From the NCBI RefSeq assembly GCF_009914755.1, contig NC_060927.1: 64,000 bases of DNA, one strand, 5' to 3'. Origin of the DNA: the human T2T-CHM13v2.0 reference genome, Homo sapiens. The translations under genes and the position numbers were made by a program. Positions 1 to 64,000 of the stretch are shown here, one piece after another. Below the pieces are notes generated by a model. That model was not told the DNA's origin. It saw only the letters and a list, made by a program, of their open reading frames with translations, and ran no database searches. Within the stretch, counting starts at the first letter, position 1. Each line of letters begins with the position of its first letter.

Positions 1-940
1 GTCTGGTTATGTCTTAAATATTCTGGCTGTGGCATGGACAATGGAATGTGAGGGACAAGGGTGGAAATGAAGAGGCCAATTAGGTTGCTGTATTCGGGTA
101 TAATATGATGGTGGCTTGGGACAGGATTGTTGTAGGAGAGGAAGAGATATGTGGACTGACTGAAGATGTGTTTTAGACATAGAGTTATCGGGATTTGTTG
201 CCATATTAGATGTGAAGAGTAATGAGAATAAAGAAATCAAGGATGCCTCCTACTCTGTTTTCAGCTTAGGAGATTGGCTGGAGAGTGTTATCATTTATTA
301 AGTTGGGAAAGACTGGTATAGGAGCAGGTTTAGAGGAAAACCATGATATGAACATGTTAGATTTGAGATGCTTGTTAGATTTGCAGTGGGTATGTCGAGT
401 AGGCAGTTGGATAAACAGGTTAAAATCTTGATGGTGTGTGGCCTATAAGCTGTATTTAAACCATGGACTGGGTGAGATTTCCCAAGGAGAGACTGAGAGA
501 GAGAGAAGAGAGTGAGGACTGAGCCTCAGAGAACTCAAAATTTAGAGGTTGAGCAAAGAAAAAGGAATGTGTAAAAGAGATGAAGAGGATCCACCAGTGA
601 GGTAAGAAGAAAATCGGGAGAAGGTGATCACAGAAGCCAAGAGAGCAAAGTGTTCCAGGACAGAAGGAGTGACCAACTGTATCCCAGTGCTGGTGAGAGG
701 TCATGCAAGATAAGGACAGAGTGGTGACCATTGGACTGGTGACCTGAGGCTCATTGACACTCCCAATAAAAGCAGGCTTAGAGGCGTGATGTGGCAAGGA
801 GCCCGGCTGGACTAGGTCGAAGAGGGAATGCAGAGAATGTACACCTGAATGTACCGATGAAGATGTAGAGAAACCAATGTAGTCCAGGGATTTTGCTTCA
901 AAGAGGAGTTGAGAAATCAGATGGCAGTTAGAGATGGTTA
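1..940 (-). mobile_element. Degenerate LINE-2 fragment
   Basis: Purine-rich motifs typical of the antisense L2 3' region (GATGGTGGCTTGG, TTTGAGATGC, GGACTGAGCC, GACCATTGGA); boundaries approximate. Confidence 0.65.
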
Positions 941-1220
941 TGCAATCAGGGGTTTTTTTTTTTTTGTTTTCTTCTTTTGAAAAGATTGGAGGCACTATAG
1001 TACATTGGTTAACTGGTGGAAATGAGAAAGAGATTGGGGTGGTAAAAGAGAGGGGAAGGGGGTTCAGAACACAAGTGTGGTTAATGTTTCATAATGGAAA
1101 GGAGAGCCAGGATTGTGGTTACAACTACCAAGAGTCCCTCTGATGTAGTGAGGGGAAAATACGGACCTTTCTATCTCTATTTTTTTAGTGAAAGGTCAAG
1201 ATAAGGTCATCATCTGGGAT

Positions 1221-1222
<2 letters not shown>

Positions 1223-1264
<42 letters not shown>
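1223..1264. repeat. (GT)21 microsatellite
   Basis: Perfect GT dinucleotide run. Confidence 0.98.
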
Positions 1265-1266
<2 letters not shown>

Positions 1267-2314
1267 GGAGTAGCTATGAATAGTTTAAAGAATGGCAAAG
1301 TTAGCATACTGAGGCAATACATTAGGATGGTTTGGCAGCTTTGGGGGTTTTGTGGGGTTACAAGCTGCCTAGGGTTTCTGCATGGTGAGGTCACCTTATT
1401 TTCTGTTTACTATCCATTTTGAGGAAGCTGTGATAATTTACCTACAAAACAATTTTGAAGCAATCACAGGTTTCTCTACCCATAATTGTCTAAATCTGAT
1501 AATTTAGAGCCACAGGAAACCCTTGCAGGAAAATATCATGGGTACAACATTTTGAAAGTCATCTCAAGTGTTAATAAGTCTGTTCGTCTTATATTACGTA
1601 GAGTCAGTAGCAAAGGGCAAAACAGTATTTATCTCTTTGGGGACACTGTTTTGGAAACAAAGCATTTCTTTTTTTATAGCATGGCTTCATAATGTGTGCA
1701 TAAATAGTGCATGTCCAACCTTGGCTTTCAGCATACACAAACCCAACAGTAGATCCTTTGTGGTTCTTTAGTTTACTCTAGCAATAGACATTCATTTGGT
1801 TGTGCTTGAATATAATATAGCAGATTTATATTGTTAACCTTATTTCAGAGTACAACAATTTTGATGGGTCTTTAAACCAACTTAAATGTGATTCTTCTTA
1901 CCTGTCAGTCACACACATCCATGTGCTACATGCCTGTGTGGCTTTGAGCAAGTAATTTTCTCTCCAGGGGTTTGTCCTCCAAGTTCTCTTTCAACTCTGG
2001 TATCCTGTGGCTCTGTGTTCCCACTTTTTTAAATTTAGTCTTCAGTTCCCCTGGAGGTAAGACTGAATTATCATTGGCTCCACAATTAATTTTCAAATAC
2101 AAATGAACATTTCTGCCTTTGATCAACCAACTGTTTCATGAAAAGGAATGATCTCCTTGGCCATTATGTGTGAAAGATTGATCTATTGCTTTGTGGCTTC
2201 AGAGCACAGGATAAAAGGCTGATGTTTGTCCAACTCTGAAACCTCTGAGAACTGTGATGGGAATGGCAGATACTGCACTTGGTCTACATATCTTGTATGT
2301 TTTACTATCCACAG

Positions 2315-2501
2315 AATGAATAATGGTCCTGTTTTAGGACATGAAGAAGAAGTTGGGAGAAGGACAACCTTCCGACTTTTTTATCCAGAATCTGTTTTTT
2401 CAGATCCTATTCACAATGACCCTAATACGACAGTGATTCTCACTGCTTTTAAGCCACATGATTTAAGGTGGCTGTTGGAATTGTTGATGGGTGACAAAAT
2501 A
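2315..2501 (+). CDS. ST3GAL6: ST3GAL6 internal coding exon (end of sialylmotif L region)
   Basis: ccacAG acceptor, GTAAGT donor; encodes (R)[26 protein letters not shown]...LLMGDKI, a GT29 sialylmotif-L-like RTT motif. Confidence 0.95.
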
Positions 2502-2604
2502 GTAAGTAGGCAAAATTGTTCTGCCTTCAGATTACCTTTAGTGCTTTTTTTCCTTAAAAAACAGACAGCCACACTGTTCTATTCTCTATATTTTTTACTT
2601 TCAG

Positions 2605-2742
2605 AACACTAATGGTTTTTGGAAGAAACCAGCCTTAAACCTGATTTATAAACCTTATCAAATCCGAATATTAGATCCTTTCATTATCAGAACAGCAGCT
2701 TATGAACTGCTTCATTTTCCAAAAGTGTTTCCCAAAAATCAG
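2605..2742 (+). CDS. ST3GAL6: ST3GAL6 coding exon
   Basis: tttcAG / GTATGT after a 103-nt intron; in frame with the previous exon: [46 protein letters not shown]. Confidence 0.95.
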
Positions 2743-4129
2743 GTATGTATTTATCTCTGCATGGTTTCAAACTACAGATCTGGCTGAGGTAGGATAGAGG
2801 GTCCTGGGAACTCTCAGAAACTGTATGAGAACCACAGCTCATGAGATGATTTCTGAGGGCCATCTCTGAGTTAGTAAAAGTAGTTATCTATGGATATTAT
2901 CTTTATGTTTTTCATTTATGTTGCAAGGAAATGTAATTTTAAGTTGGGTTTTTTTTCCTGCCCTTGTAGGGCCTTCCTGGGGTCTCTTTGTGCATGCTGA
3001 AACAATTTATCTTTCATAACTCTGTCTTCAGTGTTCTGCAGTGAGGAGAGTCTGACTGGGTGGGCTGACGGGCAGGCTTGTGCTCAGAGTAGCTGGCCTG
3101 GCTTCAGGCCAAGTGCATGGCTTTGCAGGCTAAAAAGAAGTGTCTGAGATGCTCTGATAAAAATATCACAGGAAAGCCAGAGGAAAGGTGAGGAAGGACA
3201 ATAAAGTAGTCCAGAAACATTTCTGTGGTCAGAGGAAATGTTGGCATTAAATTCTCAAGAAATGGTAGCTACAGCAATATTGAAAGAGTTCTTGAAACTT
3301 CAAAATGAAATCTCATTGACTTTCACTCCTGTTTGCCTTCTTTCCCTAGAAAACAATACTCTAGACCCATACAGTGGCAGAGATATTTTTTACTGGAAGC
3401 TTGAGTAACTGTATAACATGACACCTTGGTTGAAATGAGTTTTTCACCCCTTTTTAAAGTAGGGAAAAATCCAAAGAAATAAATATACATCATGTATTTT
3501 CATGATGTATATTTAGCATGATAAGAATTGTGATTAAGAAATTCAAAAGTGTTATATGCTGAAAACAAATGTTAGTGTTGCACACTGAAATAAAGGAATA
3601 TTAAAAATCAAAAAGGAAGTCACCAGTCTATTCTCTTCCCTCTACAACCCATGTAACCTCTCAAGCTTTTCTACCTTTTATGTGCTTCCAGACTATTTGC
3701 TATGCATTCATAAACACATAATCTTTTTGTTTGTTCAGTATAATTATGATTATACCATAGGTATTGTTGTTATTTTCTTTTTTCTCTTTATTTAACTCTT
3801 CCCCTATTTATAGACACTCAGATATATCCAACATTTTCTTCTCTTTAAATAATATAGCAGTACATATGTTTATAGGGGTTTTCTGCCCATTTGTCGGATT
3901 TCTGTAGGATGGACTTCTGGAAGTGGAATGCTCAAGTCAAAAAGCATACATGTTTTAAATTTAAACCTGACTTCCTAGTAATTTTGAGGGTAAAGGACAG
4001 CTTCTGAATGTGTGTTTTGTGAGTTTTCACTTCCTATATTCCTAAGTGAAGTATGATCAGGTATATCTCTTGCTTCTTCATTTTAGGTAATATCTTTAAT
4101 TCCAAAAGCACAGGAAGACCCTGAGCATA

Positions 4130-5160
4130 CTTAGTGATGACATTAGAACTAGCTGTAGCTACATCAAAGTCCCAGTAGGACATGGTGTCCCAGAAATCAA
4201 ATGCTGTATTTCAAGAGAAGTCAGCCATGTCAGATGCTGTCCAGAGGTTGAATGTAAATAATAAACCCTGGTTTTAGAAACGTGGAGGTCATATTGGTGA
4301 TATATATTAACAAGAAAGAAGGAAAAAGCCTGCTTGAATTGGGTTGAAGAGAACCTGGGACATGAGCAAGCAGCAACAAATCTTTAGTGGACTTTTTGCT
4401 AGAACAAGGATCGTAGAAATGAAGCAATAGTTGGAAGATGATATAGGATCGAAGAAGCGTGTTTTATTTTTGGTCTGTGTATTGCTGAAGGGAATGGTTC
4501 AGCAGAAAGAAACACTGATGATGAGGGGAGAAAGTAGTTAAGTACAGAAGTAAAATTGTTGAGAAGTGATATGGGATAAAATATACACTAGTGAAAAGTT
4601 GCTGAAGTTACATCTCATCCATTATAAGAGGAATAAGCACTGCAAATGTGAGTAAAGATACAGGTAAGATGGTAGATTTGGAGTTGGGATGATGAAGCCA
4701 CTCTTTTGACTGCTTTTGTTTCCTTAAAAAAATAAAGATTAACTAGTCAAATTAGGAAGAAGACTAGGGCTGTTGCAGGATACAAAGTTATAAATTCTCA
4801 TCTTGGAGAGTAGGAATGGAAATTTACTAGTCAAACGTAACTGGATTGCTAGGCAATACTTACTGCCTGTTTGAGAGTTGGGTCATAAATTCAACATTCA
4901 ACCAGGTAAACGTATTTTTCTCTTGCCCTATTCTGTTGCTGGGGTGTGGGTACAGGGTGACTGCAGTGCTTATTCCTCTTATAAGAGTTTGTCAGGTGGT
5001 AATATAGGTTCTGTGGGTGATGGCTGCAGAAGAGCTGGTCTATATAAAGGAATGGTTATAAAGACGGATGAAGGACTCTTAAGATGTGAAGAAAGGAAGT
5101 AGAAGACATGAAAAGGGGCAAGGAGAAGAAAAAAGCAATGGGATCAATGAGGCTGAATGA
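4130..5160 (-). mobile_element. Highly degenerate LINE-2-like fragment
   Basis: Purine-rich L2-like motifs; weak similarity, approximate limits. Confidence 0.4.
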
Positions 5161-6119
5161 CTCCTAGGTTACAATGGTACATAGGATAAAGAAAATTTTA
5201 TGCTGAAGGCAGTTAATGCTTTCAGACAAGTTTGCCTCCTGGAATTGATTTGGTTGTGCTTCTTCGATTTTTTTTTCTTTTCCTCAAAATCATAGTAAGT
5301 CATATGTAATTTCAATGGGAACTATAAGAAACACTTTATTGAAAGTGTTATGTAAAAAGCTTAAGATGTATCTTGTTTTTCGCTTTGAAGGCCATCTCAG
5401 TGAGAATTACAATTTCTGAAAGCCAAGACCCTCTTGTCAAATATCTATCACACTGGTTTTCAAGATATATGTAAGATAAGGAAAGAGGATGCTTGGTTTT
5501 TCTTTCTAAAAGTATAATGGTGCGGCTGAGATTGTGATATTGCTATGTATGCATTTGGAATATTTATTTTCTAGTCAGATACTGTTACAATTTATCATTG
5601 AAGTACTAGATTAGCCTTTCCCTAGAGTTAGTTTAAATGGTGAGTATAAAATATAGCTATTCGAAGGCGAATTTATATGAAGTCTTTTATCATGATTCCA
5701 TCCGTTTGTGAATGAAGCTGTCCTTATATTTCATACACGTGTTCAAAATTCCCAGGCTTTGCTTTTGCCATAAGGAGCCTGACTCATCATGTTTTTGTAT
5801 TTTTTAAAACAATACAGCAACATTCTCTTCCTTAAGCCTCACAGTATTCTTTCATTGGATAGTTGTCCTCTGGGCTAATACCACAGCTATATTTTATTTT
5901 AAAGACTTCCTAAGATTTCAATCACAGTTTATATATTTTTTAGAGTTAAGGTATATATGCATACTCTTTGGGGCTTGAGCCTTATAATGAGAGTTTAGTT
6001 ATTTCTCTCCTTATTAAATGTTTAGAAATCCCTGTTTTATATGATTCAGCCAACCAAATATGCTTTGGTAACAAGTAGCTCCTTTTGCTTAAAAAAGTTT
6101 TTTTCATCCCCTCCCCCAG

Positions 6120-6272
6120 AAACCTAAACACCCAACAACAGGAATTATTGCCATCACATTGGCGTTTTACATATGTCACGAAGTTCACCTAGCTGGTTTT
6201 AAATACAACTTTTCTGACCTCAAGAGTCCTTTGCACTACTATGGGAATGCCACCATGTCTTTGATGAATAAG
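6120..6272 (+). CDS. ST3GAL6: ST3GAL6 coding exon (sialylmotifs S and III)
   Basis: ccccAG / GTAATA; [27 protein letters not shown] (motif S) and LHYYG (motif III). Confidence 0.96.
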
Positions 6273-6792
6273 GTAATATACTGTACTTTAGGTAATATAC
6301 ATATGCTTTGGACTAATCTTTGAGGGATGGAAAGCCCATATTTTCTCTTCTCACACTCATTTTACTGAGGGACCACGTTTTGAAGGGTTGAGGGCTTGAT
6401 GGTGATTACAGGGCTACCAAGGGCTGTAACTAGAACTCATGTCCAGGATCATTTTACTACAGCATGAAATCCCAATTTATGGGCCTCATGGTTATTGCCA
6501 AGTGTCATCAAACCCATATAAGTACAGAACCTTACTTTAGATATTATATTTGCACTATTGAAATTCAGGCAACCTGCTGTGTTTGAGATATTACAAATTC
6601 ACCTTGCATTGCTGTGCTTAATTATTCTCATTTGTTTTTAAGTAGACAAGATGGTGTAGAATATTTTAACCCTACAAGAGAATCTTCATGATCAAAAAGG
6701 TTACCAACTTTCATACTGGATCACACTTCTCTTGAATAGGGATTAATAGTGAGGATTTGTATTTTATTTTTTTTAACAATTTTAGTTTAAAT

Positions 6793-7095
6793 TTTTTTTT
6801 TTTTTTTGAGAGTCTCACTCTGTCACCCAGGCTGGAGTGCACTGGCATGATCTCGGCTTACTGCAACCTGCACCCCGCAGGTTGAAGTGATTCTCCTGCT
6901 TCAGTCTCCCTAGTTTCTGGGATAACAGGCGCCCGCCACCACGACCGGCTAATTTTTTTTTTTTTTTTGTATTTTTGTAGAGATGAGTTTTTGCCATGTT
7001 GGCCAGGCTGGTCTCGAACTCCTGGCCTCATGTGATCTGCCCGCCTTAGCCTCCCAGAGTGCTGGGATTACAGGCATGGGCCACTGTGCCTGGCT
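6793..7095 (-). mobile_element. Alu (AluS-like), full length
   Basis: T-run followed by the reverse-complement Alu dimer ending in CCTGGCT. Confidence 0.95.
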
Positions 7096-7951
7096 AAGGA
7101 TTTGTAATTTACTTGACTGGGAAGGAGTTTCCTAGTTTTGTAATTCTAACTTAAATTAGTAGTGCATCACAAGTGATGGGATTAAAATGTTATCTGTATA
7201 CTTTTAATATTGAAATATTACTTGATAAAAAGTATATGGATATATCTCATGAAATCAGTCCCCTTGAATCACCCCACTATATAAGCTGAGAAAGTGGTAT
7301 AAATCAGGTTAGATTTAGTATTGTCTTTTGTCCCTCACCCCCACCCTCTGTCCCCACCAGGTAAGACAAGCACTTAAGTATTTCAAGAATGAGGTACCCC
7401 AACAGACTTTGGATTAGGCTGATTTCTCCTCCGCCCTAAACTTTCCTGTAGCACTTGTGGTATTTCAAGTGTCATCTAAAGAGCAGAATATTAAAACAAC
7501 TTCCTCAGGAAGAAAACTTGGATATTCATGTATAGAACAGTAATTTTTAACACATCTTAAACTGAACCAGGCATTATAATAGTTTATCTCCAGGCTGATT
7601 TTGTTTGTTTTTAAACTGATTTCTAGGGGCTTCTTCCATTAAAGTGAACAACTCAAAATTTTGGTCTCCAGATTTGTATTGTACCATGATTCGGTCTACC
7701 AGGGTTTGATATGAAGGAGTCTTACTTATGTGAGAGTTGAAATGGAAAGAGTGGGCTGTAGGGAAAGCTTTTGCACAAGAACCAGCAAGGAAAGTAATTT
7801 AAAAGGCTATCAAAAGTTAAAAGTACATGCAACTCGTTACTTAACATTCGAGTTCTTTATTCGGATTTTTTTAGATATAAAGTACTCCATTGGTGCTGCT
7901 AATACTTTGAGATTGGGAAAGAATGATGGTAATTGTATTTTTCTTCTTTAG

Positions 7952-8038
7952 AACGCGTATCACAATGTGACTGCAGAGCAGCTCTTTTTGAAGGACATTA
8001 TAGAAAAAAACCTCGTAATCAACTTGACTCAAGATTGA
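7952..8038 (+). CDS. ST3GAL6: ST3GAL6 last coding exon (sialylmotif VS) with TGA stop
   Basis: ctttAG acceptor; NAYHNVTAEQLFLKDIIEKNLVINLTQD*, containing the HxxxxE VS motif. Confidence 0.96.
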   Translation, partial: NAYHNVTAEQLFLKDIIEKNLVINLTQD

Positions 8039-8890
8039 CTCTACAGACTCAGAAGATGATGCTAACAGTGTTAGTTTTATTTTTGTACTGCAATTTTTAG
8101 TTTAAAATATGTTGGATGCACTCGTCAAATAATTATGTATACTGTCTGTTGCTGCCTGGTGATTCATAACCACCAGCTTAATTTCTGTGAATACTGTATA
8201 TTTAACTTATGAAAACCAAGAAATGTAAAGATAACAGGAAAATAAGTTTTGATTGCAATGTTTTTAAAATAAGCTAGTTTTCTGAGGTGTTTTCACACGT
8301 CTTTTTATAGTTACTTCATCTTAGATTTTTGAAGGGATATGACTTCCTACTAAGGATTTAGTTTACCACAACAATTCTGACTACAATAAGACATTTTGAG
8401 GAGGATATTTGGCTACTGTAAACATGGCTGGTGGAAAATCACGATTGTGGCTTGATGTGGCAAGCCGAAACCACTTGGCTCTGGAAATCTAAGTTCATAC
8501 TGGTTTAATTAAGCTCTCTCCTGACAACCCCCAGAATTAAATGAACCATGATTGTGAAGAGTAATTTGGTACAATGAAGGCAGTGTTTGTTTTTAAGTTA
8601 AAGGAAATGGGCTAAACATAAAGTTCTTATTAGATAAGTAAATAACTAAAGAAAGAATACAATTACTAAACTCTGATGGCTTTGTATTATTTTAAAGAAA
8701 TGAAGTTTAACTAACTTTATACAATGAAGCTAAGCTAGGCAAGCTCAAGAAGGAAAAAAAAATCTTGAACATTATTTTTTTTTGCCTGACTTACTTATTC
8801 ATTAAATTTTGAAGGTTTTCCACTTGAAGTAAATTAGGAAAGGTAAAGAAGATAACAGAACAAGTAAACACTTAAGAAAAGTCAAGCTGA

Positions 8891-9252
<362 letters not shown>

Positions 9253-9890
9253 TTAAAGCTAATCTTCAGATGGAAAGCTTGCCTGGCTACCTAGGGTGCA
9301 CCAGAGAATCTGATCCAATGCAAGCCAGTCAATCCTACAAATGTGGTGAGCTAGTCTTCCTTCCTATATTTTAATAAATGTAACCAAAGGCCATCTGGAG
9401 GTAGGGGAATGAGAGGTGAAGAAACAGAAAAATAGAGGTTATAAGGATGGAACTAAAAGTTGTCAGAAGAGGTATGAGCTGAAGAAAGAATTACTCTCTT
9501 TTGACCAATAAATACAATTGGGAAACACTGGAAAACCATGGCTTGATTACTGACAACCAACCTGCCTCTCTAAAGAGGGTGTATAAAGGGTGAAATACAT
9601 TAGATTTGGCTCAGAAACAGAATGCGGTACTTATAAAGCAGAATAAAGGGGAGAACAGTAGTAGTTGATCTAACCCAGATTAGACATGAATACCAGCATA
9701 TGTTTGCAGAGTCCCACAGTTTTGATTCTTCTTATAACTTTTTGAGGTGCAAAAGGAAGGTACCAGAACTGGAATCACATGTAATCAATCAGTGTGATTT
9801 TCCCCTCATACCACACAGCCATAGGCTGCAGTGTGGCTGCTGAAGTTCAATTGATATAAAGTAAATCAGGCTTCAAAAAGAATGGTGCTG

Positions 9891-10130
9891 TGGGTACACA
9901 AGGACATAAAGATGGGAACGATAGACACTGAGGACTGCGGCGGGGGGAGCGAGGGGAGCGGGGAGGGCAAGGGCTGAAAGACTATGTATTGGGTACTATG
10001 CTCACAACCTGGATGATGGGATCATTCATACCACAAACCTCAGTATCACACAATATACCCATGTAACAACCTGCACTCTGCACATGTACCCTTAGAATCT
10101 AAAATAAAAGTTGAAATTATTTTTTTAAAA
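9891..10130 (+). mobile_element. 5'-truncated L1 3' end (L1PA16/L1PB-like)
   Basis: L1 3'UTR motifs ending AATAAAAGTTG; imperfect 16-bp TSD AAAAAGAATGGTGCTG (9875-9890) / AAAAAGGATGGCGCTG (10129-10144). Confidence 0.88.
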
Positions 10131-10269
10131 AAAGGATGGCGCTGGTCATAGAAAAAGTCAAAGTAAACTAACAGTGTCATTTTCAAATGTTGCTGGAAGC
10201 ACAATATTGGCCATAAATTAGTGAGGTTAAAATAGAAGAATCTGGCATTTTATAGTATAAGGAAAAGCT

Positions 10270-13200
10270 ACAAACCTCAAGGTTGTTTTATTTAAACCAA
10301 ATAATCTGAGCAAGACATATATACATTAAAAACAAATGAACACATTAAAATTTCACTATTTTACAATCTAAATTCTAGCAACATATACAAATACTGAGTG
10401 ACTACAGTACATGCCGAGGTAAGATAAGTACATTCTGGGAGAATATCACTGACGCTCAAACCATTTTTATTTCCAATATGTATTTCAATACATGTTTGTT
10501 TCCACTTTTCCCAGTGCCACACACACACACACAAAAACAAAACAAAACAAAAAAAAACAGTCACAAGTTGGATTACATTAGAATTGGTGCCACAGTTGAC
10601 TTTAAAAGCATTTTAATAACCACCCAACTCTTAGATTTTGCAGTTTAGGGACTTCAAGTTCAGAACCAAAAAGCAGAGAATCGTTTCATGTGACATGATG
10701 TTTCTATAGACCTCTTGCTCTCTAGGTGACAATGCAGAGCCAGGGCAAAGGTGTTTAAGCTTTGTCACCTTCCACAGCTTTGTGGCCACATTCATATTTA
10801 GATAAGCTCGGACTCTGCTCCCCTCTTCTGGAGATGGGGAGAGGCAAGTGTGTATGTGTTGTCATACTTACTGCATTAATTCTTCACTCGAACCGTTTAC
10901 ATCAGCGAATAAACCCATTGTTCAATGCAAAGTGCAAACAGTGAAACATGAACTTAAATAAACTGGACTAGACCCATCACATCCAACAGGATCTATTTAG
11001 ATTTACAGCATTTAATAAAGTATAAGTCAGAATTCACAATATCTTAAACTGTGCTGTTTCCTAAGATCAAGTAACAGCCAAGTCAGTGTAATTTTATGAA
11101 ACCTGTAATGGCCACATTTGTTGTGTCTCCGATGTATTTCTATAATTGCATTAACAGGAAAAAACTTAATCCAATATACCAGTGACTTTGAGTCTTAAAT
11201 GTTGCAAGCAAAGGATAAAAATTCAAGGGAATTTTGTCAGATATGGTTACTTTCACATTTTCAGTTGTTACTTGATTGTCTCCAAAGCCGTATATGTATC
11301 AGACATATAAATGTAGTAAAAAAAAAAAAAAAACAAATAGAAAACCTCTACTATAAAAACCAATGAACTAAAAAGAAGTATAAAGCAGAAAAACCATTTG
11401 AATCAGGCTCAGCTCTTCATCTGGAAAGTAAAGTTTATATAAAAGTAGTAAAAACTAGATATTTTATAAAAATTATTGGTAGTTCAAGGATAGCACAGTG
11501 GCAATATGAATCGAGTCTTAAAATATGCATCATTTCAGAAAACACTTGCCCCTCTTAAAAAAAAAAAAACCCAAAACTAAACAACAACAACAAAAACCTC
11601 CAGGAAAAAACAATCAGGTATACACAATTAACACAAGAATAGCAAACTTCTTTGGGAAAATGAAATAGTTACCAAAAACATCTCTCTTAAAGCTTCAAAC
11701 AGGTATATTACTTGAGGAAAAGTATATTCTCTGTGTACTAAGGATGAATTAAAAAATCAACTGGTTTGCTCTCTTCCCACCTGAAAAGGGATGACTGCAT
11801 TAATATATGTGCTTTCCACATCGATATATGTTTTAATAAAAGTCTACCATCTATGTCTTTTGTTTCAAACATTTTGAAACAAAATATGTATTGATTCTTC
11901 AATGAATGAAATCACGCCTCAAAGTTTGGAGAAGGAAAAGCCAGTGAAAATAAGGCCAAAAAACCATACCACAAAAGGACAGGAAGCCTGCAGAAATAAA
12001 CAGTTCTCTTTCTGAAGCGATGTTTTAGAATACTGATATAATTCATGGAAACAAGAAAACAAATACTGTTCATCTTTATTCAAATTGAGTGAATTCTGGC
12101 AACATCATAATCTGGTGGCTCAGGCCAACAGAAGTGACTAGAACTTTATGGAAAAGTACTGTTCAACATTAAATCTACAAACAAAGGTTTATGGAAGAGG
12201 GAATGTCAAATTTATGTATTTTTATCATATGGTGAGCTGCTCATGTCGTCTTGACAGTCTGAAGGCTTTAAAAGATGGTTTTACATTGTTAGCTAATAAA
12301 TTACAGATGATTTCTATTTTGCCATGTCTAAAACTAGCTCTGGGCAGGTATGAACAAGTGGTGACATGGAAGCTGCCAGGAGGTATCAAAAACAAGGCAT
12401 GAATATTCATTTGCTAGGAAGCTATAATGTCTGTTCCCTAGGTGACATACAGGACTACTCAAACCTCTTACCACACAAAGTGCACGATCACGCAGTCCTG
12501 AAAAATACACGTTAGGTTTATATTTTGTGTAACAGTTTATGGAAAACTGAAATGAAAAATTATTTTTTCTGACTAAAAATATAAAATACCTTGAGACTCA
12601 AGAAAAATGTATATGTTTGTGAATGTATAAAACCAAAAAGGACAAATTCTGGTTACTTTTTAAAGAGGTAATTTATATTACTTCTGAGTGAATAATTTTG
12701 CCTTTCACTGTGATAAATATAAGTGGGTCATGTTTACAGTATTCCCTTAGAAGCCTTCAACTTTTCATAACTCTCCTAGGAAAAATCCCATTGCAAATAA
12801 AGTTGGGGGTGGGAGAAGAATCTCCTTTAAAGCTTTCAAATCATAAAGTTGTTCCTGTTTACACATTGAGGAGCATACTTAAAGGACATGAAGGGATCTG
12901 AATTCATGAGACTAAGGCAAGCATCACTCATCAGAAATACTCAAACATTTTATAAACACAAGAATGGGGCAAGACACCAAAGGGCCTCAAGTGGAACACG
13001 CAAGGATGAGACCAGGCCATATACTGTGAAGCATTAAAGCTCTAAAGAGTGTCACAAAGTGAAAAAGCAATCCCCCTGCTCATTACAAGTCAGAAAATCC
13101 CAGCTACAGATCTTAAGATGGATAAGTGGATATGGCTGCAATAAAAACAATGCTTATATCACTAATTATTAAAAAAAATCCAGAAAAGAATATAGGAATA

Positions 13201-13653
13201 GAAGAGGAAATCATGATAGTACCCATCTTTCACAAACAGACTAGAATTTCAAGCCATTAGGTATTTCAAGAACAGTACCGTGCGTTATTGCCAGTCAGGC
13301 TTACAGAGCCATCTCGAGTTCATTAATGTACCTGCAGCATTGGTAATAAATACTCTGTGATTTTTAATTTCTCTGAAGTGCATTATAGGGAGCTTTTTCT
13401 GTATTAAAAATAGTGTTCTACAGTAGTATCAAACAGGACATTTGAAATTTAACAGGCGAGCAGTAACTGTGCCACCATAACACCTTAAAGCAAGATGGCA
13501 AGATTAGTAGTTTCCTGTACCTCAGTCACCACATTTTCCCCAACCACTTCAGTGACAGTTATGTAATACATTCTATATATTACTACCACTAATAATTAAA
13601 AAAAAAAAGGCCATGTGCTTTAAAACGATGCTTTGTAAAAAGCAGCATCATCT
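10270..13653 (-). other. DCBLD2: DCBLD2 3'UTR (~3.4 kb)
   Basis: Repeat-free, U-rich on -, between the stop codon and the poly(A) signal. Confidence 0.75.
10287..10292 (-). terminator. DCBLD2: Probable distal poly(A) signal of DCBLD2
   Basis: TTTATT on + (AATAAA on -) at the end of a long repeat-free AU-rich 3'UTR. Confidence 0.65.
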
Positions 13654-14123
13654 TCAAAGGATTTCTTTAAAAACATCACATTCCCCATCCCTTCCTGCTC
13701 CTGATACTTCTTGTGTGCTCTGTGGCACCTGGTACACCAATTCGTCTGGGGCAGGTAGACCTGGCTTCCCAGCTTTCGGGGTATCATACTGGGCCTGGGC
13801 TGAGGAGCAGCTGTCAGTCCTGGAGAGAAGTGTATTGTAAGTTCCCACTAGTGGGGGAGGTTGGTTCCCCGTAGCCTTGAAAGTGGATGTGGAGGGCTGA
13901 CCAACTGAAGTTGTGGGGTGCCCTGACATGTCCATGATGATTGGGGTTGCATACTCAGGCCCCGTAATTGGGAGTGGTTCAGCATAGGCATGATAAACTT
14001 CCTGCCCTGGTGAGTTGTAAGGATCTAGGTCTGCATAGCCTGCTTCTTTTCCTTCTTCTGGTTTAAAGGTAGATCTTTGATGAAGTGTACCAACAATTCC
14101 TCCTACCAGTGGCTGAGCATACT
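13654..14123 (-). CDS. DCBLD2: DCBLD2 last coding exon (exon 16), cytoplasmic tail
   Basis: ccacAG acceptor; EYAQPL...VFKEIL* with YAQP, YNSP, YAEP, YATP, YDTP and YQVP motifs (CRK/CRKL SH2-type). Confidence 0.97.
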
Positions 14124-14860
14124 CTGTGGATATCACAAAACAACAGAAAAGTCATTTTACTAGTAAAGAGATTGCATAATTTAGGGTGGCAGCTGCAGAT
14201 TATACTAAAAGCAAACATTCTTTAGGATACTTTTGTTGCCATCGATACTTAATCTGTAAGAACTTTGAAAATTAAAATTAAACATACTGTCTAGTACTTC
14301 TCATAGTAATAATATACCAGAAAGTCTCATTCATGTAATTTTGCATATAGAATTTTCACATATGTTCTTTAGATTTACAGACAACATATTTCTTTACTGA
14401 ATATTTCCTTTCTGAATTATTTTCAGAATATTTCATTGGAAAAGAAACATTCAGTTACTGGAATAAATATTAATCTTGAAAAATAATTTCAGAGATTTTT
14501 TTCAAATATTAGGAAATGTTTAAAATAAGTATGTACTAGGCTAAGAGGATAAACACTGTAAGGCTTCTTCTGTCTTTCCCGCTCTCCTCTCAACATCTCG
14601 GGTCTCCCCACAAGCCTCAGTTAACATACATAATGCCCAGAGTCTTTAGAAATCAATGTCCCAACTTTACAGACAGAATATCCAAGATACAGAAATGACT
14701 CTCTGAAGAGTCACCTTTTAAAAAAGTGGTTCTACCTTTAGGAAACAATTCATTTCTTAAACATGAAAGGGATCAAAGAACTGTAAATCCCAAAGCACTT
14801 TATAGCAAGCCTAAGCAGTTTCTCCCTCTGCCTGGTACCAGAAGGCTGCAACATAGTTAC

Positions 14861-14998
14861 CTGCAGAGTCAGCCTGCAGCACTGTGGTGACTTCTCTTGG
14901 ACTCAGGTGATTAACTTCGCTGCTGCTATAGCGAACTGGGGTTTCCTCATGGTCCACTGCTTTTGCAGGAAGAAACTGCTTCATTCCTTTCCACCAAC
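14861..14998 (-). CDS. DCBLD2: DCBLD2 exon 15
   Basis: aatgaAG / GTAACT; [46 protein letters not shown]; frame consistent with both neighbours. Confidence 0.93.
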
Positions 14999-15882
14999 CT
15001 TCATTGTGACGGCAAGCCAAAGAGACCATTAAATAAAAACCTGTATCTCAAACAGTAGTATCAAGAGAAAAATCCTGTTGCATTTAAGCCATTTCTATAA
15101 CAAATATCTCTACAAACTTGCCTTTATAATCCAACTTTTTTTTTTTTTTTTTGCTGTGATAGACTATCCAGCACCAAGCAGTACATGGTAGAAATCTCTA
15201 TCAAACACATGCAGGCAAATCACTGTTAGTATAGTACAGCCAGATACAGTATCTATTTTAGGGGTGGCCTTAATTACATTTTTCCCAAAAAATATTTTCC
15301 AAGATCTACCCTGGGGCACTAGCTGCCCTTTTCTATCCTAGCCACAGCAGTGAACTCTCCTGGCTCCTAAGAGCTGATCCAGTAGTGAGACTGGGAAGTG
15401 AGAAACTGGTAGGGGGGCCCCTTTGGTGTCACTTGCAGCAATTCAGAAGATGACAACTCATCATGGGAGACCTCCCGATTCCTAAACTGCTGGACTCCAC
15501 TTGGTGAATAACCATGGCAGAGGACAAACACACACTGTGTCCTGGAGACCACAGTCTTTTGTTTCTTACTCAGTGTTCACGTGGGCCACAGAAAGCCGGT
15601 CTCCTCATGAGAAACAGATACACAGGACAAACTACACAAGTTTTCCAGAAGAAAAAGAACAGAGCTTGTTTTAAGAAATTTGTACTTTTCATTTCATTAC
15701 TTAGGAATTACAAGAGACTTTGCAGAAGGGTAAAAATGGTGAGAACTGAAGAGTAATGCCATTGTTCTAACAGTGTCGGGGAGTTCACCTGGGCCAGAGA
15801 ATGACTCTTTTTTCACTACTGCCCCCTGTAGGGGAGCGACATCCCTCTGATAGAAATGAGATGCAAAGACCACGTGAGTTAC

Positions 15883-15932
15883 CTGCCCGGTCCCAGTAAG
15901 GTAAGTCATAGGTGCCTTCAGTTTTTTTCTTT
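15883..15932 (-). CDS. DCBLD2: DCBLD2 exon 14 (juxtamembrane)
   Basis: Branch point TGCTAAC, ttccAG / GTAACT; [16 protein letters not shown]. Confidence 0.94.
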
Positions 15933-15983
15933 CTGGAAAAATACAGAAGAGAAGTTAGCAAACAGAGTAAATTCACTGGTAAG

Positions 15984-19367
<3,384 letters not shown>

Positions 19368-20177
19368 CACAAATGAGGTTTTCATAAAAAGCCCAAGCAA
19401 TGTGCTTTTCCTACTGGGAAACATTCTCCAGTATAAGACTATATTTTTGATACTAAATGCATCCTCATTTTAAAGCGTAGGTATACTTATTTCATTATTT
19501 CAAAGTACAGCATAATAAAAAATTTGTGGAAAAGATAATGAGTGTTGAAGATGTTAATGAAACACTTGAATGGAAAAGAAATAAAAAAAAATACTGATTA
19601 AACACCTTTCTCCCTGAAAATGCTCTAATCATCACATGATTTAGAAATAAAAAAATAAATAAATCATCTTTTCTAAATAGAAGTTAGATGCCCTATATTG
19701 CTAGGACAACAAATTTATGGCATCAATATTAGCCATAGGTTGTACTATAAAGGATTTTATACACATAAGTGACAAAGCTTCTGGTTACTTATTCATTACG
19801 TATAAAGTGCTTAGAATGAGCTCTGGATTCAATAAGCTGCAGCTGTTTTTATTATCATTCTCATCCTCCCTATTTTCCACAGCATATTAATGGTATCTGC
19901 TCCTTTACTCCTTGTCATAAAGCCACACTCATCAGTGATTTCAACTACGTTCCTAACAGTAACTTCAATTCTCCAGCTCAGATCGTGTCCTTAACGCCAG
20001 GTGTGTGGTCGAATTGCCTCAGGAGTCTGGATGTCCACAGGGTCCTTTCAACACCATCCCAAACTGACCTCAGGCTCTGTCTGACTTCTGCCCTCTCAAC
20101 AGCGGCACTCCTCAGTCCTCCCCCTCACACCCTGTGCTTTAATAACAGTGAGTTATACTTTATTTATTATGTGTTCA

Positions 20178-20429
20178 GAGCAGCAGTGGGTAAGAGCACG
20201 ATCTCTCAAGTCTGGTCCAAAACTCCCCTCTGCCCATGTACTAGGCAATAACTAGGCAGGTTATTTATGCCCATAAACTAGGCAAGTTATTTGCCCATAA
20301 CTAGGCAAGTTATTTATGTTGTGTCTCATTTTCTCCTTCTGTAAAACGGGGCTTATTATAGTGCCTGCTTCGTAGATTGTTTTGAGGATTAAATTAATTA
20401 ATTTAGAATAATTTGCGTAGAGGTGCATG
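20178..20429 (+). mobile_element. MIR fragment with internal tandem repeat
   Basis: MIR core TCTCATTTTCTCCTTCTGTAAAACGGGG...TTTTGAGGATTAAAT. Confidence 0.7.
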
Positions 20430-20563
20430 TTGTCAAGACTGGGCATGTGGTGGTAACTGCAGAAGCTTTTGCAGATACACAAAAGCTTGTTACACTATGC
20501 ATTCCATCTGTGTAGAGATGTGAAACTTTCCTAAATTTTTAAATCACTAAAATAAAATTGAAA
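20430..20563. repeat. 134-bp direct repeat, copy 1
   Basis: 131/134 identical to 22578-22711. Confidence 0.95.
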
Positions 20564-21541
20564 ATAGAAAATACAGGTATTTGGAATAATTATGTAGAAT
20601 AGTGACTAAGATTAGCATTCAATTTTCTATAAAAATTAGCTTCTGCTGCTGCGGGCCTCATCACTACTATCACTGTTGTTGCTAAGTTCCTTAAATGCAT
20701 CATACTCTCTCCTCTTTGGAATTTCCTAAAGTCCTTTCCTTTCCCTATTGTTCTCATACTAATTTGCTGTGTCTCTGCTTAGACAGCCTGTTCATGAAGC
20801 TGGGATCCACTAGCTTCCTCCCATGGCATATATTCTATGGCTGGTGTTACAGCTGGGAGTTTTTTTTGCATTGCATCCGTTCCTAATCTGTAAGCTTTGG
20901 GGTTCATCACTGGAATCCCCAGCACATGGCTCAATACTTGACACAGGGTAACAGCCAAATATTCAAATACTTGTTGCATGGCTGAACAAATGAAGTCATT
21001 TTCATTCTCCACCAAACCTGTCCTTCCTGCTGTGTTATCTCAACTCATGACACCTCTACTGGTCTAACTGCACAAGCCAGAAACCTCAGATTCCTCCTGT
21101 ATCACTTCTTCCTTACTAGACAACTAGTCATACATCCTGTCAATGCTACTGGGAAACATCTCCACTCCATCTCTTCTCCCTTTCCTAGAATCAGTGTGTT
21201 ATGTGCCTGCCTGGCCTCAGTGGTTTCCTAACTCATCTTGCTAAGTCTCTCAGCCTCTCTCCTCTTCAATCTACCCTTCAAAACTGCCACCATCTTTGTA
21301 CAATCATCTGACAATATCACCTCTTTGCTTGACACTCAAGTGACTTTCCATCTATAGAATGAAATCTAAATTTCTCTCTTCCAGAAAAGCCTTTCCTGAT
21401 CCAGGCCCAGACTAAACCTCTATGGTTATTTCTCAGGACTCTCCCACGCCAAGCGTACATGCGATGACTCACTATTTTGCCTACATTCCATATCTCTGTG
21501 CCTTCACTCAAACAATTGGCTCAGGTTGGGCCATTTGCTAG

Positions 21542-21891
21542 TGCTATGGTCTGAATATTTGCATCTCTCCAAAATTCATATGTTGAAATCCTAACCCCCG
21601 TTAGAAAGTGGGGCTTTGGTAAGTGATTAGGTCATGAAGGCAGAGTCCTCATGAATGGGATTGGTGCCCTTACAGGAAAGGCCTGAGAGAGCGTGTTTAT
21701 CCCTTCCACCATGAGAGGATCGGGCAAGAAGGCACTGTTGATGAATGAGCCAGACGGCAGGCCCTCACTAGTCATAGTATCTGCAGTGTTTTGATCTTGG
21801 ACTTCTCAGCCTCCAGAACTGTGAGAAATCAATTCTATTATTTATGTCACCCAGGTTATGGTATTTTCTTACAGCATCCCAAACAAAGACA
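21542..21891 (+). mobile_element. MaLR solo LTR (MLT1A-like)
   Basis: TGCTATGGTCTGAAT start, GGACTTCTCAGCCTCCAGAACTGTGAGA motif, AAGACA end. Confidence 0.85.
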
Positions 21892-22355
21892 TCTACCTTC
21901 CTCTATCTAGCCAACTACAATTCCTTTAAGGCAAAGCAAGCCAAACTTGAGGAGTCCCCTTTCCCGAAGAAAAAACTTCAGTTAATTCTCATGGTTCATA
22001 ACTCATCAAACCACATGATATAGTTCCTTGTTAGTCAACCCTGCTAAACACTTCAGAGAAAGGAATTGTGTCTCATTCTTTAAGTAAATGTAACTATCAT
22101 GTGTCAGAAATTGTTCATATTAATGTACATATCCCAGTGTATAATGCAGAACTTGATACAAAAAAGGTACTTAGTAACTGATTGTGGAATTGAACTTATT
22201 TATTTTTAATGGGAATAAAGGAGAAGCATGAAATTTTCATTTTAATAATTACCTTAACTCTCACTCTCAAACAGGTAAACATTTTCATCTTCTATATTTA
22301 GCTTCTACTTCACATTTGGTAGTTTTGGACTCAGGTGAACTAGTTATGTACTAAC

Positions 22356-22449
22356 CTGTTTCTCCAGTGCCAAGCACACACTAATATGAGAATGAGAGTA
22401 GTGAGGACCATGACCAGCACAGGGACAAGAACTGCAGCCAGCGCTACAT
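22356..22449 (-). CDS. DCBLD2: DCBLD2 exon 13 (transmembrane helix)
   Basis: ttcAG / GTTAGT; [32 protein letters not shown]. Confidence 0.96.
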
Positions 22450-22577
22450 CTGAAGTTACAAAGACAAAAACAGACAAACAAAAGCCATATTAACACCAAA
22501 GGCAGAAATCACTAGGGAAAATTAACCACATCATCTTTCAACATTTTTCTACCTCACGGAAATACCATAAACATTAT

Positions 22578-22711
22578 TTGTCAAGACTGGGCATGTGGTG
22601 GTAACTGTAGAAGCTTTTGCAGATACACAAAAGCTTGTTACACTATTCATTCCATCTGTGTAGAGATGTGAAATTTTCCTAAATTTTTAAATCACTAAAA
22701 TAAAATTGAAA
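22578..22711. repeat. 134-bp direct repeat, copy 2
   Basis: 131/134 identical to 20430-20563. Confidence 0.95.
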
Positions 22712-23300
22712 GACAAATGAAAAATTGGGAAAATATATTTTCTACATATGAGAAGAGTTACTTTAAATAATTATTATATTGTAGGGCATTACAAGCCAAA
22801 TCCAAACATTTAAGAGAAAAATCAGCAGAGATTAACTAGTAATACATTAAAAAATACAAGTAACCATTAAATATGTTAACTTCACTAGTAATCAAAGAAA
22901 TACAAGTTAAACAACCAACACAAAAAAAGTTAAAACAACAAAATACTACTTTTGCTAATCAAAGTGGCAAATATTTAAAACAACAACTAATTGATGAACA
23001 GGCTACCAGGAAACAGTTATTTTTTAATGGAAATATAAACTGATGCTATCTCACTGATTGGCATTTTTGGGCAATATGTACAAAAATCTATTGGCAATTC
23101 CATTCCTAGAATTTATTCTCAGAAACTAAAAAAAGATGCATCCTTAAAGATGTTCTCCCTGTTTCTGCGTAAGAGTGAAAAATTGGAAATAATCCAAATG
23201 CCCAAAAATGAGAGGGAATAAATCATGGTATCCTCCTTACAAGAGAAAATAATCCAGCAATTGAAATGACGTTACATCATAATGGCAAAACATTCATATA
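22695..23300 (+). mobile_element. Old L1M (L1ME-like) ORF2 3' fragment
   Basis: AAAGACAAATGAAAAATTGGGAAAAT, CACTAGTAATCAAAGAAATACAA and GCAATTCCATTCCTAGAATTTAT motifs. Confidence 0.6.
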
Positions 23301-25465
23301 TATATATATGGGAAGGTAACAATGTGGTGTTAAGAAAGTCAATTGGAAATGTGTGTGTGACCAGGTCAGAAGCCAGCATAATGCTGGAACTGGGAGAGAT
23401 TTAGGGATCATTTAATCCCCTAATTTCACTCCAGAGATAAGGAATTCTGGGCCCAGATATAGAAAATGATCTGCCTAAGGTCACTTGGGATATTAGTTTC
23501 TTCCTTTGTCGCTCAACCCCCTACTTGCCATGAAGATGATAATAGCAGCACCTGCTGATATTTACTGGGGGCTCAGAGCCGGACACTGCAATGAGTCTAA
23601 CCTGCACCATCTTTATTCCTTAAAACAACTGTATCCAAAAGAGAGAAAGAGGCTGAAGATACAGGAGGGGGAGAGGATAATCAGTAAGATTGGGTCCCTG
23701 AGAGGTAGATCGAGGGGAACCAGGGCACAGGTGATATAATCAGCCTTGGGCAACATAAGGAAGCCCCCTTTTCACTGCAGTGAACAGAGGATACAGATAG
23801 GTTTGTAGGCTCCACAAAAAGGGAGTTTCACTGGAAGGAAACTCCCTACTTTCTCTGTGAAGTTGGAGCGGTAACTGAGAGTGGGTGAAGATATCTGGGT
23901 GAAGGGCTTGAAAATAAGGGGAATATGTAAAATAGCTACAGTTGAGAACAGACAGAAGAGCTACTGCAGCCTTTCAGAAGGTCAGCCAGCTGGTGCCACG
24001 GGCCCCACTGAGGGAGGACCTGGAAACTACAGAGGCACAAATCTGACCATGACATAATCTTTTCCATGAAATCACTCTCAGCCTGGCTGTAAAAATGGAG
24101 AAGTCCATAAACAGAAATAATGACTTAGACTAGAAAGCACTCAGAATTCACAACGGTAAATGTGCTTTTTCCATAAGATTAGTGAGACAAGAGAAGATAA
24201 TCAAGTTTAGATGGATGCTGTGTGATTTAATCAGAGGCTTTAAAACATCTTCTTAGGTTCAAAAAATAAATTTATATACTACCATCCCCCTAAAAAAGAG
24301 ACAGGAGGTCTCTGAGAAGACCAACTCATTCTTTGTTATTCTTTTTGGGCATACAGGGATCCTAATTCTGGAAGGAAATTATTTAAGGACTCTTTTTAGC
24401 CTTGAGGGTCTGAGATGCAATCAGATTTTAAGATGAGCAACACTTTTCAGTGACTGATCTCCATCCAGGCATGTGGTCTGGGATTCTGCCTTAGTACATG
24501 CCTTCTGACAACTGGTAAGCAGTTAAAAGATGCTGAGATCTCCTGCCTCTGAGAACCCTTGATTCTCTCTAGCTGTACCTGCAGCATGAGAAAGTAATTC
24601 ATCTTTGTGAAAATACTTCAGAAGATGGGAAAGAACCAACATGGGGAAAGTCAGAGAAAGTTATCTGAATCCAGGCAAACTTTCAAAAAATGAGAATGAC
24701 TGAAGTTCTATGTGGCACAAATTACTTTGGATGAACGGCTTTCTCTCTCTGCACTTTCCTGAAAACAAGGAAGCTTTTTATGTGACAACTCTGATACTTA
24801 GTCTACTATGACACTGACACTTTTTTGAATTCAATTGAAATTTTGTTTTTCAACAACTAGTAAGACTACTATGTTTTATGTATTTTGAGACCTTATTTAT
24901 CACTGATAACAAAACTTGAAAGTAAATTCTAATAAATTTCTATTTATGATCTTAAAAAATATAATTGCAAACACTTAAAAAGAGACCAAAGTTTTTTTTT
25001 ATGAATATGTTAACTATGAGTATTTTTTAACAATTACTAGTTTCTACTAAAAGTTCTGTTTTTATTTTCCCCTTTTTGCCATCAAGTTCCCTATCCATCA
25101 AATTAATATATTATCAAGGGAAACAAGTTTGTTTCCTGCTATGATTTCAGTTATTTCTAGAAAATATTGTATTTCTAAGCCTGAGAGTCAACATGTTTAG
25201 CTGTAAGGAACAATAAATCACAAGAGGAGGCCTGCAACACAGTGGCCTTCTCTAAATATTTAAAGAGCAATTCTACATGGCAGCAGAGACTACAACTTAG
25301 ATCAATGCAGTCTTTTCCTATGAAAGAAAATAAATTTTTTTTTTTGCTATACTTAAAAACTATAGTTGGAAGAAAATAAACTGAAGGTTTAAAAATGCCC
25401 GTGAAAACTTCAGTTAAGAACAAAACAATACTATGTACTAGGCGTTCATTTCCATGTTTGCATAC

Positions 25466-25591
25466 CTTTGGTTACATTTGGAGTTACGGTAGTATTTCTG
25501 ATATCAGGACTGGCAGTTGTTTGTTCTGTCTGTGCAGGAAATTCATTGCTACTGCGAGGTTGTAGTGGTTGCGTAAATTTTGGGGCACGAC
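25466..25591 (-). CDS. DCBLD2: DCBLD2 exon 12 (Pro/Thr-rich stalk)
   Basis: taaAG / GTATGC; [42 protein letters not shown]. Confidence 0.94.
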
Positions 25592-25739
25592 CTTTAAAAA
25601 AGTTTCAAAAGCTCTTTACTTTTTAATCTGTACCAACTTGATTAACATAAACTTATTTGATAATGCTTTTAATATATTTTTGGAAAGTTGCACCATAAAT
25701 CCAAGGAATATCAAATTCTCACATTAAAAACAGGCATAC

Positions 25740-25826
25740 CTTTGGCTATTTTTGGAGGGGCTGTAGTGTTTTTGAGGTCATTGCTGTTCCGAGGAGGTGG
25801 AGGTTGAGTAAGTTTTGGAGGACGAC
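25740..25826 (-). CDS. DCBLD2: DCBLD2 exon 11 (Pro/Thr-rich stalk)
   Basis: tcaAG / GTATGC; [29 protein letters not shown]. Confidence 0.94.
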
Positions 25827-26599
25827 CTTGAAAAATGGTTTAGAAAAATTTAAACATTTTGTTTTTAAAAATCATAATTAAAAATAGTAATGCTAAATGT
25901 CTTCAATATTTCCTAAAGTATTTAATTCTGCAGAATAATTTTAACTCTCAGAGAGAAATATATTGGAAGGATAAATATTATACTCTGCAATAAAGGCACA
26001 AATATGCCAGGATTTCTCAGTTTTTAAATAATTAAATCATCTGAAAATAATCTTAGGAAGAAGAATAATGGGGTGGAAAGTGATGTTGAATGCTAAAGCT
26101 ATAAAGGAGTCATCCACATTTTGATACAGTACTTATTCAATTCATTTAATAGTTATTTATGGAGGGCCAACGATGTGTCAGGCACTGTGGTAGCCTTTGG
26201 GCGTACAAAAGTAAACAGTATATTAAAATGTATAATATTGAGATAAATTATTCTTGCTTTAAATGTATTGTTACAATCTTTCATGCTTATGTTAAACAAA
26301 TATTACAGTACATGACACCTGATTTAAAATTATTAGGATTGAGATTAAATTTGGAAAGTGATCTCATTTACATTATCTTATGAATGATGCTATTTCTTCT
26401 TCCACTTATAATTTTGGAAACCATTCTTATAACTTTTTAATAGGGTAACCATTTTTTTTAACATCCCTTTAAGAAGATATTGTAATTAGAGTTTAACCAG
26501 AAAGACACTCACATTATTAATTACTCTCTCTGAGAACAGCAAAACCATTTTAAATTGGCAATCCAGTAAAAACATATCTTAAACGAACTGTCTCTTTAC

Positions 26600-26750
26600 C
26601 TTTAGGAATAAACTGACATCCGAGCAGCTCCATTTTCATGGCAATTTTCTGCTGCCATTGGGTAGGATTCACTCTAATAAAACGTGCAATAATTGGTGGC
26701 AAAAAGTTATTACGCACATCCTGGTGATAATCTTTGTTTCCTTGAAATAT
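26600..26750 (-). CDS. DCBLD2: DCBLD2 exon 10 (F5/8 domain C-terminus)
   Basis: taaAG / GTAAAG; [45 protein letters not shown]. Confidence 0.96.
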
Positions 26751-27369
26751 CTTTAAAAAAACAACGAAAAATTGGTACTTCAAATCAATAGAGGTCAGGG
26801 CTAAATTTCTCCACTTAAACATGTTTTTGTTCTTTGCTCTAGGCCTTAAATTACATCTGGAAAGTATGACAATAAGGATCAATTTTTAAGAAAATAATCA
26901 TAATTTGGAAAAATATTAAGATGCTGCACATTTTTATCAAAAGTTTATGAAACAAAAATATTTAATATAGAAATGATTTTAAGATGATTTAAGAACTTAA
27001 CAAGAGGGCTAACTTGGCATTTGGGTAAAAGGTTTCAAATCCAGTGAGACAATTTATCCTATTAGTAAATCAGTAACTCTAGTCCTGTGGAATTACCAAC
27101 TATTTAAATATATTAATTTTTATTTTTAAAGTAAAACAAAATTGATCATGCCAAGTCTTAGGGGAAATATTTTGCTTGTGTACTTTTCATAATTTTTCTC
27201 TCAACAGGCTGAAGGTGAACATATACTAACAAACATATAACAGATATATACCTCCACCTACTGGATAAACTGCATAAAGACAGTTCTCCTATTATCCCGG
27301 TTTTTGTTCCATGCTGCTATTTAAACTAGAAGTGACTTTGAAATGCTATTTTATGCTTAAATTATTAAT

Positions 27370-27933
27370 TATTTTTAGAGATAGAGTCTTGCTCTGTCAT
27401 CCAAGGAATGCATTGGCGGGATCATAGCACAATACAGCCTAGAACTCCTGGGCTCAAAAGATCCTCCCACCTCAGCCTCCTGAGTAGCTAGGACTACAGA
27501 GGCGCATGCCAACATGTGTGGCAATATTTACTTATTTATTTAGAAAAGAGGTCTCGCTTTGTTGCCCAGGCTAGTGTGCAGTGGCGCAATCTTGGCTCAC
27601 TGCAACCTCTTCCTCCCAAGTTCAAGCAACTCTCCTGCCTCAGCCTCCTGAGTAGCTGGGATTACAGGTGTGCACCAACACGCCCGGCTAATTTTTGCAT
27701 TTTTAATAGAGACAGGGTTTTACCATGTTGACCTCAAGGGATCCACCTGCCTCAGCCTCCCAAAGTGCTGAGATTACAGGAATGAGCCACTGCACCTGGT
27801 GATTTTTTATTTTTGTAGAAAGGGGTCTTGCTATGCTGCTCAGGCTGGTCTCAAACTCCTGTCCTCAAGTATACTCACACCTAGACCTCCCCCAAAATGC
27901 TGGAATTACAGGTGTGAGCTACCACGCCTGGCC
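27370..27933 (-). mobile_element. Nested Alus: AluS (about 27530-27800) inside the linker of an AluJ
   Basis: AluJ right arm, then a complete younger Alu, then the AluJ left arm. Confidence 0.85.
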
Positions 27934-29069
27934 TGTGACTAATTTAATGCTTGTAACTAACTAGCAACAAATGCATTATAAAAATAATCCCTAGGTAAAA
28001 ATATGAGTTTAGGTGAGTCTCATTCCCTTAACTACTTCAAGCAAATAATGATAGTATCTTACAATGGACCAGCACTTAATTATTTATAAAACATTTTAAT
28101 GTAACTAATTCAGACAACCCTATGAAATAGGAGGGCACAGGAATCTGTAAGTGGATTGCACAGCTAGTCAATGACAGGGCAGCAACTTGACTCTGGGTCT
28201 TCCGACTTAAGTATGGACTCCAATAAGCTAAAAAGAGCCCTGTTTGTTCTCTAGGTCAGATCAACTAGGTAGTTTCTAAAGACCATTAATAAGCATATAT
28301 TGCCTAAAATCAAAGTGATTTTTTTTCTAATCAGCTAAGATGAGATTAAGTAAATGTTTAACTTCTCAATCAAGCTATTTCCAAGTATTGTGGCTCTATT
28401 TCTTCTTGGCTAATTCACTTGGCATTAGACTATAAATCTCGAAAGATGTGTTAATATCCTTCATTTCCTAAAAAGTTTGTTTTGCAGTTACAATAACTTC
28501 CATACTAGTGAGCTCCCGTGATTTCCTCAGATATTACTCTGAAATAAAATGAAAGGCAATTATTTTCATTCTTACTATATTAGTGGAACAGGGACGATAA
28601 CAAATCATTACTTTAACACATAAAAACTATCTTTAAGATATTCCTCTATATTGCTGTCTCAATTTTATAAAAACTGAGTAAAAAAGATTTGCTATAGTCA
28701 ACCTATGAGCATTTACTGAGAATCCTCATGTACAGAGAAGTATGTGAGGTGTCATGAAGAGAAAATGGATATGGTTGCTACAGTTCCCACCCTCAAGAAA
28801 CTTAAATTTTATTGATTACCACACATAAATATGGCATAATGTTAGAAAGTGATATATTATGAAAACAAATTGTATATATATATATAAATCCCATTTTCTA
28901 AAAACAAAACCAAATGCAGTCTCTGCGTACTCATGCACATGTGCAGGCTCAGAAAAGGGGTAAAATGAATACACCAATTACCCTTGGGTTGGAGGTGATG
29001 AGGGAGCAGATGGACTTACATGAGCGGGAAAAGACTGTTAATTCATACAATTCAATGTGAAGATTTGCA

Positions 29070-30620
29070 TTTCTGACCATAAGAGTAACGGATTAGACTT
29101 ATTGTTCAGCCCTATACGTACCTGAGAAACTGGATAACAGGCTGCCTTGGGCAATAATGACGGAAAGAAGGGAAACAAATAAGGTGAACCCTGCTATTTA
29201 TTGCCCCAGTACTGTCTATAGAAGAGTTTCCAGGCCACAGTGCAGGGAGAGAGATCCCTAACAGAGCCTGCCGGTCTCACTGAGTTGCAGAGACAGAGCT
29301 GAGAGTGGGAGGCCAATAAGGTAGCTAGAATTTGTAGGCAGAGATTAGGAGAGAAGAGAGCTATAAAGATAGAGTGAGTGAGAGAGAGAGAGAGAGACAC
29401 TTCTAGAATATATAAGGAGTTATCCCTTAAATCTTCAGCTGCATGTAAAGAAATGACCTATGGCCAGTAAAAGAAACACTGGAATGAGTCAGCAGGACAA
29501 GTCTCACAGCTCCGTAGATCTGGGAATTCCTTACACTGCCAAGAGGTAGAACAGAGAAACCTCATAATACATGGGATGCTGCAGTGAGTACTTAGAACAG
29601 TATTGTCTCAGTGGGGGAGAAAAATAAGAAAACTGAAGGCTGTCCAGGTCCTGCCTAATGAAGTTTAAAAGCAAGCCTTGAAAATATCACATTGTTTCCA
29701 GTAGCTTAACTACATTCCAGAATAAAGCTCAAAAATACTTAAGGGAATATTAATAACAAAAAACCCCAGCACCAAACAATGTAACACAATGTCTGGCATC
29801 CAATAAAAAAAATTCGGGCAGGTAAAATATGATCCATAATATCAATCAACATAAAAAGACCCATATATGACATAGGATAACATTAGCAGATGAGGATATT
29901 AAAAGAGCTATTATATATGCTCCATGTTCCAGAGATAGAGAAAAGCATGAGCATGTAAAGACACACTGGAGACATCTTAAAACTCCCAAACTGAATATCT
30001 AGAGATAAAAAATACAGTATCAGAGATAAAAATACATTGGATGGGATTAACAGATTAGACATTTCAGAAGAATAGATTAGTGAACTTGAAGACAAAACAG
30101 AAAACTTTCAAACTAAAATACAAAGAGAAAAAGACTGAAAAAAATAAAGAACGGAGCATTGGTGAATGGTAAGATACCTTCAAGGGTCATAATATTCATA
30201 AAATTAGAATTGGGGAAGGGAAATATTTGGAAAAAAAAAGAACTACAATTTTCTAAATTTGATGCAAATCATAACCTACAGATCCAAAAACCTCAAAGAA
30301 CCCCACGCAAAAAAAAAAGAAGAAAAATATAAAAAAGCCACATCAATCAAACTGCTTAAAACAAATGATAAAAAGAAAACCTTAAAAGGAGCCACAGAAA
30401 AAAAGACATATCACATATTGAGGAACAGAAATAATAGCAGAATTCTTGTCAAAAACAATGCAAGCCAGCAAACAGCAGACAACGTATTTCAATTATTGAA
30501 AGGAAAAACCAAAAAAAAAAAAAAACCAAAAAACCACTGATCAACCCAGATTTCTACACTTAGAGAAATTACCTTTCAAAAATGAATGCAACATAGAATC
30601 TTTTTCAGAAATATCATTTA
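29070..30620 (+). mobile_element. Old L1M 5'/ORF1 region, degenerate
   Basis: GATTAGTGAACTTGAAGAC, AGATCCAAAAACCTCAA and ORF1-like Lys-rich remnants. Confidence 0.7.
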
Positions 30621-31018
30621 ATGTTTAGAAGTTTTTATAGTATAAGCCTGAACAATTCTTAACATTCCAAAAATTTAGCTATATTCCACAAGCAAAATAA
30701 ATGTGATACAAATGAATATGGATGTGGCAGGAGTAAAGAGTAGTCAAGTTTAGGGGCATGAGGTAGAAGATATGTATGGAGACAGTATTGTTATTTTCTT
30801 TAACAGGGAGAGGCTCACCAAAGATGAAGTTCATGTGACGCCAAGTAGAAGAGAAGAAAGAGGCCTTGAATAAAAGCAGAGGAGTTAAGATGCATATGAA
30901 AGATAATGAGCCCCTGGAGGTTTTTGAACAAAGAGATGAGAAAAGTAGTAATTGAAGACTTTTTAGCAAATCATACATGATAAAAAACAAAAATATATAA
31001 TCAAAATCAAACTCATAG

Positions 31019-31486
<468 letters not shown>

Positions 31487-32037
31487 TAAATTGTTGCTAA
31501 CTAAAACAAAGATTCCATAATTAGATGCTAGAGCAATTCTTCATGTAAGAAAAAACAGAAGTTTCCCAAGATGAAAGTTGGTGAGATGATCTTCAGATGA
31601 ATTTTCATCTCTAATATCCTATAATTTAATGCACGTTGGTTTTCAGCTTTTTTCTTTTTTTACCTCTTGCCTACAGAGTAGAAATCTGGGAACAAAGGCT
31701 CTCCATCATCTGGTGAATTGAAAAAAGCTTCATAAAAATAAGAAATTACAAGGTCCCTTTTAGACTTTCTTAATAAAGTGTCTAAACAATTCAATTAAAA
31801 ATGCAATGACAAAAATCAGAAAAGTACTCACCGTTACAATCACCAAAAGGAACCTAGAACTACTGAGAATTTTCTAAAGTCAGTAGAGTAAGGCCAATAA
31901 CACTACCTAAAATAACCACAAGAGGGTAGTATAAGACATTCTAAACTTCTACATCTCTTTTATACAGGAGAGCTCTGTGACTTGGCAACCACCCACTTAA
32001 AAAATGTTTTTTAAAAATACCTTGGTAATCATTTTAC

Positions 32038-32162
32038 CTTATCTTGCTCCACACCAGGCTCTCTGTACACAGTCCATTTCTGCCCATCATCACTGTACAG
32101 GATTCTGTAGGCAGACACATAGTAATTGTGCTCCACCATGGTGGATCCAGTGGTTATAATGC
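32038..32162 (-). CDS. DCBLD2: DCBLD2 exon 9 (F5/8 domain)
   Basis: cccAG / GTAAAA; [42 protein letters not shown]. Confidence 0.96.
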
Positions 32163-32769
32163 CTGGGGAATGAAGAGTTGCTTTCATTAATGCACATGGT
32201 CTGATTCCCTAAGTTTGTTCAGCATCAAAGTATAAACACTTGAAATGCACAGCTCGAACATTTCTAATTATGGCTCATTTCCATATCCAAGTGCACGTTT
32301 TTGTCATAACAATTACTAAATCCTTGGCCTTATTCCCTTGGAGAGAGAGGAAGGATTATGGGTGGGCATTAATTAAGTAAAGAACTATTCTGTTTTGGTG
32401 TCTTGTGTTTATAATGTCGTAAAATAGATTTTGACTACTGGGTAAGATGACTTCCTGGGAATGAACAGATTAAAGATGATTATTGGTATTATTTACAGTA
32501 CCAAAACAAAATAAATATTTTAACAAAATTAAACCAATCCCAACCAATTATTCCGACCATTTGCTAAGTTCCCCTAAATTAAATTTATACTCTCCACATG
32601 TGGAAAATTAATGATCTCATCATTTAAAATGGACTCCTTTAACATAAATTTCTCTTAATGACTGTAGGAGACCGTTATTTTAGATGTCTCAAGACCACTT
32701 TACTGAAACACTACCTTAAAAAAAGAGTCTCATTACAATGGAAACAAAAAGCTATTACGAATTAAATAC

Positions 32770-33283
32770 TGTGATGGTTAATACTGAGTGTCAACTTGAT
32801 TGAAGGATGAAAAGTATTGTTCCCAGGTGTGTCTGTGAGGGTGTTGCTAGAGGAGATTAACATTTGAGTCAGTGGACTAGGACACGCAGACCCACCCTCA
32901 ATCTGGGTCGGCACCATTTAATCTGCATCAGCACGGCCAGAATAAAAACAGGCAGAAGAAAATGTGAAAAGACTAAACTGGCTTAAGTCTCCCAGCCTAC
33001 ATCTTTCTCCCATGCTGGATGCTTCCTGCCCTTGAACATCAGACTCCAAGTTCTTAGCTTTGGGACTTCTGGACCTTTGACCATAGACTAAAAGCTGCAC
33101 TGTCGGCTTCCCTACTTTTGAGGTTTTGGGACTCGGAATGGCTTCCTTGCTCCTCAGCTTGCAGATGGCCTACTGTGGGACTTCACTTTGTGATCATGTG
33201 AGTCGATACACCTTAATAAACTCCCCTTTATATATACATCTGTCCTATCAGTTGTGTCCCTTTAGAGAACCCTGACCAACACA
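32770..33283 (+). mobile_element. ERVL solo LTR (MLT2A-like)
   Basis: TGTGATGGTTAATACTGAGTGTCAACTTG start, AGAGAACCCTGAC...CA end, near 5-bp TSD AATAC/AATAA. Confidence 0.9.
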
Positions 33284-33470
33284 AATAACTCCTTTTCTCT
33301 GCCATGTTTCATAAAATGTGTCTCTAGTAATATTAACATCAGTGAAGAAAATATAAAACCATATAATTACAATTTTAATGCCTTAATTTTCTCTGAAAAT
33401 CTTAGATGTTACTAGTTTTTCAAATAAAATAAGTGTTACAAATTGCTTTAGAAAATTTTTGTCTCTTAAC

Positions 33471-33686
33471 CTGTTATTTTCTTTTCCTTATTCAAATCTA
33501 TTTGTAACCACTGGTATTCATCAGTGGCAAAAGCAGCCCAAGGCGGTCCAGGTTTTTTCAGCCTGGCTTTTTTGGGTTTCCAACTGTTCTCTTGCCCTGT
33601 GTGGTCAGTCCACTCCAGCACAGATGATGCTGTTATTTGAGGATCCGCGATCACACCAGACTCCATCCCCAGTGTTCCATAACATC
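33471..33686 (-). CDS. DCBLD2: DCBLD2 exon 8 (F5/8 domain start)
   Basis: ttcAG / GTTAAG; [22 protein letters not shown]...[13 protein letters not shown]. Confidence 0.97.
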
Positions 33687-33929
33687 CTGAAACAAAGAAA
33701 AGACTAAATTTGGTTTCCAGGTATAATTTCAAAATGCATGTAGACCTGCTCACTGAAAACTTTCTATTCCATCTTTAATTAACATACACTACACTAATAA
33801 TACACTGTAACAGAGAAATTTCAAAACTAGGCAAGTGTTTCTTGGGCATATGTCTTTGTGTATCATTAGGAAACCTACAAACATGCTCATTTATAAGCAT
33901 GACTGTTAGTTTAATGGAGATACATTATC

Positions 33930-34270
33930 TTCTCCCTGGGACACTCTTCCCAAATAACTGAGTAACTCACTCCTTTACCTCCTTCAGGTTTTTGGCCTAT
34001 GTTGCATTCTCCCTGAGGTCTTCCCTGGGAGGAAGGCCCTTCCCAACTTCAATCCAGTCCTCCTTATTTTCCTACATCTTTTATCATATTGTAAACAGTA
34101 CATTATAAACAGAAATTTATTCATTGCTTATCATCAATCTCTCACTACTAGAATGTAAGCTCCAGGAAGGCAGGAGTTTGTTCACTTTACTCTATCACTC
34201 GAACCAGAGCAATGCCTGGCACATAAAGAGAAGGCACTCAGTAAGTATTTTCTGTTGAACGAATTGATTA
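33930..34270 (+). mobile_element. LINE-2 3' end
   Basis: CTAGAATGTAAGCTCCAGGAAGGCAGG...TGCCTGGCACAT...CACTCAGTAAGTATTT. Confidence 0.75.
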
Positions 34271-34516
34271 CTTCTTCAGACAAGTTCAAAAGTCATCTTT
34301 CTTAAGGAACCTTCCTTGCTTACATGACCATTTCTCTATAAATATAAAACTTTCAATTTGCTCTATTCATTATATTATTAGATAACTATCTTACCTCATA
34401 GTGTTATTAAGACAACTACGTGAGAAAGTACAATAAATCAGCAACTGACACAGTGCCTAACAGTGTTCAAAAAATATTATATAAATAAAAAATTATAAAG
34501 TCCATAAAAGGCTTAC

Positions 34517-34557
34517 CACTTGTCTTAAATGTAAAAAGACTTGTAGATAAGTGTCCC
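34517..34557 (-). CDS. DCBLD2: DCBLD2 exon 7 (LCCL end)
   Basis: ttcAG / GTAAGC; GHLSTSLFTFKTS; 41 nt, restores frame between exons 6 and 8. Confidence 0.93.
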
Positions 34558-35291
34558 CTGAAAGAGAGAAGGGTTTTTTTTGGTGATACTCACATAACAC
34601 ATGATGCCCCATATTTAGTGAAACATTTTCTTTTGATTTGGTTCCCCCCACCCAATAAAAGAACCAAGAAGACTGTGTGGCTAAAAATTAGACAACTAAT
34701 ATTGTTCCTAGGAAAAAAGTCTCATTTCTAAGCAGGACAACTTCTGAAATCAGCATAAACAGCTTTCTCTACAAGTATCTAGCACCCAGTTTCATATGTG
34801 ATTGTGCAAAAGTTCTCTATGTAATCTTTAATATGTACTTCTTTTTCATATGTATTTACTCATTGTTTACTGTCAATCTCTCACTACTTTATTTCATGAA
34901 ATAAATGGATTCTTAACACTTTTCTGTGGCAAATGCTTTCGATGAAAATACACTAAAAGGTCTAATTCTCAGAGAATGAGGCTCAAGTTTTTTCGGATAA
35001 ACATGAGAAAAGTTGGGTACTAATAGATTTATTTTTCTTTTTTTTTTTTTTTAGGAGAAATCAACATCTCATGGAAGAAGTTTCAGTGTACACTCCTGCC
35101 TTTAGTCCAACATACAAACCATTACAAGAGGATGCAATTTATCCCTGTTTTCTTTTTTAAAGTATGAAAGAGAGAATTCACAAACACTAAATCTTTCTAA
35201 AGGTATAACATGGTAAAGGAATGAAAGGGTCTGCATAAAATAATCTAGAAAAAAAAAAAAAAAAAAGAAGGGAAGGTAGTTGAATCTATAC

Positions 35292-35460
35292 CAGGGATGG
35301 GCAAATGACTGCCCATGCATGGCCTGTTTTGTATGGGCCGTGAGTTAAGAATAAAGAGCTATAAATAAAACAAAAAAAGAATAAGCTGCAGCGACATGTG
35401 GCCTGTAAAGCCTAAAATATTTATTAGCTGGATCTTTACAGAACAAATCTGCTGAATCCT
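35292..35460. mobile_element. MER58-like hAT DNA transposon remnant
   Basis: CAGGGATGGGCAAA / TCTGCTGAATCCTG degenerate TIRs; internal AAAGCCTAAAATATTTA motif. Confidence 0.75.
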
Positions 35461-36032
35461 GTTGTATACCAATCTGGATATGGATGATGCTTGTGTCTTC
35501 TGAATGAAAATTGGCCTAGGACCTCTGAAGAAAAGCTGGTTTCAATTAGGCTTAGTGTTGTCTGAAAGACTGAGCAGATCTAAGAGACAAGATTTATAAA
35601 AACAGATTGCTAACACTGCATTTCTATTTAATGTTTCAATTTCTCTTGCTTTTGATGCCTACCCTACGTTTTATAAAACAGTAGAACACTATAGTTACCA
35701 TGAAAATACATCTTCAAAATATTCTCTTAGAATGAAAGGAAGATTCACAATAATGCTTATGATGTAACACTTTATGTCAAACTTAAATTTATATTTAAAG
35801 TATTTCAATTATCTTGAATCCCCATGTGCTATAAGGAACACAGTAGTTAAGCCTTTCAATCTGTAAAATAAATAAGGATTTGGCAACAAACTTCTAGACT
35901 CTTATGTAGACTTTTTTTTAACACTTAGAAAAGACAGAAGAAACACATTACTCTTCCAAATGACTACATTTTTGAAGAACAATAAGCTAAAGTAGTACAA
36001 CACCACCTGTACTCTTCAAAATATGCAGACAC

Positions 36033-36370
<338 letters not shown>

Positions 36371-36495
36371 CTAAATGTTCTTTCATGAACACCATTAACA
36401 GTGATACTGCTGAGATCTAGCTAGTTCTTAGCCCAATGCTACCCAGAATGCTAATTATATATAGCATATATTTTTTAAATTGCATATATACTTAC

Positions 36496-36629
36496 ACCAC
36501 AGATGTGACGTTGTTAGCCAAAGAACTTTCATAATAGGGGATACCTTTACTAATTACAACACTGATTTGGCCGCCCAACGTGTTTGACACTACTCCTGCA
36601 TGCACACCAGCCATGCACAATGGCGAGGA
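36496..36629 (-). CDS. DCBLD2: DCBLD2 exon 6 (LCCL)
   Basis: ttaAG / GTAAGT; [44 protein letters not shown]. Confidence 0.96.
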
Positions 36630-36936
36630 CTTAAGGAAGGGAAAAGAAAAGATTCATTTTTAATTTTCTCTTAATAATTCATAAACAAGACACTCTACTT
36701 CCTGAGAAATCAGTTAATCTAGGCAGTTTCTTCATAAACTTCATAAACAAAAATAGATTATTGGTACTGTAACACAACAGTTTTAGCAGAAGAAAAAGAA
36801 TAAAACACATATGATTAAAAAATGTCTTAAAAAGGCAAAAGATAAGGATATATGATTAACACACCTCTAACTACTCTGGAGTTCTAAAAAAATAGAGTTA
36901 TATCACAATTTTCAAATAAGTTTATATCTGGCTTAC

Positions 36937-37009
36937 ATCTCTATATCCATGAGGAATTGTTCCAGATATCTCAGCAAAAGGAAGCAGACAACCAGCTGGG
37001 CAGTACTTA
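36937..37009 (-). CDS. DCBLD2: DCBLD2 exon 5 (LCCL)
   Basis: ctcAG / GTAAGC; [24 protein letters not shown]. Confidence 0.95.
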
Positions 37010-37020
37010 CTGAGAAATGA

Positions 37021-37516
<496 letters not shown>

Positions 37517-37699
37517 TGAAACATTTTTTTGTCTTATTACATACTGCCTTGATTATTTTATTTCATAATGAATGGTAGACATGTTTCTACTATAAAACCT
37601 ACTCATCAAATTTAAGAGCTAAATGATATTCTATTCTGTGGATATGCCATAATACATTTTACCAACCCTCTATTGATCCAATTTAAGCTGTATTAAAAG

Positions 37700-39180
37700 A
37701 GGTGCATTCATTCACGCTGCTACCCATCCACCCAACACATTTATTTGAGTGTCTATTATGCTGTCTGTTGAGTGTAGGGCAGTACTAGGTACTGGGTTTA
37801 CAAAAGTCAAACAGACAAATATTGCCCCTGTCCTCACTGAGTTTATATTCCAGTGGTAGAAGACATTAAACCAATACTTACACAAATAATTGATTTTGAT
37901 TCTGCTATGAAGAAAAGTCATGCTGAAATAACCGCAAGAAATCTAACTTAATACAAGTAACACAGTAATTCAGTAAACTTAATGAATTGCCAGGTAGCAC
38001 CCTAAGTGCTTTAGGTAATCCATATAAGAACTCTATGGAGGAGATGCTAGTGTTGTCCTCATTTTAGGAAACAGGGAAATTAAGGAACTGTATGCCCATT
38101 CACACAGTTAGCAGGTAGCAAATGGGCTCTGGAGTCCATGCTCTTATGCAGGACTCTGTACCGCCCCCAGTCAGGGAATGGGGGTGGCAGGATGGGGCTC
38201 TTAGGAAGTGAAGCCTCAGCAGTGAGCTAAGGGGTGTCACTAGAACAAGTGGTGGGAAATGCACATTAGTCAGAGGGATGAGCACAGCATGAGGCAGGAT
38301 GGCCTAGTGTGTGTCCGGAAGTGGGGACGGCAGTGCAAGTAGGTGCCAGAGAGCAAAACTAAGGTTAGTTAGAGAGAAGACTGGACAGACGGGCAGGTAA
38401 TGCAGGAGCCTTGTGGGCTATGGTGAAGAGTATGGAATATATTTCTAAGTAAAAATAGGAAGCCAGTAAAGGATTTTGGCAGCTTACATACATAATCTGA
38501 TTAGTATTTTTAAAAAAGATTATTCTGGCTCCTGGGAAGAAAAGAGATAGCAAGGAATCATGAGTGGAGGCTGGGACACCATTAGGCGATAGTACAGCAG
38601 CCCCGGACAGGGATAATGGGAGCTTGGATTTGTTGTGGCAGATCATGGAGCTGGAGAGTGGCGCGAGCGCAGCTGACCCTCTGCCAGGGCTGTCTACCAT
38701 ACACTGATGCTAGGGTTACCCCAGCTAACTTCCCCCTCAAATGCTGAAGAGGGCACCCTTCCCACACAGAACCATTCTTGAAGACAAAATTAAGGTTCTT
38801 GGGGGGAAGTGGTAGTAAGTTCGGAAAAGTTAGTAAGATGGCTCTTGAAAGATGAGAATGATCTGCCAAGCAGAGGAGGCAAGTGGTTCCTGGTAAAAGC
38901 TCTGTGAGCTCAGAGCACTGTAAATAACTCAAGAGTCATTTCAATATGGAGAACATAAGATGAGACTGGAAAAATGGCCTGAGGACTGCTTGTGAAAGAA
39001 CGAGAAGACCAGGTTAAGGAAATCTGGACAACTGTTTTTTATCATAATAAGTAGTTTCTCAAGATTTTTATGCAGGGAAATGATCAGATATGTATTTTGG
39101 AAACAACTTGGCAGCAGTGTGAATGGCAGCCAGCAAACAGAAATAGGAACTCGATTAGAAGTTGTCTAGGCAAGAGACAA
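37700..39180 (-). mobile_element. LINE-2 fragments with an embedded MIR
   Basis: CATTCATTCA/CATTTATTTGAG L2 tail and downstream L2 motifs; approximate limits. Confidence 0.65.
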
Positions 39181-39587
39181 AGGCATAAAGAAGAGAAATA
39201 GTAGAAATGGTACTTGAGTAACAACACTGCAGAATTCTATAACAGCCAAAACCATGCTCTTTCAATTTTTTGAAAAAAGATAAATACCTTTTCAACTTTT
39301 ACTAGGAGTTTTGCTAGATTTTGAAAAGCAACTAGTTCTACTTTCAAAGCATATTAAAATGATACTTTCATTTTGCAGATCTAAATGCTACAATAAAAGC
39401 AAAATGTAAACATGCAACTAAATGGCTTTATGCTTTAAGTAAGCTCTAATTTATTGAAGTCTCGGAACAATGATATGTATCACACAATATACATTAACCC
39501 TAAGAGTATACAGAATGAAAATGAAGAAGTGAATGAAAAGTAACATTTAAGCAAAAAAAAAAAAAAAAGTCACAAATATAATCATAC

Positions 39588-39639
39588 CTGAACTCAGGTT
39601 CCAAAAAATTGGATGCAGTGTCCAAACAAGTAATTAGAT
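39588..39639 (-). CDS. DCBLD2: DCBLD2 exon 4 (LCCL start)
   Basis: tctAG / GTATGA; DLITCLDTASNFLEPEFS. Confidence 0.94.
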
Positions 39640-39912
39640 CTAGAAAAACAAAAATAAAAAACTGATTCCATTAATATACAGGATTACCTTGCTGAAACTC
39701 CAAGTGTCTCAGAATCCCAAACTGTACTACTCTAATTTTCAAAAATCTCAATGGCACTGTCAAAGTGGTACTAAAAACTTTACCAACTTTTGTTAATCAC
39801 AATTTCTTTCTGATATTAAGTTTCTTGATTTTTGGAGCAATGTCCCCTCAATACTGTTTACTACATCACCTCAGGAAGTCACATACCATATACACACATA
39901 TATGTATATGTG

Positions 39913-39916
<4 letters not shown>

Positions 39917-39944
<28 letters not shown>
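39917..39944. repeat. (TA)n microsatellite
   Basis: Perfect TA run. Confidence 0.95.
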
Positions 39945-39948
<4 letters not shown>

Positions 39949-40129
39949 GAACATGCATAGATAAGTAAAATTTATAGCTTTAAAGTGGTTTCTGTAAAAT
40001 ACAGCTACCCACACACAGAAATATTTCTTGGTTATTATATAACTAAAAATGACCCTTTGCTGTTTGCACATAAGGAAAATAATGACAAAGAGAGTTAATT
40101 TTATGGCTCTAACTATTAATAACTGCTAA

Positions 40130-40310
40130 TTAAAATCTGGTCCAGAGACAGGACTGGTGCATCAGCACCTTCTGGAAATTTAGTAGAAATTCAAATTCTT
40201 GAACTCCATCCAGACTTACAGAATCTCTGGCGGTGGTGCCCAAAAATCTGTTTTAACAAGTCCTCTCAGTAATTTCTTAAGCACACGGAAGCTGCAGTAG
40301 CATTGCTCTA
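40130..40310. mobile_element. MER5A-like DNA transposon remnant
   Basis: GCATCAGCACC...TAGAAATTCAAATTCTTG...CTGTTTTAACAAGTCCTC motifs. Confidence 0.65.
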
Positions 40311-42149
40311 AAGAAATAAAACTTCTAAAATTTAACATTTTCTGCCTAGAAACCAATACAGCTGAGCAAGAACTAATCTGCCTCTAATTAAGACCAAGTT
40401 CATAGGCTATGTAAAAAGTGGCTTTGGTTAAAAAAAAAAGCAAAAAAAACAAAACAAAACACACCATTTCAGTGGCTTCCTTCTCTTAGGTTAGACAGCA
40501 AAGCCTTCAACACAGCCTACAGAGTCTTGAAGTGCTGGCCTTGTCTTACTCTGCAGTCTTGTGTGTACCTGCCTTGGCTTCTCGCCGCTCCAGTCTTGTT
40601 TTGGTCCCCTGGCACAAGCTGCTCTCTCGACTTGTAAGGCTTTCCCACTACTACTTAGCTTAGCTGATTCCTCTCTAAGAGCTCAGCTTCACTGCCACTT
40701 CCTCACAGAAGCTGTCCCTCAGCTTCACAAGTCAAATTCCTTTAGCACACAGTAGGCACTTAAGTTTTGTTTGTTTTAATAAACAGATGACTATTCTGTG
40801 TTGTCAAACGTAATGTGTTATGTTAATATGTAAGCCTGACTTGTTGGTGTAATTATAGAGTTATAAGCAAAATCACTCTATAAAGCCTAGTCCCCGGACA
40901 GAGCCTGAGGCTGTTTGTCCTCACCTTTGTATTTCCAGTAGCAATAACAGCATATGGTATACAGGAGACTTATTTATTGAATCAATGGATGAATAAAAGT
41001 TTCTGATCATTAGCATGTTTGGCTAAGTCCAGTTATTTACTAACCTGCAGGGAAGAAAACCTGGAAGAAGACCCCAAGGCAATCACAAAAGTAAGTGATT
41101 TTACATATAAACGCTTGATTAAAGAACTGTGTCAAGGGTAGCCAATATACCCTTGATGGAGATAGCTCCTAGCACACTGAACAGTATATAAATATTTGTT
41201 AAATTAATGGTTACCACAGCAAGCATATGATAATCGATCATTTTATTCCATAATTCTGAAGAAATTTTGTGTTTACTATTCAACTAAAATGTGTCTTGAA
41301 CTAGAGCTTAATAACTGTGTTGTACCAGTAAGAAAGGGGTATTTTCAAGGCAAGTGTATAAATTAATAGTTATAAACCACAGGCATTTGAATGACAGTTA
41401 AGCTAAATCTGTGCTTTAGGAATTTAATAGGATAGATGCCTAAATAGGGGCTCACTACCACCCAGTTGACCAACCAGAAGAGCAGGCAAATTGAATTACC
41501 AGTTCTCTAGTTATTCCTGTCAATCTTTGCCCAGCATCAACAAGAATCAATTTTCCACTTTCTGCTCCACCAAAAAAATTTCCGACTTCTAAGATTAGAA
41601 GTTGAATTTCTAAGATTAATAGCCTGGGATGAAAGGTACTGTGTGGTCCAATATGGCACTTAAACCACAAGAAGACTGCCAGCTGGCCCCATTATCTTCC
41701 AGCCACATGCCAGAAATCTGGTCAACTATGGATTATTTGATCAGAACAGGGCTTTGGTTGTAAGTGCATGCAGTGCTGAGACTCCAAAACTATGCCATGC
41801 AAATGTGCAACTCACTAAAGTTGCTCTCAAATTCCATGGAAGTTCAAAGAGCTCTCAAGGAGAAAAATAAGAATTCAAAATGGACAGCTACAAGGAGAGC
41901 CAAGAAGACTGAAGATAAAGAAAGCCTTAAGTACACACTTTGACCTTTACAACTCTACAAAGAAAACAACATCAAATAAAGCAGGCAATTAAGAAGCTTT
42001 AAAATGTCTTTCTTAAAAGCTTTTCCCAAGTAAACAGCCTTCCAGAAAATTGTCATTACTACAATGCTCCCAGCTAATAAGAACACAGCCTAGCTCCAGA
42101 AAAATCCATCTGCCCCAGAGATTTCTGATAGCAATGTATAAGTCATCAT

Positions 42150-43407
42150 AATCAAAGGAACAGAATTGAAAATCTAGAAATAAACCCTCAAATTTATAGT
42201 CAACTGAGTTTCAGCAAGGGTGCCTAGACAATTCAATGGGGGGAAGAATTATCTTTTAGACAAATGATGCTGAGACAACTGGATATCCACCAAACAAACA
42301 AATGAATTGGACCCGTACCTCACACTACATACAAAATAAAGTGGATCTAAACTCAAGAGCTGAAACTATAAAACTTTTAGAAAAAAATATATGAGAATAT
42401 CACAACTCTGGATTAAGCAGTGATTTCTTAGATAAAACACCAAAAGCACAAGAAAACAAATAAAAATAAATGGAAGTTCATCAAGATTAAAAACTTTTGT
42501 ACTTCACAGGACACCATTAAGAAAGAGAAAGATGGCACACAGAATGGGAGAAAACATTCACAAATGATATATCAATGAAAACAGATGTATCTAATATCCA
42601 GAATAAAGAATATTATTATGTGGCATTAAAAAGACAAAGGAACCAATTTAAAAACAGACAATGGATATGAACAGACATTTCTCCAAAGAAGATATACAAA
42701 TGGCCAACAGGCACATAAAAAGATGCTCAGCATCATTAGCCATCAGGGAAATGCAAATTAAAATCACAGTGAGACACCACCATACACTCACTAGGATGGC
42801 GAAAATAAAAAAGACATAACAAGCACTGGCAAAAATGTGGAGAAACTGGAGTCTTTATGCAGTACTAGTAAAATTGTAAAATGGTGCAACTGTTTTGGAA
42901 AATGGTTTGGCAGTTCCTTAAAATATTAAACAAAGAGTTAGCATATGACCCAGAAATCTCACTCCTAGGTATATGCCCAAGAGAATTAAAAACCTATGTC
43001 CCCACCAACATTTGTACACAAAAGTTCATCAACTGATGAATGGATAGATAAACAAAATGGGGTGTATATACATACAATGGAATATTATTTGGCCATAAAA
43101 AGAAATGAAGTACTGATTCATGCTACAACATTGATAAACTTTGAAAATATGCTAAGTGAAAGAAGCTAGTCACAAAAGACCACATACTATGTGATACATT
43201 TATATGAAATGTTTCGAATAGGCAAATCTATAGCAATAAAAAGTAGATTCGTGGTTTCCTAGGATTGTAGGGGGTTAAGAGGAGAGAAATGGGGAATAAC
43301 TGCTACTAACTAAGGAATTTCCTTTGGGGTGATAAATATGTTCTAAAATTGACTATGGTGATAACTGTACAACTCTAAATACACTGAAAAATCAATGAAT
43401 TGTATAT
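42150..43407 (+). mobile_element. L1MB-like ORF2 end/3'UTR, interrupted; resumes at 53731-53800
   Basis: L1 ORF2 C-terminal and L1MB 3'UTR motifs; sequence continues after the duplicated TGAATTGTATAT. Confidence 0.85.
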
Positions 43408-45335
43408 ACAGATATTTTATTATTTAATTTCAACTTTTATTTTAGATACGGGGTACATGTGTAGGTTTGTTACATAGGTATACTGCATGGTGCTGAGGTT
43501 TGGGGTACAGACCCCACCACCAAGAGAGTGAACATAGTATCCAACAGGTAGTTTTCCTTTTAACTTTATTTTAGGTTCAAGGGTATATGCGCAGGATTGT
43601 TATATAGGTAAACTTGTGTCATGGGGGTTTGCTGTATCTTTTGTCATCTAGGTACTAAGCCTAGTTAGCATCCCACAGTTATTGTTTCTGTTCCTCTCCC
43701 TCCTCCCACCCTCCAGTAGGCCTCAGTGTCAATTGTTCCCCTTTATGTGTCCATGTGCTACATTTAACTGCCACTTAAAAGTAAGAACATGTGGTATTTG
43801 GTTTTCTCTTCCTGTGAGGTTAATGGCCTCCAGTTCCATCCATGTCCCTGCAAAGGGCATAATCTCATTCTTTTTTATGACTGCATAGTATTCCATAGTG
43901 TATATGTACCACATTTTCTTTATCCAGTCTACCATTAATGGACATTTAGGTTGACTCCATGTCTTTGCTATTGTAAATACTGCTGCAATGAACAATATGA
44001 GTGCAATTTATATTCCTCTGGGTATATACCCAGTAATGGGGTTACTAGGTCAAATGGTGGCCCTGCTTTTAGCACTCTGAGCAATCACCACTGGTTTCCA
44101 CAATGGTTGAACTTACACTCCCACCAACAGCGTTTAAGTGTTCCCTTTTCTCCATAACCTCATTAGCATGTTATTTTTTTACTTTTTAATAATAGCCATT
44201 CTGACTGGTATGAGATGGTATCTCATTATGGTTTTGATTTGTATTTCTCTAAAGATCGATGATATTGAGCTTTTTTTCTTATGCTTATTGGCCACATATG
44301 TGTCTTCTTTGGAAAAGTGTCTGCTCATGTTCTTTACCTGCTTTTTAATGTTTCTTTTTTCTTGTAAACTTGTTTAAGTTCCTTATCGATGTTGGATATC
44401 AGACCTTTGCCAGATCCACACTTTGCAAATATTTTCTCCCCATTCTGTAGGTTGTCTGTTTACTCTGTTGATAGTTTCTTTTGCTGTACAGAAGCTCTTA
44501 ATTTTAATTAGATCCTATTTGTCAATGTTTGCTTTTGCTGTGATTGTTTTTGGTGTCTTCATCATGAAATCTTTGACAGTTCCTATGACAGAATGCTATT
44601 GCCTACATTGTCTTCCAGGGTTTTTATAGTTTTGAGATTTACATTTAAGTGTTTAATCTATCTTGAGTTGATTTTTGGATATGATATAAGGAAGGGGTCC
44701 AGCTTCAATCTTCTGCATATGGCTAGCCAGTTATCCCAGCACCATTTATTAAATAGGCAGTCCTTTCTACATTGTTTATTTTTGTTAGCTTTGTCGAAGA
44801 TCAGGTGGTTGCAGATATGTGGCCTTATTTCTGTGCTCTCTATTCTGTTCTATTGGTCTACGCACCTATTTCTGTACCAGTACCATGCTGTTTTGGTTAC
44901 TGTAGCCCTGCAGTACAGTTTGAAGTCAGGTAATATGACTCCTGCAGCTTTTTTCTTTTTGTTTAAGATTGCCTTGGCTATTTGGGCTCCTTTTTGTTTC
45001 CATATGAATTCTAAAGTAGTTTTTTCTAGTTCTGTGAAGAATGTCATTGGAAGTTTGATAACAATTTCATTGAATCTGTAAATCACTTTGGACAGAATGG
45101 CCATTTTTATGATAATGACTCCTCCAATTCATGAGCATGGCATGTTTTTCCATTTGTTTGTGTCATCTCTGATTTCTTTGAGCTGTGTTTTGTAATTCCT
45201 GTTGTAGAGATCATTCACCTCCCCAGTTAGCTGCATTCCTAGGTATTTTATTCTTTTTGTGGCAATTGTGAATGGGATTGTGTTCTTGATTAGGCTCTTG
45301 GCTTGACTGTTTTTGGTGTACAGAAATGCTAGTAA

Positions 45336-45616
45336 TTTTTTTTTTTTTTTGAGATGGAGTCTTGCTCTGTTGCCCAGGCTGGAGTGCAGTGCAGTGGTGT
45401 GATCTTGGCTCACTGCAACCTCCGCCTCCCGGGTAGCTGGGATTACAGGCACATGCCACCATGCTGAGCTAATTTTTTTTTTTTTTTTGGTATTTTTAGT
45501 AGAGACGAGGTTTCATCATGTCAGCCAGGCTCATTACCAACTCCTGACCTCAAGTGATCCACCCACCTTGGCCTCCAAAGTGCTGGGATTTCAGGCATGA
45601 GCTACCGCTCTTGGCC
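45336..45616 (-). mobile_element. Alu within L1 ORF2, no TSD
   Basis: Reverse Alu with an internal deletion; its flanks are non-adjacent L1 positions. Confidence 0.92.
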
Positions 45617-48425
45617 CTTCTCTCTTCTTTATTAATCTAGCTAGTGGCCTATCATTAATTTTTTTCAAAAAACCAACTCCTTGATTTGTTGACCTTTTGA
45701 ATGTTTTTCTGCGTCTCACTGTCCTTCAGGTTGAGCTCTGATTTTGATTATACATATTCTGCTAGCTTTAAGGTTGGTTTGCTCTTACTTTTCTAGTTCT
45801 TTTAGTTGTGATGTTAGGTTAATTTGAGATCTAACTTTTTGATGTGGGCATTTAGTGCTATAAATTTCTCTTGTAACAATGCCTTAGCTGCATCCCGGAG
45901 ATTCTGGAATGTTGTATCTTTGTTCTCATTTAGTTTCAAAGAACTTCTTGATTTTTGCCTTAATTTCATTATTTACTCCAAAGTTATTCTGGAGCATTTC
46001 CATGTAATTGCATGGTTTTGAGCCATTTTTTTTAGTTTTGATTTCTATTTTTATTGCACTGTGGTCTGAGAGTGTGTCTGGTATGGTTTTGGTTCTTTTG
46101 CATCTGCTGATTGCTTTATGTCCGATTATGTGGTCATTTTTAGAGTATGTGTCATGTGGCAATCAGAAGAATGTATTTTCTATTGTCTTTGGATGGACAG
46201 TTCTGTAGAGGTCTATTAGATACATTTGGTCCAGTGTTGAGTTTAGGTCCTGAATATCTTTGTTAATTTTCTGCTTAGATGATCTGTCTAATACTGTCAG
46301 TGGAGTGTTAAAGTCTCCCACTATTATTGTGTGGGAGCCTAAGTCTCTTTTTAGGTTTCTAAGAACTTGCTTTATGAATCTGGGTGCTCCTGTGTTGAGT
46401 GCATATATATTTAGAATAGTTAGGTATTCTTGTTGAACTGAATGCTTTACATTATGTAATGCCCTTGTCTTTTTTGAGCTTTGTTCGTTTAAAGTCTGTT
46501 TTGTCTGAAATTAGGGTTGCAATGCCTGCATTTTTCTGATTTCCATTTGCTTGTTAGATTTTCCTCCATCCCTTTATTTTGAGCCTATGGATGTCATTGC
46601 ATGTGAGATGGGTTCCTGAAGACGGCGTATCATTGGGTCTTGCTTTTTTATTCAGCATGCCACTCTATGCCTTTTTAAATAGGGCATTTAGGCTATTTAC
46701 ATTCAAGGGTAGTATTGATATGTGTGCATATGATCCTGTCATTGTGTTGTTAGCTGATTATTATGCTGGCTTGTTTGTGTGGTTCCTTTATAGTGTCACT
46801 GGTGTGTGTACTTGAGTGTATTTTCCTAGTGGTGTTTTAATGGTTTTTCTTTTCCATATTTAGTGCTAGCTTCAAGATGTCTTGAAAGGTGGGTCTGGTG
46901 GTAATGAACTCGCTTAGCATTTGCTTATCTGACAAGAATCTTATTTCTCCTTTGCTAAGGAAGCTTAGTTTGGCTGGTTATGAAATTCTTGAAGATTTTT
47001 TTCCTTTAAGAATGTCAAATATAGGTCCCCAATCTCTTCCAGTTTGCAGGGTTTCAGCTGAGAGGTCTGTTGCTAGCCTGATGGGGTTCCCTTTGTTGGT
47101 GATCTGCCCTTTCTCTCTAGCTGCCTTTAACATTCTTTTATTTAGACATTGGAAAATCTGATGATTATGTGTCTTGGGGAGATCTTGTGTAGAATCTTGC
47201 AGGGGTTCTCTGTATTTCCTGAATTTTGACTGTTGGCCTCTCTAGCGAAGCTGGGGAAATTTTCATAGATGATATCCTGAAATATGTTTTCCAAGTTGTT
47301 TGCTTTCTCCCCATCCAATTCAGGGATATCAGTGATTTGCAGATTTGGCTTCTTTATATAATCCCTTATTTCTTAGAGGTTTTATTCATTCCTTTTCATT
47401 CTTTTTTTCTTTACTTTTGTCTGACTCTCTTATTTCAGAGAGCCAGTCTTCAAGTTCCAAGATTCTTTCCTCAGCGTGGTCTATTCTGCTGTTAATACTT
47501 GCAATTGGGTTGTGAAATTCTTGTAGTGTGTTTTTCAGCTCTATCAGGTCAGTTAGATTCTTTTTTGCACTGGCTATTTTATCTGCCAGCTCCTGTATTG
47601 TTTTATTGTTAATTCTTAGTTTCCTTGAATTGGGTTTTGCCATTCTCCTGAATCTCGATGCTCTTCATTCCTGTGCATATTCTGAATTCTATTTCTGTCA
47701 TTTCAGCCAACTCAGCCTGGTTAAGAACCCTCATTGGTGAACTAGTGCAATCGTTAGGAGGACATAAGACACTCTGGCCATTTGAATTGCTGAAGTTCTT
47801 GTGTTAGTTCTTTCTCATCTCTCTGTGTGGGTGTTCCTTTAACTGCTGGGCTGCCTCTAATTGAAGTGGTCAGGTGGGGGTACAGTGGTTGTGCTGGAGT
47901 CCCAGGTCAGGCAGCCCTGTCCAGTGAGGAGAAGTGAGGACCAGGATCTACATGGAGAACCGTCTGACCACTTTTCGGTGAGATGGGTACTGTGCTTGGG
48001 GTTCAGACCAGGCTTCAGTCCCATGGACTCTCCAGAGCCTGGAAACAGCAAAGGTGAGGGCTGCAAGGCAGAAAAGATGGAAACACCACCCTCCCAGTGG
48101 GAGCTCTGTCCCAGGTTGCTGCAGAGCTGCTACTGGCTCCAAAGTCCCAGTGAAGGGAGGCTGGAAACCCAAGCCTGGAGGACTTTCCCAGTGAGGAGAT
48201 ATGGGAGTGGAGACCCATGTAAGAAACAGTCTGGCCACTTTTCCATGACTACTCCAGTAAACTAGGGGCCTGCTCTGGTCCCCAGTCACCTCGGATTTTC
48301 CAGCACCACTTCCCTGGGTGGGGGAGGCTCCTCTGGCCCTGTGTCGTTCCTGAGTGGGTGGTTGTCCTGCTTTGCTTTTTTCCATTCTCTGTGAGTAGAG
48401 TTGTTTTCTTTTTTTTTTTTTTTTT

Positions 48426-49050
48426 GTTTTAAATTTTTTTATTGATACATAATAGATGTACCTATTTTGGGGAGTACATATGATAACTTAATACATTCAT
48501 AGAATTCACAAAGATCAAATCAGTGTAATTGGGATATTCATCACCTTGAATACTTTTCTTTATGCTAAAACATTTGCTTTATTCCCTTCTAGCTATTTCA
48601 AAATATACAACAGATTATTGTAAACCATAGTCACCTTACTGATCTATCAAACACCAGGTCTTATTTCTTCTATCAAACTGTATATTTGTACCCATTAATC
48701 AACCTCTCTTCATCCCCCCACCTCCTCCCCTTTCAGCCTCCAGTAACCACCAGTCTATTCTCTAACTTCATGAGATTTACGTTTTTAGCTCCCAAATATG
48801 AGTGAGAACATGTGATATTTGCTTATCCATGCTTGGCTTATTTCACAACACAGTGACTTCCAGTTCCATGCCTGTTGCTGCAAATGACAGGATCTCATTC
48901 TTTTTCATTGCTGAATAATATTCCATTGTGTATACATCACCTTTTCTTTATTCACTCATCCATTGATGGATACTTAGATTGATTCTATATTTTAGCTATT
49001 GTGAATAGTGCTGCGATAAAGATGGGAGTGCAGATATCTTTTCCATATAT
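48426..49050 (-). mobile_element. L1MA-like 3' end (inside the transduced segment)
   Basis: L1MA 3'UTR motifs; supplies the terminal AATAAA of the cassette. Confidence 0.8.
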
Positions 49051-49164
49051 TGAAACTTATAGATGTTATCCTAAAAAGTTAAAAGCCTCCCCTCAGTCTG
49101 AACTGCTTTGACATCTGGAACTTCCTTTTTCAAACCCAAAGCTGCCTGTCATAATCCCAACTGA

Positions 49165-49536
<372 letters not shown>

Positions 49537-49807
49537 ATACTCGCACATTCTTAAGTCCCTACTCTTTCCTGGCATTCCTCCCTTACCTAGAATGGGTTTC
49601 TCATCACCAAAAGCATCCTACCCACTGTTCAAGGTCAAATTCAAATGTCAACTCCTGGGTGTCCCCAGCCAGAAATGATTCCCTTCTCATTTGTTCTTCT
49701 AAGATAACTATTTTCTTGCCATTTAATTATTCTTCACTCAGTAAACATCTATTGAGCACCAAATATGTGCCAGGTTCACTTATCCATCCTCTCACTCCGT
49801 ATGCTAT

Positions 49808-50113
<306 letters not shown>

Positions 50114-50737
50114 CACTCCATATGCTACTATAATTATTTGGTGCTTATATGAGGGGAGGAGATGAATTTTTCTTTCTTTCTTTCTTTCTTCCTTCCTTTC
50201 TTTCTTTCTTTTTTTTTTTTTTTTTTTAAGATTTTTAAATTTTTGTTTATTCACATTGAGGAGAATCTAAATTCTTTTGAACTTATGTATAGATTTCACC
50301 ATTTTATAGTAATAAATCAGTCCTCCTGTGTGTGTGTGTATGTGTGTGTGTGTGTATGTAAACCTCACCTTGCAATATTATTATTTTAAATAGCCACTTG
50401 CATCTTAAGGAAATTAAGAGGACAAAAGAAAAGCTGCTGTTTTGTATGTATCCACATATTTACCAGCTGCTTCCCTGCCGGCAGGTGCTCTGGTTCTGCA
50501 CTGCCTGTTGTCTCTTGCCTGAAAATGGTTGCCTCCAATATTTTGCTCAGTTTTCTGATTGTTTACAGTGGCAGAGGAGGGTAGATCTGGTACCAGTTAG
50601 TAATTGCCAGAGGTGGAAGTCTGTGGATGAAATTTGTATAACATGGAACATTAGTTCCACAGTTAATGCTACTCAATTGGAACCCATGGAAATTATTTTT
50701 TGGTGAAAAGGGCCCATGCGTTATGAAATTTGAGATC

Positions 50738-53360
50738 CAGAACAAAATGAAAAGTCTCTCATGTCTACTTCTTTCTACACAGACACCGCAACCATCCGAT
50801 TTCTCAATCTTTTCCCCACCTTTCCCGCCTTTCTATTCCACAAAGCCGACATTGTCATCCTGGCCCGTTCTCAATGAGCTGTTGGGCACACCTCCCAGAC
50901 GGGGTGGTGGCCGGGCAGAGGGGCTCCTCACTTCCCAGTAGGGGCGGCCGGGCAGAGGCGCCCCTCACCTCCCGGACGGGGCGGCTGGCCGGGCAGGGGG
51001 GCTGACCCCCTCCACCTCCCTCCCGGAGGGGGCGGCTGGCCGGGCGGGGGGCTGACCCCCCCACCTCCCTCCCGGACGGGGCGGCTGGCCGGGCAGAGGG
51101 GCTCCTCACTTCCCAGTAGGGGCGGCCGGGCAGAGGCGCCCCTCACCTCCCGGACGGGGCGGCTGGCCGGGCGGGGGGGCTGACCCCCCCCATCTCCCTC
51201 CCGGACGGGGTGGCTGGCCGGGCAGGGGGCCGACCCCCCCACCTCCCTCCCGGACGGGGCGGCTGGCCGGGCGGGGGGCTGACCCCCCCACCTCCCTCCC
51301 GGACGGGGCGGCTGGCCGGGCAGAGAGGCTCCTCACTTCCCAGTAGGGGCGGCCGGGCAGAGGCGCCCCTCACCTCCCGGACGGGGCGGCTGGCCGACAC
51401 CCCCACCTCCCTCCCGGACGGGGTGGCTGGCCGGGCGGGGGGCCGACCCCCCCACCTCCCTCCCGGACGGGGCGGCTGGCCGGGCGGGGGGCCGACCCCC
51501 CCCACCTCCCTCCCGGACGGGGCGGCTGGCCGGGCGGGGGGCCGACACCCCCACCTCCCTCCCGGACGGGGCGGCTGGCCGGGCGGGGGGCTGACCCCCC
51601 CACCTCCCTCCCGGACGGGGCGGCTGGCCGGGCAGAGGGGCTCCTCACTTCCCAGTAGGGGCGGCCGGGCAGAGGCGCCCCTCACCTCCCGGACGGGGTG
51701 GCTGGCCGGGCAGGGGGGCTGACCCCCCCCACCTCCCGGACGGGGCGGCTGGCCGGGCGGGGGGCTGACCCCCCCACCTCCCTCCCGGACGGGGCGGCTG
51801 GCCGGGCGGGGGGCCGACCCCCCCACCTCCCTCCCGGATGGGGCGGCTGGCCGGGCAGAGGGGCTCCTCACTTCCCAGTAGGGGCGGCCGGGCAGAGGCG
51901 CCCGTCACCTCCCAGATGGGGCGGCTGGCCGGGCGGAGGGCTCACCCCCCCACCTCCCTCCCGGACAGGGCGGCTGGCCGGGCGGGGGGCTGACCCCCCC
52001 CACCTCCCTCCCGGACGGGGCGGCTGGCCGGGCAGAGGGGCTCCTCACTTCCCAGTAGGGGCGGCCGGGCAGAGGCGCCCCTCACCTCCCAGACGGGGCG
52101 GCTGGCCGGGCGGAGGGCTGACCCCCCCACCTCCCTCCCGGACGGGGCGGCTGGCCATGCGGGGGGCTGACCCCCCCACCTCCCTCCCGGACGGGGCGGC
52201 TGGCCGGGTGGGGGTGCTGACCCCCCCCATCTCCCTCCCGGACGGGGTGGCTGGCCGGGCTGAGGGGCTCCTCACTTCCCAGTAGGGGCGGCCGGGCAGA
52301 GGCGCCCCTCACCTCCCGGACGGGGCGGCTGGCCGGGCGGGGGGCTGACCCCCCCACCTCCCTCCCGGACGGCACGGCTGGCCAGGCCGGGGGCTGAACC
52401 CCCCACCTCCCTCCCGGATGGGGCGGCTGGTCGGGCGGGGGGCTGACCCCCCCCCACCTCCCTCCCGGACGGGGTGGCTGCTGGGCGGAGACGCTCCTCA
52501 CTTCCCAGATGGGGTGGCTGCCGGGCGGAGAGGCTCCTCACTTCTCAGACGGGGCAGCTGCCGGGCGGAGGGGCTCCTCACTTCTCAGACGGGGCGGTTG
52601 CCAGGCAGAGGGTCTCCTCACTTCTCAGACGGGGCGGCCGGGCAGAGACGCTCCTCACCTCCCAGACGGGGTCTCGGCCGGGCAGAGGCGCTCCTCACAT
52701 CCCAGATGGGGCGGCGGGGCAGAGGCGCTCCCCACATCTCAGACGATGGGCGGCCGGGCAGAGACGCTCCTCACTTCCTAGATGTGATGGCAGCTGGGAA
52801 GAGGCGCTCCTCACTTCCTAGATGGGATGGCGGCCGGGCGGAGACGCTCCTCACTTTCCAGACTGGGCAGCCAGGCAGAGGGGCTCCTCACATCCCAGAC
52901 GATGGGCGGCCAGGCAGAGACACTCTTCACTTCCCAGACGGGGTGGCGGCTGGGCAGAGGCTGCAATCTCGGCACTTTGGGAGGCCAAGGCAGGCGGCTG
53001 GGAGGTGTAGGTTGTAGCGAGCCAAGATCACGCCACTGCACTCCAGCCTGGGCACCATTGAGCACTGAGTGAACGAGACTCCGTCTGCAATCCCGGCACC
53101 TCGGGAGGCTGAGGTTGGCGGATCACTCGCGGTTAGGGGCTGGAGACCGGCCCGGCCAACACAGCGAAACCCCGTCTCCACCAAAACCAGTCAGGCGTGG
53201 CGGCGCGTGCCTGCAATCGCAGGCATTCGGCAGACTGAGGCAGGAGAATCAGGCAGGGAGGTTGCAGTGAGCCGAGATGGCAGCAGTACAGTCCAGCTTC
53301 GGCTCCGCATGAGAGGGAGACCGTGGGGAGAGGGAGAGGGAGAGGGAGAGGGAGAGGGAG
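50738..53360 (-). mobile_element. SVA body: (CCCTCT)~6, Alu-like domain, ~2-kb GC-rich VNTR, SINE-R truncated after ~150 nt
   Basis: Hexamer 53326-53360, Alu-like about 52958-53325, VNTR about 50890-52950, SINE-R ending GAGACTTTTCATTTTGTTCTG. CpG-rich, hence young (D-F class, possibly SVA_E; subfamily unverified). Confidence 0.97.
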
Positions 53361-53406
53361 CCTTGGGATCCTGTTGATCTGTGACCTTACCCCCAACCCT
53401 GTGCTC
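53360..53406 (+). mobile_element. 47-bp SINE-R fragment in opposite orientation, abutting the hexamer
   Basis: GCCTTGGGATCCTGTTGATCTGTGACCTTACCCCCAACCCTGTGCTC matches SVA SINE-R/HERV-K LTR5 sense sequence as I recall it. Confidence 0.9.
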
Positions 53407-53593
53407 CCTTCTTTCTTTCTTTCTTTTTCTTTCTTTCCTTCCTTCCTTCTTTCTTTCTTTCTCTCTTTCCTTTCTTCCTTCCTTCCTTCCTTCCTTCTTT
53501 CTTTCCTTCTTTCCTTCTCTCTCTCTCTCATTCTTTCTTTCTTCCTCTTTCTTTCTCAGAGTCTTGCTCTGTTGCCCAGGCTGGAATGCAGTC
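53407..53593 (-). repeat. Alu 3' terminus with (GAAA/GGAA)n tail; 5' part of the cassette
   Basis: CT-rich microsatellite, then CAGAGTCTTGCTCTGTTGCCCAGGCTGGAATGCAGT cut off at the TSD. Confidence 0.88.
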
Positions 53594-53899
53594 GAGTTGT
53601 TTTCTTGATGAATCCGTTTGTGTACCTGGGTGTTCCAGTTGAAGTGCTGTATTTACTTGCCCCTTCTATTTCTTTCCATGAAGGCGGCACACACTAGCTG
53701 TTTTTAGTTGGTCACCTTGGCCAACCCCCCTGAATTGTATATTTTAAATAAGGGAATTGTATGGTGTGTGAATTATAACTTAATAAGACTGTTATAAAAT
53801 AAAAAGAAACTATCATAGAATAACAGTGTCCTTTCATATGTAGCATATCTGTATTGATGGGTGAAATAAAGCCTAGTAAAAGAGCCAGGGCTGGCAGTT

Positions 53900-54670
53900 C
53901 GTTCATTTATTCATTCAGCATATATTTAATAAGCATGTGTTATGACCAGATGTCATTCTAGGCACCAGAGATAAAACAAAGAACAACCAGATAAAAATTC
54001 CTTCGTATAGGGAGTATACCTCTGGGTGGGGTGGGGGAGGTAAAAGACAATGTTAGTAAGAAAAAAATACTGTGTTAGAATGTGTATTGTACTTTAGAAA
54101 AATAATGAGAACAAGGAAGTTTTAAAAAGTTAGGGAGTTACAATTTTAAGTACAGTGGTCAGATCAGGCATCACTGTGAAGATGACATTTAAGTAAAACT
54201 CTTAAAATCGGTGAGGGAGTGAGGTGTTAGGTATTTGAATCTGAGAACAGGCAGCGGGAATCAAAGGCCCTGTTAGGAAATGTGCTCAGCATGTTTGAGG
54301 CCACAGTAGACAAGTAAAAGATGAAGTCAGATGAGTAATGGGAAGCTGAATGCTAGAGCATCTTGGAGATAAGGATAGTTGGTAGAGTGAGATGAAACTT
54401 TCACTTTAATAAGATCATACTGACCACTGAATTCAGAGTAGATTGAAGGGGGAAAACAGCAAAAACAAAGGTAAGAAATTTATTGCCGTAATTGAGGTAA
54501 AAGTTGGAACCTGAAATAGAGTGGTAGTAGTAGAGCTGTTAAGATGTAGTCAGATTCTGGTACATGTACATATATATTCGAAGAATTGGCAGCTGAATAT
54601 GAAGCTTGAGAAAAAGAGAGGAGTCAAAGATACACTAAAATTTCTGGACTGAGCAACTTAAAAGATGAAC
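53900..54670 (-). mobile_element. LINE-2 fragment
   Basis: TTCATTTATTCATTCAGCATATATTTA tail and downstream L2 motifs. Confidence 0.7.
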
Positions 54671-54805
54671 TTATTACATGTGAAGTGCTTAGATTATAAT
54701 AAATACTGAGAAAACACTTATCTTGCTGGATCCACTTTAATATGTCCTATAATACTAGAAAAATCAGTGATATGTTCAAAGTACCGGGCAGTATATAATT
54801 TACAT

Positions 54806-55077
54806 TTCTTTTTCCTTGCTCTGTCACCGAGGCTAGAGTGCAGTGGCATGATCCTAGCTCACTGCAGCCTCAAGTTCCTGGTCTCAAGCAATCCTCCACC
54901 TCAGCCTCCCAAGTAGCTAAAACTACAGGCATGTGCCACCACACCCAACTAATTTTTTAAATTGTTGGTAAAGATGGGGGTCTCACTACCTTTCTGGTCT
55001 GGAACTCCCAGCCTCAAGCAATCCTCCCACGTCAACCTCCCAAACTGTTGAGAAGACATATGTGAGCCCCCATGCCT
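54806..55077 (-). mobile_element. AluJ-like element
   Basis: Diverged reverse Alu dimer. Confidence 0.88.
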
Positions 55078-56070
55078 GTTATTTGCTACGTTTTAAACTG
55101 ACAGCCTCTGCATAGAATTTTATTCTGGTAATTTTAATCAAACAATACATACAAATGACTGTAACACATTACTGCACGAAGTATCACACATATGGTACAC
55201 TTCATTTGGGTGTTGTAGATAACAGCGATGGCAGTAGTAAACAGAATGCCCTCAGGGATTCTGCTGAAGCAAACTGGCATTCCCTCTTTTTCTGTATAGC
55301 CCCCAAAAGAGCATCTTCAGTGTTGAATATACACTAGTCTTCACAGTAGAGTTTAACCCAAAGGAAGTGTAACCATAGTATCTATAAAAAGAGTTTCTAT
55401 CCTTCCCCATTACCTGCCTTCCCTAATCCTAGAGGGCTGTCCAGAGCAGGCAGATCTCAGATGGGGCTCTGAAGGCAGGATAATGTGATTGTGAGAAAGA
55501 GCAGGAGAGAATACAAATGTGAAGGCAAGCCAATAATCAATAACAGCCTGAGGAACGTCAGGTTTTCTGAAAACACCAACATCAGATTTCCTAAGACAGT
55601 TGCAAACTTAGTTAGCTATATTATCTGCCATAACTGATATATACATTTAAAAAAAATAAAGTACAATTAAAAACATTTTCAAGACATAATAACTGCAAAG
55701 GCTAGAGAACTTTGTAACTGTTGCATGAAATATTTAAACTTGAAATCTTATGTTGACCCATATATAATACCATGAAAATATATTTTATGTTAACAAATGA
55801 ATCAAAAAATATCAGCACATTGGTTACTATCATAGAAATATTTTTGATTGACAGTGTTGGCTATTTCTGAGATTGTAGGGTTGCAAAATATATTTATTTA
55901 GATTTTCCTTCAATACTGTTTTGTGTTCTTGAATGAATTGAAAAAGACCCTCAGTAGTGTCAGTAGCCATCACTTACCACAATAAGTTGGTATAATGACA
56001 ACTATATTTGCTGTAAACATTTTTGCACAGTTGAACTCAAGTGCCTATATTTATTCTAACTCAAGAAAGT

Positions 56071-56447
<377 letters not shown>

Positions 56448-58324
56448 TCATTCTTCTCTCTTATGTGATCTAAAATTATTTAAATAACCAATTTCCCAGA
56501 GCCTTAAACAATATGTGGTCTTGCTTTCATAGTTCTCATCTTGTCAATAGCCTTGCATCGTAGATATATGAACAGCTACTCTGTTCAAGTGCTAAAGGAT
56601 GTAGGATAAGCCTGGTCTTCTGCTAAATTCTCCTGACAATATTATTGTGTGGTCCTAAGACTAATTCCTTGCTCCTATTATAGGAATCTGGCATTGATTT
56701 TTTAGCATCTGCAATTCTGTTAAGAGAAATTTACATATATAGTATAGTACAACATAATTTATAGTGATTCAGAGCCAATTAACATTTACTAAGTACCAGA
56801 CACTATACTAGGTATTTTACCTCTTCTCTCCTTTTACATACTGAGAGTGGACACTAAACCTTATGTTTCTCTTAAGAATATAACAATGTCATCTATGAAA
56901 GCAGAGTCCACAGTAGAAGCCCAGAAAAAATTTTCTCAGATGAAAATAATTAATGCTTTCCTATGGATGATATAAAGCATAGCTCAGTTGCCTAAGCAAT
57001 AAACTATGTAGTCAAACACGCTATAAGCTACACATGGTTAACTGGATCAAATCAAACTCCTTATCTAAATCTCCATACACTAAAAAATGAATACAAAACA
57101 TTAAAATATAGCATAATTATTTTGTGACCTACACAGTATCTAGGAAGCTAATAAATACATTAGTATTTATCAACAGTGAAGGATAGAGCCACTGTACAGC
57201 ACAGGACAGCACAAACACATATGTAGTCTCTTCTCAGCACTCCTAATATGCCAAAAAAATTAAAAACATAGAAAACATTAAAATCATTAAGATGCTCTTC
57301 AGGTTTATCTAACAGCTTGGAATAAACTCTATCCTGTAATGTGAATTGCCTCTTCAGGTTAACACCATCTTAACAGATTAAGTGTTTAAATTCTCTTTCT
57401 CTGCAAAATTGGTAACACTTTGTTCGTCAGCACCTTTGTTCTACAAATTGACACCAAACTACAAATATTCTTCTGCGTGTTAATTATATTATACATACAA
57501 ACATTATACATACTCATTTGTATGGAAATAAAAGCATATCTAAAGATAGGAATGTAAACTGAAACTTCATTAATAAAATCTTACTAAGTTTAATAGTATC
57601 AGAGTTTTAAAATGTTTGCCAGATACAGGAACCAAAATTTGGAACCCAATATAAAAATAACAAATAGGAACCTAGCCAATTGTAGTACTGGAAACAAAAC
57701 AGATTCTATAAAATTACTGTACGGTTAAGAAGGCAAACAATCTAAGGAATTCACACTCTATTTTCAAAGCCGAAAACATTCTATGCAGGAAAAAAATAAC
57801 CGGTTACAGAAATTTGGACTCTGCTAGAAAGGAATTATCTAGTCAGCCCTACGTTTCATTTGCAAACTCATATAATCTGATGTAAGAATGAAAAAATGGC
57901 AAATATTTGCAAAAATGATGTGGTTAAAAAATGCAGCAAATATTTTTTATACTATTGGTGTTAATTCTAAAAATAATCCATCATATAGCAATGATAATCT
58001 TGTTAAATGGGAATATTTTCCAGGCTCAGCTGTTTACAAGTCTTAAGTGCACTGTCATCAGATTCTAAGGGGTGGCAGACAATGAATGAACATGTGTTTA
58101 TGAGTTCCGATTAGGAACTATATTAATATCTACATTATTTCACATGAAATTTTAAACTATTTACTATTTCTCCCGTCCAAAATAAAGGCAAACTTTATAG
58201 ACTGAGCACTACAAAATTTCGAGTTGGTGAAATCTAAAGTAGTAAGATTCAGTATTATGTTTTAAGTGACAATTTCATGTTCTCCAAAAAGAATACCAGG
58301 ATCACCACTTTCCAATCATGCATG

Positions 58325-58349
58325 CACACACACACACACACACACACAC
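58325..58349. repeat. (CA)n microsatellite
   Basis: Perfect CA run. Confidence 0.95.
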
Positions 58350-58627
58350 CCCAATTATGGTACATATGAATAAATGCTGTCTTGAAGGACTTGAAGCTTT
58401 CAATGCAAATGTATATATTTCTTTTGAGTTCACTGTTTTATAACTACAACTTAAAAAATTCGTCACCCAGAACCATTCTACAAATGTCCAGTTCCTCCTA
58501 GAAACTGGTCATTGTTGAACAGATTCAAAAACAGAAATTTAGATCATCTATAAAATTCATTTTATTTTTCAATTCCAATGACAACCACTGTTTTTAAATC
58601 TACTTTTCAGAATAAAATGTCAGTAGC

Positions 58628-58628
<1 letters not shown>

Positions 58629-58673
<45 letters not shown>

Positions 58674-58963
58674 TTGGGATAGAGTTTCATTCTTGTTGCC
58701 CAGGTTGGAGTGCAGTAATGCAGTCTTGGCTCACTGCAACCTTCGCCTCCCGGGTACAAATAAACGATTCTCCTGCCTCAGCCCCCTGAGTAGCTGGGAT
58801 TACAGGCACCCACCACCACGCCCGGCTAATTTTTTATATTTTTAGTAAAGACAGGTTTTCATCATGTTGGCCAGGCTTGTCTCGAACTACTGACCTCAGA
58901 TGACCCACCCGCTTCGGCCTCCCAAAGTGCTGGGATTACAAATGTGAACCACCGCACCTGGCC
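58629..58963 (-). mobile_element. Alu (AluS-like) with (TAT)n tail
   Basis: Trinucleotide tail followed by the reverse dimer. Confidence 0.95.
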
Positions 58964-59779
58964 ACATTCATTATTATACTAAATTAAAAGATCCAAGTTA
59001 CCTGAGTCTGGACCTTACTGTGGTAGGTTCTGCCTCACTCAGTAACACCAGCAGTAACTCAGGAGTTTCTATAGAACTTCTAAACAGGGGTTGCCAGTAT
59101 AAAAGTCCAAGATACCACAAAGGTCCACATACACGTTCAAATTTTCAGAAAGTCTGGCCGTGGTAGATGAAAACTGATTAACAGTATTTATTATAGTTCA
59201 CTGTGTGGCGAATAGACTGTTAGAGAGAATACCTATTATGAGGACTATAGATGTGGTTGTTTGTATAAGGAAGTATTTAGTGGCTGCTTCTGTGGAACAG
59301 TTGAAATTTGTTGAGATTACGCTACTTTAGAGTAGAAATTATTAGTCCTCTCATAGTTGTTGGAAGTCTTGATTCATATTTCTATATATCAAATTGCTTG
59401 AGGAAATGGGAACTTTTCCTTTCACTATCTTTCAAAAATGAGGTTTATAGGTGAAAATGGAAAGAGATAACTGGTAATGAAAAAAGCTGAAAACTATTGC
59501 TCAAAGATCATTAAAAATAGCAGAGGGGGGAAAAAGCTTTATTAAAAATTTAATGAAAACTAGAAATGAAAGTGGAAGAGGACTCCAGGTAGAGAGCCCA
59601 AGATACAACCCGGGCATTACTGTAGCTCAGAGCTTTACCCAAGAGGCCTTCCTAATGCTCAAAGACTCTTCCTAGAGCTTAAATTCCACCAAGATAAACT
59701 CTAATTCATCGAAATGTTCCCTATAGAAGATATGTCTGACTCTACAGTCTTTACAAACTGGCATAATTCTAGTTACATT

Positions 59780-60420
59780 TATAACGAGACCTCTTAATTC
59801 AATCATCTCTGCTTTGCCTCCTCGGACAGCCTCTTAACGGGCCTCTCTACATTTATTCTTACTTTTATTTGACCCGCTCTTCACAGAGCAGGGAAGACTG
59901 CATAAACAAAAACATAAATCCAGTCACACCACTTCTCTGTTCTTAACATCTTCCTTAACAGCTTCCATGCACTCTTAGGAAAAAGCTCCAACCCTTACAT
60001 TTTCTGTAAGGTTCAGAATAATGAAGCCTACTCTCCCCCAACCCAATCTACTTCAGCTACTCTGCTTTCTTTTCCAGTTCTCCCAGAGCTCTTCTCTACC
60101 ATCAGGTTTTTGCACCTGCTGTTCCCTTCTGTAGAATGTTTTTCCTTCCTTGTCTGCCTGGAAACTCCAATCCTTCACTTCTCAGCTTAAAAGTGACTTC
60201 CTCAGGAAAACTCTGCTTTTTATCAATCTTCCACTCCCCACACACCTCTGGCCCCTATCATTTGGTGATTCTTTCACCATACTTTATTTCATAGTTGCAA
60301 TGAAGTAATCGTTTAATATCTTTTTCCAACCCTATACTGCAAGTCCCATGAAGGTGTGATTGTGTCTTATCTACTGCTGTTTCCTTGGTGCCAAGTATAG
60401 GGCAGGAAATAAGGAATCAA
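59780..60420 (+). mobile_element. LINE-2 3' fragment
   Basis: TTTGCACCTGCTGTTCCC, GACTTCCTCAGGAAA and CCCATGAAGG motifs. Confidence 0.65.
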
Positions 60421-62262
60421 AAGGAATAGATTTTTATAATGGGCTCTTGCACAAGGTAATGAGAATTAGTCTATCTCATGCAAAATGATGACTCTATCAA
60501 CAACCCATGCTATAACACAAGTCATCTTGAGAGCCTAACAAATGAAGTAGCTGATGAAGCAATATTTTTCACAATCTTTTCATTCCCAAATACTCTAAAT
60601 CTTCAACTAGACTTCTAGGCTAGGGACATGTAGCTAGGTTCCTTGAAAATATTTATGGAATTCATTGTGGCAGTTAAGTTTCCTGGATAAAAATATACTG
60701 AGGACCTCAACCAAAGCCAAGCAACCTTCAAATTAATGAGTCATTATAAGAAATTGTCATCAAAAAGCCACCCAAGAAGAAGTAATAAGAAATTCAACCA
60801 GTGTTGTCTTGAATATAGTTCAGGCAATTCATTCTAGTTCAGATAAAACAAATGCTTGATGGATGGGATAAAGACAGGCAAAAAATAATAAGATTTTAGG
60901 AGCTGTTAAATGAGATTTCCCAAGATGATTATGACTTTGGAAAGTTTTAGTATCAAGAAATTCCTGATTAAGGTGGTTGTTTCAAAAATCTTTGGAAGCT
61001 AAGATTCATCTAAAATAGAATATAGCCATTTGAAATTTGGTACAGGTTTGTAAGCTACACAACATACTGATTCTTTTATCTGAGGTCATAGCCAATTCTT
61101 AAGTAAATTTCATGCAGGACATTAAGGTTTCTGTGGGCCAAAAAGCCTCATAATTTAAATATCTAATATGAGAACCTTTTTTTTAAAAAAACAGGATACT
61201 TATTTTCCAGAAACCTTCAACTTGATAAATAACAGAGAAAAGCAAAAATATGAATCAAAATAAATAATTTAACCTGATATTAAGAAACTTAATGAAAATA
61301 AGAAGCAAATTAACTTTATTTTCTATCCTCTCACCTATCAACCCAAGACTTTCAATAAGTAAAACTTAAAGGACGGTAATCCATTATCATCTCACTTGTG
61401 TTCTCTACATTACTCTTTTGGTGGTAGGGGTGGGGAACACGTGTATGCATGTGTACAGTGGTAGAAGGGGGGAAACTAACATTGTATGTGTCTGCTATGT
61501 CATGAGCCTACAAACAGTTAGATTCAGTCCTCACAACGAATCCATTCAAAGATACAACTCACAGTGGTGAAATGACTGGCCAGAGGTTAGCCAGCTAGCA
61601 CGTGGCAGAGGCAGGGATACCAAGAGTCCTTTCCATAACATCACACTGACTAAGTTTTCCTGGTTCTGTCGAAAATATTAATTGTTCATTTGGCATAATG
61701 TTTCTAGTTCTTTTCTATTATTTCATCCAAATGAATTTTCCTTCTCATTTACTATGAAAGATTTTGTTAGCCTTCACATCTTGCCCTACTGCTTATAAAC
61801 TAAGGAAAGGCAGGTTCCTCCACACAGAACAGCTCTCTCCTCTATCACTTTCTATATGAAACTTTCAATAAGACATATCGTGTTTATCTCAAGCCCACCA
61901 TAGCTGAGGAGGAATCGCTTGCTTTCCCCTATAATTCCCAGTGCCCAGCATTCTCACAACTAGGAGGTTCTTGAGAATCTCCTCATTTATACAATATGAA
62001 GTAAAAGCCAATTTAAACTTTTAAATGGTAACTTAATTCAATGCTGAATATCAAAATAATCAACTGTTAAAAATTTAAATGATTGTTTTGATATATTCTT
62101 GTACTAGCAACACTAATTAAACTTTCTCATCATGGTACCCCTATATAGCAGGGGGAAATGAACACATCCCACAGCAGCTAAAACACGTGAGAGAGTTCAT
62201 GCAGGTCTTGCATTTTATCTTAGAGATTCAGGTAAATTTTGGATTTTATTCTATTTGATAAT

Positions 62263-62920
62263 CTTTTGTTTTTAAACTTTTAAGTCTGGGGTACATGTGC
62301 AGGTTTGTTCCATAAGTAAGCTTGCGTCATGGGGGCTTGTTTTACAGATTATTTTATCATCCAGGTATTAAGCCTGGTATCCATTAGTTATTTTTCCTGA
62401 TCCTCTCCCACCTCCCACCCTCCCAAAAGCCCCAGTGTGTGTTGTTCCCCTCTATATGTCCATGTGTTTTCATAATTTAGCTCCTATTTATATGTGAAAA
62501 CATGCAGTATTTGGTTTTCTGTTCCTGCATTAATTAGTTTGCTAAAGATAAGGGCTTCCAGCTCCATCCATGTCCCTGCAAAGAACATCTCATTCTTTTT
62601 CATGGCTGCATAGTATTCCATGGTATACATGTCCAAAACTTTCTTTATCCAGTCTATCACTGATGGGCATTTAAGGTGATTCTAAGTCTTTGCTATTGAA
62701 TAGCGGTGCAATGAACATACACATGCTTATGTCTTTATGACAGAATAATTTATATTCCTTTGGGTATATATCCAGTAATAGGATTGCTGGGTTGAATGGT
62801 ATTTCTGTCTTTAGGTCTTTGAGGAATTGCCACACTGTCTTCCACAATGGCTGAACTGACTTACACTCCCACAAACAGTGTATACGGTTTCTTTTTCTCC
62901 ACAACCTCACCAGCATCTGA
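62263..62920 (-). mobile_element. 5'-truncated L1PA (about L1PA13-15) 3' end
   Basis: L1 3'UTR plus ORF2 C-terminal remnant ([16 protein letters not shown]). Confidence 0.9.
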
Positions 62921-63175
62921 ATAACCTTGTTTTTAATTTTCCCCCTTTACACCACATTTTCCTCCTAAACATTAGCAATTTAGAAATATCCCATGTTTAT
63001 TTCATGCTGTCTCAGCACTCCTCAGGTACTCCTGGGGATGTGAGATCTTATTCTTTGAAAATAATGGTAGTATGGTCTTTAACACAGCACTATGAAGTGG
63101 TAAACTGTGAATAATAATGTTTTAAATTGATATAAAACATTTCAATAATTTATAAATTTTAAAAATGTTATTATA

Positions 63176-63470
<295 letters not shown>

Positions 63471-63747
63471 GTTATTATAGCTCGTGTTCCAATCTTATAA
63501 AAATAAAAAAAATCAGCATTTCAGCAGTATTTCCTTTACTAAGGAAAGGGAAGTAACGTTTATGTACTTTTATTTTTGGAACTTTGAAACTGAACTCACC
63601 TTATTTGTCAAATTTATATATGTGCTATTAATTGTTCAGTCTTTCTGCTCTATTCCAATTTCAGAAAACAGGTACTTAAAAAAAGCATTTTATTTTTGTT
63701 GTTAGAAATTACAAACTGTAGGAACCATTGCAAAAGGTGAAAATTAC

Positions 63748-63885
63748 CTTGTTTATCTATAACAGAGTATGAGGCCAAAAATCCGCGTCCAGAAACATGG
63801 ATTCCACTCATGAACAGCAATGTGATTTCATTGCCTTTTGATTCAATTGAATGGTTCATTTGCAACCCCAGACCACAGTATTTGC
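63748..63885 (-). CDS. DCBLD2: DCBLD2 exon 3 (CUB domain second half); gene continues beyond the window
   Basis: cctAG / GTAATT; [46 protein letters not shown]. Confidence 0.96.
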
Positions 63886-64000
63886 CTAGGAATGAAAGAA
63901 AAGCAGATTATTTGGGATGACTCTCATGAAGTCAATAATATTTGCAATGTAGATAACAGAAGCAGAATAATATACCAAGCTGGCTGTTAAATTAGTATGG

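What the first reader, a model, noticed from the sequence alone, without database searches (positions are those of the whole stretch)
50738..53406. Twin-priming inversion appears to have created a new, still mobile SINE-R-truncated SVA variant
Seen: SINE-R stops at ...TTTTCATTTTGTTCTG (50738). The sequence that follows about 20 nt later in the SVA consensus (GCCTTGGGATCC...GTGCTC) lies at the opposite end, inverted and fused to the hexamer (53360-53406). Established: this is the geometry of a twin-priming 5' inversion with a small junction deletion. Inference: the founder's inverted part was the entire hexamer-Alu-VNTR unit. It was then transcribed in the new direction, starting within the now antisense SINE-R, and took a poly(A) signal from what had been upstream flank. 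If so, most of SINE-R and the native poly(A) signal were dispensable for two later jumps, and inversion is a route to new composite elements with swapped 3' ends, reminiscent of gibbon LAVA.
Basis: partly seen in the sequence, partly recalled or inferred. Interest (0 to 1): 0.82.

Follow-up and report, generated by a model that had tools for sequence, protein, structure and literature searches.

The report
Offspring of an inverted SVA retrotransposon
This SVA retrotransposon in a DCBLD2 intron is a single copy made from a now-missing, partly inverted parent on chromosome 7, showing that such a scrambled SVA could still jump once, though it has not founded a family in this genome.

Summary
The SVA body lies on the minus strand and its SINE-R stops at 50738. 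A 47-bp SINE-R piece lies inverted against the hexamer at 53360-53406. In natural SVA copies this piece starts 19 nt after the stop point.

The new evidence is in the "flank". The 510 bp left of the SVA (50228-50737) is not chr3 sequence. It is 99.6% identical to chr7:55,198,539-55,199,050. It ends exactly at the SVA junction and carries the only AATAAA of the unit, 18 nt before a T19 tail (poly(A) on the minus strand).

So the window holds a 3.2-kb retrotransposed unit: 47 bp of antisense SINE-R, hexamer, Alu-like region, VNTR, 152 bp of SINE-R, a chr7 3' transduction and poly(A).

The simplest history has two steps. A twin-primed SVA inserted on chr7. Its inverted body was then transcribed through the old upstream flank and retrotransposed to chr3. 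The chr7 site is empty in CHM13.

"Still mobile" and "two later jumps" are not. Both junctions and the transduced block exist only here (plus the chr7 source), so one jump and one copy are documented. A start of transcription inside the antisense SINE-R cannot be told from 5' truncation.

The parts
50169..50208 (.). Left part of the chr3 target (TTTC)n/(TTCC)n microsatellite. Its last 13 nt (50196-50208) plus the first 5 T of the tail (to 50213) form the left candidate target-site duplication, CTTTCTTTCTTTCTTTTT.
   Evidence: The same 18-mer recurs at 53411-53428. It is low-complexity sequence, so this is weak evidence.
50209..50227 (-). Poly(A) tail of the retrotransposed unit (T19 on the + strand).
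   Evidence: It is absent from the chr7 source, which reads TTTTAT at this point.
50228..50737 (-). 3' transduction of 510 bp copied from chr7:55,198,539-55,199,050. AATAAA (minus strand) lies at 50251-50246, 18 nt before the tail. The next 2 nt (CA, 50738-50739) are shared by chr7 and the SVA.
   Evidence: There are 2 substitutions and one TG-unit indel. This is the only AATAAA/ATTAAA in the 3,202-nt unit.
50738..50889 (-). 5' part of SINE-R (about 152 bp), ending at ...TTTTCATTTTGTTCTG. The boundary with the VNTR is approximate.
50890..52960 (-). SVA VNTR of about 2.07 kb, 78% G+C, 175 CpG.
52961..53320 (-). SVA Alu-like region.
   Evidence: 98-99% identity to all 39 other places scored (4,020 candidates). 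Also.
53321..53360 (-). (CCCTCT)n hexamer run at the 5' end of the SVA body. The G at 53360 is shared with the next part (1-nt microhomology at the inversion junction).
53360..53406 (+). 47-bp SINE-R piece in the opposite orientation. It is the remnant of the founder's direct 3' arm, carried here as the 5' leader of the retrotransposed RNA.
   Evidence: It is identical to the L004 copy and starts 19 nt after the SINE-R stop point in natural copies. The junction is unique in the genome.
53407..53558 (.). Right part of the chr3 target microsatellite, with 4 nt (CCTT) of uncertain origin, then the right candidate TSD at 53411-53428.
53559..53595 (-). 37-bp 3' end of an Alu on the minus strand. 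The microsatellite is its degenerate A-rich tail. This is pre-existing target DNA, not part of the mobile unit.
   Evidence: Read; 'Alu' is named by recognition, not by a tool. The junction with the right flank has no other full-length match: only the self match spans it among the 40 places scored of 429 candidates.

Best explanation
Window 50209-53410 (minus strand) is one L1-mediated retrotransposition product of about 3.2 kb. Its source was a twin-primed, 5'-inverted SVA that once sat at chr7:55,199,050 (CHM13 coordinates).

Step 1 (inferred): an SVA RNA inserted on chr7 by twin priming. The upstream DNA end primed internally in SINE-R at ...TTGTTCTG, with 2-nt CA microhomology, and copied back to the hexamer. 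The poly(A)-primed arm covered SINE-R from GCCTTGGG to the end. 19 nt were lost between the two arms.

Step 2 (the product is shown, the process inferred): the inverted body kept its hexamer and Alu-like 5' domains but had lost its own 3' end. It was transcribed in its own sense, starting at or upstream of the adjoining antisense SINE-R arm.

Step 3 (shown): that RNA was inserted on chr3 into the (TTTC)n tail of an Alu remnant in a DCBLD2 intron, leaving a T19 tail.

The founder allele is absent from CHM13. It was either lost or still segregates in the population. In this genome the product is a single copy, not a family.
For: - Geometry: the truncated SINE-R end and the inverted 47-bp piece are 19 nt apart in natural copies. 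The inverted piece abuts the hexamer.
- The 510 bp next to the truncation point match chr7 with 2 substitutions and one microsatellite indel. The match ends exactly at the SVA junction.
- On chr3 this block ends in T19 and on chr7 it does not, so the direction was chr7 to chr3 through RNA.
- The AATAAA 18 nt before the tail is the only canonical signal in the whole 3,202-nt unit.
- The chr7 site in CHM13 is a clean empty site: one copy of AAATTTGAGATCCA and no SVA within 1.5 kb.
- An 18-nt direct repeat flanks the unit, and the right copy contains a T5 run where a poly(A) tail could anneal.
- The SVA is young: the Alu-like region is 98-99% identical to all 39 other places scored, and the transduction diverges by 0.39%.
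- Passages of the review PMC4859970 state that SVA transcription can start upstream of the element, that 3' transductions occur, and that only the 5' domains are needed for mobilisation.
Against: - The founder is not observed. Its remaining SINE-R, poly(A) and TSD cannot be inspected.
- Searches of the supplements held for two population studies found neither locus. Those files may be cut or incomplete.
- The chr3 TSD is low-complexity and would match by chance in a microsatellite.
- 4 nt (CCTT) between GTGCTC and the repeat are unexplained.
- The nick site implied on chr3 (T5 followed by C) and the candidate sites on chr7 are only loose fits to the L1 endonuclease consensus. The consensus is recalled, not tested here.
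- A one-step chimeric insertion would give the same final sequence.
Confidence: 0.72

Rival explanations
1. One-step chimeric insertion at chr3, with no founder on chr7. L1 reverse transcriptase primed on the poly(A) of a chr7 minus-strand transcript and copied 510 nt. It then switched template to an SVA RNA inside SINE-R and copied to the hexamer. The other chr3 DNA end primed 66 nt downstream on the same SVA RNA and copied 47 nt until it met the occupied site.
For: The final sequence is identical. The chr7 site is empty in CHM13. There is 2-nt CA microhomology at the chr7/SVA joint. Chimeric L1-mediated insertions by template switching are described (PMC13174262, seen as search listing and abstract only).
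Against: It needs two rare sub-events in a single insertion. It also needs an unspliced chr7 transcript for which there is no evidence here. The minus-strand end (...GAAGG) does not pair with the bases that follow GTGCTC in natural copies (TCTG), so internal priming there has no microhomology. A founder absent from one haploid genome is an ordinary outcome.
Confidence: 0.12
2. There was a founder on chr7, but its inversion arose by a DNA-level rearrangement of a normal SVA after insertion, not by twin priming.
For: The offspring sequence alone cannot distinguish the two routes.
Against: One inversion breakpoint would have to fall exactly at the SVA/flank boundary, because the chr7 match ends at the empty-site position. 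The other would fall 19 nt from the retained piece. Twin priming produces both features automatically.
Confidence: 0.06
3. One reading: a new SINE-R-truncated SVA lineage that made two or more jumps and is still mobile.
For: One jump is documented. The unit keeps the hexamer, Alu-like region and VNTR, and has its own downstream AATAAA. The 5' domains are reported to be sufficient in cell-culture assays (passages of PMC4859970).
Against: Junction k-mers searched with up to 1-2 mismatches occur only here. One search found 16 places, but only this one has hexamer-type bases before GCCTTGGG. The transduced block has only the chr7 source as a second copy: 2 full-length matches of 9, and 2 of 46, where the other 44 cover only the TG-repeat part of the query. 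The transduction is collinear with a single source stretch.
Confidence: 0.05
4. Local post-insertion inversion and deletion of an ordinary SVA at the chr3 locus.
For: Both junctions are unique to this locus.
Against: The truncated SINE-R is joined to chr7-derived sequence that ends in a poly(A) tail, so the rearrangement predates arrival at chr3. No inverted repeat of 9 nt or more relates the flanks, apart from one A/T-rich 9-mer about 700 bp away.
Confidence: 0.02

Closest known systems
SVA copies with 5' and/or 3' transductions (variants listed in passages of PMC3287187 and PMC4859970)
   Same: Non-SVA sequence lies between the element and its poly(A) tail. It traces to one unique source locus and ends at a downstream AATAAA. 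There is also extra sequence upstream of the hexamer, consistent with upstream initiation.
   Different: The 5' leader is the element's own 3' arm in antisense. Read-through was obligatory, because the native SINE-R 3' end and poly(A) signal had been moved upstream by inversion. About two thirds of SINE-R is missing.
Twin-priming 5' inversions of L1 (Ostertag and Kazazian 2001, cited; the paper itself was not read here)
   Same: Two arms from adjacent positions of one RNA lie in opposite orientation, with a small junction deletion (19 nt) and short microhomologies.
   Different: An inverted L1 is assumed to be unable to jump again because its reading frames are disrupted (recalled, not tested). 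Here the inverted non-coding element produced an offspring. The founder itself is inferred, not seen.
3'-truncated SVAs made by premature polyadenylation in SINE-R (passages of PMC4859970)
   Same: An SVA copy lacking most of SINE-R.
   Different: Here the tail does not follow the truncation point. 510 nt of chr7 sequence intervene, and there is no AATAAA or ATTAAA inside the retained SVA part.
LAVA, PVA and FVA composite elements of gibbons, and the MAST2-fused SVA_F1
   Same: The hexamer/Alu-like/VNTR core is joined to a foreign end domain.
   Different: Those ends were acquired by splicing and the elements amplified into families (passages of PMC4859970; abstract of PMC4432496). Here the swap came from inversion plus read-through, the junction has no GT/AG splice-site dinucleotides (read), and only one copy exists.
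Transductions whose source element is absent from the reference
   Same: The offspring points to a source locus that is empty in the assembly. PMC12350158 annotates source elements by presence or absence in the reference (passage).
   Different: Nothing in kind. It only means the founder's structure must be inferred.

Membership tests
SVA retrotransposon | (CCCTCT)n hexamer, Alu-like region and VNTR in that order | tested here: met
   There is collinear homology to natural SVA copies from 53360 to 50738 on the minus strand.
SVA retrotransposon | Complete SINE-R with its own AATAAA directly before the poly(A) tail | tested here: not met
   Only about 152 bp of SINE-R are in sense orientation, plus 47 bp inverted at the other end. 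There is no AATAAA or ATTAAA in the SVA part.
SVA retrotransposon (L1-mediated insertion) | Poly(A) tail and target-site duplication | tested here: inconclusive
   The T19 tail is clear. The 18-nt flanking repeat lies in a (TTTC)n microsatellite and could be chance. No other direct repeat of 9 nt or more was found.
Twin-priming 5' inversion | Inverted 5' arm and direct 3' arm come from adjacent positions of one template, with a small deletion or duplication | tested here: met
   There is a 19-nt gap in 5 of 5 natural copies that matched the regex (7 loci tried). Also read directly.
Twin-priming 5' inversion | The internally primed end abuts the upstream target flank at the insertion site | tested here: met
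   The SINE-R stop point is joined to chr7 sequence exactly where the CHM13 chr7 allele continues as an empty site, with a shared CA.
Twin-priming 5' inversion | The direct arm runs on to poly(A) and a TSD at the founder locus | not testable with these tools
   The founder allele is absent from CHM13, and no other human or ape genome is available here.
3' transduction | The extra 3' sequence maps to a unique locus elsewhere and ends at a poly(A) signal followed by the tail | tested here: met
3' transduction | A source element is present next to the transduced sequence at the source locus | tested here: not met
   There is no SVA within 1.5 kb of chr7:55,199,050 in CHM13. This is consistent with a lost or polymorphic progenitor.
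New mobile SVA-derived subfamily | Two or more copies at different loci share the diagnostic junctions or the transduction | tested here: not met
   One copy only in CHM13.
LAVA/PVA/FVA-type composite | Foreign 3' domain joined by splicing, then amplified to a family | tested here: not met
   Neither the SINE-R side nor the chr7 side of the junction has GT/AG in any of the registers that the shared 2 nt allow (read). The element is single-copy.

The most novel reading that the evidence does not exclude
Twin priming is a recurrent, so far unlisted route by which VNTR-composite retrotransposons lose their 3' domain and capture a new one. Unlike an inverted L1, an inverted SVA stays transcribable and mobilisable. 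On this reading the chr7 founder (probably in EGFR intron 1) or the chr3 offspring still segregates or is active in human populations, as the seed of a SINE-R-poor lineage.
Probability: 0.1. Interest if true: 0.7.

Novelty: new variant of a known kind. Interest (0 to 1): 0.5.

Why it matters
Inverted (twin-primed) L1 copies are dead on arrival. This locus is natural evidence that the same accident need not kill a non-coding SVA. The inverted body kept the 5' domains that cell-culture work found sufficient. It borrowed a poly(A) signal from its flank and jumped at least once without about two thirds of SINE-R. That supports domain-deletion experiments with a germline event.

It also adds "inversion plus read-through" to splicing as a way for composite elements to change their 3' end. 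And it flags a class of copies that annotation pipelines would call "non-canonical" or "rearranged after insertion".

In practice, it predicts an SVA allele at chr7:55,199,050 (CHM13) that can be looked for in pangenomes. It also places a sense-oriented AATAAA with an SVA inside a DCBLD2 intron.

Tried and rejected
- **TSD search.** I looked for direct repeats between the immediate SVA flank (50600-50737) and 53360-54600. None of 9 nt or more was found, and only one stray 8-mer. This was the first hint that 50738 is not the insertion boundary.
- **Splicing as the origin of the SINE-R/chr7 joint.** Rejected. No GT...AG is available in any register allowed by the shared 2 nt, and splicing would not explain the inverted 47 bp. 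A canonical SVA 182 kb away on chr7 (55,381,352) is therefore not needed as a donor.
- **Right-hand microsatellite, Alu remnant and flank as a transduced piece.** Rejected. Only the self match covers the junction. All other hits start at query position 28 or later and belong to an old dispersed repeat at 77-85% identity (40 places scored of 429 candidates).
- **Local inversion at chr3.** Rejected (see rivals).
- **Population data.** Supplement searches for the chr3 and chr7 coordinates in PMC12350158 and PMC10681720 found nothing. Only 3 files and 1 file were held as text, so this says little.
- **Literature on a twin-primed SVA acting as a source.** Nothing found. Hancks 2009 and Hancks 2012 are not held and are known here only through citing passages.
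- **SVA subfamily (A-F).** Not assigned. No labelled reference was available, and diagnostic positions would have come from memory.
Full report
**1. What is in the sequence.**

Read on the + strand, unique sequence ending ...GAAATTTGAGATC is followed at 50738 by the reverse complement of an SVA. The order is about 152 bp of SINE-R ending at ...TTTTCATTTTGTTCTG, about 2.07 kb of VNTR (TRF arrays), the Alu-like region, and the reverse-complemented hexamer run up to 53360.

GCCTTGGGATCC...CCCTGTGCTC then follows in + orientation at 53360-53406. After it come about 150 bp of (TTCT)n/(TTCC)n, 37 bp of an Alu 3' end on the minus strand, and other sequence. BLAST against eight natural SVA loci confirms collinear SVA homology from 53360 down to 50738.

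Two natural SVA copies from the same genome were read directly (L004 and L008). In both...ttcattttgttc(t/c)g is followed by 19 nt and then gccttgggatcc...ctgtgctc tctgaaac. A regex matched 5 of the 7 loci L004-L010, every one with a 19-nt spacer. L006 and L009 did not match the regex and were not looked at further.

**2. The junctions are single-copy.**

- The hexamer/SINE-R junction k-mer, searched with up to 1 mismatch, occurs once in the 3.1-Gb assembly.
- The flank/SINE-R junction, searched with up to 2 mismatches, also occurs once.
- A looser 30-nt pattern found 16 places. The other 15 carry the ordinary SINE-R context (TCGG, TTGG and similar) before GCCTTGGG.

**3. The key new fact: the left "flank" is not chr3 DNA.**

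A search with window 50440-50737 gave 9 matches. Two were full length: the window itself and chr7:55,198,753-55,199,050 at 99%. The other seven were fragments of 62-94 bp at 74-82% identity. A search with 50228-50445 gave 46 matches. Again only the window and chr7 (55,198,539-55,198,758) were full length; the other 44 cover only the TG-repeat part of the query.

Reading and aligning the chr7 locus shows one collinear block, window 50228-50737. It has 2 substitutions (one is a CpG on chr7 read as CpA on chr3) and one TG-unit difference.

On the right, the match ends exactly at the SVA junction. Both loci read GAGATC-CA; chr7 then continues TCACTTTAAG and the window continues GAACAAAATG. On the left, the match ends where the window has T19 (50209-50227) and chr7 has TTTTAT.

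On the minus strand the block therefore reads: truncated SINE-R, 510 nt of chr7, A19. The only AATAAA or ATTAAA in the entire 3,202-nt unit lies 18 nt before the tail. This is the signature of a 3' transduction, and the tail shows the direction was chr7 to chr3 through RNA.

The chr7 site in CHM13 is a clean empty site. It has one copy of AAATTTGAGATCCA and no SVA within 1.5 kb.

**4. What it is.**

The mobile unit is 50209-53410 on the minus strand. It consists of 47 nt of antisense SINE-R, the hexamer, the Alu-like region, the VNTR, 152 nt of SINE-R, 510 nt of chr7 and poly(A).

It sits inside a (TTTC)n/(TTCC)n tract, which is the degenerate A-rich tail of a 37-bp Alu remnant. An 18-nt repeat, CTTTCTTTCTTTCTTTTT, flanks it at 50196-50213 and 53411-53428. 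The right copy holds a T5 run, a plausible annealing place for a poly(A) tail. Because this is microsatellite sequence, the TSD is only weak evidence. Four nt (CCTT, 53407-53410) remain unassigned.

**5. How it most likely arose.**

The stop point of SINE-R (b) is joined to chr7 flank. The piece that starts 19 nt later (c) is joined, inverted, to the hexamer. This is exactly the layout twin priming gives: target flank, reverse complement of b back to position 1, c onward to the end, poly(A).

There is 2-nt microhomology (CA) where the chr7 top strand would have annealed inside SINE-R, and 1 nt (G) at the inversion joint. I therefore infer a twin-primed SVA at chr7:55,199,050 whose body pointed leftward.

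That body still had the hexamer and Alu-like 5' end. According to passages of the review PMC4859970, this is the part required in deletion assays, and SVA transcription can start in or upstream of the hexamer. Having lost its own 3' end, any such transcript had to run into the chr7 flank. It ended at the first AATAAA.

The 47-nt leader is either the real start of that RNA or the point of 5' truncation on chr3. The G before GAGCAC on the minus strand could be a cap-derived extra base or simply part of a TTCC repeat unit, so this stays open.

What is shown: the structure, the chr7 origin of the tail segment, the poly(A) signal and tail, and the empty chr7 site. What is inferred: the founder and the twin-priming event.

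**6. Rivals.**

- A one-step chimeric insertion gives the same sequence. It would involve a template switch from a chr7 transcript to an SVA RNA, plus internal priming by the second DNA end. It needs two rare events and an unattested transcript, and there is no microhomology at the GTGCTC end (confidence 0.12).
- A DNA-level inversion in the founder is possible, but one breakpoint would have to fall exactly at the element boundary (0.06).
- A local rearrangement at chr3 is excluded by the co-retrotransposed chr7 block (0.02).
- Splicing is rejected. There is no GT/AG in any allowed register, and splicing does not explain the inverted piece.

**7.

Three points go beyond the evidence.

- "Two later jumps": the transduction is one collinear chr7 stretch, so only one jump is shown.
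- "Still mobile" and "variant": there is one copy, and no sibling carries either junction or any part of the transduced block.
- "Starting within the antisense SINE-R": this is undecided.

**8. Age.**

The Alu-like region is 98-99% identical to all 39 other places scored, out of 4,020 candidates. The transduced block differs from its source at 2 of 510 sites, or 0.39% (Poisson 95% interval 0.05-1.4%). With recalled primate substitution rates this points to about 2 Myr, probably after or near the human-chimpanzee split. This is inference and was not tested against other genomes.

**9. Comparison with what is known.**

All the following are in print:

- SVA copies with 5' and 3' transductions.
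- 3'-truncated SVAs made by premature polyadenylation.
- Dispensability of SINE-R in cell-culture assays.
- Source elements absent from the reference.

These rest on passages in PMC3287187, PMC4859970 and PMC12350158. LAVA and PVA acquired their 3' domains by splicing (passage in PMC4859970).

I found no paper describing a twin-primed SVA that served as a source, or inversion as a route to a new 3' end. Hancks 2009 and Hancks 2012 could not be read, and bioRxiv supplements are closed. I therefore rate this a new variant of a known kind: one well-documented natural case, not a family.

**10. Side observation.**

A Recep_L_domain exon lies on chr7 + strand at 55,303,141. Combined with recalled hg38 coordinates of EGFR, the founder site would fall in EGFR intron 1, antisense to the gene. 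This is inference and was not checked against an annotation.

Noticed in passing
G000 chr7:55,198,539-55,199,052 (L012 1288-1799): This is the source of the transduced block and an empty insertion site. A receptor L-domain exon lies 104 kb downstream on the + strand. With recalled hg38 coordinates, the lost founder would sit in EGFR intron 1, antisense to the gene.
   Followed up: partly
window 50209-53410: The whole retro-unit lies in the sense orientation of DCBLD2 (minus strand), inside the intron between the exons at 39588-39639 and 63748-63885. It brings a sense AATAAA (50251-50246) followed by an A-run. An effect on DCBLD2 transcripts was not examined.
   Followed up: no
window 53591-53815: The right flank belongs to an old dispersed repeat: 77-85% identity over about 140 bp to the 39 other places scored of 429 candidates. 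It ends in an A-rich stretch near 53800. From memory it looks like the 3' end of an ancient LINE, but it was not identified with a tool.
   Followed up: no
window 49798-50119: An ordinary Alu lies on the minus strand with its T-rich tail at the left. It has a clear TSD: cactccgtatgcta at about 49786 and cactccatatgcta at about 50115.
   Followed up: no
L004 1820-1950 (chr1:8.446 Mb): This natural SVA, used here as a reference, has a first A-run, then about 90 nt of other sequence containing AATAAA, then a second A-run. It looks like an ordinary short 3' transduction.
   Followed up: no
G000 chr7:55,381,352-55,381,730: A canonical SVA Alu-like region (98%, minus strand) lies 182 kb from the founder site. 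It is not at the founder position and is not needed for the model.
   Followed up: no
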